A stretch of 63,149 nt of DNA, counting the filler, from Rhabdomonas costata (taxonomy: Eukaryota), in the NCBI GenBank assembly GCA_019059605.1. It is 37 parts of 37 records of this genome, joined end to end, with 100 filler letters (N's around TTAATTAATTAA, not from the genome) between each part and the next. Parts side by side here need not be neighbours in the genome. Positions count along the whole stretch, not along the records: positions 8,560 to 10,170 come from JAHMHO010012043.1; 36 more parts are not named here. One strand, given 5' to 3'. The position numbers and the translations under genes were made by a program. Within the stretch, counting starts at the first letter, position 1. The number at the start of each line of letters is the position of its first letter. The notes under the pieces were generated by a model, which was not told where the DNA came from, made no database searches, and saw only the letters and a list, made by a program, of their open reading frames with translations. Positions 1 through 63,149 of this stretch are shown here, one piece after another.

Positions 1-971
1 GGGGTTTTGTTCAGGAAAAATGTTCGGTGTTCTTTCACTCATTCGGTCCTTCCGATTCCTTTTCAGGTTCCCTATGCCATCCCAGGATCCCAGGATGTGA
101 ACGGGCGGGCATGCCTACCGTCAGGCAGGGAGCGTGCGTTTAGCTCAGGTGGACTTGAAGCCTCGAAGGCTACGTATCCTCCATTGATGGGTTCGCCATT
201 TTGGAAGAAAAAACGCAGTTCCAAAGAACGGATGCGCACCCCTCATCCGTGGGTTCGAAACCTCATGCAGAAAGGTTGGCGAAGCTGCTGTAGTTAACGT
301 CTCTGTCTCAGTCCCAGAAGCTATCCGTCTGCCATGCCCCGCTGACGCCCGGAACTTCAGTATCGGTGCTTTTTTTGTCTCCTTTCAGGCTCCGTGCCCA
401 AGCAGAGCGGCATGAATCCAGAGGGGCTGCCTGATCTTGGTGCTGGAGAAGGTGTGCCTGACGCATCTCTTGCAAAGAACACTTGAAAAAGGTTGATGAC
501 CCAGTCCTTCACGGACTAGGGCCTTTGCTGTGGATTCGTGCGCAAGTGAGCAGAAAAGGGTCACATTCACTTTTTGTGGGCATACCACACTCTCTCGTGC
601 TGGTGACATGGAGCGATGAGCGCTTCTCGGACGATGTGCAAAAAGGCCGTTAAGCATTTTCCACCTTTCTTCCCCTGTCGCCTATTTCGGCGGCGCTGCA
701 AACTGCCGAAGCCAACTGGATCACTGGTCGACCCTATCACCGTTTCTGTCCCCAAACGCTGATCCCTCCCCATACTAAATTGCTGAGCCCTTTACACATC
801 CCAATCCTCCCGAGCAGAGTATCAAGGACATTAAAAACCAAGGGCGCCTTCGAGAGCAAAGGCGGATGTCGCCCCTTGGTCCGCATGCATGTCATTTGCT
901 TCGGCGTGTACTGACGTCACTCGTCGGGAGTTCCTCCGTCAGCCATCCGTCATCCGGAAGCTTTCGTTGCG

Positions 972-1609
972 TTGGCTTTGGCCCAATTGTTTACTCGAAC
1001 TGCGGTGTGGGTCTGCACAGGCCCCCATCCTGCGGAAGCATGGGAGAGCAGGGAGCGCGCCACGGACGTGGACGAGCGTGAGCATGACGGCCTCGCGGAG
1101 TATGCCTGGGATGCCTCCCAGGCGGACGCCAACAAGGCCAACCCCGATGAACCTCCTGAGAACGCGGCCAACAATGATGACGAGGCTGAAGCTGAGCAGG
1201 ACCAGCCAAAGCAGGCCGAGGACCGGGAGCCCGCTCGCCCGGTGGGGCCGCCTCTCCATGGCGGCGGCTCCTTCGGCGGTGCCCACAAAGGGAGGCCTGG
1301 ACTTCACCACACGGGGGAGGTGTTGGGCAAGTTGAACCCTCCCCAGCACCAGGGTTTCCGAGAGAAGAGGGTGGCCGGTGATCTACCTGACCGTCCTGTT
1401 GGTGGCCATCGCATGGAGCCAAGGCACGGCCGGGCCGTGGGCGTATTGGGGTGGCCCGATCGCCACGAGCGCAGGGGGAACGAGGACCAGCACCAGGACT
1501 TCCGGAGGCAGCTGGACGATAACCCTGACACCGACACTGATACAGAGGATACCACGCAGCCCGAGCCAGGGGTCCTGGCTCGCGCTCGCGGGGAGGAGAT
1601 GGAGGACCG
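972..1609 (+). CDS. Acidic low-complexity ORF or exon of unknown function, truncated by the contig end
   Basis: GC-rich open frame of >200 codons rich in D/E/A/P (DEREHDGLAEYAWDASQADANKANPDEPPENAANNDDEAEAEQ). No recognisable domain. Confidence 0.3.
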
Positions 1610-1709
1610 NNNNNNNNNNNNNNNNNNNNNNNNNNNNNNNNNNNNNNNNNNNNTTAATTAATTAANNNNNNNNNNNNNNNNNNNNNNNNNNNNNNNNNNN
1701 NNNNNNNNN
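1610..1709. other. Artificial contig spacer (N-run + TTAATTAATTAA + N-run); first of 36 such spacers
   Basis: The same ~100-nt structure recurs about every 1.71 kb (3321, 5032, 6750, 8460, 10171 ... 61442). TTAATTAATTAA gives stops in all six frames. Contigs are all ~1.6 kb, consistent with size sorting. Confidence 0.99.
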
Positions 1710-3799
1710 TGTGTTGGGTGTCTTGGGTGTTCTCCTGCTCTTTTACAGCCATGTTCCCTGCTGTGTTGCATCTGTGATGGCTACTTCCAATGACTCTTGG
1801 TGTGTTTCGTGATCTTCCTTATGGCCAGTCATTTGGAGTTATGCCATTTATATTTATTGCTTCAGTCAAAACTTCTCTCGGGGACAAGCACTCATTCGGA
1901 TCAACAAAAAAGTGCAAACGAACTTTTTGAGAACATCATGCATAAGATTCGGTACACACCGAGAGAAAAAGGAATGACCGCGTAGTGGCACAGTTGGCAA
2001 AAGGAAAAGGAAGGCATCGAAGACCGCACCCGGACTGAGGTCGGCGCGGAGGAAGGTTGAGGAGACGCTGAGAGTGAGGGCCACCGGTCCACGTCAACAA
2101 CCACTGCTGCAGCTGCTGCAGGGACGGCGGTGGCTTGGCCAGTGGGTGAGGAGACCGTCAGCGTACCCGCAGTGATAGGCTCAGACGTGCATACGCCTCG
2201 CAAAGGAGCCACCAAGCTGGGGGAACGCACCGAGGGAAGAGCGGGATGGGCCTCCGCTTCAGCGACGTGGGAGGGGGTATGGGTGTGAGGAGGATTGGAC
2301 GCAGTGATGGCCAGGGCGCAGCCGCAGTGCGGGCAGCTAAACGGGGAAGGCGATGCACAGGATGGGCTCTGAGAGGTGAACAACGGTGATGGGTTGCAAA
2401 AGGATGCGGTACCATAAGGAATGAAAAAACAACATAAATACCGGCAGTTATCCTTACGTTCACAACAACGGTCACTTTTCGGTGTAAAGTGTGGGAGGTG
2501 ACCTAGAACTTAACTTAGAAACGACTGCATGCATGCCTACTGGAGTGCACCAGGTTGTAGATATTGGAAATACCCCCAAGCAGCACGAGCACTGCGGTTC
2601 CGTCAAGCTCAGCAAGTAGCAAAGTGGAGAATCGATTCAGCTAACACAAAGGGGTACAGCTGAAAACTGGGAATCTTCATTCACAGGCAAAGTAGCGTCG
2701 CTGATCTGGTCCTCCCACTGGTCACCAGATCCTTTTATTCAACGTGGATGGGGGTCCGGACCATTTCTCGCACAACCTCATCCCACGCGCAGAAACATGC
2801 AAACATGTGCACAATAAACACAAATGACATGCCGGATCGGAGGCCTTGGTGGGGCCTACCGGGGCAAGCCTCTCGATGTGCCGGATGAGCTCCTGCTGCT
2901 GCAGCACCAGAGGGAGAATCGTGGCTTGTTGTTGGTAGACGTGGTCCAGGATTTGCCGCAGCAGCTCAGCCAGAACCCGGGACTCCCCAGCGGTGACGGA
3001 AAACAAAGGAGCCTCCATCTTTTCGCGCTCACTCTATTATGCTTCCCTGCTGTCTACGTAGAGGGAATGGAAGGAATCCGGTTCGGGTTGGGGGTGAAAT
3101 GGGCTTAGGCAACGATTAGCAACGACACAAACACGCGGAAATATGTCTAAGAAGATGAAACCTCTGGAGACCACAAAAGGGGGATGTAAATCATCACAGA
3201 TCGCCCCACACATTTTCATTTTTTCAGCTTGCTCCTTATTAAACATATGCAGCACTCGATTTCGGACTGCTTCAAAAAAAGAAAATGTGTGGGGCGATCT
3301 GTGATGATTTACACCCCCCANNNNNNNNNNNNNNNNNNNNNNNNNNNNNNNNNNNNNNNNNNNNTTAATTAATTAANNNNNNNNNNNNNNNNNNNNNNNN
3401 NNNNNNNNNNNNNNNNNNNNGGGTGGGGGGGCAGCCCAGAAAAAAGGGCGAAAAGGGACCGCCAAAAAAAGCGAGCTGAGGCAAAATGCGACCGCTACTG
3501 TTGTTACATTCTAACTACTAATTGGGCCAAGATAGATGCGCTATCGCTCGCCTTCGCAGCCCTCGAGCACCGTTCGTCCGCCAGGCCATCGCGGCCATCA
3601 TCCTGCCATTGTGTTCGGTGCCATGCCTGCTCTAAAATTCACTCTCCTAGGTAAGAAACGTACAAACTCAAACTCCTTGGCAAAGTATGTTTCAGATTGT
3701 GAAGGTTGTACATGCGCACAACCAATGAGGCCCTTTCAGGTTGCAGGTTCCGTTATCCAGCTACGATCGTGCCCGTCGTCCTTTTCCTCACACCAAAAC

Positions 3800-4480
3800 C
3801 TGGTGAATTTAATCAGGTGAGTGCCTTTCCAAATAAGTTCCAGCCGTCGTTTGTGAGGATGGTGAAATAGCACATGATCCCAAACCAACACTTCAACCTG
3901 CTCTGCAATTTTGAGCTCGTCCTGCTCCTTGCCCTTCATAGAACCTCCCAACATTCGGCGCTCGGTGTCGCAGTTCTGAAAGCGCTGACGAGTTAGTTCC
4001 CTAAACAAATGGAAAAACTGACCAAAAAAAAGAACGAAACGACTAATCCCACGCTGCAAACAAGCACAAGTTTAGGGGGGCACACAGGGTTTGGGAAGCC
4101 CAGCAGACCACTTCCGTGTACGAAGGGCTCGGGCAGAAAACTGAGAAAGAGCAGGGTTCACATACAGCCTGGATTGCATGTTCTTCTGGGTCTTTGTCTG
4201 GGCATTCTGACCAAGTACATAGGCCAACGTGAAGACGACCACCAACAGAATCCCTCTAGAAGTTGCAACAGAAAAATCGCAAGTATAAAACGAAGCCAAG
4301 GGCATGGGTTGTTGGTCCAACTTGGGTCTTCTGGTATGAAAGCCCAACAGTTGATGAAATGGATGAAAAAAGGGGATGCCGAATTCTTCTTCAGAAGAGT
4401 AGTACTGGTTGTAGCACCAGCAGCGCTTATGCTGCTGATGTCGTGCCCTACTTGACCACTTTTTGTTAGACTGCCCTATT
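3800..4480 (-). pseudogene. Possible decayed Ty3/gypsy integrase C-terminal region
   Basis: WCYNQY...PFHQLLGFHTRRP resembles the AYN...SPF.L..G..PR.P motif. VWDHVLFHHPHKRRLELIWKGTHLIK resembles the GPY/F module (VGD.VL...KL..KW.GPY). The two pieces lie in different frames. Confidence 0.35.
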
Positions 4481-5304
4481 TCGGCAGCTGCGCCCGATAA
4501 CCCCCTCCCCCCTAATTGCGTTGCATTTATGCTTAACAGAAATGCTTCATTTACGCTAAGCACAAAATTAACGCGAGTGCACAAAGAAAAATGAACAATT
4601 AGTCGACTGCGTGCAAAAAAGCCAATTATTGCCAAGATGTGACAATAAAACGGTGGGAAAAACCAACAGGATGAAAGATTCTACCCGGAAACTTGTGGGA
4701 AGGCGGTCCAGCACTGCAAGGATTTGCTCTAACGGAATGTCGTCAACTAAATCTGACCACTTTCTCACTTAATCATGACGGAAACCTGTTTGTTTCAAAA
4801 AAGTGTTTTTGGCTTCAAGTGATTTCAAAATAAAACCTTTTCACTTAAAACAAAAAAATTAGCTTAAATAGTAGGAATGATGCCTAACCATTCGTTGCAT
4901 TTTATGGAACACATAATGCCAAAGTTTGATTAATAGCCTCATCCGTATTGGTAAATCTTCCAGTTCAATTCCAGTTCAATACATACCCAACAATTTTCAA
5001 GGTCTGCTCTGTTCCTTCTCCACCCAAAAACNNNNNNNNNNNNNNNNNNNNNNNNNNNNNNNNNNNNNNNNNNNNTTAATTAATTAANNNNNNNNNNNNN
5101 NNNNNNNNNNNNNNNNNNNNNNNNNNNNNNNTTTTGGGGTTGTGTGTATGTGTCACTCTCCCTCCCCCCTCCTCCTCCTTTCCTCCCTCCTTCCTTCTCG
5201 CTTTTGGCTGCGGGATCATTCCTTGCGCTCCTTACTTTTTCTGCAGTGCCGCGTGTACTCGCCTTGCCGCCGCTTCGGTGGCAAACACTCTTCCGTTCAG
5301 GGCA

Positions 5305-5330
5305 GTGTGTGTGTGTGTGTGTGTGTGTGG

Positions 5331-5360
<30 letters not shown>
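5305..5360. repeat. (GT)n microsatellite
   Basis: About 28 GT units with one interruption. Confidence 0.97.
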
Positions 5361-5364
<4 letters not shown>

Positions 5365-5454
5365 AAGACCGGTGCTTGTGGGACGGCCGACTAACTTCAC
5401 CAAACAGAGACGCAAAACTTCCAATTCACATTTCAGCCAGGGTTGCACCGACCT

Positions 5455-5660
5455 CAAAGTTCATTGTAGGGGTGCTCAATGTTCAATTCAATTCAATTCA
5501 AGGTCAACAGTTCAAAGTTCAGTTCGAAGTTCAATGTCATGACCGAGCAAAAAACGTCGAAAATTCAAGGTGATCCTTGAAAACTGGGCCAAATTTCAGC
5601 GCAGTTCAAAGTTCAAAGTGACCAGTTCAACGTTATATGTAAGGCAGTTCAAAGTTCAAG
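5455..5660. repeat. Degenerate GTTCAA/TTCAA short-unit repeat region
   Basis: Many copies of gttcaa, ttcaa and gttcaaa (e.g. gttcaattcaattcaattcaaggtcaacagttcaaagttcagttcgaagttcaat). Confidence 0.75.
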
Positions 5661-5993
5661 GCAACCCTTTTCAGGCCTCAGTCATCCGCTAAGGATTCCG
5701 AAACCGAAAGGAGAGACGTTTGGTACCTTTCCCAGTCTTTCCGTCTGCTGCTACGCTCTGCCCGGCCAAATGTCTGCCACACTCCCTCCTTTCCTCCTTG
5801 CACAGTCGAAGTGGTATCTCTTTGCCATAGTGCCCATCCTCCCTACTTCCCCTAATGACTTCGATTCCACCCCTGAGACTTTGCACTTTCTCCTGTGTGT
5901 GTGTGTGTGGCAGGTTGCGACCGACAATCGCCAACCAAGAGTCCACAGGCTTTGGCAGCTGCGACTGAGTGTTTGCGGCTGAGCTCTACCCGG

Positions 5994-6040
5994 CCCTCGG
6001 CGAAATCGAGACCCTCGGCGAAATCGAGGCGAAATCGAGG
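5994..6040. repeat. Short tandem repeat: CCCTCGGCGAAATCGAG twice plus a partial third copy
   Basis: Read directly from the sequence. Confidence 0.85.
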
Positions 6041-6440
6041 TCTTTTCACCGAGGTGGGTCGACACCGCTTTGGGGGACCACGTGGGGGAGCGGATCGAGT
6101 GGTCCAAGCGGGGAAGTCGCAAGAGCCACGTAATTGGTCCAAGCCCACCGTGCCGTCTGACAAGATCCCAATTTCAAGCTGATGATGACTAAAGTGGTTT
6201 TCGCTGGGAATGATGTGTAATAAAAAAACACATTTTTTTTGGCACGCACTCGGAGAATCCAAATTTTCGTCTCCAACCTTTGCACCTACGTATATTGCAT
6301 TGTTTTTCGCCGGAACAATTGGCACCCCGTTTGTGGGGGCATGCCCTGCTGGAGTTACTCCTGATGTTCCCCCCCCTCTCTTTCCCACCAGCATCTATTC
6401 GTTTTGTTGACACGTGTCACTGCCTCTTTTGGGCTCGCCG

Positions 6441-6570
6441 ATGACGGAACCCAACACCGTCTTGCAGCACATCCTCGCTGCTGTGGAGCAGATTAAGGCA
6501 GTCCCTCCAGCAGAGTCACGTCGAGCTTCAGACGCAGTTCTCTGCCTCCAAGCTCGACCTTGAGGCGAAG
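6441..6570 (+). pseudogene. Frameshifted copy of a repeated coiled-coil ORF N-terminus (homologue at 59833-59977)
   Basis: MTEPNTVLQHILAAVEQIK, then a frameshift, then QSLQQSHVELQTQFSASKLDLEAK. This aligns with MTDPTALLQQLLSAVQQIQASQQSLEQSHLALQSQVAESKTDLEAK. Confidence 0.7.
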
Positions 6571-7097
6571 CCTCCCACTCTTCCCGACACCAAATCATCC
6601 GCCGCCCTGGAGCTTCTTCTTGCTCCGATCAGGACCGCCTGTACGCGAAGGTCCTGCAGTTCGCTCAGTCCCTCGTCACTCCCGACGTCGATGGCAGCCT
6701 TCTGCAGTCCGCCTATACCGAGCTTTTGGGCAGGATTGCTGACTCTGCANNNNNNNNNNNNNNNNNNNNNNNNNNNNNNNNNNNNNNNNNNNNTTAATTA
6801 ATTAANNNNNNNNNNNNNNNNNNNNNNNNNNNNNNNNNNNNNNNNNNNNAAGTCATCCCGGAAAAAGCAACATGTCGGAATTTGACGTCTACACACACAA
6901 CTCAATTTTTCGGCGCCTGCCTTTACTCACGAAGAATTCACAGAGCGCGTTTGGAGCTTGGAGAACGTGAAGCTCAAGCAATCCGCAATGGCAAGAAAGC
7001 CTCTCGGGGTGGGCAAGTGGGCAGGAAAGTGCTCGGGAAAAGCAATTTCAACGCCTCCCTCAAGACCCCTCCCCCAGGGGCACGGGGGGGGGGGCAA

Positions 7098-7968
7098 TTA
7101 TTTGTACCGCTCGAACTGCGCGGCCTTCTCGCGCTGCTCCGAGTTGGGGTTGACGACCGGGCGGCACTGCTTCACCAGGGCCATGGCCTGTGCCAGGTTG
7201 AGGTTCTCCCAGGCCATCAGATAGCAGACGGTGACCAGCCAGCTGCGGCCCTTGCCGGCCTTACAGTGCACGTACACCACCTTATCCGCGGAGATCACGG
7301 AGTGCATCCGCGCCGAGACCTCGGCCAGGCGCTCAATGCTGACCTGCGATGCGTATGACGATAGGGAGATAGGGAGATAGGGAGGGAAGGAAGGAACAGA
7401 CGCTTTGATAGGGATATGGAGCCCCACCAGAAACGTCCCACAACCAGATGGGATGGGAGGGGCTTACGCTGTCTTCCGATGGGAACTTGTGCCAGAAGTC
7501 GAGTTAGGGTCTGCTGCAGTCGCAGCGAGACGAAGAGCGGTGATTGCATCATCATATTTTGTGACGGTACATTTCGACCCGGCACGTGTATTTAGTACTT
7601 CCGCATATGCAAGCTGACGCAAGCTCACACGCAGTATTGTGGAGATACTGAAATTGATCAACTCCGGTCAAGGGGGAATTTCAAGCGTCCTGTCAAGCAC
7701 GACTGGGATGTCGCTCCAGCGCGTCCGCTATCGCCTAGTGGACGACAAAGTGAGACAACTGTTTGCACGGTTTGACCCGGAGCTTTGCGCTCTTTTGAGG
7801 TCTTTGGCCCTGCAAAAGGACGGGCGCACGGACCTTCGCGCTGAAGTCCGGCATGCTGACGACCTCGAACTCGGTGACCCCGAGCTGTTCCCTCCAGTCC
7901 TGCTGCTGCGCGAACTGAAGCAGGGTCACCCCGAAGCCCTCAAACTCGTCCGGTTGCACACAAGAGAC
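7098..7968 (-). CDS. Dual-specificity / PTPMT1-like phosphatase, last two exons
   Basis: Exons 7968-7834 (VSCVQPDE...MPDFSAK) and 7343-7098 (to TAA) are joined by a phase-0 GT-AG intron. Catalytic loop VYVHCKAGKGRS, upstream general-acid PDF, and C-terminal ALVKQCRPVVNPNSEQ. Confidence 0.88.
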
Positions 7969-8559
7969 CTGTGGAGGGTGCGGAGGGTGCGGTGGGTTCA
8001 TGTTCGACGCAAGCGGGGAGAGGGAGGGGGGGTTCCTCTGTCAGGTAACCACAAAATGAAAACGCTAAGGCTAAAAGTGTCGGGGCTGACTCATCTCCAG
8101 GTAGCGCCATTTCGAGTATCCCTCGTACGCTTCTTAAACTGAAGGCTCTGATTGGATGGAGGGGAGTGGTTGCAGCAAAGAGATGTCAAATCCATAAATC
8201 CATGAGGAAGAAAGAAGGGAAGAAGGTAACACCAACAATTCGGAGCAGGCACAGCAATACAAATCGAAGGAAAAGATGAAAAAGGGATGGATGCGCGATG
8301 ATGCCCATTTCGGAGGCTCTCTTGAACCGGGATCCTGCTCTTCATTTAACTTCCCTGCATTCCCCTTTTTGTCCTTCGTTGCAATGACGCACAAACACAG
8401 TTATGCAAACAAAATCGTCCCGCAAGGCTCAAATTGTGGCGACGTCACCCCCACCCCCCNNNNNNNNNNNNNNNNNNNNNNNNNNNNNNNNNNNNNNNNN
8501 NNNTTAATTAATTAANNNNNNNNNNNNNNNNNNNNNNNNNNNNNNNNNNNNNNNNNNNN

Positions 8560-9073
8560 TTTTGTGGGGGGTGTTTTGTGTAGTATTGGATTTTCTACAA
8601 ATCCATGGAATAATGCAATTTCATCATCATTAACACATATAAAGAAGGTAAATGGTGGAGGAAATATTAATGTAATAGGAGAAAGTACAAATACATATAT
8701 TGGTGTTATTCCATATTCACAAAAAACAATATTAAAAGTTCCAGTTGTTCCATCTGGTAATGATAAATTATTATATTTGATTTATTTTGATTTATTAGCT
8801 GGAGCATCCGACAATTTTGGATGTACAAATATTCTTATAAATAACGTACCAATTGAACGTTTTAGAATAACATACAATAATCCGTTTAAAATACATTATA
8901 AAAAACGTTATTCAATATATTTTGCAGCAAAAATACCAAAAGAACTTATACCTCAAGATGCTAAATTCCTAGATGTAACAGTAGATACATCAAATCAATC
9001 AGCCGGTTTTATATACAATGATAATCGTAATGGAATAGCATTTACAGACATAGGAACACATGATTTTATTTAA
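8560..9073 (+). CDS. Hypothetical protein, 5'-truncated, giant-virus-like
   Basis: Intronless ~170-codon ORF with A/T-ending codons, rich in I/N/K, on a contig far more AT-rich than the others. It ends at TAA and is followed by a hairpin. Confidence 0.75.
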
Positions 9074-9109
9074 TTTAAAAATAATCTTACATGAAAATTA
9101 TTTTTAAAT
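9073..9109 (+). terminator. AT-rich stem-loop directly after a stop codon (candidate Mimiviridae-type 3'-end/polyadenylation hairpin)
   Basis: ATTTAAAAATAAT (9073-9085) is the exact reverse complement of ATTATTTTTAAAT (9097-9109): 13-bp stem, 11-nt loop. Confidence 0.6.
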
Positions 9110-9159
9110 ATAATTAATTATTTTATAAAATCAAATCTTCTTAATAAAATATATACTGT

Positions 9160-10170
9160 ATGGAACAAAATACAATTATATTGATTAGTTTAATTATAAT
9201 AGTTATTTATCTTTTATATACACAAAATAATAAGTCTGTAAATGATGAAAAATTCAAAACAAAAGCAGCAGCAAAAGCTGCACCAAAAACAACACCAAAA
9301 ACAGCAACAAAAGCAACACCAAAAGTAGCAACAAAAAATACAAAACAAATAAATTCAACATCACAGGAATCAACAAAATCTCCATCAAAATCTCCATCAA
9401 CAAAAGCAAAACAAGAAACAACAAAATCTCCATCATCAGCTGCGAAAACAGGAACAACCAAAAATAAATCAGGATCAACACAAGTTGATAGAAGAAGATC
9501 AGGTGTTAGTCAAATTATGGGTACATCTAGTAAAATAGCAACATCAACTGAAGAAGAATATTTCCCAGTTGAAGAAGAACATATTTCTTCTATTCTTCAA
9601 GAAGAAGAAGAACATTTATTTGGTTCAAGAATACTACCACAAATTATAAAATCTGCAGAAAAAGAACATGTATTTGATACAAAATCTATACCAGTTGAAG
9701 AAGAACATGTATTTGATGCAAAATCTTTACCAGAAAAAGAAAAAAATATATGTAAATTTAGAATCATCGAAAATTAAAAATATGCAAAATAATATCATTA
9801 ATAAATTAAAAAAAAACAGTTGATGATTCATTTAAAGATACAGAAGATATTCATAATGAATTATTAAAGACCAACATTAAAGATATACAAAAAATTATTC
9901 TTGGTTCAACAAAAGATGATAAAGATAATAAAAATATATGTATATTAAGTCGAGATAATAATGATGTATTAACTTTAAAAGGAAATACACTTGATTTACA
10001 TACAAATAATATGTGTCATAATGATAAGTGCTTTTCGGGTGATGAATTAAATAATAAATGGAATACTATACAAAATTATACTGTAAATAATCTAAATTGG
10101 ATTAAATTATTAAGTGATGTTAATATTACACCTAAAATTATAAATTATTTGAAAGATATGCAAAACCCCC
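9160..10170 (+). CDS. N-terminally membrane-anchored low-complexity protein, giant-virus-like, with two apparent +1 frameshifts; 3'-truncated
   Basis: MEQNTIILISLIIIVIYLLY (TM) then ...EKF, a K/T/A/S-rich tract and EEEH repeats including a 39-bp tandem unit. Coding-like sequence continues in the next frame (KIYVNLESSKIKNMQNNIINKLKK) and then in the third frame (TVDDSFKD...MCHNDKC...) to the contig end. Confidence 0.7.
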
Positions 10171-12436
10171 NNNNNNNNNNNNNNNNNNNNNNNNNNNNNN
10201 NNNNNNNNNNNNNNTTAATTAATTAANNNNNNNNNNNNNNNNNNNNNNNNNNNNNNNNNNNNNNNNNNNNGTTGTTGGGTGTACAAGCAGCGGTACGGCG
10301 GGGCGTCGGCCTCGTAGCGGTAGTCGGGGTTGTCCTGGCACAAGTGGCACGGCAGGTAGTCCGGCACTGAAGCCCACCCCAAGACAAGACGTGAAAAATG
10401 GGGGGCAGCCAAGAAAAAAGAGTGCACAGTATGACTTCTTGAAACAACTGCCTGAAGAGGAAAACTTACATACCTTACGCTCAATTCCTCAAATTGGGCC
10501 AATGGGCAGAGTGAGCCCACAGTATACAGGGAAGAGGGAAGGCAATTGACGCAAACGGATGGCCTGATGGCAACCTGTCCCATTTTCCAGCAAAAAGCAG
10601 CAAGTACTACATGCAGCCATTCGGCCTAAGAGTCGCTGAGAAGCCCACCGGAACCCATTTCGAACGCCGCAGTTTTCTTCCGCTTTTTTCGCGGCCACGA
10701 CCGTGATTGATTCGTGTGTCGTGGCACCCACATAACCGTCTACGACACATCAGCCACACATATCGCGGACCCTAACAGCTTTCATCAAGCAACCCACTCA
10801 CACCAGCTTTCCATGCATTTTTAATTTGAACACAACACCTACCTCTTACTTCCGGTGCCTAGTTCTCGAATAGCATCGCATTCGAAGGATGCAGTTCACA
10901 CTTTCGTCTGTGCTGCGCGCAGAAATTTTCTCTTTACTACTGAGCAAGGGCTTTCCGCAAAGGTTCACCTCACTTCGCCTTGCTTCTCCGTTGTCCAACT
11001 CTTTTCCCGTGCTCTCCACAATGCTTCTTGACCCTCACTTGCTGAACCGCGATACTGACGCCCAGGCACTGGAGCCAGACACCTCGGCCACCACTACCAC
11101 TCACGAGGTTTGCTTTTGGTGAAGGTGCTGGCAAACCCTAACAAGGCCCATTCATTCATTCAGACACACATTCCACACCTTCTCCAAGGGAGCATTCTCT
11201 CAGGAATTTCGACGCTTGGCCCCAGCGCCATGGTGTCCTTGGAGGAAGGCTGCAGCGGCTTAAGGGTGACGGCGGTCCCGCCCTCCGAGGCCTCAGTTGT
11301 CCCCACGGCTGCTGGCAATGAAGACGGCAATACCCAGGACTCCGCCGAGCTCGCCCCAGAACAGTCGATGGAGATAGTGTCCAGGTTGTACCTGGGACTC
11401 TCAGAAAAATACTTCTTCTGCATCATTGAAGAACTTCGAGAGGAACAGGATGAGCCCAGCTGGGTCACAACCTCGTCATCGTCATCGTTGGTCATGCCGG
11501 CCTGTGAGGAAACCATGGGCCCCGTGCACCTTCTGTCATCCACAAGCACAAGGAAAAAAACAGTGAATCCCCTCTGAGGCCTTTAACTTGGACTCACAGC
11601 AAGCCTTCCGCTGGTTTCTCAGCGGCACAGTTGAACACTACGAGCACATAGAGAGTGCCACGACAAATCCAAGGCTGGCAACAGGATCGAGGCCATTTGG
11701 CAAACGAATCCGTTGCGGTTGTTGCTGTTGCCGTTGCATGGTGGAAATTATGCACGGTGTGTGTGTTCGTGCGTGTATGTGCGCGTCGGGAAACCCGAGC
11801 CGAGGCCGCTGTAGAAAAACGAAAAACGTACAAACGCCGTCTTACATAACAGCTGAGGACAAAACGTCGTCCTCATAACTTNNNNNNNNNNNNNNNNNNN
11901 NNNNNNNNNNNNNNNNNNNNNNNNNTTAATTAATTAANNNNNNNNNNNNNNNNNNNNNNNNNNNNNNNNNNNNNNNNNNNNCGTGTTCACGTGCCTTTTC
12001 TTCGAGCACAGCCGAGCTGAGGGATATTTTAGGAAGTAATGTTCAGTTATGGGACATTGAGTACTACTTTGAGGATATCCCACCATGTGCCACCATGTGC
12101 GGGTTCCCACAACTGGGAAGTGCTGCTTTGGTGTTAGCATTTTATTCTTTGGCTTAGGGAGAGCTGTGTCTGTTTGTTCGTGTTAGGATTTTCTTTGACT
12201 ATTTCACCGAATGCCTTTTATTTTGATGTGCTGTTCCGCATGCGAATCACTTGTGCTTTCTTTTCGCGAAGCGCTGAACTTTCAGTACATGCTTGTGGAT
12301 TCATATTCCCCCCACCCCGGAAGATCATCTTTGGGTGAAAGAAAGTCTCTTTCCTACTTTTTATCCCAGGGACTGCGCAGCCATTTCTCTCCTTTATCTG
12401 CTGTGCTTGAGTCTCACGCTTCGGACTTTTCCACCA

Positions 12437-13550
12437 ATGAAGTTTACCCGCAGGCAATCTGCAAAGAAGACGCTGCAGTGGTACGCCCGGCGTGGGCAGC
12501 CCCTCCTGGAGCCCCCTGTGCGGGTTCTGGTGGACCCTGGAGTGCTGGTGCATGTCATCCGCACTGGGCTCAGCTATGAAGGCTTGCTGCAGGCTTTGCG
12601 CACGGCGCTGGGGGTGCTGCGTGGTGGGGGCGGGGCCCAATCCGGACATTACAAGAGCAATGGGAGCAACAGCAACAACCCTTCTGCAGGTGCCGGGGTG
12701 CGGCTGTGCAGCTGCCAGCCCATCCGCGATGAGCTGGTGCGAGGCAAGCACTTCGAGGCCCTGCAAATGGCCAAGAAGGTACGCTTTCTGTTGGTTTGTT
12801 CTTCACCCGCTTTGGAAGCAATAGCCGAGGTTGATCCAGACCTGAGAAGGAAATGTTAATTGGATAAGACAGTTCTCTGTCTACCCCCCCCCCCTTCAGT
12901 CACCACCGGGTTATGCACAGGTTGTGGGAGAGTGGGGTACGTTACATGTCGGCCCCTCCAAGGAAAATGCCCCCAAAAAAGGCTCGAAATGGTCCCTTCC
13001 CCCAACGCAATGGTTCCCTTCCACTCCTTATCTTCTCTGATCCCGCCAGGTGTGGGGTCCAGGTTCTCCGGTCAGGTTCCGGCTCCGTTCTTTCTGCAGA
13101 GGAGCCCCATGTCGGCAACCACCCTTTGAATGGGGTGATATTTGAGCCGAAATAAGGGGTGCATCCGGCCGCCGAATCCGATTTCCGATTCGGTTGACCC
13201 AAACTACTGACTACCACCTGTTCGTTACCCACCTCAATGTGAATCAGAGCTCATTTTGGCCAGCCCCTCATTTTCCCCACCCCTCCCTGCTTTTTCCTTA
13301 GATGTTTAGTGTGCGGCTGGACGATTTGGAGTTGGGCGGCGGCAAGGGAGGGGTGAGCTCTCTTGAGACCCTTCAGGCTCTGGTCGCTCAAGGCAACCCA
13401 CGGGGCTACGTTGTGGCTACCGCAGAGAAGGCTGTGCGACGGGCGATGCACCGTGCGGTGGTGCCCGTGCTGTGGCTCTCGCCCACCCGGGGGGTGTTCG
13501 GGCTGGACCCGCCCCCCTCGGCCGGGGAAGAGGCCCCCAAGCAAAAGCAG
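12437..13550 (+). CDS. UTP23: rRNA-processing PIN-like protein (Fcf1/UTP23 family), first two exons
   Basis: Exon 12437-12778 starts MKFTRRQSAKKTLQWY...EPPVRVLVD, like UTP23 MKITRQKHAKK...EPYQILLD. Exon 13302-13550 has LVAQGNPRGYVVATAE...VPVLWL...LDPP. Phase-0 GT-AG intron. Confidence 0.75.
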
Positions 13551-13929
13551 GTCGGGTGATCAGAAAGGGAGGGTGTTCGCGCAGGATAAGGGNNNNNNNN
13601 NNNNNNNNNNNNNNNNNNNNNNNNNNNNNNNNNNNNTTAATTAATTAANNNNNNNNNNNNNNNNNNNNNNNNNNNNNNNNNNNNNNNNNNNNAAAGTTAA
13701 GGTCAAGCCTAACTCATCGATCTATGTCTCTTTGACTTGGAACTTTCTTGCTTTCTCGTGGCCGCTGGGATTTGGATCTCGATTCTGTTCTGATGCAAGC
13801 TGTCGCATGGGTCCATTTTCGTAGACCCTCTCTCTTTACGGTACGGCATTTCCACAATTGCGGCCCAGGGACGCACGTACCCAGGACACAAGTGGGTCTT
13901 TTTTTAATGAACGTCGTGCGGCTGCGCAG

Positions 13930-15268
13930 GATGCCGCGGACATGGAGACCTTGCGCAACGTGTTGAAGATGAACCCTCTCTTTACTCAGCTTGAGCCTGA
14001 AGACTTGCAGGTGAACCCCTCACCACCGCACAAAGCCGGGCTTGGCGGTCCGTTCTTCATGCTGCCCAATACTTTGCTTTCGCGACGTTTGCAAAGGATC
14101 ACCTTCGCTGAACGCAAACCCCAGCTACCATGGAGAAGTACTGGTTTTACTGACGGAATGGGACGGACGGCTTTGTTGTGGGCGAAAGGGTCAAATGATA
14201 TGCATTTATTGTCCGGGTGATGGATTCCAAAAATATTGCCCCTGCCACCTCAAAAGTGAGAGGTGGAAAACGCGTTACCCAAATGTTACATTCTGGACTT
14301 ACGGGGAGAGGGATTAGGGACAGCAAAAAAGCCTCTCTTTGTAAATCATGTCAGTGCAGTTGTTTCGTATGTATTGAAATCTGTTAAATTCCGGAACTTT
14401 TTCTGAGGTATGCCGATGTTTTCCAGATGTGCAGGTGATCTAAGCTGTGATTTCTTGTTTCTCACATACGACGTGGCCGGGGTCATATACATTGGGGCCA
14501 CTGAGAAATTGTCCCGATGGACCCATCTCCCTGTCATGTGGTGTCGATATGGCGTGGTAATTGCTCAAGGCTGCCGCGTATGTGTGCAGGTGGTGCTGGA
14601 AGCGATGCAGCCCGTGACCCACCCCGCGTCCTCGGTAGTGTTGACTCAGGGCGGAGAGAACGACCGGTTCACCGTGATCGGGGGCGGGGGCGTGGAGATC
14701 GTGAGGGATGGAGCAGTGATCTGCCCACTAAAGGCCGGCCAAGGGTACGCCCTGACGCCCCCACGGAGCGCTGTGTACGACCCTTTTCTCTTCCAGAGCG
14801 CATATGGGCCAGAATTGGGTGCAATATAAATTTCGCCGTGCATTCGTCGAAATTTTTATAAAACGTGCATTTTTCTGTTTTCGTACATTTCTTCTCAACG
14901 TAGGACTTTTTCTTCTCAATGTAGGACTTCTCCTTGCAGACGAAGAAGGTCACTGGCAAACCTTTGTGGTATTCCTGGAATGACGTTGCTGGACAAGCGC
15001 AATGCGTTCCCCGGGGTGCAGTCGTCGCAATGCGAACTTTAAATAGAACGTATCTGCTGTTCAAAAAAATTTCGATGTGCTGACATACGCCCTGCATGGT
15101 TTAGACCGTGACTCCAGCGGTGCCTCTACCGCCTTGTTCCACTGCATTCCCGTTGACAGAGGCCTCCGCTCTGTCCCTCGCTCCATTGTTTGCTTCGCTG
15201 CCGTTCAGCTTTGGGGAGCTGGAGCTGATGTACAACACCCCGTGCGCAGCCACTGTGCGCGTGCTGCC
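13930..15268 (+). CDS. PKA regulatory subunit-like cyclic-nucleotide-binding domain (CNB-A), three exons, atypical phosphate-binding cassette
   Basis: Exons 13930-14010, 14590-14744 and 15209-~15268 with phase-consistent GT-AG introns. Spliced product: LKMNPLFTQLEPEDLQVVLEAM...VLTQGGENDRFTVIGGGGVEIVRDG...GQGFGELELMYNTPCAATVRV. Confidence 0.88.
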
Positions 15269-16539
15269 CGGGGTGTTGTACATCAGCTCCAGCTCCCCAA
15301 AANNNNNNNNNNNNNNNNNNNNNNNNNNNNNNNNNNNNNNNNNNNNTTAATTAATTAANNNNNNNNNNNNNNNNNNNNNNNNNNNNNNNNNNNNNNNNNN
15401 NNGGGGGTGGTTGTGAAAGTGGACAACAGGGCAACGAAAACAACGGCAAATTTCAGGGAATCCAATCAGTCCTCAGTTTCCCGTTCGTTTCGTTGCCCTG
15501 TTGTCCACTTTCACAATCACTTACCTCAAATGTCGAATGTACAAAGGCAGGGACTTCTGCAAAAAAAAAGTAGAAGTCGCACGGAGTCGGACGGAGGAGC
15601 GGTGAGCGGATGACCTTTAATTCTAATCCTCACAGGGACATTCAGACCGGAGCTCTGCAGATACACAATTTCCGTGGCCAGCTCCGACCCAAAGCCAAGG
15701 TACTCCCGCTTGGAAGCCAGCACAAGGCTGGGATCCACCCGAAAATGAGCCATCACCCTCCCACCTCTCTCTCACTCTCAGAGCGACTGCACTTCTCAAT
15801 CGAATGCGAGCGAACACAAGCCACTGGGTGAAGCAACGCACACGCACAACAAACCTACAGTGAAAAGGACCAAGCTCTGGCTGTCTCACAGAGCCCGTCG
15901 TTTGAGTGATGCTGGATGAGTCTATGATCAATTTATAATCGTGACAGAAAAGGCTTGTGCCCAGGAAGCCGGCCGGGTTGGTCGGTATTTGGTGCTGATG
16001 AAGGCACATAGCAAAGTAAAATCAAGGACAACAGTCGCAACAGTCGTCAAACTTCGGATGCCATGAGGGTGCCATGACAGGAAGTTATGAAGTCTGTAAA
16101 GAAATGCCACACGCATAGTGATATCCTACAAGCAATGCAAGGATAGGCACCCTGAGCCGCCGCCAGTCCACATCAGCCCAAGCAGTCCAAATAGTGCAAA
16201 AACGGAACCGCCGACAAACAAGGGGGAGCAGTAAGACAATCAGAATACCACATAAAATGAAAGCCTCAGAATGTGGGACTTCTCGGCAGTTCGCATTAAT
16301 AAAGTTAACTTAACAAAGCTGAAAATTTATTCTGTTACCCAAGGTAAGATCTAGACAGGGAATAACAGCACATCAAACCAGAAGAAGTCATGGCTCCGAA
16401 AGCAAAAGCAATTATTTTACACCACACTTGCCTAACAAACCAACCATCACCGTCACCACCAGCAGCCTGCAATTTCCCACCACAGGAAAAAGAAGCTATG
16501 GAGGCTTCCCAATGAAGGCAGCTGGACTACAGACTTCTC

Positions 16540-16930
16540 TCAGGACACCGCGCAGCACAGAGTCCTCCAGGCATTCACACAGTTTGCTTCCTCCTCAGGG
16601 ATATCAGCGCTGTCCATGGAGCGCGTTTCCTCCGGATCCACCACCATGGGCTCTGGCAGGCTCAGCAGTGGGGTTTCCTCGGTCATGGGAGGGCTTGAGG
16701 TGGCGAGGGACAATTTTGCAGCAGCAAGTTTCTGCTGCACATTGAACGTGTCCGGGGTGGGCACGCTGAGCTCCTGGGAACCGGTGGGCCTGTAGGGTAC
16801 CACCCGAAGCTTACCTCGCCCGCCTTCAGCCAGGCATAGCTCAGCGAAGTCGTCGAAGTCCTCGGCAGTATGTAAGACCCGCTCACTGCAGTCTTCATCC
16901 GTGAATGCAAGAGTCATTTGCCCGGGGCCA
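16540..16930 (-). CDS. Exon with the C-terminal half of a PB1-like domain and an acidic tail
   Basis: LAFTDEDCSERVLHTAEDFDDF...KLRVV resembles the PB1 OPCA motif (Y.DEDGD...l.sdeDl...lrl.v). The 5' boundary is approximate. Confidence 0.5.
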
Positions 16931-17963
16931 CAGGAGTTGCTGCGTGGGCTAGGAAAAGTCGTTCGAATCAAACAAAGGGGCCAAGTTATAACTAATTATA
17001 CCCCCACCCCNNNNNNNNNNNNNNNNNNNNNNNNNNNNNNNNNNNNNNNNNNNNTTAATTAATTAANNNNNNNNNNNNNNNNNNNNNNNNNNNNNNNNNN
17101 NNNNNNNNNNGTGGGTTTTTTGCCTGGTGGCTACTAACAGTGAAAACCCGGGTGTCATTACGTACCGTGTCGCTCCCGCCGGTCCAACGTGACCCCAATG
17201 CTGTGATGCCTTTTTGGAGTGGGCAGGGGCTTGGTGAGCTGAAATTGAGAGTCGTATGGGCGGATGGGTAGCATACGAAAGGAAAATTCTTTGAAGTATT
17301 TTCTTGTACTTTTAAGTGGTTACACAGTGGTTTTAGTGCATGTGCTTGAAACCCTAACTGGGCTTTTTAACGCCTTGTGTTCCTTGTGGAGCGTTTTGAT
17401 TTACTGATTTTCTGCTGGCGCATACTACTGATTTCCGATACCTACATATTTTCTTTCGTGTCCCTTACAGTCGAGGGCGAAAGAAATTCTCACCAAGGAA
17501 TGTGGATTGGACGACAGTGCCGCTGAAGTTGCGCTGATGTGGGGAGCACTTTCTGTCCCCTCAGAACAAGGCATGGCCTTGTGTGTGTAGGCAAGTTTGG
17601 GTCTTTATAATTAGGCTACTATAGTATGATTGGTTTTCCGTGTTATTTTCTTTGGTAAGGAAGACAGATCAGCCGAGGTGATCTTCCCTTTTGTTGAAAT
17701 ATTGCTCTTATCTGAGTCGTGACGGTTTCGTGTCATACACGCGCGCAACAGGCCAGCTACAGAACCCACGCCCCCTGCCCTGTGATGGAACTGAGTTTTT
17801 CGGTCGCGTACGTACGATAAGCAACCTGTTCGTTTGGTGATCTATTGATGACCTTGCTTTGAATGTCCGGCAATCGATGAATAGGATAGGAGCAGGGGTG
17901 CCATTGTGGCACCTTTCTGATAAACTGAGATCGGTGCATGGTGGTGCAGTGATTTTCATTCAG

Positions 17964-18407
17964 ATGCACTCCCGGCCGAAATCCCATCAGCTGGGGACTA
18001 CGTCTACCGGTTCCTCCAGCAGCCCGTGTCCCAGATGGCATCAATCGCGTTTCAGGTCCAGGCTCCCCATGACGCCCACATTCTCTTGAGCAGCGTGGAC
18101 ACCGAGCAGTCTTCAGCTCAGGTGTACGAGATTATCCTGGGATGCGCCGGCAACACCCATGTGTTTATCCGGAAATCGAAGAATGGGGTGCCGTGCGCCT
18201 CGGCGTTTGTCCCCGAGGGTTTGGTGAGTATAACGGAATTCCGGTGGTTCTGGGTCTGCTGGACTAATGGCACGGTCTCCGTGGGTCGGGGCAAGACCGT
18301 GGGAGAGGACAACATCGTCAGCTTCCGTGATCCTTCCTACACCCCCGTGAATTACGTGGCCTTTGCCACCAGTGAGGGCGCGGACGGGTACTGGATAGCC
18401 TCTGCAG
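17964..18407 (+). CDS. Exon encoding a farnesoic acid O-methyltransferase-like (Methyltransf_FA) domain
   Basis: FQVQAPHDAHILLS...YEIILGCAGNTHVFIRK...EFRWFWVCWTNGTVSVGRG...FRDP...VNYVAFAT..GADGYW matches the family pattern. CAG acceptor at 17961-17963 and candidate GT donor at 18408 (alternative: stop at 18436). Confidence 0.85.
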
Positions 18408-21400
18408 GTGCAGGCATGGCGTCGGAGTTTGGGTAGGGGTTGAGATATGGCAATTCTCAAAAATTAAAATTTTGACGTGAACACTAATAGCACTCTGAGG
18501 AACCAATCACAATTATTTTTTATCTACGTTCCATCCATTGCATGAAAGACCCTACTACTATCAGCAAAACGTGAGAAAATTCCCCGGAGCGCAGATATTT
18601 TTCTGTTATTCCAGTTCACCCACGCAAGCTCATCGAATACCGTCCTCCAGCATATCATTTTGACTATGAATAACGATGTCGAGGAGCAATAAAATCCCCC
18701 CCTACGAACATCTGTAAGNNNNNNNNNNNNNNNNNNNNNNNNNNNNNNNNNNNNNNNNNNNNTTAATTAATTAANNNNNNNNNNNNNNNNNNNNNNNNNN
18801 NNNNNNNNNNNNNNNNNNGGGGAGCTGCTGTTCTGCCGGAAGTTTCAGGGCCGGGTGTGGGCCCCGAAGTTCATCAACGCCAGCGCAGTGGTAATGCTGC
18901 GTTCCGTGATGGACACCCGCTACAGCTTTGAGGGTATGCCTGAGGGGCAAAGGTGCCGAGGGGAGACGGAGGGACTTAAAGCTGGTGGTTGAGGTTTCGT
19001 GTATTTGTACGAACTGCATGACCCCAGACGGTAAGCAGCCTGACAGACGATAAGCAGCCTGTAGACTGTGAGATGATTCCTGTAACGGGTTCTAGGTCTC
19101 ACAAGGGGTTATAAGACGATACACGGGTATGACGACCGTTTCCCCGTTAATAATCGAACATTGCCGAAGTCAACCTAACTCACATTGCTCCGACTGACTG
19201 CAATCCATCTCTTGATTTTGGTCCACAGATGAATCCACTGCGGTTATGTGGGACCTTGTACGGGGCTCCGCTACCAGCATTCCGTTGGGGCCTGCGACCC
19301 ATGACCTGGACTTCGACCCTGTCACACAGTATATGCGTGTGTTGATCCTTCCCTCCCCTTCCCTTCTGCGTCCAAAAGCCCGTGGAGAGGAGGTTTGAGG
19401 AGGTAAAGTACAGGCTTACCCCGCTAGAAATGGTGAGCGGGCTCGCGATGGCGCACGAGAAATGGATCGTCGTTGTCCCGAAACCCGCTGGTGAGGCCAA
19501 TTAGTACTTGCCAGTATTAGTTTTGTTCTTTGCTTCTTGGCGCCGGCGTTTGGCCGTTTGACACCATAAAAATTGTTAAGGCCGTGTTGTCGTCGCCATC
19601 GCCACAGAACGTGGTTCGTGCTGCTCACCCGGAGGTTTCCTCTGCGGTGCCTGTCCGCTGGGGAGGCCCCGCTGTGGGATGGCTCCCTGCTGCATACCCA
19701 CTGTGACCCATTGGGGCCCAACGTCAGCCGCCACGCGGTGGTAGACCTCGTGGAGGAGCGTACCCCGGAAGGTGCTTTTCAAAGCATCGTGTCGCGTTCG
19801 CAAACCTGCGCCTTGCCTTACTCTCACCTCATCAACTGTGGAATCAAAAACAAATCCAGGACCGAACCGTACTTGAAACGCTTGTGGATTTTTTTGGTTG
19901 AGGTGTGAAAGTAGGATGAAAGCGGTGACTTGAGCAAAAGAAAGGTGAGACGTAAGCGTATTTTTGGCGTGAAATGTGCGCTGTATGGGAGCTGTCAAGG
20001 AGATCCCCTGATTTCTGTGGGCGGTGGGGTACTGGTTCAGCACATGACAGATAACAAGATAGGAATCTGCTTGCGGGGCCCAGGACTTCACCCAATCCAT
20101 CTTGACCCCAGCTGCTGTCAACTCGCCATAAATAGACGCTGCACATTTCCGGACGCATGGGCAGGCATCGACATTTAGCGCACTTCAGTGTTCGTCCGCA
20201 CTGGGATTTTTGCATCCCAACCCCAACCCCACTCCCATTTGGTTTGGTCCTTCAGGCTTTTGCCCTTCCTCGCACCCTCGGAGCCTGTTGGGTGCTCTCC
20301 CTTGTGTCCCGAAAACTCAAAAGGCCATGTGGTGTGGAGCTGGAATCCAATGGACTACCTTTACCCCACCCCGACTCGGCCCGCACTGCGGCCCCGCTTC
20401 TCTCCGCGATGGTTGCGCAACCCTTGCGNNNNNNNNNNNNNNNNNNNNNNNNNNNNNNNNNNNNNNNNNNNNTTAATTAATTAANNNNNNNNNNNNNNNN
20501 NNNNNNNNNNNNNNNNNNNNNNNNNNNNGTGGTGGGTGTGAACCGCATAACTTCGATTGCTTGGGATCTTCCACAAAAGTACGGACGACGGCGTTTGCTA
20601 TCGGTGGTCCGATAGCAAACACTAGCGAACCCTGACTGATTGGTCGAGCTCGGCAGCATCATTTGCTATCGAACCGTCGGGACTTTGGGTAGGTAGCGGC
20701 AGCGTTTGCAACCATGGGAGAGGGGTCATTATAACGGATCGGTCACCGTATAAAGGGCTATTGGCTGTATGTAGGCACTCTCGTTGGGTGTGTAAATGTG
20801 CACACTTCCGGAACGGGCCGAGGTTAGCGAGGGTAGAGGAGGGGTATGTGTGTTGTTTGGGGGTTGCCCTCCTTGGCTCGATTCCCCGTGGGACGCGGCA
20901 CGGTTGTCCCCGGCTTTGACCTGCGTGCTTGGGTATTCTCGCCCTCGGTCGTTCCCGGGCACCCGGATCCCCGGGCCGGCGCTTGTTTTCTTGTTATCCT
21001 GGCTTTGGTTTGCTTCGTGGGGTCCGTGCCTTGGCGCGCGTGCTGCCAGGGTGCCTCTTTTTCCTTGCCCTTCTGGCTTCGCCCAAAGGCTTGGCTTAGT
21101 TCGCCGGCTTCCTGGTTTCAGGCGTGATGGTTATCCGCGCCTTCTTGCATTTTTTCTCGGGCCTACTTATAATCGCGGCGTCCGTCGAGGACTAAGGGAT
21201 TGGCCTTGTCACGAGGGCTTGCGCTCATCTTCCCGTATGAGATGAGAACTCGCCAGAAGCAGCGGGCAATGAACAGCACAGGATCCAAATCTGGAAGCTC
21301 CATCACCACCGTTTGCGCCTAATGGGTGCTCCGAACTTCCAGCCTTGGCAGTAGTCAACGGAGACCCCGATGGTCGGAACATAGCAGGTTCGCAACAGTT

Positions 21401-22649
21401 CGCACTGAACCGAACGGTTCAATTGTATGACCATCACATCGAAGAGTATTCCACCCAGAGTTCGTTGGGGTCAAAGCTATTGGAAGCAAATTTCTTACAG
21501 GACAAACCCTAGTCTGGGGGTGACATTGAAGAATCCGTATGGGATAGACGGCGATTTCAGCGATCTTCTCAGGCCCGCGAAGCCAAAATTTTTTTGGGCG
21601 TGATGCACCGAGATTTGAATACAAACACATCAATTCCAGATGCAAAATCGAAATGGAGTAAGCTGGCCACGAAAAAAAGCTGAAACGAAGGGCAAACAGC
21701 TTTGCTAATTCATCAAGGAGCGAAGAAAGCTTGGCAAGTGACCCGGATCCTGAAATACCCCTCGTAATTATTTCGCTTATCAGTTAAAAGATCCTACGAG
21801 TCCATTTGCAGTTGAAGAACACCCAACACAAAGGAATGCGCGATATCCACAACTCGGATGGCAGCTGTACTACACCTCACCAATGACACTGCCAACAGCA
21901 GCGGCTGCTGCAAACAACGGGTCCCTGGCTTTGACTCCGGACATAAAGTGTGGGTTTTTCTTCAGGAAAAACACGCAAAGGGAGCCCAGCGAGAAACAGA
22001 AGCCCCATAAGCAAACTGAAACGGCGGGCGTCCTCAGCAAAGACCACCGGAGCCTTGCTGCCGTTGTCAGAGCGACGTAGGCCAAGTTGGTTGCGCACAC
22101 TGTAAAAAGTGCGAAAAAGCTGATATGACCCAACCCACNNNNNNNNNNNNNNNNNNNNNNNNNNNNNNNNNNNNNNNNNNNNTTAATTAATTAANNNNNN
22201 NNNNNNNNNNNNNNNNNNNNNNNNNNNNNNNNNNNNNNGTGGGTTGTTTTGTTGTCTAAAGAGGAGCGCGCGGATGCCCACTTACTGACACGTTTCTTTT
22301 CACGCTCCTCCAGACAATGTGTTAACTGCTATTTTCATGATGGAAGGCTTCTCGGATGGCTCCTATTCAATTCTCCTCGCAGCGTGCGGCACTTGGCTTT
22401 CTGGAACATAAACGAGTTCATGTTGCATCAACCCATCTCTACGCATTTAACCTACCTGCACCTTATTTCAATGCACATCGACCCCCAAATTATTTTCCTC
22501 GCTCCTGCGTACTTCTTTTTTAGAACCACCGGTGGCAGATTTGTGGTTTACAACCGCTCATAATGTGTTTATTCTTCTGTCGTACCAGCGCACTTGTGCT
22601 TCGCTAAAGTTTCTGCGGCTTTCTTGCATCTCCTCTGCTTTGCATATCA

Positions 22650-23460
22650 CTCTACCGTGGCATCTGTTTGGTGGCAGCACATGATGATGGTGTCCTTTGC
22701 CGATGTTCATGGTCTGAAACTCGCCGAACGATTTTTCATTCATTTCTGAGGTATTGCCATACCCATCCCCCCACATTTGCTTTCGCTGTGGCGGTCGGAT
22801 GATGCCATGGCCGTTGCTTTTCTTTGGTGATTTACCCAGCTCACCACCGACTCGCATCATGGAAGTGGGCATCCATAATTGTCACGGCTCGAGGTCTTGG
22901 AGACCGGACACCGCTGCCAAGATGCGCAGAACAGCTGCTCAATTTGTCAGTCACTCTATTATTTGCGCTCATTTCCTAGAATCACGTTTTTTTGTACAGT
23001 TACACCTTGGCTGCTTAAGTCTACGCAACGCATTTTTTTTACGTATGTGGTCAAACAACTACATTCGTCGCTCCAAACGCCTTGTTTTGCCGTAATCTCA
23101 CGATCTCACGGTGCACTTTAGCTGTAATATGGCGCGGCTCCCATTACGTGGCTTCAGTGTTGGCACCAAAGCAGGTTCAAGTGGAACGTCTTGGACTGTG
23201 TTCATGCAGCTCAATTCGTGGGAATATTCACGTGATACGGTACTGGTATCTCCACCCGTTTGCAATGCTTTGGCCACTCTTTTGAACTAGCGAACATTTC
23301 AAATGTGTGTGGTTTTCACTGCATGTCGTTCAACAGTCGATTTTTGCACAAATCAAAAATCAGTGCAAAGTTGCAGGGTTTCCTCGTAGCTGCTGCAAAC
23401 GTGCTGCGCAAGCTGTTTTGTAGGAACTCTTCCAACTGCCAGAAGGATTGGCTGCTTCCC
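22650..23460 (-). pseudogene. Possible heavily decayed pogo/Tigger-like DDE transposase
   Basis: QLEEFLQ...FALI...FASSKEW...KR resembles the CENP-B-type HTH (LEE.L...F.AS.GW...KR). Further on are TIMDAH and VLPPN, resembling DDE_1 motifs. Multiple stops and frameshifts. Confidence 0.3.
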
Positions 23461-25243
23461 TCCAGAGTTTTCTGCGCTTTCTTCGAGCTGCATTGACATT
23501 GAAGAACGTGTATGACGCCGGGTTTTTGTTTCTGGAGATTGACCGCAATACGCAGATAATTATTGCTCTTTGTCGCAGTGCATGGTTTGAGCTTCACTGT
23601 GATACATTTCTCACTCATAGGCACCATGTGACCTCCTTCCAACACTGTTCTTTGAATAGTGCCTGGTAACAGCAGACAATAGACTCATTGAAGAATCTGT
23701 TTGATTTCAGAGGATTTAAGTTGTGGCATTTCCGCATGTCTTCCATATCATCTAGCCACTCTGATTATTTTACCATCAAACAGAAAAGCACACTCTCCAG
23801 CTCACCCTCTCAGGTCAAGCTTTGGCATATTGTGGCTCACCACCACCCNNNNNNNNNNNNNNNNNNNNNNNNNNNNNNNNNNNNNNNNNNNNTTAATTAA
23901 TTAANNNNNNNNNNNNNNNNNNNNNNNNNNNNNNNNNNNNNNNNNNNNATATTTGGTGGTTTGTACTGACCACAATGCTTGCAAGCATGACAGTCTTGAA
24001 AAAGCAGACTCTAACGTTCTTTGCACACAGAGAAGGTGCGCGAGTTTTGCCAAAGCACACTCTGCCTCGTTACAAAGAGTAAAGCACACAGTGTCAATGT
24101 GGTCCGCGCCGGACACCGTCTTGCCATCGGGGAGCCGGACTTTCTGCAAAAGCGAGGGCGGCAGCGCGTGTGCGCGAAGGGAGGATTCCAGAAAAGGAGG
24201 GGAGGCACAAGAAGGAAAGAAATAGCCATGACTATGGGACCCGGCATGCAAGTTGCAAGGTGGAAGGGGAAAGCATTTTCGCTTTGACAAGTGTTATTTC
24301 GAAGGAGGCCACGTTGCGCAGGAGGTTTTACCCTTCTGACCAATCAAAGTAGAATTGCACATACGTTTGTTGGGGTAAGCTTCACAGCCTCAGGGTAACC
24401 TTCGCCCAAAGAAGCATGGCTGCTATATAGGCGACCAAAGCTGCGTCCCAGGCGGCGCATGATGGTTTGCAGAAAGAGACGGACAAAACACAAATTCTAA
24501 AAGAAGTACAAGTCCACGAAAGCACCTAGCACACAGGCCCGCCTTCCGTCCCTTTACCCACAATATCCGCGTTTATATTGCATTGTCTTGTTCGCGGACC
24601 CTGAACACTCTGCGTTAGCCGGAAGGTGGTTTCAAAAAACGGTTTCAAAAAATTTCAAAAAAATTTCCAAAAACATCCAGAAGATCCGAAAATCCGATTC
24701 GCAGACCGGCCAAGGGTGAAATCACGGGCGAAATTCTGGATGTCTGGGCGAGCAGAACGGGAGTTTACCGCTGGAAATCGTCAAACTTTGGGACCCCCCC
24801 TCCTTTTCAAAACACTTGCACACCAGGACTTGGGCCCGCACTCTTTTCCGTCGGAACTCTCTCAGCAGTGGAGTTGGCGCGACACTTTGTCACCTGAAGT
24901 GTGTGGCTAATGGATGACGGCCAAAAGGAACACAATAGCTGCCTCAGTTCCAGCAAGCGCTGTTCCCATTATGGAGAAACTTAGTCTTTACATTTATTGG
25001 GAAAATTCGCGTGTTTGGAGTGAGCCGGAAACGTGGCAACTGTGGCATCCACTGTGTCTTCTATCACACTTCACCATGGCGTTACCGTGATGGCTTCACG
25101 TGGCTTTCTTGACCGACTTCGACTTGCCTTGCTACGCTCATGCTTGGGCGCGTTTGTGCGTTATGCTTTCTGTCAGTGTTTCTTCTCTGTTTTTTTTTGT
25201 TCTTTTCTTGTCCTTGCCCATGTGGGCTGCTTGGCGCAGCACG

Positions 25244-25244
<1 letters not shown>

Positions 25245-25280
<36 letters not shown>
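25245..25280. repeat. (CA)n microsatellite
   Basis: About 18 CA units. Confidence 0.97.
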
Positions 25281-25281
<1 letters not shown>

Positions 25282-26559
25282 CTCAATTGAACGACTCCAC
25301 TGTCTTCTTGCGTGACTTCCTCCAAGCAAGATTGATTGGGCACCTTTCCTCCGATGAGCGGGCGCCTCAAGTCCGCCAGCGGATATGGAGCGCAACGTCC
25401 ACTTCTCAGTAAAGGAACTGTTGCTAGGAGAAGGTCATCGAAAAGGTCACAAACACCGATGTGATTTGATAAACCAGCTGCTGAGAGCAGCGTATCCGTG
25501 CCAGTCCGAGTTCTGCAGGGATGACAGACATGCTCACAGGCCCCAGTCCCACCCCCACACNNNNNNNNNNNNNNNNNNNNNNNNNNNNNNNNNNNNNNNN
25601 NNNNTTAATTAATTAANNNNNNNNNNNNNNNNNNNNNNNNNNNNNNNNNNNNNNNNNNNNTTCAACCATTTATCATCCGACGCTTTCCTTAGCACCAGCT
25701 GAAAAGAATGAGGCGAAAAGGGAAGCAACCGCTGTGCTTGAAAGAGAATGGCAGGTGTCTATATCCGTGGCCATATTTCTTCTCATGGATCAATTGAACA
25801 GATGATTAAAGGTACCTGTAGAAGGGCATATTGTGCTCATATGCCACAACGTTTGCCCTCTTTGTAAGGCATTTGCAATCTCATGCTCACAACCGTGCAG
25901 TTTTATGGCATTTTTCCTGTGTTGAGTCAATTGCGTGACATTTTTCATCATTCAATACTATTGGCCATTCAGCTTTGGCCTCCAAAACTGTGTCATCAAG
26001 GCCTTTTCTGAAATGTAATCCAAATATCTTCCCCATGTGTAATAATAAAAAAATAAAAAATGACGTGAGATAAAAGAACATTTTGAATCATTTACATAAC
26101 AATTTGCCTCAGTGTGCACTTTTATTGGACCTGAATGGCTCTAGGCGTCACCAAAGGTCACGGCGAAATTACCCAAGAAGGTTTTCTTGGCAGGCGCCAT
26201 TCGCCTTCAGGTCAAAGTGTTTCAATATGTACAGAAGCTGATAACACCGGTGCCTGGAATGCAGCAGCAAATACAAATGGGTAGATATCATTTCACAAAA
26301 GGACCTGAAATAACCAATGCATAAGCCATAGCGGCCGTTTACAGCGCAACCACGCCACTCACAGATCTTCTGCATAATGTCTGTCAAGTGGGAATCTCTT
26401 GACATGTGTGAAGTTTTTGGGCAGTTTCAAGTGTGCGATAGCAAGGATATTTTCGGTATGTTGTTTGATTCAAGATACCGAAATCTACCTATGATTTAAC
26501 AGCATTAATTGACCTCAATCTGCACCCATGTGCACGTGCCACGTGCAGCTCAAAAAATC

Positions 26560-26770
26560 TCCCATCAAATATCTTTTCACACACATGACATAATGCTGCC
26601 AATTTTCCTCCAGAGTTTTGGCGTATACCAACATGTCGTCAGTGTAATCTCCTGCAAGATTACAACTGAGATTACAGGTCAATATTAGAGAAGTTGAATA
26701 AATATCTTGAACTTGATCCAACATCTCGTCAATGCGTTGTAGTGGTTACATGTTGATGTGTCTGTATTTC
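26560..26770 (-). pseudogene. Decayed Ty3/gypsy reverse transcriptase remnant
   Basis: PLQRIDEMLDQV (consensus YPLPRIDELLD.L) and YTDDMLVYAKTLEENWQH (consensus YLDDILIYS.T.EEH..H), with the intervening RT motifs deleted. Confidence 0.65.
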
Positions 26771-27723
26771 ACTGCCATCTCAGATTCCAGTTGTGGTTTG
26801 GAACAAAAATGATCACTGAGTCATACTTCCTTGATGTACATATGGTCCAGCAATCCTCTCAGCTTAAGCTGTAACTCGGCATCTCTTCTATGTACATCCG
26901 CTGAGCTTGGATGCGTAAAATCTTTGTACCACTTGTGTGTACTTGGAGCTGTATCAACTGAAGTGGCCGCTTGATTAAGGTTATTTATCGTCTCCTGAAC
27001 GTCTTTGAGCGCAGACAGCTTCTTACGCTTCCACATATTCATTTGTAATCAGCTGCTAGCAGCGCATGTATGTAATGATATGAAGGTACTACATACTCCA
27101 GACAATAGAGACATGCGGCAAAGTGACTCCTCCCTTGGGCTTGTTTTGGGTGTTCTAAAACACCAGAAGCGGCATGTCTCCAATTCCAGAGGATAAAAAA
27201 CCAACTTCATCTGGCACACACCATGGGAAAATTATTGCGAATCACACCCAATAAAAGTCTTACATGCAACNNNNNNNNNNNNNNNNNNNNNNNNNNNNNN
27301 NNNNNNNNNNNNNNTTAATTAATTAANNNNNNNNNNNNNNNNNNNNNNNNNNNNNNNNNNNNNNNNNNNNGGTGTGGGGTGTGGGTACGACAAGAGCGTC
27401 GGGTGGTTGTTGGTTGGTAAGGGTGCTTTTTTTTTTGCGATCTTTATTTTGAGTTTCCGAGGGGTGCGTGAGCCGGTTGTAATGTTATTGGTTGGTTTTG
27501 GAGCCAGCTGTTGTGCGTATAAGGTGTAAGCGATGCGTCAATGCTCCTAAGAATGAAAAGTGTCTTCCTTCCTTTCTGGGGGGCGTTTTCTCAGTGAGGA
27601 AATGGCTCATTACCACCAAGATGAGACCTGTATACCCCGTCATTTTAACCCGCTCGTGGTCCCATGTTCTTCTCCACCCACCCACCTACTTACCGACCAA
27701 TGTGGCGCCTTTCTCGTGAATAG

Positions 27724-28980
27724 GTACGTGGATGAAGTAAGGATCTGGTCCGTCGCCCTGACCCAGAGCGAGATCGAACGCAACATGCACACTCGGTGTG
27801 GAGTGTGGGGTGTGGGGAATGCGGGTTCTCAGAACAAAGTCGCTTCCTGTGTTGAAAAAGCATTTACAGAGACACTCATACGAAAAAGTAAGAAGGTGAA
27901 TGCTGAGAAGCAAGACGAATATACCGACCACCAAGCTGAAAAACTGCAATGTCGTTTTAAGTCCGGGACACAATGCAGTCAAATCAATTAAAGGAATCGA
28001 ATCGGCACCGATGGAAAATAAGAATTATTTGCATGTTGAGCACTTGTCTGAATTTGTGTAAGCATTGTGGTCAGAGAGCGATACGGTATAGGTGAAGACC
28101 CCAGACCAGTAGAGAACATTGTGGGCAACATGTGGGCAAGTGGTAAGGAAGGGAAATTGATGAAACTGCGGCATGCCACAGAAACGCGGAAGAGCGTTTG
28201 AGGTTGGCGGATGCTCGTGCTAATTTGCATGTTTGTTTGACAGTAAGTAAGTGAGTGTGTGTGGCAAAGCACACAAAGTTTGCTTTGATGCGAGTGCCGT
28301 CAGGATGGTGAGGACGTGGGGAAGGGAGGGTGTTCAGTTGGAAGGACTGGTGTGTGGCTGGATACTTCCACTGATGCCGATGCCCTGACCAGATGGTGTT
28401 TTTTGCATTCGTGTATTTGTCGGTTCGGTTTCTTTTCGCTTCGCGGCCTCCTTTCGTCTGTGTTTCCTGCTAAAACATTCTTGGCCAGTGTGCTTGCTGT
28501 TGTCTCAAGCACTTCGCCAACAGCTGTGACTTGCTAAGAAGATGTCCCGATTCCTGCGACTTTGCCGACCAACTGGGATAGCATTATTTTAGGGCACTCC
28601 TTTGCCTCACAGGTTGGGCAATAGGCGTATCGATTCGTAATCGTTATCCTTTGCGAAAACCTTTTCTTGCCTGGGATTTCAATTCGAACTCGGACCACCA
28701 ACATACCCTCGTGTGCCCCCCCTCAGACTCCTTGGGACTTCTTATCAGTGTCCGAGAAGATTCCCCAGGCCTGGTCGCCCAGTGGCACTTCGATGATCTT
28801 TTGGACTCCTCCAACGCCTGGACCACCACCAGCGCCCAGAACCTCACGCTGTACCTCCTGGACAGCACCTTAACCAGCACCCTTGGCTCGGGCTGCGGCA
28901 GTGCTTTGCGCCCCATGGGCTCTGCGGTGGCCCCAGCGATCCGCCACTCGGAGCGCCCCTTTGTGGTGATCAACAACCAC
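27724..28980 (+). CDS. LamG/concanavalin-A-like domain protein, two exons
   Basis: Exon 27724-27795 YVDEVRIWSVALTQSEIERNMHTR joins, via a phase-2 GT-AG intron, exon 28749-28980 VREDSPGLVAQWHFDD. Both match LamG-like motifs (IDEVRIW..ALS..EI and GLVA.W.FD). Confidence 0.8.
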
Positions 28981-29139
28981 NNNNNNNNNNNNNNNNNNNN
29001 NNNNNNNNNNNNNNNNNNNNNNNNTTAATTAATTAANNNNNNNNNNNNNNNNNNNNNNNNNNNNNNNNNNNNNNNNNNNNGTTGTTGGGTCCTGGGCACC
29101 CGCTGGATAAAAAAGAGCGTGGGCAAGGAGGGTGGGGGT

Positions 29140-30480
29140 GGCACACACCAGGACAGCGGAAGGGCATCGGCCTGCGCAAAGACTTTCCGGCTTGCCCCGC
29201 GGACCAGAATTTCAAAGGTCAGGCTCTTCTCCGGGGGGACCTCTCGGGGAGCCGGCAGGAGCTCCAGAGTTCCGGGCCACTCCGTAACCACCTGAGACAG
29301 GGGCAAAGGGTACCTAAGGTTATGAGGATTACACCGACCTCATCTACCCACAGAGTATCTTTGCACCACAGAAAAGGAGAGAACGGTGGGCGAGGGGAGG
29401 GGGCGTCTCCCCAACCTGCACCAGGAGTCTGTTGTCTGAGTTTCGGCGGTCCGTGACAAGCACGGCGGCGGCGCCGGCGCGGTCCCCGACCTGCAGAGTG
29501 CACCCCTGCAGGACCTCAAAGTAGGGGTTGGGCTCAGCACAGCAGTCGTAGGCCCCACTTCCTCCCACAATGGGCAGCTGGTACCTGAGACGCGACGCAG
29601 CCCACACAGGCAAACTTTTCCCTGGAACGGACATAAAAAATTTGCACCTCGAAATAGGAACAAATGTCGATCTGGTTGTGACGATTTCTTGCATTCTGGA
29701 TTGAGATGAGGCTGCCACAAAACACCCGAAGGACCGAACATCAAGCTGCAAAAAGCGCAAAGTTCAGTTACCAATGTTGGTCACGTTTTTGGGGAGCCCA
29801 CTTATTCCCCCTTCATGGAGGTGTTGATGCTCGATCCATGAATATTCCTCAGAGGGAGCGAGGGAAGAGTTCCCAACAAGGGGGGGCCTACCGCTGCCTT
29901 GCTGTAGTATGGAGGGGTAGGTACACAGAGCTGTCCTTGTTCATCTCTTCCGCCGCGCCGCGCTCCAGCCGTAGCCTGCATCACCCGCCCCCCACCAGTC
30001 AGGCAGCACGCACAGGCACAGGGACTGCGAAACAAGGCACAGGCCGGGAAACCACACACTGCAATTTCAAAAAACAATCCGACAATGCATTACGCCAAAG
30101 CCCGAGAAGAAGCGGACCCCTCCGTCCAACATCAAAGCACGAATATAACTTCCATGGACCATGAAGATGCCGTTCTGGATCCCCAAAATCAAATTTCTTT
30201 TTAAAAAAAGTAACGGATAGCTCGTGGCCCCTGAGATCTCGGAAGAAAGTGACCAACGTCCAATTCCAGACCTGTGCTCGGCAACAAACGTCTGTGGGAA
30301 GGTCCTCACACAGCTTCCCGGTAGGGCTGTGCCCTCGGTCATCACAGTGGGGTCCGACTTCAGCACCAGACAGCTGGTGAGGGTGAAGGTCCCATTTTCC
30401 GTCACACGGAACCGCAGCACGTTGGGGGGCTCGGTGTACGCCAAGTCAGGGAGGATCGACCGCTGTGCACCACAGCCATA
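29140..30480 (-). CDS. Multi-exon hypothetical protein (beta-rich, possibly extracellular)
   Basis: Three GC-rich coding-like blocks near 30480-30270, 29585-29490 and 29293-29140, some with CAG and GT flanks. No family recognised; boundaries approximate. Confidence 0.4.
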
Positions 30481-32498
30481 AGCTTTACGCGAAAACACGA
30501 TCGGAAAAATCAGAAATTCCGAAAGCAGGCGGCAAGGCAGCGGCAGAGAGCTGAGATCGTCATGAATCGGCATGTGAATCCTTTAAGCATCGGCGAACGG
30601 ATGCGAAGAAAGCGCAAGAAAGAATGGAAAAGAAGACAAAAGAAAGCGGTTACGGAAATCCCGTTTTCGGAATGTCATGACAAAAAACCNNNNNNNNNNN
30701 NNNNNNNNNNNNNNNNNNNNNNNNNNNNNNNNNTTAATTAATTAANNNNNNNNNNNNNNNNNNNNNNNNNNNNNNNNNNNNNNNNNNNNTGTGGTGTTGG
30801 AACAGACATAGAGAACTACACGTCTTCTTTGTAGAGATGTGCGGCTTGACGCAACTCACGCCCTTATACAAAACCTCACTGGCCTTTTCTTCATTGTATC
30901 TTTTGGCTACATTGCCTTTGGACAACCTCTCACGCTGACACCTCCGCTATCAAGAAGACGTGTAGTTCTCTATGTCTGTTTCAACACTCCCTTGACCTCG
31001 TCCCTCCCCCTCTTTATTTCCTCCACACCCTCACTCAGCTTTTGTCTCTGGAGCAGTTTGTTCTCATCCCTGTTACGTTCAACTTGGTCCGTTCTACTGC
31101 TCCCGTGCCTCATCATAATCTACTTCGCACCACACAGTGCCGGAAAATCGTGTGCGGTTGATCCACACAAGGACCTTCGTGCGGATATCGCAAGTGCAAA
31201 TTTAAAAGAAGAGAAACTGTCACCAAACTGTTACCTTTTTGACTTAGAAGGGGTTTTGGGTTGGTAAAAATGTCAAAAGGTGTAAACCATGTCAACGCAG
31301 TTGTGTCAAATCGTCCTTTGATGTTCCTGTTACTTTTTCTGTGATTTTTCAGGTGAGTGGGTGACATTAGGTGCAGCTTCTTGCTTCTAACTCTTGACAT
31401 GACGCGGACCCATTCTTCCATTCATGAGGACAACAAATAAATAAAGGCGCCTCCTGGAAGTTGGAGTGTTTCTGATTCTTTTGACGATAAGGACACCGCA
31501 CGACATTGCGCACTCCCGCACGACCGGCAAGGCCTTAAACGCTCCAGTTTCTGGGCACCATTCCCCACCACCAGGCAAAGTCGCAAACAACACAAACATC
31601 CAGACCTCAACACAGAGGCTGAGATGGGTGCCGCAGTGTGTAAAGGGGGCGAGTGGGAGGAGGAAGGAAGGGGGGGAAGCGGACGCTTCCGTTGGTAATC
31701 ATCACGCATGCGGAAACCCATTGAGCTTCCAGGAAACTGACCGAAGACAGCTCAACTGGGAGAGAGAGAGATCGTGACAGAGAGCGTTGCGCCCTCGAAA
31801 GGAAAAGAAGGTGAGAAGTGAAGGAAGAAGCTTTCTGGCGTGAGAGGAGAAACTGCGGGGCCGAGGGTCAAATGGCACTTCTTTCAGCCGCGGGTGTACA
31901 GGTAAATGTGTGCATGCGTGTGCGTGGGTAGGTGCTGAAACCTTTTTGCAGCCAAGATGGTACGAGAGGCAATGCGAAGAAGTAGGCTTGACTGCGTACA
32001 CAGTACACAGAACCGTTTTTCCCGCTCCTGGTCACAGGTAAAATAACAGTGATCAACGGGGACGCACTACCACTTCGGCACAGGGAGAAGCCAACCTACC
32101 ATCCTACCCCACCCTACCTACTCCCCTACCTACTACTCGTTTAATTGTTCCTCTTTGGACTCCGTACCACCCATACATCACTGTCAGTTGCTTATACATC
32201 CACACATCGGCCCATCATCAACTGAAGGGTTAGCTTTTTGGCAGGTATGTGCTTTAATATGCACGGTACTGCACGCCGCGGCTTCAAAAAGCATCTGACC
32301 CATCAAAGGAGCAGCAATGAGAGAGTGAGAGGATACACAACTTCAGCACCGAACAAAAAGCCAACAGTTACACCAACATTACCTGGCACCACACCCACNN
32401 NNNNNNNNNNNNNNNNNNNNNNNNNNNNNNNNNNNNNNNNNNTTAATTAATTAANNNNNNNNNNNNNNNNNNNNNNNNNNNNNNNNNNNNNNNNNNNN

Positions 32499-33454
32499 CC
32501 TCCATGGCCATCTCAAGCTTGCCTTGCTGGTGATCCGCTGGGCTCTTTGTAGTTTCCCCTGTGCTCTGCTCTCCTTCTTGCCTCCGTCCTCCATGGCCAT
32601 CTCGTCCTCATCCTCGATGGTGACTTTCTGGACCGCTCCCGCATATGTGGATGTGGATAATGACGGCCTGTTGACTGTGGAAATCCATTCAATCGGTGTC
32701 GTATGGCTTGGTTTTGGCTTGGTAAACTTAGCCGCCGGTATGAAACTGGTACCTGACCACGTATGCTCATAGACTGCGCCAGGGGCCTCGCTACGCTCCC
32801 TCTTGGTTTCCGTAACCGAATGCTGTACCAACGCTGGCCTCAACTTTGGAACTGTATCTGGAGCGGCCTTGTGAACTGCACTCTCTGTGGAAGTCGAGGG
32901 CGTGTCTATGGCCACCCATGTAATGGTGGTTCCCGTCCATTGCTGTGCACTGTCTCCTCTGGCAGGTTCCACCAACGGTCACCTACCCATCTTCAGCTGT
33001 CGCAGAATCTCTCCCAACGTATCTGCAACTGGTGGCTGTGAGGGGGCTTTGTGACCAGAGTGACATACTTTACCAACTGCCTCGTCTCTGGAAGATGGGA
33101 CAACAATTATCTGGAAAGAAGCTTCCTCCTCAGAACCTCATTAAGCAACCCCTCGATATTCTCCCGTTCTGAAATCAGAACCGATCTGTCTATCTTTTCA
33201 ACCACTTCCATCACACACGCCACCATGGCATGATCCTCAAGCACTGGTGGAATGGTACTCTTGGTCGCTAAGTGTGGAGATCCCTGGGCAACCATCCTAC
33301 ACTCGTTCAACTCCTGCATAGCGTTAGCCATCTCAACTCTTTCCTGCTCCAGAATACCAACAAGATTCTTGATCTTTGCATTCTCTTTTCTGTCCCTGTA
33401 CTGATCTGAAATCCACTGCAATGCTTTCATCCACCCCGTAGTACTTTCTACCAC
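32499..33454 (-). pseudogene. Interrupted intronless ORF, possibly a retroelement gag-like remnant
   Basis: Helical, charged ORF segments (WMKALQWISDQYRDRKENAKIKNLVGILEQ...) broken by stops, with no splice pattern. No diagnostic motif. Confidence 0.3.
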
Positions 33455-35421
33455 TCCTACTATTCAGTCGCTCTGCAGTCTCTTTTTGCACCTTCTCTAA
33501 ATCTGTGGAAGACTCATCAAATCACTGCGCACAAGCCTCATACCGATTCTGTATATTGGCCCACACAAACGCGTTCAGAACTGCCCAGTAACGCTTCTCT
33601 GCAGGGGGCTTAGTGGTCTGTGACATCTCCACAACTCTGGAAGCACAGTAGCTCTGAAGTCAGTCACAACCAACAAACGCTCTGGAAACCCACCGTCCAG
33701 ACGCGCACACACAAAGCTCTGAAAGTAGTTATGAACCTCTGGAAATGTAGATCCAAGAACACTGAACTCTGAAAGCAGGAACTCTGGAATAAAAAGCTAG
33801 CTAAATACTACAGCGGTTGTGGAAAACACAACCATCTAGAGAAACTATGGAGATGGCACACGAGGTAGAGATGTTCCCCTCCCTCCTCACCTTCCACAAC
33901 CTTCCAACCAAGACCTGAGTCTGGAGTCTGGAAAGGGTACTCCTCTCTGGAAATTTTGTCTTGCACCTGAAAAGATGAAACAAATAATGTAAACACAAAT
34001 GCAAATAAGAAACGTCCATGGATCTTCCTAACTAAATTATTTCACACCATCTACACCACTTACACACTTGAAAACCCACTCCAACCCACCTATGTATAAA
34101 CCAACAACANNNNNNNNNNNNNNNNNNNNNNNNNNNNNNNNNNNNNNNNNNNNTTAATTAATTAANNNNNNNNNNNNNNNNNNNNNNNNNNNNNNNNNNN
34201 NNNNNNNNNGGTGTGGGGGTGAACGTCAAAAGTAGTGCCCGTCCAAAGCAAAAGCATGGGTTAGGACAATGCAGATGTCCTCCATAGCAGCGGAGGCCTC
34301 GTTCTGCCATCCATCTATTCCCACTTCTTCATTTGGTTCCAGAAAACGAAACCCAGCAAGAAGTTGTGAAGAAGTGGAGAGTATCCCAGCGGACTTTTCT
34401 ATCAGCGTTACGTCACCTCCCACCGCTTCGCGAGTACCACGGACAAATGCAATGGACGATTTTGCCCCCTCAATCCGAATCTTTATTGACAAGGAGCATT
34501 TCCCGCAGACAACTTTCACAACTGTACTTAGTTAGGAGGTTTTTATTTGGGGGGTGAACCCTTCAGTAGTATCTACCCAAGCCACGTCCACTCCATGGAA
34601 CGTCCCTAGCTGCCCGCCCCCGCGCACCACGGACTGGCCTCCGCACCTAAAATAATCGTATCCCACTCGTCGATCACTCGCGCATCAACGAATCCATAAA
34701 AGAAGAAATCGTTTAGCAGGGCAAAATAAATTTAATCCCCTTCCTCTCCAAATGCAGTTGTCCCCATACTGGTGCCATCGGTTAGCCAGTAAGACCAGCT
34801 TCTATGGAAACCCACTTCAGTGTCGATGACCAACGGCTCCGTAATGGACAATGAAGAACGAGAACAAGCACGACCCGTAGCAAAAGCAGCGCACTGTGCA
34901 AGTATATAGACACTGCCCAAAGCCACACCCGTCCGTCAACCGAGCCCTCACCCTATGGGGGAGGATTTGGGAATTCGAGGAAGGAAAATGAACACCGGGC
35001 ACTTAATTGAGCGCGCGCACACACAAAGAAGGCGCAATACAAATCAGGGTTTTGCATGGGTCGAGCAATACCCCCCATGCATTGCAGCACACAGCACACA
35101 CGCCAGCGGACGTACCAACTTAAAGTCCTTCTCCTATTCACTTGCAAACCATGCGGGCAATCAAAAGGGCCAATTTACGTGAATATGCGTGTTTATGTGA
35201 GCGTGGGCACCAGGATGAATGCGAGCATTGGGGTTGTGGAGACATCCTAACGTCAACACATTTCGCTTTCCCATGCAGAAGACGTTCCAGATGACGATAG
35301 CCCCCATCATCGAGTTCTCAGAGACTTGCGATACAGAGGGTCCCACCTATATACGGAACTCCGCCTCCCCAGGTGGGTGGGAGTGTCTGCCCTCTCTGTC
35401 TCAACGTAACGGAGCCAAGAC

Positions 35422-35655
35422 GTAGTCCGGCTCTCGGCCCTCCAGGAACCGCAGCAGCTCCCCCTTCACCGCGGCATAGGCCTTGGGTTTATTGTGGAGC
35501 GCGGGCAGGAGGTGCAACAGCTCGTCCGCGGCGGGGGAGTGGCGGTCCGGCGGGAGCGCGCGGAGGTCGTCCAGGGTTCGCTGCTGCCGCACTAGCACCT
35601 GCACGAAGTGCGAGTAGTACTCTCCAAAAGCTCTCCGCAGCCACTCCGGAGTAGC
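35422..35655 (-). CDS. Exon of an unknown alpha-helical protein
   Basis: CAG acceptor, then GC3-rich ATPEWLRRAFGEYYSHFVQVLVRQQRTLDDLR...GREPDY. Confidence 0.5.
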
Positions 35656-36388
35656 CTGTGCGAAAACAGATCGATCGGGGCAAGGGGAGGGGGGTGAGAT
35701 TTTCATCTCGATTCTTCGGTTACCTCATTTCTTTTCGTTACCGAATCAGAAGCACCCACAACACCCACAAAAGAGGCGGCAACATCGCCATTGATATGCC
35801 ACGTGTCACCCAAAAAAACNNNNNNNNNNNNNNNNNNNNNNNNNNNNNNNNNNNNNNNNNNNNTTAATTAATTAANNNNNNNNNNNNNNNNNNNNNNNNN
35901 NNNNNNNNNNNNNNNNNNNTGTGGTGGGTGTGGGTGGTGTGTTGGGGTGGGGGGCTGGTCACTGTGGCACAAGGGTGATGATATGTATGTGCGCGAGGCA
36001 ATTATATTGGGGTGTTGTGTAGATGAATGGCAGTAGTTATTTCGCAGCATAGTGGCTTGAATAAGACACATTTACTTCAATAGTTTGGGGCCGATATCAC
36101 AGAGTGATTTTTAAGGAGTTAGTGACCGTTGGCGAGAAGTTTAGAGAGAAAAAGGTGCGGCGTACGTTCCTTCCCTCGCCACATGCTCCCAACCGGTTGC
36201 ACTTTCTGCATCCGCAATGCAGGGTTGTGAAATATCCAATTCAGCTGTTGCTGCGACAACGTTTTTTGTCGTGCTCACATTTTGTTTCCGGCTCTCCCCT
36301 TCCATCCCCCGAGCCTCGTTTGCTGAAAGGGATATGTCCGCTTTTTTTTTGCTGGGTTTCATTCATATGTGGGTGGGTTCACTGTAGC

Positions 36389-36460
36389 CCCAAGATGAGC
36401 CTCGAGTCGTTCCGGGAGCTGGTTGTAAGTTGCGGAGGGAACGTCTCGTGGGCCTTCGAG
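36389..36460 (+). CDS. Short exon resembling the middle of a BRCT domain
   Basis: TAG acceptor, PKMSLESFRELVVSCGGNVSWAFE, GT donor. L.ELV..CGG.V is BRCT-like. Confidence 0.35.
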
Positions 36461-36964
36461 GTGGTGACCACGAGCAGCCCCCCAGGGCTCCTTCCGGGCA
36501 CCGCCTAAGATGGGAAGAATATTCCCACACCCCCTTGTGTTTCTGCACCTGTGCATGGCTTTGTGCTTGTCTGTCCAGCCCGCTGTTGCAGTCTGTACTG
36601 ACTTTTCCTCACGCTTGGTTATTTGTGTGTGTGTGTGTGTGTGTGCGTGTGGGAAGGACAATTCTTTGGATTGCATCTCTGTTTAAGGATTCGGGTGTTC
36701 AGCGGGCACGTCTCCACTGACGGCGGCGCAGGCCTGCTTGCCCCCCGATTTTGTGTGAAGTTTCAAGTGGCATGTTTTTGAGTTAATGGCTCCCACTGTA
36801 CACTGCCTTTCTCTCCTCCACTGTGCAGCCTGCATCAGTAGTGGTTTTTTGTCCCTTGAAAAAGGGTTGAGGTGAAAGCACCTTGTTTGTTTTCCATCCT
36901 TTGGGCCTTCTTCATGGTATCCCTTGGACGGGGAAAGGGCCGCTCGAATTTTAATCATGGTAGA

Positions 36965-37530
36965 AGACCCTCGCATGCAGATCGCAGCGGGGCTGCGGCG
37001 ACTCTGTACCCTCCTACAAGTTTCGCCGCCACCGATGTTGAGAATGGCCCATTGGTGCGGTTTCCCTTTCTACCCGCCAACCCCACTTTCTTTTTTCCTT
37101 TCCCTCTTTTTTCACTGTGGGAGATGCCTGGCTTTGTTTTGTTCGGTTTTTCTGAAGAACCCTTTGATTGTGTTTCGATGTGGCAGTCTTGAGATGAGGG
37201 TGAGATGCCAAGACAGGTGCAGGTTTCCCACTGCTCGCTGTCGATATGCTCACCCGAGAATGTTGCAAGCTTCCATGTGGGCTTCGTACACCGCTGCAAG
37301 GCTTCTTTTGCCTGCGGCAGGCAGCACCCTGGTACTTTTTGAACGAGCAGTCTGGGTCCCGTGGGAAGGCAGCATTTTTACTGCTGGAACAGCACACCGG
37401 GCAGGATGCCGGACAGAAGAGACCCTCGCATGCAGATCGCAGCGGGGCTGCGGCGACTCTGTACCCTCCTACAAGTTTCGCCGCCACCGATGTTGAGAAT
37501 GGCCCATTGGTGCGGTTTCCCTTTCTACCC
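36965..37530 (+). repeat. Exact 111-bp direct repeat (36965-37075 and 37420-37530)
   Basis: AGACCCTCGCATGCAGATCGC...TTTCCCTTTCTACCC occurs twice. The second copy ends at the contig end. Confidence 0.93.
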
Positions 37531-37695
37531 NNNNNNNNNNNNNNNNNNNNNNNNNNNNNNNNNNNNNNNNNNNNTTAATTAATTAANNNNNNNNNNNNNN
37601 NNNNNNNNNNNNNNNNNNNNNNNNNNNNNNGGGGGGGGGGGGGGGTGCACTGTGCTCTCATTCTTTTTTTCTCACCTGGGGCACAACTGGCACAG

Positions 37696-38319
37696 GCGAA
37701 GGAAAAGAAGTTCAAGCACCTGATCTTCATCCTGAACAAATGTGACTTGGTTCCCACATGGGCGACTTCGCGGTAGTGTGGACGTGTGTGTATGTGTGTG
37801 TGCTTCTTGTGTCGCCATTGGGTTGTCGCCTCGTTGAATCCGCAGGGCCCTTTATACCACCCATTCATTCAGTTTTCACAAAAACTGCGTGTGACATTGT
37901 TTGCGGCGTCACCATTATTTTCGCGTGCTTCCTCGACTTCCGACTCACGTGGGAACCCTGACGTGCATTTGACCATCGGCAGGTAAATATGCTTCAGGAT
38001 CTGACTAGTCAGCTGCGGTTGGTGGACTACTAAAAACATTGTTCTTCCCCGATGCGATTTCCACGAAGACTTCCGTATTTGATGAATATCGGGTGCACTC
38101 CTGGGTTTCAGGTGGGTCGCGCTGCTCTCTCGGGAACATCCCACCCTTCCCTTCCACGCGTCGATCACCAACCCCTTTGGCAAGGGCAACCTGATCCGCC
38201 TGATCCGGCAGTTTGGCCACCTGCACCGTTCGTGCAACAAGGACTTCACTTGTGTGGGGCTGATCGGGTATCCCAACGTTGGCAAGAGCTCCATCATTAA
38301 CACCTTGCTGCGGAAAAAG
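37696..38319 (+). CDS. NOG2: Nucleolar GTP-binding protein 2 (NOG2/GNL2), two internal exons
   Basis: Exon 37696-37772 [20 protein letters not shown] and exon 38112-38319 [33 protein letters not shown]...[18 protein letters not shown]. Circularly permuted G4 then G1 order; phase-2 GT-AG intron. Confidence 0.95.
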
Positions 38320-39844
38320 GTGGGGCAGGACCAGTTTAGCCCCCTTGCCCCCCCCCCCACACGCACACTCAGGACGAATGCCCTTACTTACTTCCCAAAT
38401 TCGGACAAACGTGGATTGCCGGCGTATAAACTTCCTGAATTCCCCGGAATGCGTACCTTAAGGACGCTCCGATGAGGTCTCCCAGGGCAGTCTCCGGGGG
38501 CTCAGCGCCCTCCTCCTCGCCATCCGCAAGCTCTCCGTCCCCGGAGTACTCTGAAGGATAGGGCGGCGGAAGATTACACAGAGAGGAGACCCAGGTCCCA
38601 GCTTGCCTGTGGCGTGGCTCACCCTCTATCAGCAGAATAACCCAACGGGACAATTTCCTTTTCTCACGACGAGTGAACGAGAAGCGCTAATCGCCGTCAG
38701 AGCACACGCCACCCAGCATCACAGCAGATATGTAGTAGAGAGAAGAAGGGCAACACAGATCATCAATCCACGCCACAGCCGTCTTCTCGTGTGTTTCGGG
38801 GGGATGGGGGAAGGTTTCAGCTTTCCACCCTGAGCCAAAATTCGCTATTGAGGGACATAGAACTTTTCATCGCTTTTCAGCTGCTCCGCCCACCTTTGCC
38901 CGACATTTTCCCAGATTCTACATTTGCTGAGTGCCTTACACAGGGGCGGCCTGTTTTACAAATTTCCAATTTTATACATTTTAAAAAAGACCGATCCGGG
39001 TTAAAAAAAAAGCTCGTGAAAAACACGTATGCTTGTGTATACCCAAGGGAAAGTGAGTAGACGAGTCCCTGGCAGTGTCGTCATCGCCACAAAAGGCCTT
39101 CAGAAGGTCCTGTGCACGGCGGAAGGAACTCTACACTGACTTTTATACTGGCTTTATTTTTGGATGGACTGGCATCCTTTTCACGGAGTAGACCAGGAGG
39201 GAGATGTTTTATGTTAAGGTATAGCGAGTTCCGCCTAAANNNNNNNNNNNNNNNNNNNNNNNNNNNNNNNNNNNNNNNNNNNNTTAATTAATTAANNNNN
39301 NNNNNNNNNNNNNNNNNNNNNNNNNNNNNNNNNNNNNNNACGGGGCTTGTTAATGGGCTGAAGAGGAAGATAGAGTATGGTGCCAGATCAAACCGCGCGA
39401 AGTTCCGGAAACGCCACCGCTCCCAAACGACCATTCTTTGTCACGGAACACCCCCATTTTATTTGAGGGATAATGAATACTTCTTGCCAAGGTAAGGTAA
39501 AGACCCAGCTTAGTACTGCACCGCTCCGCCTGAGCTCAATGCAACATGCTTAGGATGACAGCAGACCTTCCATGAATTAGGAAACTACAAAAAGTAAATT
39601 TCTCAGAAGGCCCTCTCTGGGTGACTGCATCTGATTGGCATCGGTGCTAAAAAAGAAGAGGTTCAGGTTCATTTACACTGCAGCAGCCCCCCGTGAACGC
39701 GTGACGCATGTGAGGTAAAACTGGCTGGTTATTACCATATAATAGCACCCCACCTCAATGCCAGAAGTCCCATGTATGGAGGTCCTCTCGTCGGCGGGTG
39801 AGGTATATCTCAGCGGGGGAACTCAACGGCTCAGGGCATCATAC

Positions 39845-40006
39845 CGCAACTTGCGAGGGATCGATGTTGCTGGAGGCCAGAATGATTCCCGAGAGGTCCA
39901 CAAGGTACATCCGCTGGGATGGGTCATCCACTACCAAAGCCTTCAGGAATCCCTCCAGGGTGCGGAGGCCAGCGGCCCGAGATATTGTCGCGAGCAGTGT
40001 GTTGTC
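39845..40006 (-). CDS. Exon resembling a Cache-like sensor segment
   Basis: CAG acceptor, DNTLLATISRAAGLRTLEGFLKALVVDDPSQRMYLVDLSGIILASSN..., GTATGA donor. The YLVD..G.ILASS pattern occurs in dCache domains. Confidence 0.35.
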
Positions 40007-42968
40007 CTGCATTGATAGGGCGTTCGTGGGACGCTAACGTACGCAGCAAACAGCAGAGAAAAAACAGCCAGTTACCATTAGAAGACGGGAGCATGAAGGC
40101 TCCATAAGAACGATCAGGCATTGGCAATCTTTTCGACTCGCCGATCAGGAGAAATGGAAGACTGTACACTTCTTCCGATTCACTGGGGTGCGGGGTGCGG
40201 TGGTATTGGAGGGAAAACAAGGGTACGCTGGGAGAGGATTTTGTACTGTCCACACAAACGCAGTGGGGCGGATAGAAGCACAAGTGCATCGATAGAAACA
40301 GTGCTCAAATGAGCAGAGGAGAGGGGGATCGGAATATCAAGCGCTGTGAGCGGCCTTCCGAACAGCAACGAGAGAACTCAAAACTCACCTAAAAGAAACC
40401 GCGCCTTTGGCTGAGGAAGGGCGCGCCACCCCTGGCAACGGAGCTCCGGGTCGACATAAAGGACAAGTTCTCGGGCACGAAAGCCCCGCTGAATGACAAG
40501 TGTGAGGATTCGGTGAAAGACCTTCGTTATCCTTGTGAGAAAGCCAAACGATAAAATCTCAAGGGCAGACATAAGCCAATTAGAAAAATGAGAAAAAGAA
40601 GGCATCTGCCAGAGAATGACGGCGGAAGGGGTACGAGGACCTTGCGGTCGAGTGGTGCGAACGCAACCACAGCCGCCTTTATGACTGCAGATTGATTCCA
40701 AGGGAAACATCCGAGTAAATGGCATTCGCTCTTAACAGCCACCACTGTATGCTTGTATGCCCCTTTTGAATTTCGAATCGGTGAAAAAAATACTGGCGCG
40801 TTTTGCTGGATGGGCGCGCAGGGCGGAAGATGCACACATGTATTTGGAAGGACACACACCATCGAGATAGATTCAGGATGGCAGCTTGAAGCTCAGAGCA
40901 GGTGGAGAAGTTCAAAAAAGCTCCATTGCACCGCGGATCAACACCCAACNNNNNNNNNNNNNNNNNNNNNNNNNNNNNNNNNNNNNNNNNNNNTTAATTA
41001 ATTAANNNNNNNNNNNNNNNNNNNNNNNNNNNNNNNNNNNNNNNNNNNNTGTTTGTTTTACGTAAGAGATGTGACCGATGGACAGAGAAGAAGAAACATA
41101 TTATCTATATCGCGCATCACCTGGACCCGGGTTAGTTGTATTTGGAGGGGGGGTGAGGAAGGTGTTAAACGTTCAACACCTTTTACCGTCAAAAGTCAAA
41201 TTTTTTATTTTACAGGACTCCGCACGGCGCATCCCCGCCAAATCGGGCTGGCTTCCTCTAAAGTAATGCTTTCCCACTCGATTCACATACTCCCCAAAAC
41301 GCTTTACGCAGTTAATCGTTTAACGCCCCCCTCCTCCCTAATACAAATCTCCCTTATACCATGCTCAAATTGTGTCTCCGCAGTTCATATTACAAGGTTC
41401 ATCACAGTTCATCACAAGGTTCAAGGAGAGATGGCAGGCGAAAGAGGTCGTGCCAGCGTACAGCTGTTATCGGGAATTGACAATGCGCCCTACTTTAGCT
41501 GACATTTTTTCAACGGGTTTGCACTTAGCCTGGCTGCATGGGACTCGTCCTGGGATAATATTGTCCACTTCACCTCAAAATGCAGGCGTTTTCAGACTTA
41601 AAATCTAAAATGGGTGGTGAAAAAGCTGGTTCCACTGCATATCGGTTGTGTTTAGTTTTCAAGCTGTATTCACATTGGATACGCGGGCCATATGTATTGT
41701 GCTGATGGTGAAAAATTCAGCTTTTATGTGCTGTCTTACTGGTTATTGCAGACTGCACGCACGGCAGCAGTGAAGTCAGATACCGGGAGGAGAAACACTG
41801 GTCAACATCTCATTCCCCAGCCTTAGAGCCACCAGTTTGGACGAGGGCTACTTTTGGAAACCTCTTGGCAGGGAAGCCCAGGCACTGTTCAAACACAGGC
41901 CATTTGCACCTACCCAAAGGCTGTATTGCAGGAAAGCTACTAATCTACCAACACAAGCGCCTCGACAAGTGGAAATTGGGTGAAAAAGCACTGCCTCTTT
42001 CGTTTTTGGAGATGGAAACCTTGGCTTCTGCCCAAAGCCTCACCGCCGTAAGCGGCCTATTCAAAAAGCAGTCCTCTTTTTCCCGATTCCCGATTGTTAG
42101 TGTCGCTCCCATTCTATAATATTGACATCCTCAGCCACCAACTCGACACGGCAAAGGGTCCGTCCCATGGTCAGAATAGTACCCGAAGGTGTTCATGATG
42201 GAGAGGATTTTAGCGATAATGAAAAGTGGAAAGCAAAAGTTAGCACATCTAGCCCGCGATCTCTACAGATGCAAACGCATATCCCTCCTCGTTTCTACTT
42301 TTTTCCTGCCCAGTCCAAGTGGTTTGGGCTTGTCTTCAGAGTTACTACTCAGTATTTTCAATTTCACTAGAAGTTCGGCTGCCTTATTGATACCAGGTGC
42401 CTCCCCATTGCCCCCTTTTTGACGAGTGGTTCAGGTAGACCCAGACTATGCGTTCCAGAATTGGGATCACCAATTTTAAGATATGGAACTCGCCTATCGT
42501 TCGCGGCACCTGGCGCATCGCATATCATCACGAGGCGCGGACGTCGCTCAGCTCACGCACCATCTGAATGAAATCCTCAACCGCGTCAAGTTCCATGATA
42601 AACAATAGGACACACTTTCAAAGATTAAGATCACGATAGCATTGTATACTCGGATGAGNNNNNNNNNNNNNNNNNNNNNNNNNNNNNNNNNNNNNNNNNN
42701 NNTTAATTAATTAANNNNNNNNNNNNNNNNNNNNNNNNNNNNNNNNNNNNNNNNNNNNCAATGCGTTTACGGAGCAGTATATGGGGAGGATGAGTGCAAT
42801 GGCTAACTATCATTAGCACATGTTCCTTTGGCTGGGAAGGCGAAGGAAGGGGCCAGCTGCGAAAATTCACTCCCAAGCTGAAAAGAAAAAATTAGCCCAA
42901 ATTGTGGACGTGGCCATACTTTTGGCTTGGAGCAGCAGCAAATGAAAAGCAAAAAGGGGGGCTGGCAC

Positions 42969-43900
42969 CTCTCCCTCCTTCCAGCCCATGGCCTTCAGCA
43001 TGGTCTTGCCCTTATTCTCGTCAGAGATAGCGTACTGCAATAAAAGAAGTCAAAGGCATCCTAAAACAGTAAAAAGAACGAGGGAACCAACAATACGAAA
43101 GGTCTTGATCACGGAAGAGCAACCGAAAAAGAGAAGGGAGGAAGGGACTAGGGAGGGGTGGCTCACAAGACCTGTTCGCTGCCGCCGCTCATCTGCTCCA
43201 GAGGCGACCCCTCCACGTGGAGTTGGGCAACCGCCGCATCTGTCGCCAGGTCTCTAAGGAAGGCTGCCGGGCAGGTCGAGCCCACCAGCGCGCGACGCTC
43301 AGAGCTGCGATCCCGGTATCCTGGCCAAGAAAGACCTCGATACTGCGCAACCACAAACCACAGTGCTTTCGTGCACCGCAATGAAAGCACCGCAATGATC
43401 ATGGTCCTATTTATGCGTTCATGCCTTACCTTCTCAGGTGGTGGTTGCTCTTTCGTCTCACTCAATTGCAGACTCGAGGTAACAAACTAGAAGAAAAGGG
43501 AACGTCCTCCGCGAAAAAAGCCGAAGACAGGGGCGATCACACATTCAGTTTTTCTGGCAGCTGTGGGCATCACGCCTCCCCGTTTTTCGTTTTTCTCTCA
43601 TTTGGGTGTCAGGGGTTAACGAAGAAACACGCAACCCGAAGCACGTTTCTTTTTTTAGGCATACGGTGGCCAGAGAGAGAGAGTGCAGCGCTTGCCTTCG
43701 GCCGTTTTTAGTGGCCCTTTGGGGCACAGCCTGTGCTGCAGCGCCCGCCGGGCTCCGGCATGATCCTCGCGAAGTCTTCGGGCGTGCCCTCGGGAGAGCC
43801 TCAGGTGGGCTTGTAGGTGGGTCGCCGAGGCGAATACCGCGGCACAGCGCCGGCAGTGCGGCAGGGGCTGGGCTGGGTCCAAGGGAAACTCCGGGTCAGC
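42969..43900 (-). CDS. RBM5/RBM10-like splicing factor C-terminal region (C2H2 zinc finger, YRDR..ERR motif, G-patch)
   Basis: Exon from ~43900: HCRRCAAVFASATHLQAHLRLSRGH. Exon 43342-43172: GYRDRSSERRAL. Exon 43034-42969: ISDENKGKTMLKAMGWKEGE (G-patch start). Same motif order as RBM5/10. Confidence 0.78.
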
Positions 43901-44467
43901 CTTTCATGGCACACCCACCCGGATTTCAAATCAAAGGGCTAAGAGCTTCGGCCGCAACTCAAAGAATGACGAGGTTCCGACAATCATCTTTCTTCAGCGC
44001 ATTGGCGGAAGCATGGGTCTTGAAGTCCGGCTAATGCACGATGTGTTTTCCACAATACACAGGCTGAGGGGCGGCAATGTCCAGAGCTCTGTTCATTCAG
44101 GAAGACAAAAGCGCGGAAAACTCGGAAAACGAGGGGAAGGTGGCCACTAGTGCCGCACTAAGGACTTTGACTAAAAGAGTAAAGAATATTTTCAAAATCC
44201 CATAATAACTCAAAAGCTTAAAGAAGAAATCGGCCAGCATTTCAAACTCGTGTGAACTCGAAGTTCCTGAGGTTCCGTTGTGTTTGAATGCATCAGGCAA
44301 AATGCGGTTCAGAAGTTGTACGGGGCACTTGCACAACTGGGTATACCTCGCACTCTGCCAACCCCACNNNNNNNNNNNNNNNNNNNNNNNNNNNNNNNNN
44401 NNNNNNNNNNNTTAATTAATTAANNNNNNNNNNNNNNNNNNNNNNNNNNNNNNNNNNNNNNNNNNNN

Positions 44468-44988
44468 GGGGTGTGAGATCGGCATAAAGAGGAAGGTCAT
44501 GCATGGAAGAGACTCCGAAGTCAAGGGCGACTTCCGTGGGTTGTTTGAGAGGAGCTCTGGTAGCCTTTTGGTATAAGCATACGAGAAGCTGAACAGAGAT
44601 CAGTATGATCGCCGCTTCGGTCCCCCTTCTGCTGATGATGTTCGCCCCCTTGTGGAGAGACTATCCACGGGAACGCTCCTATTTACTGATGGTGCCAGAG
44701 CTTACACCTCTGTCTGTGAGAATTTTGGTATCTTCATTGCTCATGTGGACCCCAATAATGGAGTGTTTTGTCGTCGTCAGACTGTTAGAGGCAGACTCCG
44801 GGTTGTTTCCACTCAGGGTATTGATGGTGCCTGGGGAAACTTGAAAACTTTCTCAGAGCTCGTGGTGATTGCTCCGCTGACCAATTAGAGAGCTGTTTGA
44901 AGGAGTTTCAGTGCGAAGAAACTTAGAAAAGGACTCTGACCCTTTCATTTCGCTACTGTTGTGCATCAAGGATGGTTGTTTTCAGTGA
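44468..44988 (+). mobile_element. Merlin / IS1595 (ISXO2-like) DDE transposase, inactivated copy
   Basis: CEIGIKRK...GR, LFTDGARAY, AHVD, STQGIDGAWGNLK, then after frameshifts LESCLKEFQ and DPFISLLLCI. In-frame TAA at 44574-44576. Confidence 0.85.
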
Positions 44989-46582
44989 CTTCCTCACCCT
45001 TTTCTCTGTGCCTTACAAGTGAATGTATGCCGTGAGACCTTACTTTTTTCTTGGGGGGTGCTTGCCCATGTCTGTTCAAGCGCCTGGTGCAAACAGTTCC
45101 TCGATCCAAACTGTATCATGCCACATTGGAAGCAGTCCCTCATGCTAACGTCAACCCTAAGTGTGGGCGTGAAGGTGAGCAGGGTACTGTTAGCCCCTCA
45201 CGACCATCATCAGGTTTCAAGCATAACAGCATCAACATCAACGCTACGCTCATTCCAACTCAGGGTATGGATTGTGGTGATGTTGCATGCCCCCTTTGGA
45301 GTGTGTCACATTGTGGCTATGCGGACATCTTTTCCTTATCCGCATCAATCACTACGTACAACAACTACCACTACTATCAGGTGTGTGACTAGGATACCAC
45401 CACCATGGCAAATGGTGTGTGTGTGGATCCATCGTTCCAGCTGTGGTTCGGTTCCAACATCTGTGTTAGTGCATCCAACAGTTGGTAGGACTGCTGTGAC
45501 CAAGATCATCATCGCTGGTACTACTTCGCATGGGTACTCAACGGTGGTTCCACCGTATACGCATGGTTCTACCACTACTTTGAGTCCTGCACCAAGATTC
45601 CTACTGTATGTTAATGCAGCTCCAGACTCCATGTGGCTCACAGGCATTGGCACTTGTCATTGTTACCCAGCAAGATCACCCCAGGCAAATGGCTTTAGTG
45701 ACGGTGCATCACATGTTACGACGAACCTTACCTCATGTGTTGCTGTTGTAGCCTGGCCTCAATCACCAGGACTTCCATAGTATCTCACTGTGACTCCTAC
45801 GCATAGGACCATCGTAACACGTGGTTCCTGGCGTACCTGATGACAACGTATCTTGCCCCTCTGCATCACCTCATGCGTCCATGGATTGCGTTTCAAGCGA
45901 GCATCTTCATTGTTGTATTTGTGTGCTAAAGTGTTATGCGGCTTCTGCGATCTCCTCGGTATTATCGCAGCTCTGTAGGACCCTGTCGTGCCTGTCGGTC
46001 AACATGACTGAGCCCTCCATGCAATAACCCAAGCAAATTCAAATCCTTGAAACAAAACACCATGACCTAGAAACGANNNNNNNNNNNNNNNNNNNNNNNN
46101 NNNNNNNNNNNNNNNNNNNNTTAATTAATTAANNNNNNNNNNNNNNNNNNNNNNNNNNNNNNNNNNNNNNNNNNNNTGGGATATGGTTGGAGCGGTGGCG
46201 GCTGACGGTCTCCCGCAATCAGCCGTTGCCGTGGCTGTCTCCAAGCTAGAGTTAGGCCCAGTTTGTATTCTTGTGCTTGTGCAGCGTCGGGGCGTCTCCC
46301 CTCGAACATGTAACGTTCGCGGGTAATGCGAACATGTGAGCTTTCATGATATTTTGATCTTTTGGTTGGCTTGTGGCCCACGTTGAGGTGATTTTCGGAA
46401 CATATTGGTGTTGGTTTCTCTACTGAGTTATTTTTCCATGCTAGTGTGTCGTGCTTTTTCCTCTTTGGTGAGTCATCGTTATATTTTTCGGGCTGGCTGT
46501 TCTTCGTTCTTTTTTTGGTCTGGTTTTTTGAATTTATGTTTTTTTTTGGCTTGCTTTGCTTGATTTTTCGTGTCTGGTGCAG

Positions 46583-47428
46583 GCGGCGCTTTCGAGTCCC
46601 CTTCAGAAACCCGGTGCGGTCTTGACTCCTCTCCACACCACCCCGTTTCCTGCGGACGTCTTGGCGTCCACCTCAATGAGCCTTTCGGAAAGATTCTCCT
46701 CCGTCCTCAGTGAGCCTGTCGCCTCACCGAACTTCACTCTTGACCTGCCCGCATCCCTTGGTTCTCCTCAAGGTGGGATTGTGATCCTCAGCGTCGCTCC
46801 CTCCATCGGAACGTCTCGCCCTTCGCCCTCTGCTGTGCCTTTGCGGCACGACTCAATCTGTGGGACTCATGTAGGCGCGAGCTCCACCCCTTCTGGCGGT
46901 GCCAAATCGACGCCCTCGAATGCGCAGGTGGTCAAAGAGCCTGGCCGCGTAGACTCTCACCACCCGGCCTCCGAAATGCGAGCTCCTACCGGCAGTGTCG
47001 ATACGCCTGCTCCTCCTCTGTCCCGCCAAGGACCCTCAGACGATCGTGGAAACGGGACACCTCAGCGGTTGGTCCTCGAAGCAGGTTCCCCAGATCAGAC
47101 CATTGAGCCCCCGGGGCCCCAGTATGCAGGGAGGGCTGCTCCTGGAAGTGAATGTAGCACCTCTGCCTTCAATGCGTGCTTCCCATCATGTGAACGCTCG
47201 CTAGCCGACCTCGCCAATGGTACCACCGCTGCTGTCGGAGAGGTGGATGTAATAGATGCCGAGCTTCAGACCCCTGCCGCACCACACAGCGCCCCGGAGA
47301 TTGTAGTGAAGTCACGTGTTTCCGATCCCATTGACGTCGTGTATTCATCGCAACATTCCTGTGATGCACTGAGTGGACTGAACAGCACAGCAGAGCCTGA
47401 GATGCCTCAGCCTCAACCCCGATTTCAG
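46583..47428 (+). CDS. Large Ser/Pro-rich, probably disordered internal exon
   Basis: 846-bp open frame bounded by a pyrimidine tract plus CAG and by a GT donor, both phase 0. Confidence 0.6.
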
Positions 47429-47920
47429 GTTCTTTTTAGTTCACGCCACACGTTCTCATGAAAGGAACAGCTGATGAAACCCACAATGGGCTTCAAACAA
47501 ACTGCAACTGCACCGCTCTTGGGGTTCACCATGAAGGTGCCCTATCCGCCACAAAACGCGTGTCAACAGCAGAAAGCAAACACACAGACAAAGGGGGGTG
47601 GGGTCGACTACAATATCTCGCAGACCTTTTTGAAAGACGATGCGAAACAACACTGACAGCAACAGTGTTCATTTCTTTTTCTTCGAATATTCGAGTCATT
47701 ATCCCACACTGAAAAAAGTTGTTTCCCTGCCTCCTTGCAGGCTGAGGAGGCCCACTCTTGCTCTAGCTCCGGTGTCGCAGACTNNNNNNNNNNNNNNNNN
47801 NNNNNNNNNNNNNNNNNNNNNNNNNNNTTAATTAATTAANNNNNNNNNNNNNNNNNNNNNNNNNNNNNNNNNNNNNNNNNNNNGGGGGGGTGTCAGTCGG
47901 AAAGAACGTGTGGGCGGTGG

Positions 47921-48958
47921 CCTCCAGCTCGCGGATCTTGCGGTCTGAGCCCACCGCCCACACGTTCTTTCCGTCTGAGACCACCCCGCTGTAGCTCACC
48001 GACTTAGCGACGTTCTCGTTGTCCTTGCGGCAGTTGTCCTGGGGAAAGCCGAGGGAAAGCGAACAATCGGAGGAGGCTACGATGATGAGGCGATCAGTGA
48101 CAACAATTTAAGGATCAGTACCCCAGTACCCCGCGTTGTTCACTTTTGCCGTGAATAGCGTTCGCAATTCATGAATAGCGTTTGCCATTCAACAGATGCA
48201 CATAAAAATGTTTTCCATCACCTTTCTCTTCAACCTTCGTACCTTCGTAGGAGAAACAAGCCTTACATGAGCAACTTGGCAGAAGTGCATGAGAAAAGTA
48301 CCCAGTACCAGGCGTATAAACCGCTTCCATGCAATCACGGATCCCCGTTAGGTCCGTTTCGAAGCTCTTGCGTTATTCATGGATAGCGAATGTTATGCAC
48401 CTTAGCGGGGGGGAGGGGGCATAAGCATCCAAGACCGAGACACTGTGAGGTACATAGACAGCCACATAAAGACAAATTTGCAAAGGACAAGTGGGGAGAG
48501 AGAGAGAAAGGAAGCAGAGGAAAACGGAAGGAAGCGACACCGATTGGAGGTATGATATTCCTTTAAACCCGCAAGTTCAACCCGCAAGCTCAGTGGCACC
48601 AGTATGGCCCTCGTTGACTGGAATCGGAATAAATGACCGAAACACGCGTCTGACGATGGAAACCATCCCCCATGAATCAAAAAACCACCCAGAGCAGTTG
48701 GCGGTTGGTGGGAAGTTTGGAGGGGTGGAGGGGTGGAGTGGGGAGGGAGAGAAAAAAAACCCGGAGGTTCCAGTCGTAGATGGCGCCGTCCATCCCCACG
48801 CTGATCAGCTTGGTGTCATCCTGGGCCCAGTACAGGCAGCGGACCTTCCCGTTGTGGCCCCGGAGGTGCCCCAAGGTCTCGCAGGTGTAGGTGTTGTAGA
48901 CGTGGATGATGTTGCCGTGCACTGCGGCGAAGTACTGCCCGCCGTTGCTGAAGCTGCA
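47921..48958 (-). CDS. CFAP57: Cilia- and flagella-associated WD40 protein CFAP57 (WDR65)-like, two exons
   Basis: Exon 48958-48761 [66 protein letters not shown]; exon 48038-~47921 ...[12 protein letters not shown]...[13 protein letters not shown]. Phase-0 GT-AG intron. Confidence 0.88.
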
Positions 48959-49275
48959 CTGGAGTCCCCGCGCCCCAACACCCCCCACAACCACTTGGTG
49001 GTAATGGCAAGAACCAGTCAAGATGTGTGGGTTGCGGTGGGGCACACCAGGCCAATTCAAGGTAAGGGAAACGTCAAGGGCGGGTGAAGCGATCGAAGCG
49101 GGGCGTTGCGTTGTGACGTTCTATGCGGCGGACAATGTTCTGGTGCACTGCTACAAGTTGGCTCTGCTCAACGGCAAAAATATTTCAATCGACAGAAAAC
49201 CAGCAGAAAAACGATCGGCAAACTCCAACGTCCGGGCTCCCTCAAGGCTGAGTGACCTCATCCAGGTGACTCCCT

Positions 49276-49309
49276 GGACCGGACCGAACCGGACCGGACC
49301 GGACCGGAC
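49276..49309. repeat. (GGACC)n pentanucleotide repeat
   Basis: ggaccggaccgaaccggaccggaccggaccggac; related units at 49458-49477. Confidence 0.85.
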
Positions 49310-50854
49310 ATTTCATCAAAGGCAGTCAACTGCCCAGAAATTTCATCGGTTCCAACTGAACTGGACCCTGCTTTTCGATTTCTTTCCCTTCACAAACGCC
49401 GCATTCTGCAAACGTTTCCTCGACATCGAACGTGAACTCGTATCGTTAATGGCAGAAGCCGGACCGGAGCCGGACCAGAAACCTAACATCGANNNNNNNN
49501 NNNNNNNNNNNNNNNNNNNNNNNNNNNNNNNNNNNNTTAATTAATTAANNNNNNNNNNNNNNNNNNNNNNNNNNNNNNNNNNNNNNNNNNNNGGAACCCA
49601 TGAAAAATGTTGGGATGTTTGCACAATTGTGTCTGTTTGTTTGTGTGTGCGTGTGTGCTGAATCAGACGACGCGCCAAGCTGCATCCAAACGGATGCAGG
49701 GCGTCAACCCCTGGGTTTATCGTTTGTTGTTAAAAGAGCGTTTCGTGACTCCGCGTGTCCGGTCTAAGTAGATGAGTTCCCACTCAGCAGTGGTTGAGCT
49801 TTGTTATGGTGGTTTTAGTGCATCAGAAACGACCCTGTATGGATATTGTCTTGGGGTAGTGGCTTGGTAGGCGTGTTCCTTGTCATGCGTGCCAAAGAGG
49901 ACTAGTGAAACAGGTTCTAGATATGCCGCTTGTGTCCGCATGGAGTGGTCGCCCTTCTGAATAAGCCTGGTTGTTTATGTCTGCCAGAAAATTGGCCAAC
50001 CCTTTTGCTCCGCGCTCTAAAACCTGAGATGCAGGGCAGGCAAGCTCAGATCCAAGCCCCCCCCCCCCTTTTTTTTTGCGTCAACGTACTGTACAGGAGG
50101 GAATGGGAATGCAAAGGTGGGGAAGCTTGAGGCTGTATTCCCACCATAAGGATTTCCTTGCGGAGCCAGACAGCCCCGCAGACCCTGCCTGGCCTCCAGC
50201 CCAGAGGGTTGACCCGGAGCATGCCCAGGCCAATTCCCAGAGGCTGGTCGTGCGGCGGCTGCAGGTCTTGGATGAGGGGGGTGACTGACAGGAAAATAGC
50301 CGTGTACTGATGCACCCCTTTGGTTTCAAAAAAGCCTCAAATTGTGCTGAGCGGTTACGGCATAGAAGTGCGCTGCATCGATATTTTGCGTAGGGTAGTG
50401 GTAGGCGCGGGTTCCAATGCCAATATAAGATGACATACCTTGGGCTTGGGCTTACTGTGGCCCACTCATCCCAATAATCCCAATTATTGTCTGATGCGTC
50501 CCGAAGAGGTTGCGGCGGCATTGATAGCAGCGCCAAAAAAGGTTGTCTGCAGTTTGTGTGGTGCCTTTCAACACTGGGTCTGATGCGTGCCCTCTTTTCC
50601 TTTTGAAGCATCGTCTGCTTCCAACACATTGAAGATGCTGGTGTTGGGACTGGGTTGACAGGAAACGGCAAGGTTTTCCTGCCAACAAACTCATTCTATG
50701 TGTCACATGTCTTTATCTTTATCTTTATCTTTATCTTTGTCTTTGTCTTATTATCTATCGTTCATTTTGCGTTGCAATCAAGTCCTTTCGATCACAGCCT
50801 TTTGGTTGAGCTTCACCCCAATCATCACGTGCACGCGCCATCTTGTTTCCACAG

Positions 50855-51001
50855 GACGTGCGGATTCCTCCGGAGGAGTTTGTGTGGTACCACGTGGGGT
50901 GCGATGGGTGCGGCAGGTACCCTCTGAGGGGCCGACGGTTCCAGTGCACTCACCCGCTGTGCCGCCGGGAGGATGGCGGGAACACCTTCGATCTTTGCGA
51001 G
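50855..51001 (+). CDS. Exon with a ZZ-type zinc finger
   Basis: CAG acceptor, then WYHVGCDGCGRYPLRGRRFQCTHPLC...FDLCE. A probable upstream exon lies near 50132-50264. Confidence 0.85.
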
Positions 51002-51301
51002 GCAGCGCATTTCACCCACCCATATACACACATATACACACACAATTGGGGGAGGGATTTCGATGGAGCGCTATGTTACTACATAACTTTTCGGTACGGT
51101 GATCCCGTCATGCGCGAATTTGCATACCTACACAAATCGGAATAACACCGCTGGTTTTATTGCCTCTGAGGACTAGAACGCGACTATGTGACCCCCACCC
51201 CNNNNNNNNNNNNNNNNNNNNNNNNNNNNNNNNNNNNNNNNNNNNTTAATTAATTAANNNNNNNNNNNNNNNNNNNNNNNNNNNNNNNNNNNNNNNNNNN
51301 N

Positions 51302-52910
51302 AGCTAAAGAATCGACTCCCAAATCCATCAAGGACCCTTCCATATCGGTGGCACTATGTCCCGACACGGCTTGGACACTTTCTACGACCAATGACTCCAA
51401 GAAAAGCCGTCGCTGTGTAACTCCATCGGGAACCGTGACTGTCACATTCGCAGGCTTTCGCACGACTCCAGCGTCTGCAGAAGTGCCAGAAAGCAACTCG
51501 CTGAGCATGGTTCGAAGAAAAGGTCTCTGATCCGCGAGCACGTCTGCAGAAAACTGAGCAACTACAACCACCGCCGAAGGAGCGCCACCGAAAAGCGAGC
51601 CCAGAGCGGATAATCCAAATTCCACATCGACAAAGGAAAGCCCGATCTTAGAGTAAATGCGCGGATCAAGCTGTGATGCCATCCCAACCTCTGCCCACGG
51701 ACCCCACTCAATGCTCACCGCCGAAAGCCCTTGCGCACGACGGTACTCCGCAAGCCCATCCAGCGCCGCGTTCGCCGCTCCATAGTTGCACTGCCCCGCT
51801 GACCCAAACAGCGCAGCCACCGAGCTGAACAGCACAAAGTGCTCCACTCCACACTCCATCGTGTGCTGGTGCAGGTTCCATGCACCATTTACCTTCGGCC
51901 CAAACACATTCCGGAACCGCTCCAGGCTTTGGTTTCGCAACGAAGCATCGTCCAAAACCCCCGCAGAGTGAATCACACCTCGAAGCTCACAGCAGCCCCC
52001 TCCCGAGCTCGAGCTCCGGCTCACAATCCCTTCCACAACCTTCTGCACGCTCTCCGAGTCCGAAACATCACAGGCCACGGCCTCCACGCGCACACGGCGG
52101 CCCTCCACGGAGATCCCGCAAAGCCGCTCCCACTCCTTCTCCATCCCTGCAGCCACCTTTCCAGACCTCGAAAGCAGCACCAAGTGCCCCGCACCTTGTT
52201 CCGCCATCCATCGTGCGGTCACCAAGCCGATGCCTCCGAGCCCTCCAGTAATGAGATAAGTGCCGGTGGGAGAAAGAGCTGCGGCTGCAGGTTTCTTTAT
52301 GGGGAGCCGGGTTAGTCGTGGGACAAGGCCTTCCTTCCGCCCGATGACAAGGTCGGTTTCGGTCTCCGAAGGCGGAGGTTTATAATGCATTTTGTTAACA
52401 AGGTGTTTCGCGGCATACTCCGCGGGACAATCGCGGCTGACGTCCACGCAGCTTATATCGAGGGCAGGGTTCTCCACTCTCGCGCAGCGCACAAGTCCCC
52501 ATACTGCGGAGCTGAACGGATCTTCCAGGGCCACCTGGGCCCCACAAGTGAACACAACAAGTTTAGGAGCGGGTCGCCGAAGGAGAGTTTCGCCAGCCCA
52601 TTTCAGCAGTGTCAGTACCATCTCAATCGTCCTATCCACTCCCTCATACGAGTCAGTTGCTGCCACAATCAAGAAGCCCGTCCACTCATCATTTAAGACG
52701 GCCTCACTGTCAAAATAAGTGGAAAACACAGTGGTTCCGATGGAATCAAGTGACTCAGCAATTTGCGCAGCAAGAGTATTCCCGTTTGCACTGGAATGAC
52801 AAAGAAGCCACTTATCATCGACGGCTTTTGCGCTATCCACAACATCCTTCAGAGGGGCCCAGTGAATACAGTACAGCAGTTCAGAGGAAACTCCAAGTTC
52901 AACCAAAACA
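51302..52910 (-). CDS. Type I modular polyketide synthase fragment: ketoreductase plus start of ACP; truncated at both ends
   Basis: Open frame across the whole contig. LY.IHW.P, VWGLVRCARVENP, YLITGGLGGIG (NADPH-binding), VIHSAGVLDD, PKVNGAWNLH, LFSSVAALFGSAGQCNYGAAN, SIEWGPW, and ACP motif LGVDSL. Confidence 0.96.
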
Positions 52911-53155
52911 NNNNNNNNNNNNNNNNNNNNNNNNNNNNNNNNNNNNNNNNNNNNTTAATTAATTAANNNNNNNNNNNNNNNNNNNNNNNNNNNNNNNNNN
53001 NNNNNNNNNNGGGGGGTTGGGACATGTGCGATTCCACAGCCATTGCACACCTCCGGCGGCAGCACATAGGCACATGTGCCAAAGATTTTCATCAGTGCAA
53101 TCGCTGCCGGTGACCTATGGCATGAACCGGGGCCGGGGGCCAACGCCACCATCAC

Positions 53156-54504
53156 CGGGTGGTGGTGGTGCTGGTGGTGGCCGTGGCTGTTCCGGTGATG
53201 AGTGACTCCCTCAGAGCATCAAAGACGTCTGCCGCTCCGCGGCGCTGCACGCGGTCCAGCAGAGTGGCCACCTCGGCCTTCATCTCCTGCACCGTTAGTA
53301 GGAGGCCAATCCGGTGGCTCTCCGTATTTGGGTTGGCAAAGCTGTCCCGGGACAGCAGCTCATGCACCATGAGGAGGTACTTCGAGAGGTCCTGACATGA
53401 CCCATACGCGATGTCAAAGTCAGAAGCGAAAAGACAAAGCCACAGTCACAAGCAATGTGAAAAAGCATCGGAACATAAATTTAGAAGGTGTGGAGGTGTG
53501 TGCGGTGACGATCGTCACTCAACGTTTGCTTGATTGTTTGGTTTCTTGCCTTCTGACTGACTGCTGCTTGCCTTCTGTTAACATCTATTTTTTTCAAAGA
53601 CCGGGCCACAATTGAACGCGACAATACGTGACACAGTTTCCCCCGTCTTCCTTCATGATTCGGGTTAGGATACGGTTCACAAATCGACACGGGTTCGGAT
53701 AGGATTCCAAAGCCACGAGTTCCGAACGTCCCACAAAACGAAGCACAAACCGGCTAGACCCGTGCTTGGCCTTTTCAGGTGAAAGTCCATGCGTTTAACG
53801 AAGCGGCGCGAGGCCCGAAGCGGCTGGCGTGAGTGACTCCCAGAGGTTCCGTGAAATTCTGTGGATCCTCATTCGATCCCGTCGCCTGTGAAACCTATCT
53901 GAACCCGAACGGAACCTATCTGCGCTCGGTGCGCCTCACTCGCAGACATAAGTACTCACTGGTTCTTAATAGCGCAAAAAGAGAACTCCGAAATTGTTTC
54001 TCTGTCCTCCTGCACACCGTAATCGTCTTGTGGACGTTCATTATCGGAACGTCGTCATCCGCACTCTCGAACGTCTCCAGCACATACACGTCATTCTGCA
54101 CCGCTGACAGGTCCTCAGCCTGCGTGTCATGACGATAGGACAATCGCGTCGCAATGCCAGAAGGGGAGGGGGGGGGTCACTTATGCTCGGAAGCACTCGC
54201 ATCAAAGCCACTCCATATCGACCCAGGCTCAAAAACCACCAAGCGCGCTTGCAGGAAGTCCATGGCAACAAAGGGTGATGGGATCTACAATGGGTACAAT
54301 CAATTAACACCCGCCTGCCAATGGCCACCCACTATCCAGGCATGCGCGCACGGGGAGAGACCTTCACCATGAGGTCCACCGCGACCATCTCGCACAGCTC
54401 CTTCTGCGACGCCTCCAACCCCAGCTGCCGGTGCTGGTTGGCCAGCGAGAGGTGCTGGCCCTGCAGCTCCGACAGCGCGGCCTGCATCGAGTTCAGCTGC
54501 GAGC
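53156..54504 (-). CDS. Unknown coiled-coil protein, three exons
   Basis: Exons 54504-54362, 54119-54018 and 53391-~53156 are joined by phase-0 GT-AG introns into one frame (QLNSMQAALSELQ...|AEDLSAVQ...|DLSKYLLMVHELL...). Confidence 0.7.
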
Positions 54505-54793
54505 CTGTCGCACATAAATCCGTCCCCACACTGGAACCTTGAATGCCACGTCACAGGGGCGATTACTCTCTTAGGCGGAATTTTCAAGTTACCCGATGCT
54601 TGTTTNNNNNNNNNNNNNNNNNNNNNNNNNNNNNNNNNNNNNNNNNNNNTTAATTAATTAANNNNNNNNNNNNNNNNNNNNNNNNNNNNNNNNNNNNNNN
54701 NNNNNATTTTGTAGCTGGTGGTGATGCAATTTTCGTAATCCTCTTGAACACTTCTCTTTTGCGATCGCCGCTAAACTGTTGGGGGGAACTCAC

Positions 54794-56270
54794 TAACACA
54801 CCTCCAGGCCCGTTGTAGATCTTGTTGGACTGCACCACGGGGCACCCCGAGGACTCCACCAGGAACCCTGGGCCGTGGTTCGCGAAGATCTCGTTGTGGT
54901 GGAAGCACCCTCCGCCCTTCGAGGACACCGCCACTCCGGCCCCTTGGTTGGCGCGGACACGGTTCCGGGAGAAGACCGGGGCGCTGCCCGTGCCCAGCAC
55001 GGCCACCCCAGCCTGGCCCTGCTTCGCGATGTCATTGCCCTCGAACTCGCCACCCCCACCCTCCGAGACTTTTACCCCAAAACCGTGGTTGGAGTGAATC
55101 TGGTTTTCTGAGCGAGTACGAGAGACGGAATCCCGAGAGGGGAGAGGGAATCCACTAGAGATCACCGCAACAGTGAGCCAAATGAGTTGTTTGCCTGAAA
55201 TAAGGAGTCGACCAATGCTGCCACAAGAGCTCGACAATGAGTACGCATCGGTTAAACAAATCGTGTGGTGAGTTGCGGAAGTCCGATTGTAATCTACCCT
55301 CTCTCTATATCTGATCTCACATTGCGAATCAGATCTTCGGCTCTTCACTTCTCGACACCTCAATATGCCAAAGTCAGCCTTTAAAAAATTGCCATTGCAG
55401 TGATAACTTGAAATCCATGAACAAAAGACATAGCTTCGCAAATGAAGCTCCGCTGGGCATCCATTGATGCACATATCCTCTCAAAATGTAAAGCAAAATA
55501 AATGAAAACGGGATGAGGGGAGCGGGTGCACACCGGTGAACTTCCCGGAGCCCGCCTTGACCCACAAGCCGTTGCCCTTGCCACCCTTGATGGTGTTGCT
55601 GTCCACCACGGGCGCCCCAAGACGCTCCACCAGCACCCCGCTACTGGCATTCTCAGTAATCGTGTTGTGCTGCAGCAGTGGAGCTGCTCTGAGAACCCGA
55701 ACACACACAGTGTGTGTTTCTAAGAGGGGACCGAGGAATAAAGATCTGGGGTGTGGCGTCTGATGAGGAAATCATCCCCACTTGTCGGCTTCCGCGCTGA
55801 ACGCTCATGCGACAGCGTTCCCGTTCGCTTGGCTGTATCTTTGCACTTTCACAAACACATGGAAAAACACGAGAGCACTGTAGGATGGATGATAACGACT
55901 TTGCGTCTTGTACAACGTCTTTTGATTACCGAAAGGCATCAAGGCGTCAGTGCCCCGCACACACTGATTCAACACCACACAAATTTGAATCGGCGAATGA
56001 AAAAGTCGCAGGGACGGCAACGAATGGCAGTCCCCACTGTTAGCACAAAGAAGGAGGAGACGGAGCGGACACGGCCCACGATTTGGCTTTTTGCATACCC
56101 GTCGGCGACGACCACCCCCTCAGCGAGAGAAGAGTGGACGATGTTGTTGCTCAGGATGGGAGCAGCCCGAGAGGTCACCTTGACGTTGCATACCCCATGG
56201 GCGAAAATCTGGTTGTGAGTGAAGGCTCCCTTGGCACGGTCCGTGATCAGCAGCCCTGAGAGCCCATTAT
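54794..56270 (-). CDS. Right-handed parallel beta-helix (CASH/NosD, FBXO11-like) repeat protein, three exons
   Basis: Exons ~56270-56099, 55688-55534 and 55107-54794 are phase-consistent with GT-AG introns. Repeating N.I..N...GV.V......P units. Confidence 0.88.
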
Positions 56271-56414
56271 ACCAGAGACATGGGTCCAACAACCCCACCA
56301 ACCACACCCAACACNNNNNNNNNNNNNNNNNNNNNNNNNNNNNNNNNNNNNNNNNNNNTTAATTAATTAANNNNNNNNNNNNNNNNNNNNNNNNNNNNNN
56401 NNNNNNNNNNNNNN

Positions 56415-57887
56415 ATGCGTCCTTCAGCTCGAAGTGCCGCAGCTGCTCGATGAGATAGTCGTAGCCTGTCTGCCAGTCCTTCTCGATCATCGGCGCGATC
56501 AGGCGGGCTGCGGTCAGCACAACCTCCATGTGCTTGCCTCGGCGCTCGCGGATCTCGCTGCGCAGGTGGTCGTCCACGCGGAACAGCGCGTGGTTCTCTT
56601 TCGCAACCTTGCGGGAAAAAGAAAGAGTAGGCTTACAGAAACGGTTGGGGCAGCAGATAAGATTCCCTAAGAAAATACCACGAATGTTCAGCAGGAAATT
56701 CGGCAGCACGAAGTTTCCCCACAGAGAGTGAGATAAGCCTAGTAACACCCCAAAACTGAGAATTTAGTATGTGACATTTTTTCCAACAGAAGTCTTTATA
56801 GACTACATTCATGCCGGTGGTCCTTCGCGACATCCTGTGTTTCGCCGTGGTTAAAAACTCTCAGTTTACGGTGTAGCCTGCTGTGCAACGAAGCAGCGCT
56901 TTTCAGTAACCTCCTCAAGCGAGCCTTACACCTGAAGAACCTGAAGTAGCTGAGCGCCGTGGGTAAAGTGCAGGGGTGATGGGCCGATGGGAATTCCAAA
57001 TGACCCGCGCACCTCATCCAGGACTTCCAGGTCGACCTCGTCGTCGTCCCCGGTGCTGCCATACTTCTTGATGGTCAGCAGCTTGTTGAAGTGCCGCTTG
57101 AGCTTATCCCGATCCCCCAAGGCGTAGTAGCACAGCAGCAGGTTGAAGCCGGTCTGGATGTCTGGGCTCTCCCCTTCCATGATGGTCTCGTAGGACCTTT
57201 TCGTCGTGGTGGGAGGGGGCGTGCAATTACCAGTTGCGGGTGAAGTGGACACAAGACGAGGTGTCCATGAACGAACCGCGGAATGGCACCACAGGGGCAA
57301 CGCTCTTTATGTAACCTGAGCACCGATTATTCTTCTGAAAGCGGAGCCAAAGAAGCCCACTGTCCCGCGAGCGCCTACAACAACGCGCCGGTGGGTGGAA
57401 GGGAGAACGGAGGAAAACTTCGCCTTGTTTGATTAAGAGCGACTTTCTGAGCTTCTGAAGCGGTTTCGCTCTTGTATGTCCCCTCGCCATCGGTTCACCA
57501 TTCGCTGCTGCACCTTCAATCGTCATTGATCTTTAAACCACACACACGCATTTACCCCGGGCTTTTTCGAGTTCAACGCAGCACGGATATTCCACCACCG
57601 GCCGTTCGTTTGGGTATGTAGTTCATGTAGTTTTCATGTATTTCATGCAGTCATGAATTTATCGTGCCGCTTCAGATCCGCTCAGGGAAATGCCAAGGAC
57701 CCCGTATTTCATTTCAGCTGCTGCAGGAAAAGGAGGGCGTTCGCCCACCACTGCGAATTCACATTGTGAAAGGTTCTACCCGATGGCGTCTTGGTATTGT
57801 CCGATCTTGACGTAGGCATTGCCGATGTTGCGGACAATCTTGTACTTCAAGTCCTTGCCCGTATTAGGAATCTGGTCCAGGGCGAGC
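56415..57887 (-). CDS. IFT88: Intraflagellar transport protein 88, three internal exons
   Basis: Exon 57887-57780 LALDQIPNTGKDLKYKIVRNIGNAYVKIGQYQDAI; exon 57196-57013 SYETIME..PDIQTGFNLLLCYYALGDRDKLKRHF; exon 56607-56415 DDHLRSEIRERR...LTAARLIAPMIE.DW..GYD. Confidence 0.95.
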
Positions 57888-58199
57888 CTGAAAAAAAGAG
57901 AAGAAAAAAATACTGGCAGACAGACATACGTAAACCGGACAGAGGGAAAACTTTCTGAACGACAACATCACCCACAAGAGTTCCTGGCAAGGCCGTCCAA
58001 CCTCAAGCAGAAGACACCCAACCNNNNNNNNNNNNNNNNNNNNNNNNNNNNNNNNNNNNNNNNNNNNTTAATTAATTAANNNNNNNNNNNNNNNNNNNNN
58101 NNNNNNNNNNNNNNNNNNNNNNNGTAACCCAGAGAATTTCTTGCCGTGGATAATCACGGTGGAGGAGAAAAAGATGAACCGGCGTCTTCCTGACCAGGT

Positions 58200-59070
58200 T
58201 GCAATCACCTTTGCGGTCTGGGCTATGGGAACGCACGCCAGAGGCACAGTTGGGTCGCTCAGACGTTTGAGACATGGGACGCGTTTGTAGCTTACTTGAA
58301 GACCATGTTGGGAAACTTTTGAGTACAACATTTTGTGGAGATTGGATAAGCTGAGAGTTGACGGAAACTTTCAGTTTTTCGTGTCTCAGTTCACACTGGG
58401 AGCCAAGCTACTGAGAGGTTGTCCTTTTGTTCATGACTTACACTTGAGGTACCTTTTTACTTTGACCAGCCACCCGCTCGAATTCAATCACATGGTTCAG
58501 AGAGTGCGGGGGTGGTCAGTGCAAGCGAGTGGCCTGAGTGGGATGTCGGTTGACGGGGGTTGGGACGCCATGACGTCAGGAACATTGCTGGGGGCGATGG
58601 CGTCGCCTCCCAGAGGGGTGCTGTTTGTGGAACGTGGAGAGGCGCAAGCCAACGCAGTTAGGACCCCGTCACCTAGACCCCCACCCACAACGACCAGAGT
58701 GTACCACAGGGGGGGAAGCTTTTGGAGTAAAGGTAGAGGAGGATTTCCAAGAACCGTTTCACCGGTTAGAGACAGACCAAGAGTAGTGGGTACACCTGTG
58801 GTGGGACAGAGGTCTATCTCGCCGAGATCACCGGCGACAACAAATACACTTAGGTTGGAAGGTAGAAGCCCTTTTGCACAATCAATATTGGACGACGCGG
58901 TGCAACGTGGGGCGCTGAGGTGTTTTTACTGCGGGTCACCAGGCCATTTCATGAAGTATTGCCCGGAATTCAGGTCGAGAGCGTGGCATTCCGCACCAAC
59001 GACATTGTCAGGAAGTACACAGTTTCAGGAATGTGGAACTGTCCCTGTCAAGAAGGAAAACTCAAACTGA
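58200..59070 (+). mobile_element. LTR retrotransposon gag with CCHC zinc knuckle, degenerate
   Basis: TFETWDAFVAYLKTMLG, frameshift, LWRLDKLRVDGNFQFFVSQF...LRYLF (retrotransposon gag pattern), an R/S/P-rich linker, then CFYCGSPGHFMKYC (CX2CX4HX4C) at 58921-58962. Confidence 0.75.
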
Positions 59071-59832
59071 AGAGGATTGGAATGGTGGCGACTCCAACCC
59101 GCGATATTGAGCCCAAGATTATTGACCGAGAGTTTGTGCCCGAGAGTTTTGCAAGGTTGTTTTCAGTCGAGCAAGAAGAGTGTGGGGGCAATTTGGCCTT
59201 GCCGTGGTTTTTGGATCAAGCAGTAGGCCAGAGATACAAGGAGGAATGTTGTGTGGCAAGCAAGTCTGCGGTCAATGAAAGTGATGAAGAAGGTGACCTG
59301 GAAGAAGAGCTAAGCAGTGAAGAGACCACTCCAGTGCAGACCCCGCGAGCAGCGAGTCAGCCAATACTGGGTGTACACACTCTCGGACTTCGATCAGGTG
59401 CAAGCGCGAAGTCAGAACTTGAACCCAGAGCAGAGGCAGACTTGGAAGAGACAGCATCAGCGCAGGCACTGTGTGTATCAGGCAGTTTACCGCCTGTCGT
59501 ACGGACCCGACTTTGTGAAGAGAGCGCAAAGGGGAGAGTTGTGGGTCAAAGAGCTTAGCTTGAAGTTTAGAAGTGTAGCAGTGCGGAGCCGAGGGGGGCG
59601 AAAAGACGTGTTGAGAGCAGACCATTTATTTGCCCCTTTGTTCACCTTGACACTTGAAAAGATGGACCAGAGGGGGACGGGTTCTTGGAGAACTTAAAGG
59701 ACAGGCCGCCGCCTCAACCATTGCTTTTATTGNNNNNNNNNNNNNNNNNNNNNNNNNNNNNNNNNNNNNNNNNNNNTTAATTAATTAANNNNNNNNNNNN
59801 NNNNNNNNNNNNNNNNNNNNNNNNNNNNNNNN

Positions 59833-59977
59833 CTGCGAATTTGGCCTCCAGGTCGGTTTTGGACTCTGCAACCTGGGACTGTAGCGCCAGGTGGCTTTGT
59901 TCCAGGCTTTGCTGGGAGGCCTGGATCTGCTGTACCGCCGACAGCAGTTGTTGGAGCAAAGCAGTGGGATCGGTCAT
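59833..59977 (-). CDS. N-terminus of a repeated coiled-coil ORF (homologue at 6441-6570), truncated by the contig edge
   Basis: ATG at 59977: MTDPTALLQQLLSAVQQIQASQQSLEQSHLALQSQVAESKTDLEAKFA. Confidence 0.7.
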
Positions 59978-60469
59978 TGTAAAGAGTGAACACGTGCCAC
60001 ACAAACAAAAAAGTGAATCTAGAATGAGGTGGGTGGAAAAACAGCAGAATTTGCGGGCTTTCTCCCAGGCGTATGATTTGAAAACCTACCTGCAATTGCT
60101 GAAGAATGGTAAGGATAAATGGAGTGAACGTCTTTCAGCTTGGAAAAGGGAGAAGAAGGAGACAAAGTTTGTTATTTTAATTTAACACATTAAGAATATC
60201 GCAACGGATCTTGGATCGTGCGAGTTTTCTTGCGGACCTTTTGTGTGATATCACTCAGATCCATCGTTCCGATGGTATCACTCTTCTGGGCTTTCTATCG
60301 GGTCGAAACGTTTAACGCGAGAGGCCGGGTGTACAAAAGCGCTTTATTGTGATCTTGACCTCCGGTGTGTATGACTGCTACGACCAACATCACCATCACT
60401 ACTACTACTGCATGTGGTGTCCTCTTAGATGGGCAAAAAGAAGCACATTCCTGGATTATTGTGGTGACT

Positions 60470-60720
60470 GCCGCATCCCGCAAATATGAGCTCTCTGAAG
60501 GACACCAGAGGAGAGAGACATCAGAGGAGCAGCGAGGTAGGGCCAGCGCCGAGGGTCGGACATCCGGAAGACTTTCAATCGTGGGACGTCCCCAGTACAC
60601 CTCGCACTTAGTGAAGTTGAGCTGCAGTCCCTTTTCATACAATGCCAGCACGACCGCTTCGCATGCTTCGGCCACATTGTCGTGCTTGAGGGCGGGCGCA
60701 AAAAAATGCGACGGAGCGTT
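60470..60720 (-). pseudogene. Possible non-LTR retrotransposon RT C-terminal remnant
   Basis: GLQLNFTKCEVYW matches the GL.LN..KC motif of non-LTR RTs, followed by VSLLWCP (consensus ..LLG.P). The YxDD motif is not preserved. Confidence 0.45.
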
Positions 60721-61934
60721 CTCTGTCGGGACCTTTCCCTTTTTGATGCTGATCGTCTTGGAGAATTGTGGCATGCCCTAACCACTCCACAGAAGCCACG
60801 TGGCAGGAAAAAGGAAGCAGCAATTGTTGACCCGCCATATCCCCGGTGGTTCCTTTCATTTGCAGCTCCCGTCTTGTATCAAGACCTTCTCTTGCAACTC
60901 AACACTCCCCAGTGAGCCCCCTTCTGTCTGACTTGACAACGCTCTCCGTCATCGGAGCGGTTGACCCGTTTCGGGACGGCCAAACCTACCTTTGTTGCTA
61001 GAAACAGCCGATCGAAGGAACAGATCGGATGGGATCGGATGAGAGCAGAAATCTTGCAGGGATACCAAGAATATCTTCGCCCATTTCTTGGCAACTGCTG
61101 CTGGAACGTGGAAGAGCCAGCTAACAGGATATCATAGGAAAACTCGTAAGGGACTGTTCGGGCAGGGTAACGGTGACGCCTCTGCACGCGGTAGGGGGTC
61201 CATGTTCAACCCCCCCCCCCCCCACAGGAGCTAGGGGATGCAGTTGCGCTGCCTGGAGCGCAGTCTGGCGCTCGTCCAGGTCGTTCACCACCTCAAATCC
61301 GGAAGCAGGCGTGTGTAGCCCGAGACCAGAGTTTTGGGAACGGAATGCTTCGTACTCCCAGACGGCCTGGTGTTGAGCAAGATCACCCGAGTCAGGTGCT
61401 CCAGCAGCAACTGGGTTAAGGAAACACCACGTAAGGCCACGNNNNNNNNNNNNNNNNNNNNNNNNNNNNNNNNNNNNNNNNNNNNTTAATTAATTAANNN
61501 NNNNNNNNNNNNNNNNNNNNNNNNNNNNNNNNNNNNNNNNNGGTTTTGTGTGTATGAGGCTTCCGACAGCATTGGGCTTGCTCTGAGACTTGTGGAGCGG
61601 TGCTTCTGCGTTCTTTTTGGTTTTGGTATGGTGGGGATGGTGGTGGTGTCTTATCGGCAGCACGGCGTGCCTTGAAACTGTGTTGTTAATTACACTTGAT
61701 ATGAGAGTACCATTTTTTCGGATTTGGTTTTTGCTGAAGTTGTCATCTTTTGCTCTTTGTTTCGCCTCGCGTGCGCCTGAAGGAGACAAAAGACCAACCA
61801 GCACAAGAACTGTTTGGATGTCTGCTGGTGTGTCTGTTTGCGGGTGCGTTTGTGAAGGTTCTCCCACATTAAAGAGATTCTTGTTGTCATGGCACACCCA
61901 CCCCCTGGTTACTGCATCTGATGTTTTCCCGTAG

Positions 61935-62244
61935 GTATAATAACTTGACCTATTTCGACCTCGAGTTTTTGCATACGACGTTCACCCCGAAGGCTTTCCG
62001 TGGCATGGCTGATGGCCTGCTCCAGCTCCGCAACCTGAACGAAATGTATTTCTGTGCGATATATTCCGCTATCAAAGAGAATGAGGCCCTGGAGCTTTCC
62101 CGGCTGGGTGGACTTCAGGAGTTGCAGAAGCTCCACCTGAACCTGCACTGTTGCAGTGTGAGGGGTGTGGCGCTGCGGCACATTATGGGGCTGTGGCAGA
62201 TGCCGAGGCTGCGTCATCTTGTCCTTGATCTGTCCTCTACCGAG
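61935..62244 (+). CDS. Leucine-rich repeat (RNI-like) protein exon
   Basis: TAG acceptor, NLTYFDLEF...LRNLNEMYF...LQELQKLHLNL...MPRLRHLVLDLSSTE, GT donor. LxxLxxLxL periodicity of about 26-28 aa. Confidence 0.8.
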
Positions 62245-62625
62245 GTACTCACATTATGGTGCTTAATTGGTGCTGGGATATCTTGTTTCGAAAGACATGC
62301 CGGAACCATACCAGTGCAAGGGGATGCCCAGAGGCCCCATGGGCATCCTTTTGTATCGGGCTCCGGTTGCATTGACAGTCCCAGGACTGGAAATAACCTG
62401 GAAATACCTTAGGGGGGCAGGGCAGGGCAGGGCAGGGGGGAGATTAACTCCCGCTTCGACAGAACCGCTTCTAACCAAAGCACAAAGAATCTCTAGGATC
62501 CATTTCTTCGGAAAATCCCGAGAAAACCGTTTTTTTTTGACAAATTTCGAAAAAGAAAAGATTAGATTTTATTTTTCCCTCTATATATGCTAGATACCAC
62601 GGCAAGGCAAGAAAGGACGACCACC

Positions 62626-62758
62626 CCTAAAAATCCGGACTCTCAGGGAGAGATGGGGGGAGGGGTCAGGGAGACCTGCCTAAACCAAAATCCGGACTCT
62701 CAAGGGGAATGTCGGGGAGGGGAGCGAAGAGCCTACATCGGGGAAATCCCCGACTCTC
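62626..62758. repeat. Three imperfect ~55-bp tandem units with the core AAATCC(G/C)GACTCTC
   Basis: Cores near 62631, 62687 and 62744, each preceded by CCTA. Confidence 0.6.
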
Positions 62759-63149
62759 GCACACATGTAGTTGGACGCATCCATCAAGAGGGAGAATACA
62801 TGCACTGGGACACGCATAGGGAGGCGATCCCGATCTTAGGTGCTGCGCTGGGAATTACGGGTACTGCCCTGCCAATTACGCTTTGTGAAGGGTGTCACGC
62901 CAGACTTTGACACCCGGAGACTGTTGGTCCTGCGGTGCGACATTATGTGAATCACTTCCTCACACCCCCTATATTTCTGTTTGTTAACGTAACTATATAT
63001 GCTTGGGTCATTGTTCAAATGAAAGTAGAGCCAGATGAAAGAATAAAAGACGAAAATTGCTTTATATTTTCAATTTCACCTCCCGTGGATACTTCATCAC
63101 AATAATATGGCGTACCACTCTGCAGCTCCCCCCGCTAAGACAAAAAAAC

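Follow-up and report, generated by a model that had tools for sequence, protein, structure and literature searches.

A low-GC contig (JAHMHO010012043.1) in the assembly of Rhabdomonas costata is probably giant-virus DNA, as judged from the gene family that it carries, its gene layout, its composition and its missing bacterial translation signals rather than from hallmark genes. It would be a fragment of a large, AT-rich dsDNA virus with a eukaryotic host, for which a mimivirus-like member of the Nucleocytoviricota is the likeliest candidate; the fragment would have been co-amplified with the DNA of a eukaryotic cell of about 52% GC. Its viral origin, and any relation that it may have to the cell, we infer from its composition and layout and from the family and genomic contexts of its relatives. 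That giant-virus fragments in single-cell or low-coverage assemblies of protists can hint at virus-host pairs is known. The relation between contig and cell rests here on their co-occurrence in one assembly; the contig itself is ordinary, and a single 1.6 kb piece cannot establish a virus-host link.

The window, that is, the whole stretch of 63,149 nt that was analyzed, is not one molecule. It consists of 37 contigs of 1595-1618 nt, separated by 36 artificial linkers that are each composed of an N run, TTAATTAATTAA and a second N run. The contig had been singled out as AT-rich by a sequence-only reading, and this was borne out: its GC content is 25.0%, compared to a mean of 51.9% in the other 36 contigs (sd 3.3, range 41.6-58.7; z = -8.1), among which no second low-GC contig was found. 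Three co-oriented frames without introns cover 92.6% of the contig (Table 1). Its first letters are G and T only and its last letters C and A only. Thirteen of the 37 contigs have comparable G/T-rich 5' ends and eight have C/A-rich 3' ends, and TTTTGTGGGGGGTG and AAAACCCCC are probably remnants of amplification primers. The homology of ORF1 to its family begins only at residue 6-8, behind the G/T-only end.

Table 1. Features of the low-GC contig, given in positions of the window.
Feature	Position	Strand	Remark
Stand-alone contig	8560..10170 (1611 nt)		N/TTAATTAATTAA linkers on both sides
G/T-only 5' end, TTTTGTGGGGGGTG	8560..8573	+	
ORF1 (P0001, 170 aa, 5'-open)	8561..9073	+	C-terminal domain of ~165 aa, paralog A
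AT-rich spacer, 86 nt	9074..9159	+	between paralogs A and B; without Shine-Dalgarno-like motif
ORF2 (P0002, 205 aa)	9160..9777	+	front of paralog B
Membrane anchor of ORF2	9172..9219		hydrophobic residues 5-20
EKF of ORF2	9247..9255		residues 30-32
12/24/36-nt tandem repeats	9258..9337	+	within ORF2; K-x-x-x units; 12-nt period x6.4 at 9260-9336
36-nt repeat x2.1	9386..9463	+	within ORF2
39-nt repeat x1.9	9658..9733	+	within ORF2; encodes E-K/E-E-H-V-F-D-x-K-S-x-P
A7 homopolymer	9740..9746	+	near ORF2 end; candidate frame-change site (putative role)
Short ATG frame, MQNNIINKLKKNS and stop	9782..9823	+	begins 4 nt past the ORF2 stop; frame different from those of ORF2 and ORF3
A9 homopolymer	9808..9816	+	short ATG frame and ORF3 frame differ by one base across the run
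ORF3 (P0003, 120 aa, 3'-open)	9810..10170	+	stalk region, paralog B
C/A-only 3' end, AAAACCCCC	10162..10170	+	

Two intronless, co-oriented ORFs 86 nt apart had been described on the contig, and these are present; the count of two did not hold, however, and a third frame (ORF3) follows them. The hydrophobic N-terminal anchor, the EKF motif and the low-complexity repeats that had been read from the sequence were all located in ORF2, in which anchor and EKF are followed by K/T/P/A-rich and S-rich repeats and then by acidic EEEH-x-F repeats. The reported lack of a Shine-Dalgarno sequence was likewise confirmed, insofar as none of GGAG, GAGG, AGGAG or AAGGA occurs in the 25 nt upstream of the ORF2 ATG, the single clean gene start on the contig. 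ORF1 ends in GTHDFI-TAA exactly as its family relatives do, and TAA at this conserved C-terminus is therefore a true stop in ORF1. Searches of Pfam, PHROGs and NCBIfam returned no above-threshold family for ORF1, ORF2 or ORF3. The Pfam matches of ORF2 were sub-threshold and compositional (DUF5850, for one, scored 16.2 bits where the cut-off is 25), and DUF5850 was absent both from the 279 kb virus record described below and from controls. Of the NCLDV hallmark genes major capsid protein, PolB, A32 ATPase and VLTF3, Pfam detected none in the three ORFs, and on a contig as short as 1.6 kb none would be expected. Neither Rfam matches nor tRNA genes were found in the whole window.

An exhaustive HMMER search of 1.84 billion representative proteins returned 174 relatives of ORF1 at E<=1e-3, 100 of them at E<=1e-10. 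In nearly all of the best 150 of these 174, the match is the C-terminal end of a protein of 400-1100 aa, and residues 6-170 of ORF1 align to these C-terminal ends. The top relative, P0004 (496 aa), is 48% identical (E 1.5e-30). The C-terminal signature of the family consists of F-S-T-N-P-W-N, D-K-L-L-Y, N-P-F and I-P and closes with G-T-H-D-x-x and a stop; ORF1 carries FSTNPWN, DKLLY, NPF, IP and the terminal GTHDFI with its stop, and the invariant columns of the family alignment (A1) include ORF1. The family is large, with 174 or more clusters at the 50% identity level, and has no Pfam, NCBIfam or PHROG model. Sequence searches of the PDB gave no match at E<0.2.

ORF3 was placed by a second relative, P0125 (653 aa), to residues 208-313 of which it is 33% identical (E 1e-20 in a single comparison, 2.2e-17 with phmmer). 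The matching segment sits directly upstream of the conserved C-terminal module, and ORF3 contains a C-x4-C motif. This direct match supersedes an hhalign comparison of ORF3 to A1, which gave a probability of 0.5%. At the N-terminus of P0125, a membrane anchor precedes EHLT and an extended K/P/A/T repeat, an arrangement shared with ORF2. When P0125 was compared to the contig with tblastn, its residues 192-313 fell on ORF3, collinear on paralog B, and residues 5-148 on ORF2, the latter a low-complexity match (E 8e-9 with composition correction off); residues 466-619 fell on ORF1 as a paralog. Based upon these matches across ORF2, ORF3 and ORF1, the contig carries the end of paralog A, then a spacer, then the beginning of paralog B. 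As part of a tandem array, it would thus hold ~165 codons from the 3' end of paralog A and ~330 codons from the 5' end of paralog B, on either side of the 86-nt spacer. Longer relatives of ORF3 were not found by a word-index search, and a search with the P0125 stalk returned only P0125 itself and one protein 94% identical to it.

An N-terminal anchor was recognized in 57 of 138 full-length-like family members. In 48 of the 57, E-x-[FLMYI] follows within 25 residues behind the anchor, under a loose definition for which a rough estimate, not a computation, gives about one third chance matches; the narrower EH[LMFYI] alone accounts for 19 anchored members. ORF2 and the relative P0077 have both the anchor and EKF. 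Together with the C-x4-C stalk in ORF3, the anchor and EKF of ORF2 give paralog B the N-terminal features of this anchored family, the frames differing as assembled. The architecture of anchor and EKF had been taken to be common in NCLDV proteins generally; what was found upholds this for this one family only.

The structure of P0004 was predicted with AlphaFold2 from 87 aligned sequences (mean pLDDT 83.8). In the model, an N-terminal helix (residues 2-25) is followed by further helices to about residue 185, predicted at lower confidence, and by an all-beta region from about residue 190 to 496, with block means mostly of 95-98 pLDDT. ORF1 is the counterpart of residues 340-496. A family protein is built from an N-terminal anchor, E-x-F/L/M, an optional K/T/P/A-rich linker, a helical C-x4-C stalk and an all-beta C-terminal module of about 300 aa.

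The nearest relatives, P0004, P0077, P0125 and P0157, are metagenome proteins, P0125 and P0157 being encoded on contigs of 73 kb and 47 kb, and the verified NCLDV contexts come from other family members. Scans of IMG/VR with ORF1 and ORF3 as single proteins, and with an alignment of P0125 and ORF3, found no relatives, and scans with the family alignment matched three records, of 279,551, 203,861 and 226,657 bp. In the first two (23-29% GC), co-oriented tandem pairs with anchor and E-H-L/F N-termini adjoin genes for a TFIIS-type factor and for RNase III-like, poly(A) polymerase-like and helicase proteins. In the 279 kb record, five matches to NCLDV capsid proteins fall in four open frames, and VLTF3 is present (E 9e-37); A32 was not found in this record, which is estimated to be 24% complete. 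A metagenome scan yielded 21 family loci, all of 20.6-39.3% GC. ORFs of at least 100 aa cover 0.63-1.17 of the locus length, and 0.93-1.02 in every locus of at least 10 kb. In one locus (L016), both mimivirus-type poly(A) polymerase domains (1.2e-47 and 3.8e-46) are encoded alongside a TFIIS ribbon and an SNF2 helicase, and another (L023) has RFC and XPG genes. Of the 20 loci with C-terminal domain matches, nine contain two to three co-oriented copies, with spacers of 21-92 nt and one of 944 nt, and adjacent C-terminal domains in such tandem loci are 39-54% identical. Shine-Dalgarno-like motifs preceded none of 45 ORFs in the loci with NCLDV context and two of 64 in other low-GC loci.

The family is thus present in verified NCLDV genomes, namely the 279 kb record and the loci with mimivirus-type poly(A) polymerase, and is not exclusive to them. 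Its anchored members with a readable context, which do not include P0004, P0077, P0125 and P0157, occur in tandem at 21-39% GC, in dense loci free of Shine-Dalgarno-like motifs. The contig fits the NCLDV gene style in being AT-rich, dense and intronless, with a short spacer, standard stops and no Shine-Dalgarno sequence. The giant-virus reading that had been proposed from the sequence is the best supported of the possible origins and stands on the gene family and the low-GC, dense style; against it, the contig carries no hallmark gene, and the C-terminal domain also occurs in a phage and a cyanobacterium.

Among the closest known systems are mimivirus-like metagenomic genomes (the IMG/VR records of 279,551 and 203,861 bp with loci L001 and L002, and the syntenic metagenome loci L015, L016, L019 and L025), with which the contig shares low GC (22-27% in these genomes), co-oriented tandem family copies, the anchor with E-H-L/F in those genomes, short spacers and the lack of a Shine-Dalgarno-like motif. 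The mimivirus-like copies in IMG/VR differ, however, in sharing only about 27% identity with the full-length protein closest to ORF1 and in forming a separate clade; genes for capsid, VLTF3, mimivirus-type poly(A) polymerase and TFIIS, all absent from the contig, are further present in the mimivirus-like genomes. ORF1 has no relative anywhere above 48% identity, so any virus already represented by its proteins in the collections searched is excluded as the source of the contig. The report on Bodo saltans virus (Klosneuvirinae) gives a genome of 25.3% GC, compared to about 50% in its kinetoplastid host (PMC5871332). This contrast resembles that of the contig (25%) and the remaining DNA (~52%), a resemblance in composition. 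No marker gene by which it might be placed in the Klosneuvirinae, such as PolB or capsid, lies on the contig.

Trees of the C-terminal domain were computed from 164 rows and 160 columns. In a quick tree, ORF1 grouped with P0004 and P0077 in a 16-row clade (SH-aLRT 96), which was not reproduced as starred in a more careful tree of better likelihood (lnL -39574, against -39736 for the quick tree). In the careful tree, whose bootstrap had not settled, ORF1 paired with P0077 (91/86) and then with P0004 (89/85), within an 18-row clade (83/87) composed mostly of anchored proteins of AT-rich composition; P0077 and P0004 are both anchored. Members with verified NCLDV context formed a separate clade of 30-36 rows, far from ORF1, in both trees. 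The tree supports anchored proteins as the nearest relatives of ORF1, and nothing deeper.

The C-terminal domain is not virus-specific, and the contig could instead derive from an AT-rich tailed phage or from a bacterium (prey, symbiont or contaminant), with ORF1 as the tip of a tail fibre. We consider this unlikely. The third IMG/VR record, of 226,657 bp, encodes a large terminase and no NCLDV capsid and contains a jumbo-phage locus (L029), in which Shine-Dalgarno-like motifs precede eight of 14 ORFs, as opposed to none before ORF2. Its family member is an anchorless protein of 748 aa that ends in the same C-terminal domain. When 185,579 prokaryote species, each represented by one genome, were scanned for the anchored-type motif, in a version that misses many bacterial forms, a single locus was obtained, on a Microcoleus contig of 41-45% GC (L030). 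Here the family member, likewise ending in the domain, is the second of two fibre-like genes with a common N-terminus, a pair downstream of large tail-cluster-like ORFs that themselves have no NCBIfam match. Outside the C-terminal domain, in their N-terminal or middle parts, the phage and Microcoleus proteins match PHROG tail-fibre families, and many further family matches are G/A/R/P-rich with fibre-like N-termini. Two other results are compatible with a phage or bacterial source. A feature-based atlas look-up of ORF1 returned only Uroviricota clusters, at a weak 0.80 that, like the 0.75 for P0004, is in the noise range; and an AU test did not reject a position of ORF1 with a 52-row, mostly G/A/R/P-rich clade (p 0.96), in a comparison to a quick free tree so poorly searched that the constrained search found the better tree. 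Against this source stands the start of paralog B, which has a membrane anchor and EKF where a tail fibre would have a fibre or baseplate-attachment N-terminus within a tail cluster. Neither PHROGs nor Pfam gave a tail match for ORF2 or ORF3, and each of the nearest relatives (P0077, P0004 and P0125) has an anchor and an AT-rich composition.

Nuclear DNA of an AT-rich eukaryote that carries the family, again as prey or contaminant, appears quite improbable as the source. Some members (for example P0049, P0054 and P0088) have a cleavable-looking signal peptide in place of the anchor and could be eukaryotic. The density of the contig, with genes 86 nt apart and no introns, speaks against such a source, as does the near-complete ORF coverage of all relative-bearing loci of at least 10 kb. 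The stop at the conserved C-terminus of ORF1 also excludes, for ORF1, a ciliate code in which TAA is read as an amino acid, and the ciliate code was ruled out on this ground. Organelle or kinetoplast DNA was ruled out as well, as all three frames belong to or resemble a non-organellar family.

The state of paralog B bears on whether the contig might be a giant-virus insert endogenised in the genome of the sequenced cell and decaying to pseudogenes. As assembled, ORF2, the short ATG frame and ORF3 occupy three different frames, and the earliest in-frame ATG of ORF3 is at 10011, as might be expected of decay. Both frame changes, however, coincide with homopolymers, the A7 and A9 runs, and homopolymers are typical sites of amplification and sequencing errors. 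GC is still 25%, with no shift toward that of the host, ORF1 and ORF2 are intact, and no host-GC flank is joined at either end of the contig. An endogenised insert is thus very unlikely. Paralog B may be a single gene interrupted by homopolymer errors, a pair of genes or a pseudogene; the short middle frame (9650-9820) gave no significant match to P0125.

For the virus that the contig would represent, the family suggests a role in attachment. The C-terminal module is common to the tail fibres of phages and injection systems and to the anchored tandem proteins of mimivirus-like viruses. In the tail fibres of tailed phages and of contractile injection systems, whether extracellular or thylakoid-anchored, it lies at the distal end (as in L029 and L030), and these fibres differ from the anchored proteins in that they start with a fibre or baseplate-attachment sequence and have no membrane anchor. 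From this distal position, the module may be a ligand- or receptor-binding tip on an anchored stalk, a binding role proposed from context. The viral family proteins would then act as fibres fixed in a membrane, with a distal module that binds to a ligand on the cell surface, and tandem copies that are 39-54% identical could provide the virus with diversified binding specificities. A catalogue of injection-system fibres lists 37 novel domains (PMC12923769). Prasinovirus genomes are described as having a hypervariable, fast-evolving block of adhesion and recognition genes that includes homologues of phage tail fibres (PMC12906663). By that description, they resemble the proposed virus as large DNA viruses of eukaryotes with diversifying recognition genes. 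They differ in belonging to another virus family and in a GC content of ~41% or more, and their recognition genes are not portrayed in that account as anchored tandem paralogs.

A more far-reaching proposal, which we regard as speculative and rather doubtful, is that the family forms a mimivirus-like host-recognition kit. Its members would be trimeric anchored fibres, the module would have been exchanged with the fibres of phages and contractile injection systems, the tandem copies would be fast-diverging host-range arrays, and the contig would belong to an undescribed lineage (at most 48% identity) present in or on the sequenced protist cell. If the module is a receptor binder, the family would offer a handle on host recognition by mimivirus-like viruses and a marker for viral fragments in eukaryote assemblies.

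The remainder of the window looks like the DNA of a gene-poor eukaryote. In the 63 kb, 15 frames of at least 200 aa were counted, and a polyketide-synthase KR domain was seen as well as a zinc-knuckle frame.

The C-terminal module that characterizes the membrane-anchored family was also found in a 748-aa fibre-like protein encoded by an IMG/VR record of 226,657 bp (locus L029). A terminase is present in this record, and an NCLDV capsid was looked for in it and not found. The source of the record is a tailed jumbo phage. In alignment-model matching, the phage protein (E 1.2e-88) scored more strongly than the giant-virus copies (E 1.2e-55 and 6.2e-46).

Several family members differ at the N-terminus. 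Eight proteins (P0049, P0054, P0059, P0073, P0088, P0095, P0110 and P0122) lack the start formed by the anchor and E-x-F; they begin instead with a signal-peptide-like segment followed by a Cys-containing coiled region, and may come from a eukaryote or from a different group of viruses. Two metagenome loci were also notable for their gene neighbourhoods. The first, L028, is a virus-like, Shine-Dalgarno-poor contig of 24.1% GC, on which four anchored genes in tandem, each matching the family only at the front of the module, adjoin genes encoding aspartate-semialdehyde dehydrogenase and dihydrodipicolinate synthase, together with one for an aminotransferase and one for an aminotransferase-DapB fusion. 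These neighbours make up a lysine/diaminopimelate pathway block carried by the virus-like contig. On the second contig, L012 (39% GC), a family member has as its neighbours a second anchored protein, a glycosyltransferase of family 11, a collagen-repeat protein (E 1.6e-48) and, below its cut-off, a weak match of the T4 gp36 type.

Coordinates of features in loci L028 and L029 and in the window
Feature	Location	Strand	Match or composition
Fibre-like protein with family module	L029 8804-11050		
Tandem anchored genes and lysine/diaminopimelate genes	L028 380-8120 and 9720-16350		
Second-lowest GC among the 37 contigs	window 25661-27270		41.6% GC
Polyketide-synthase KR domain, 536-aa frame	window 51302-52909	-	E 3.3e-63
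Right-handed beta-helix frame	window 54707-55480	-	E 5.7e-16
CCHC zinc knuckle frame	window 58300-59067	+	E 9.6e-5

Elsewhere in the window, one whole contig is occupied by a single KR-domain frame. Because this frame overruns both contig ends, it is a piece of a large modular synthase, in the genome of about 52% GC. The CCHC zinc-knuckle frame suggests a retroelement gag remnant.

All window contigs are about 1.6 kb long. A G/T-only stretch (at least 13 of 15 bases) opens 13 of the 37, and a C/A-only stretch, by the same threshold, closes eight. These starts and ends look like primer remnants of whole-genome amplification, and therefore no biological reading should be placed on the contig ends.
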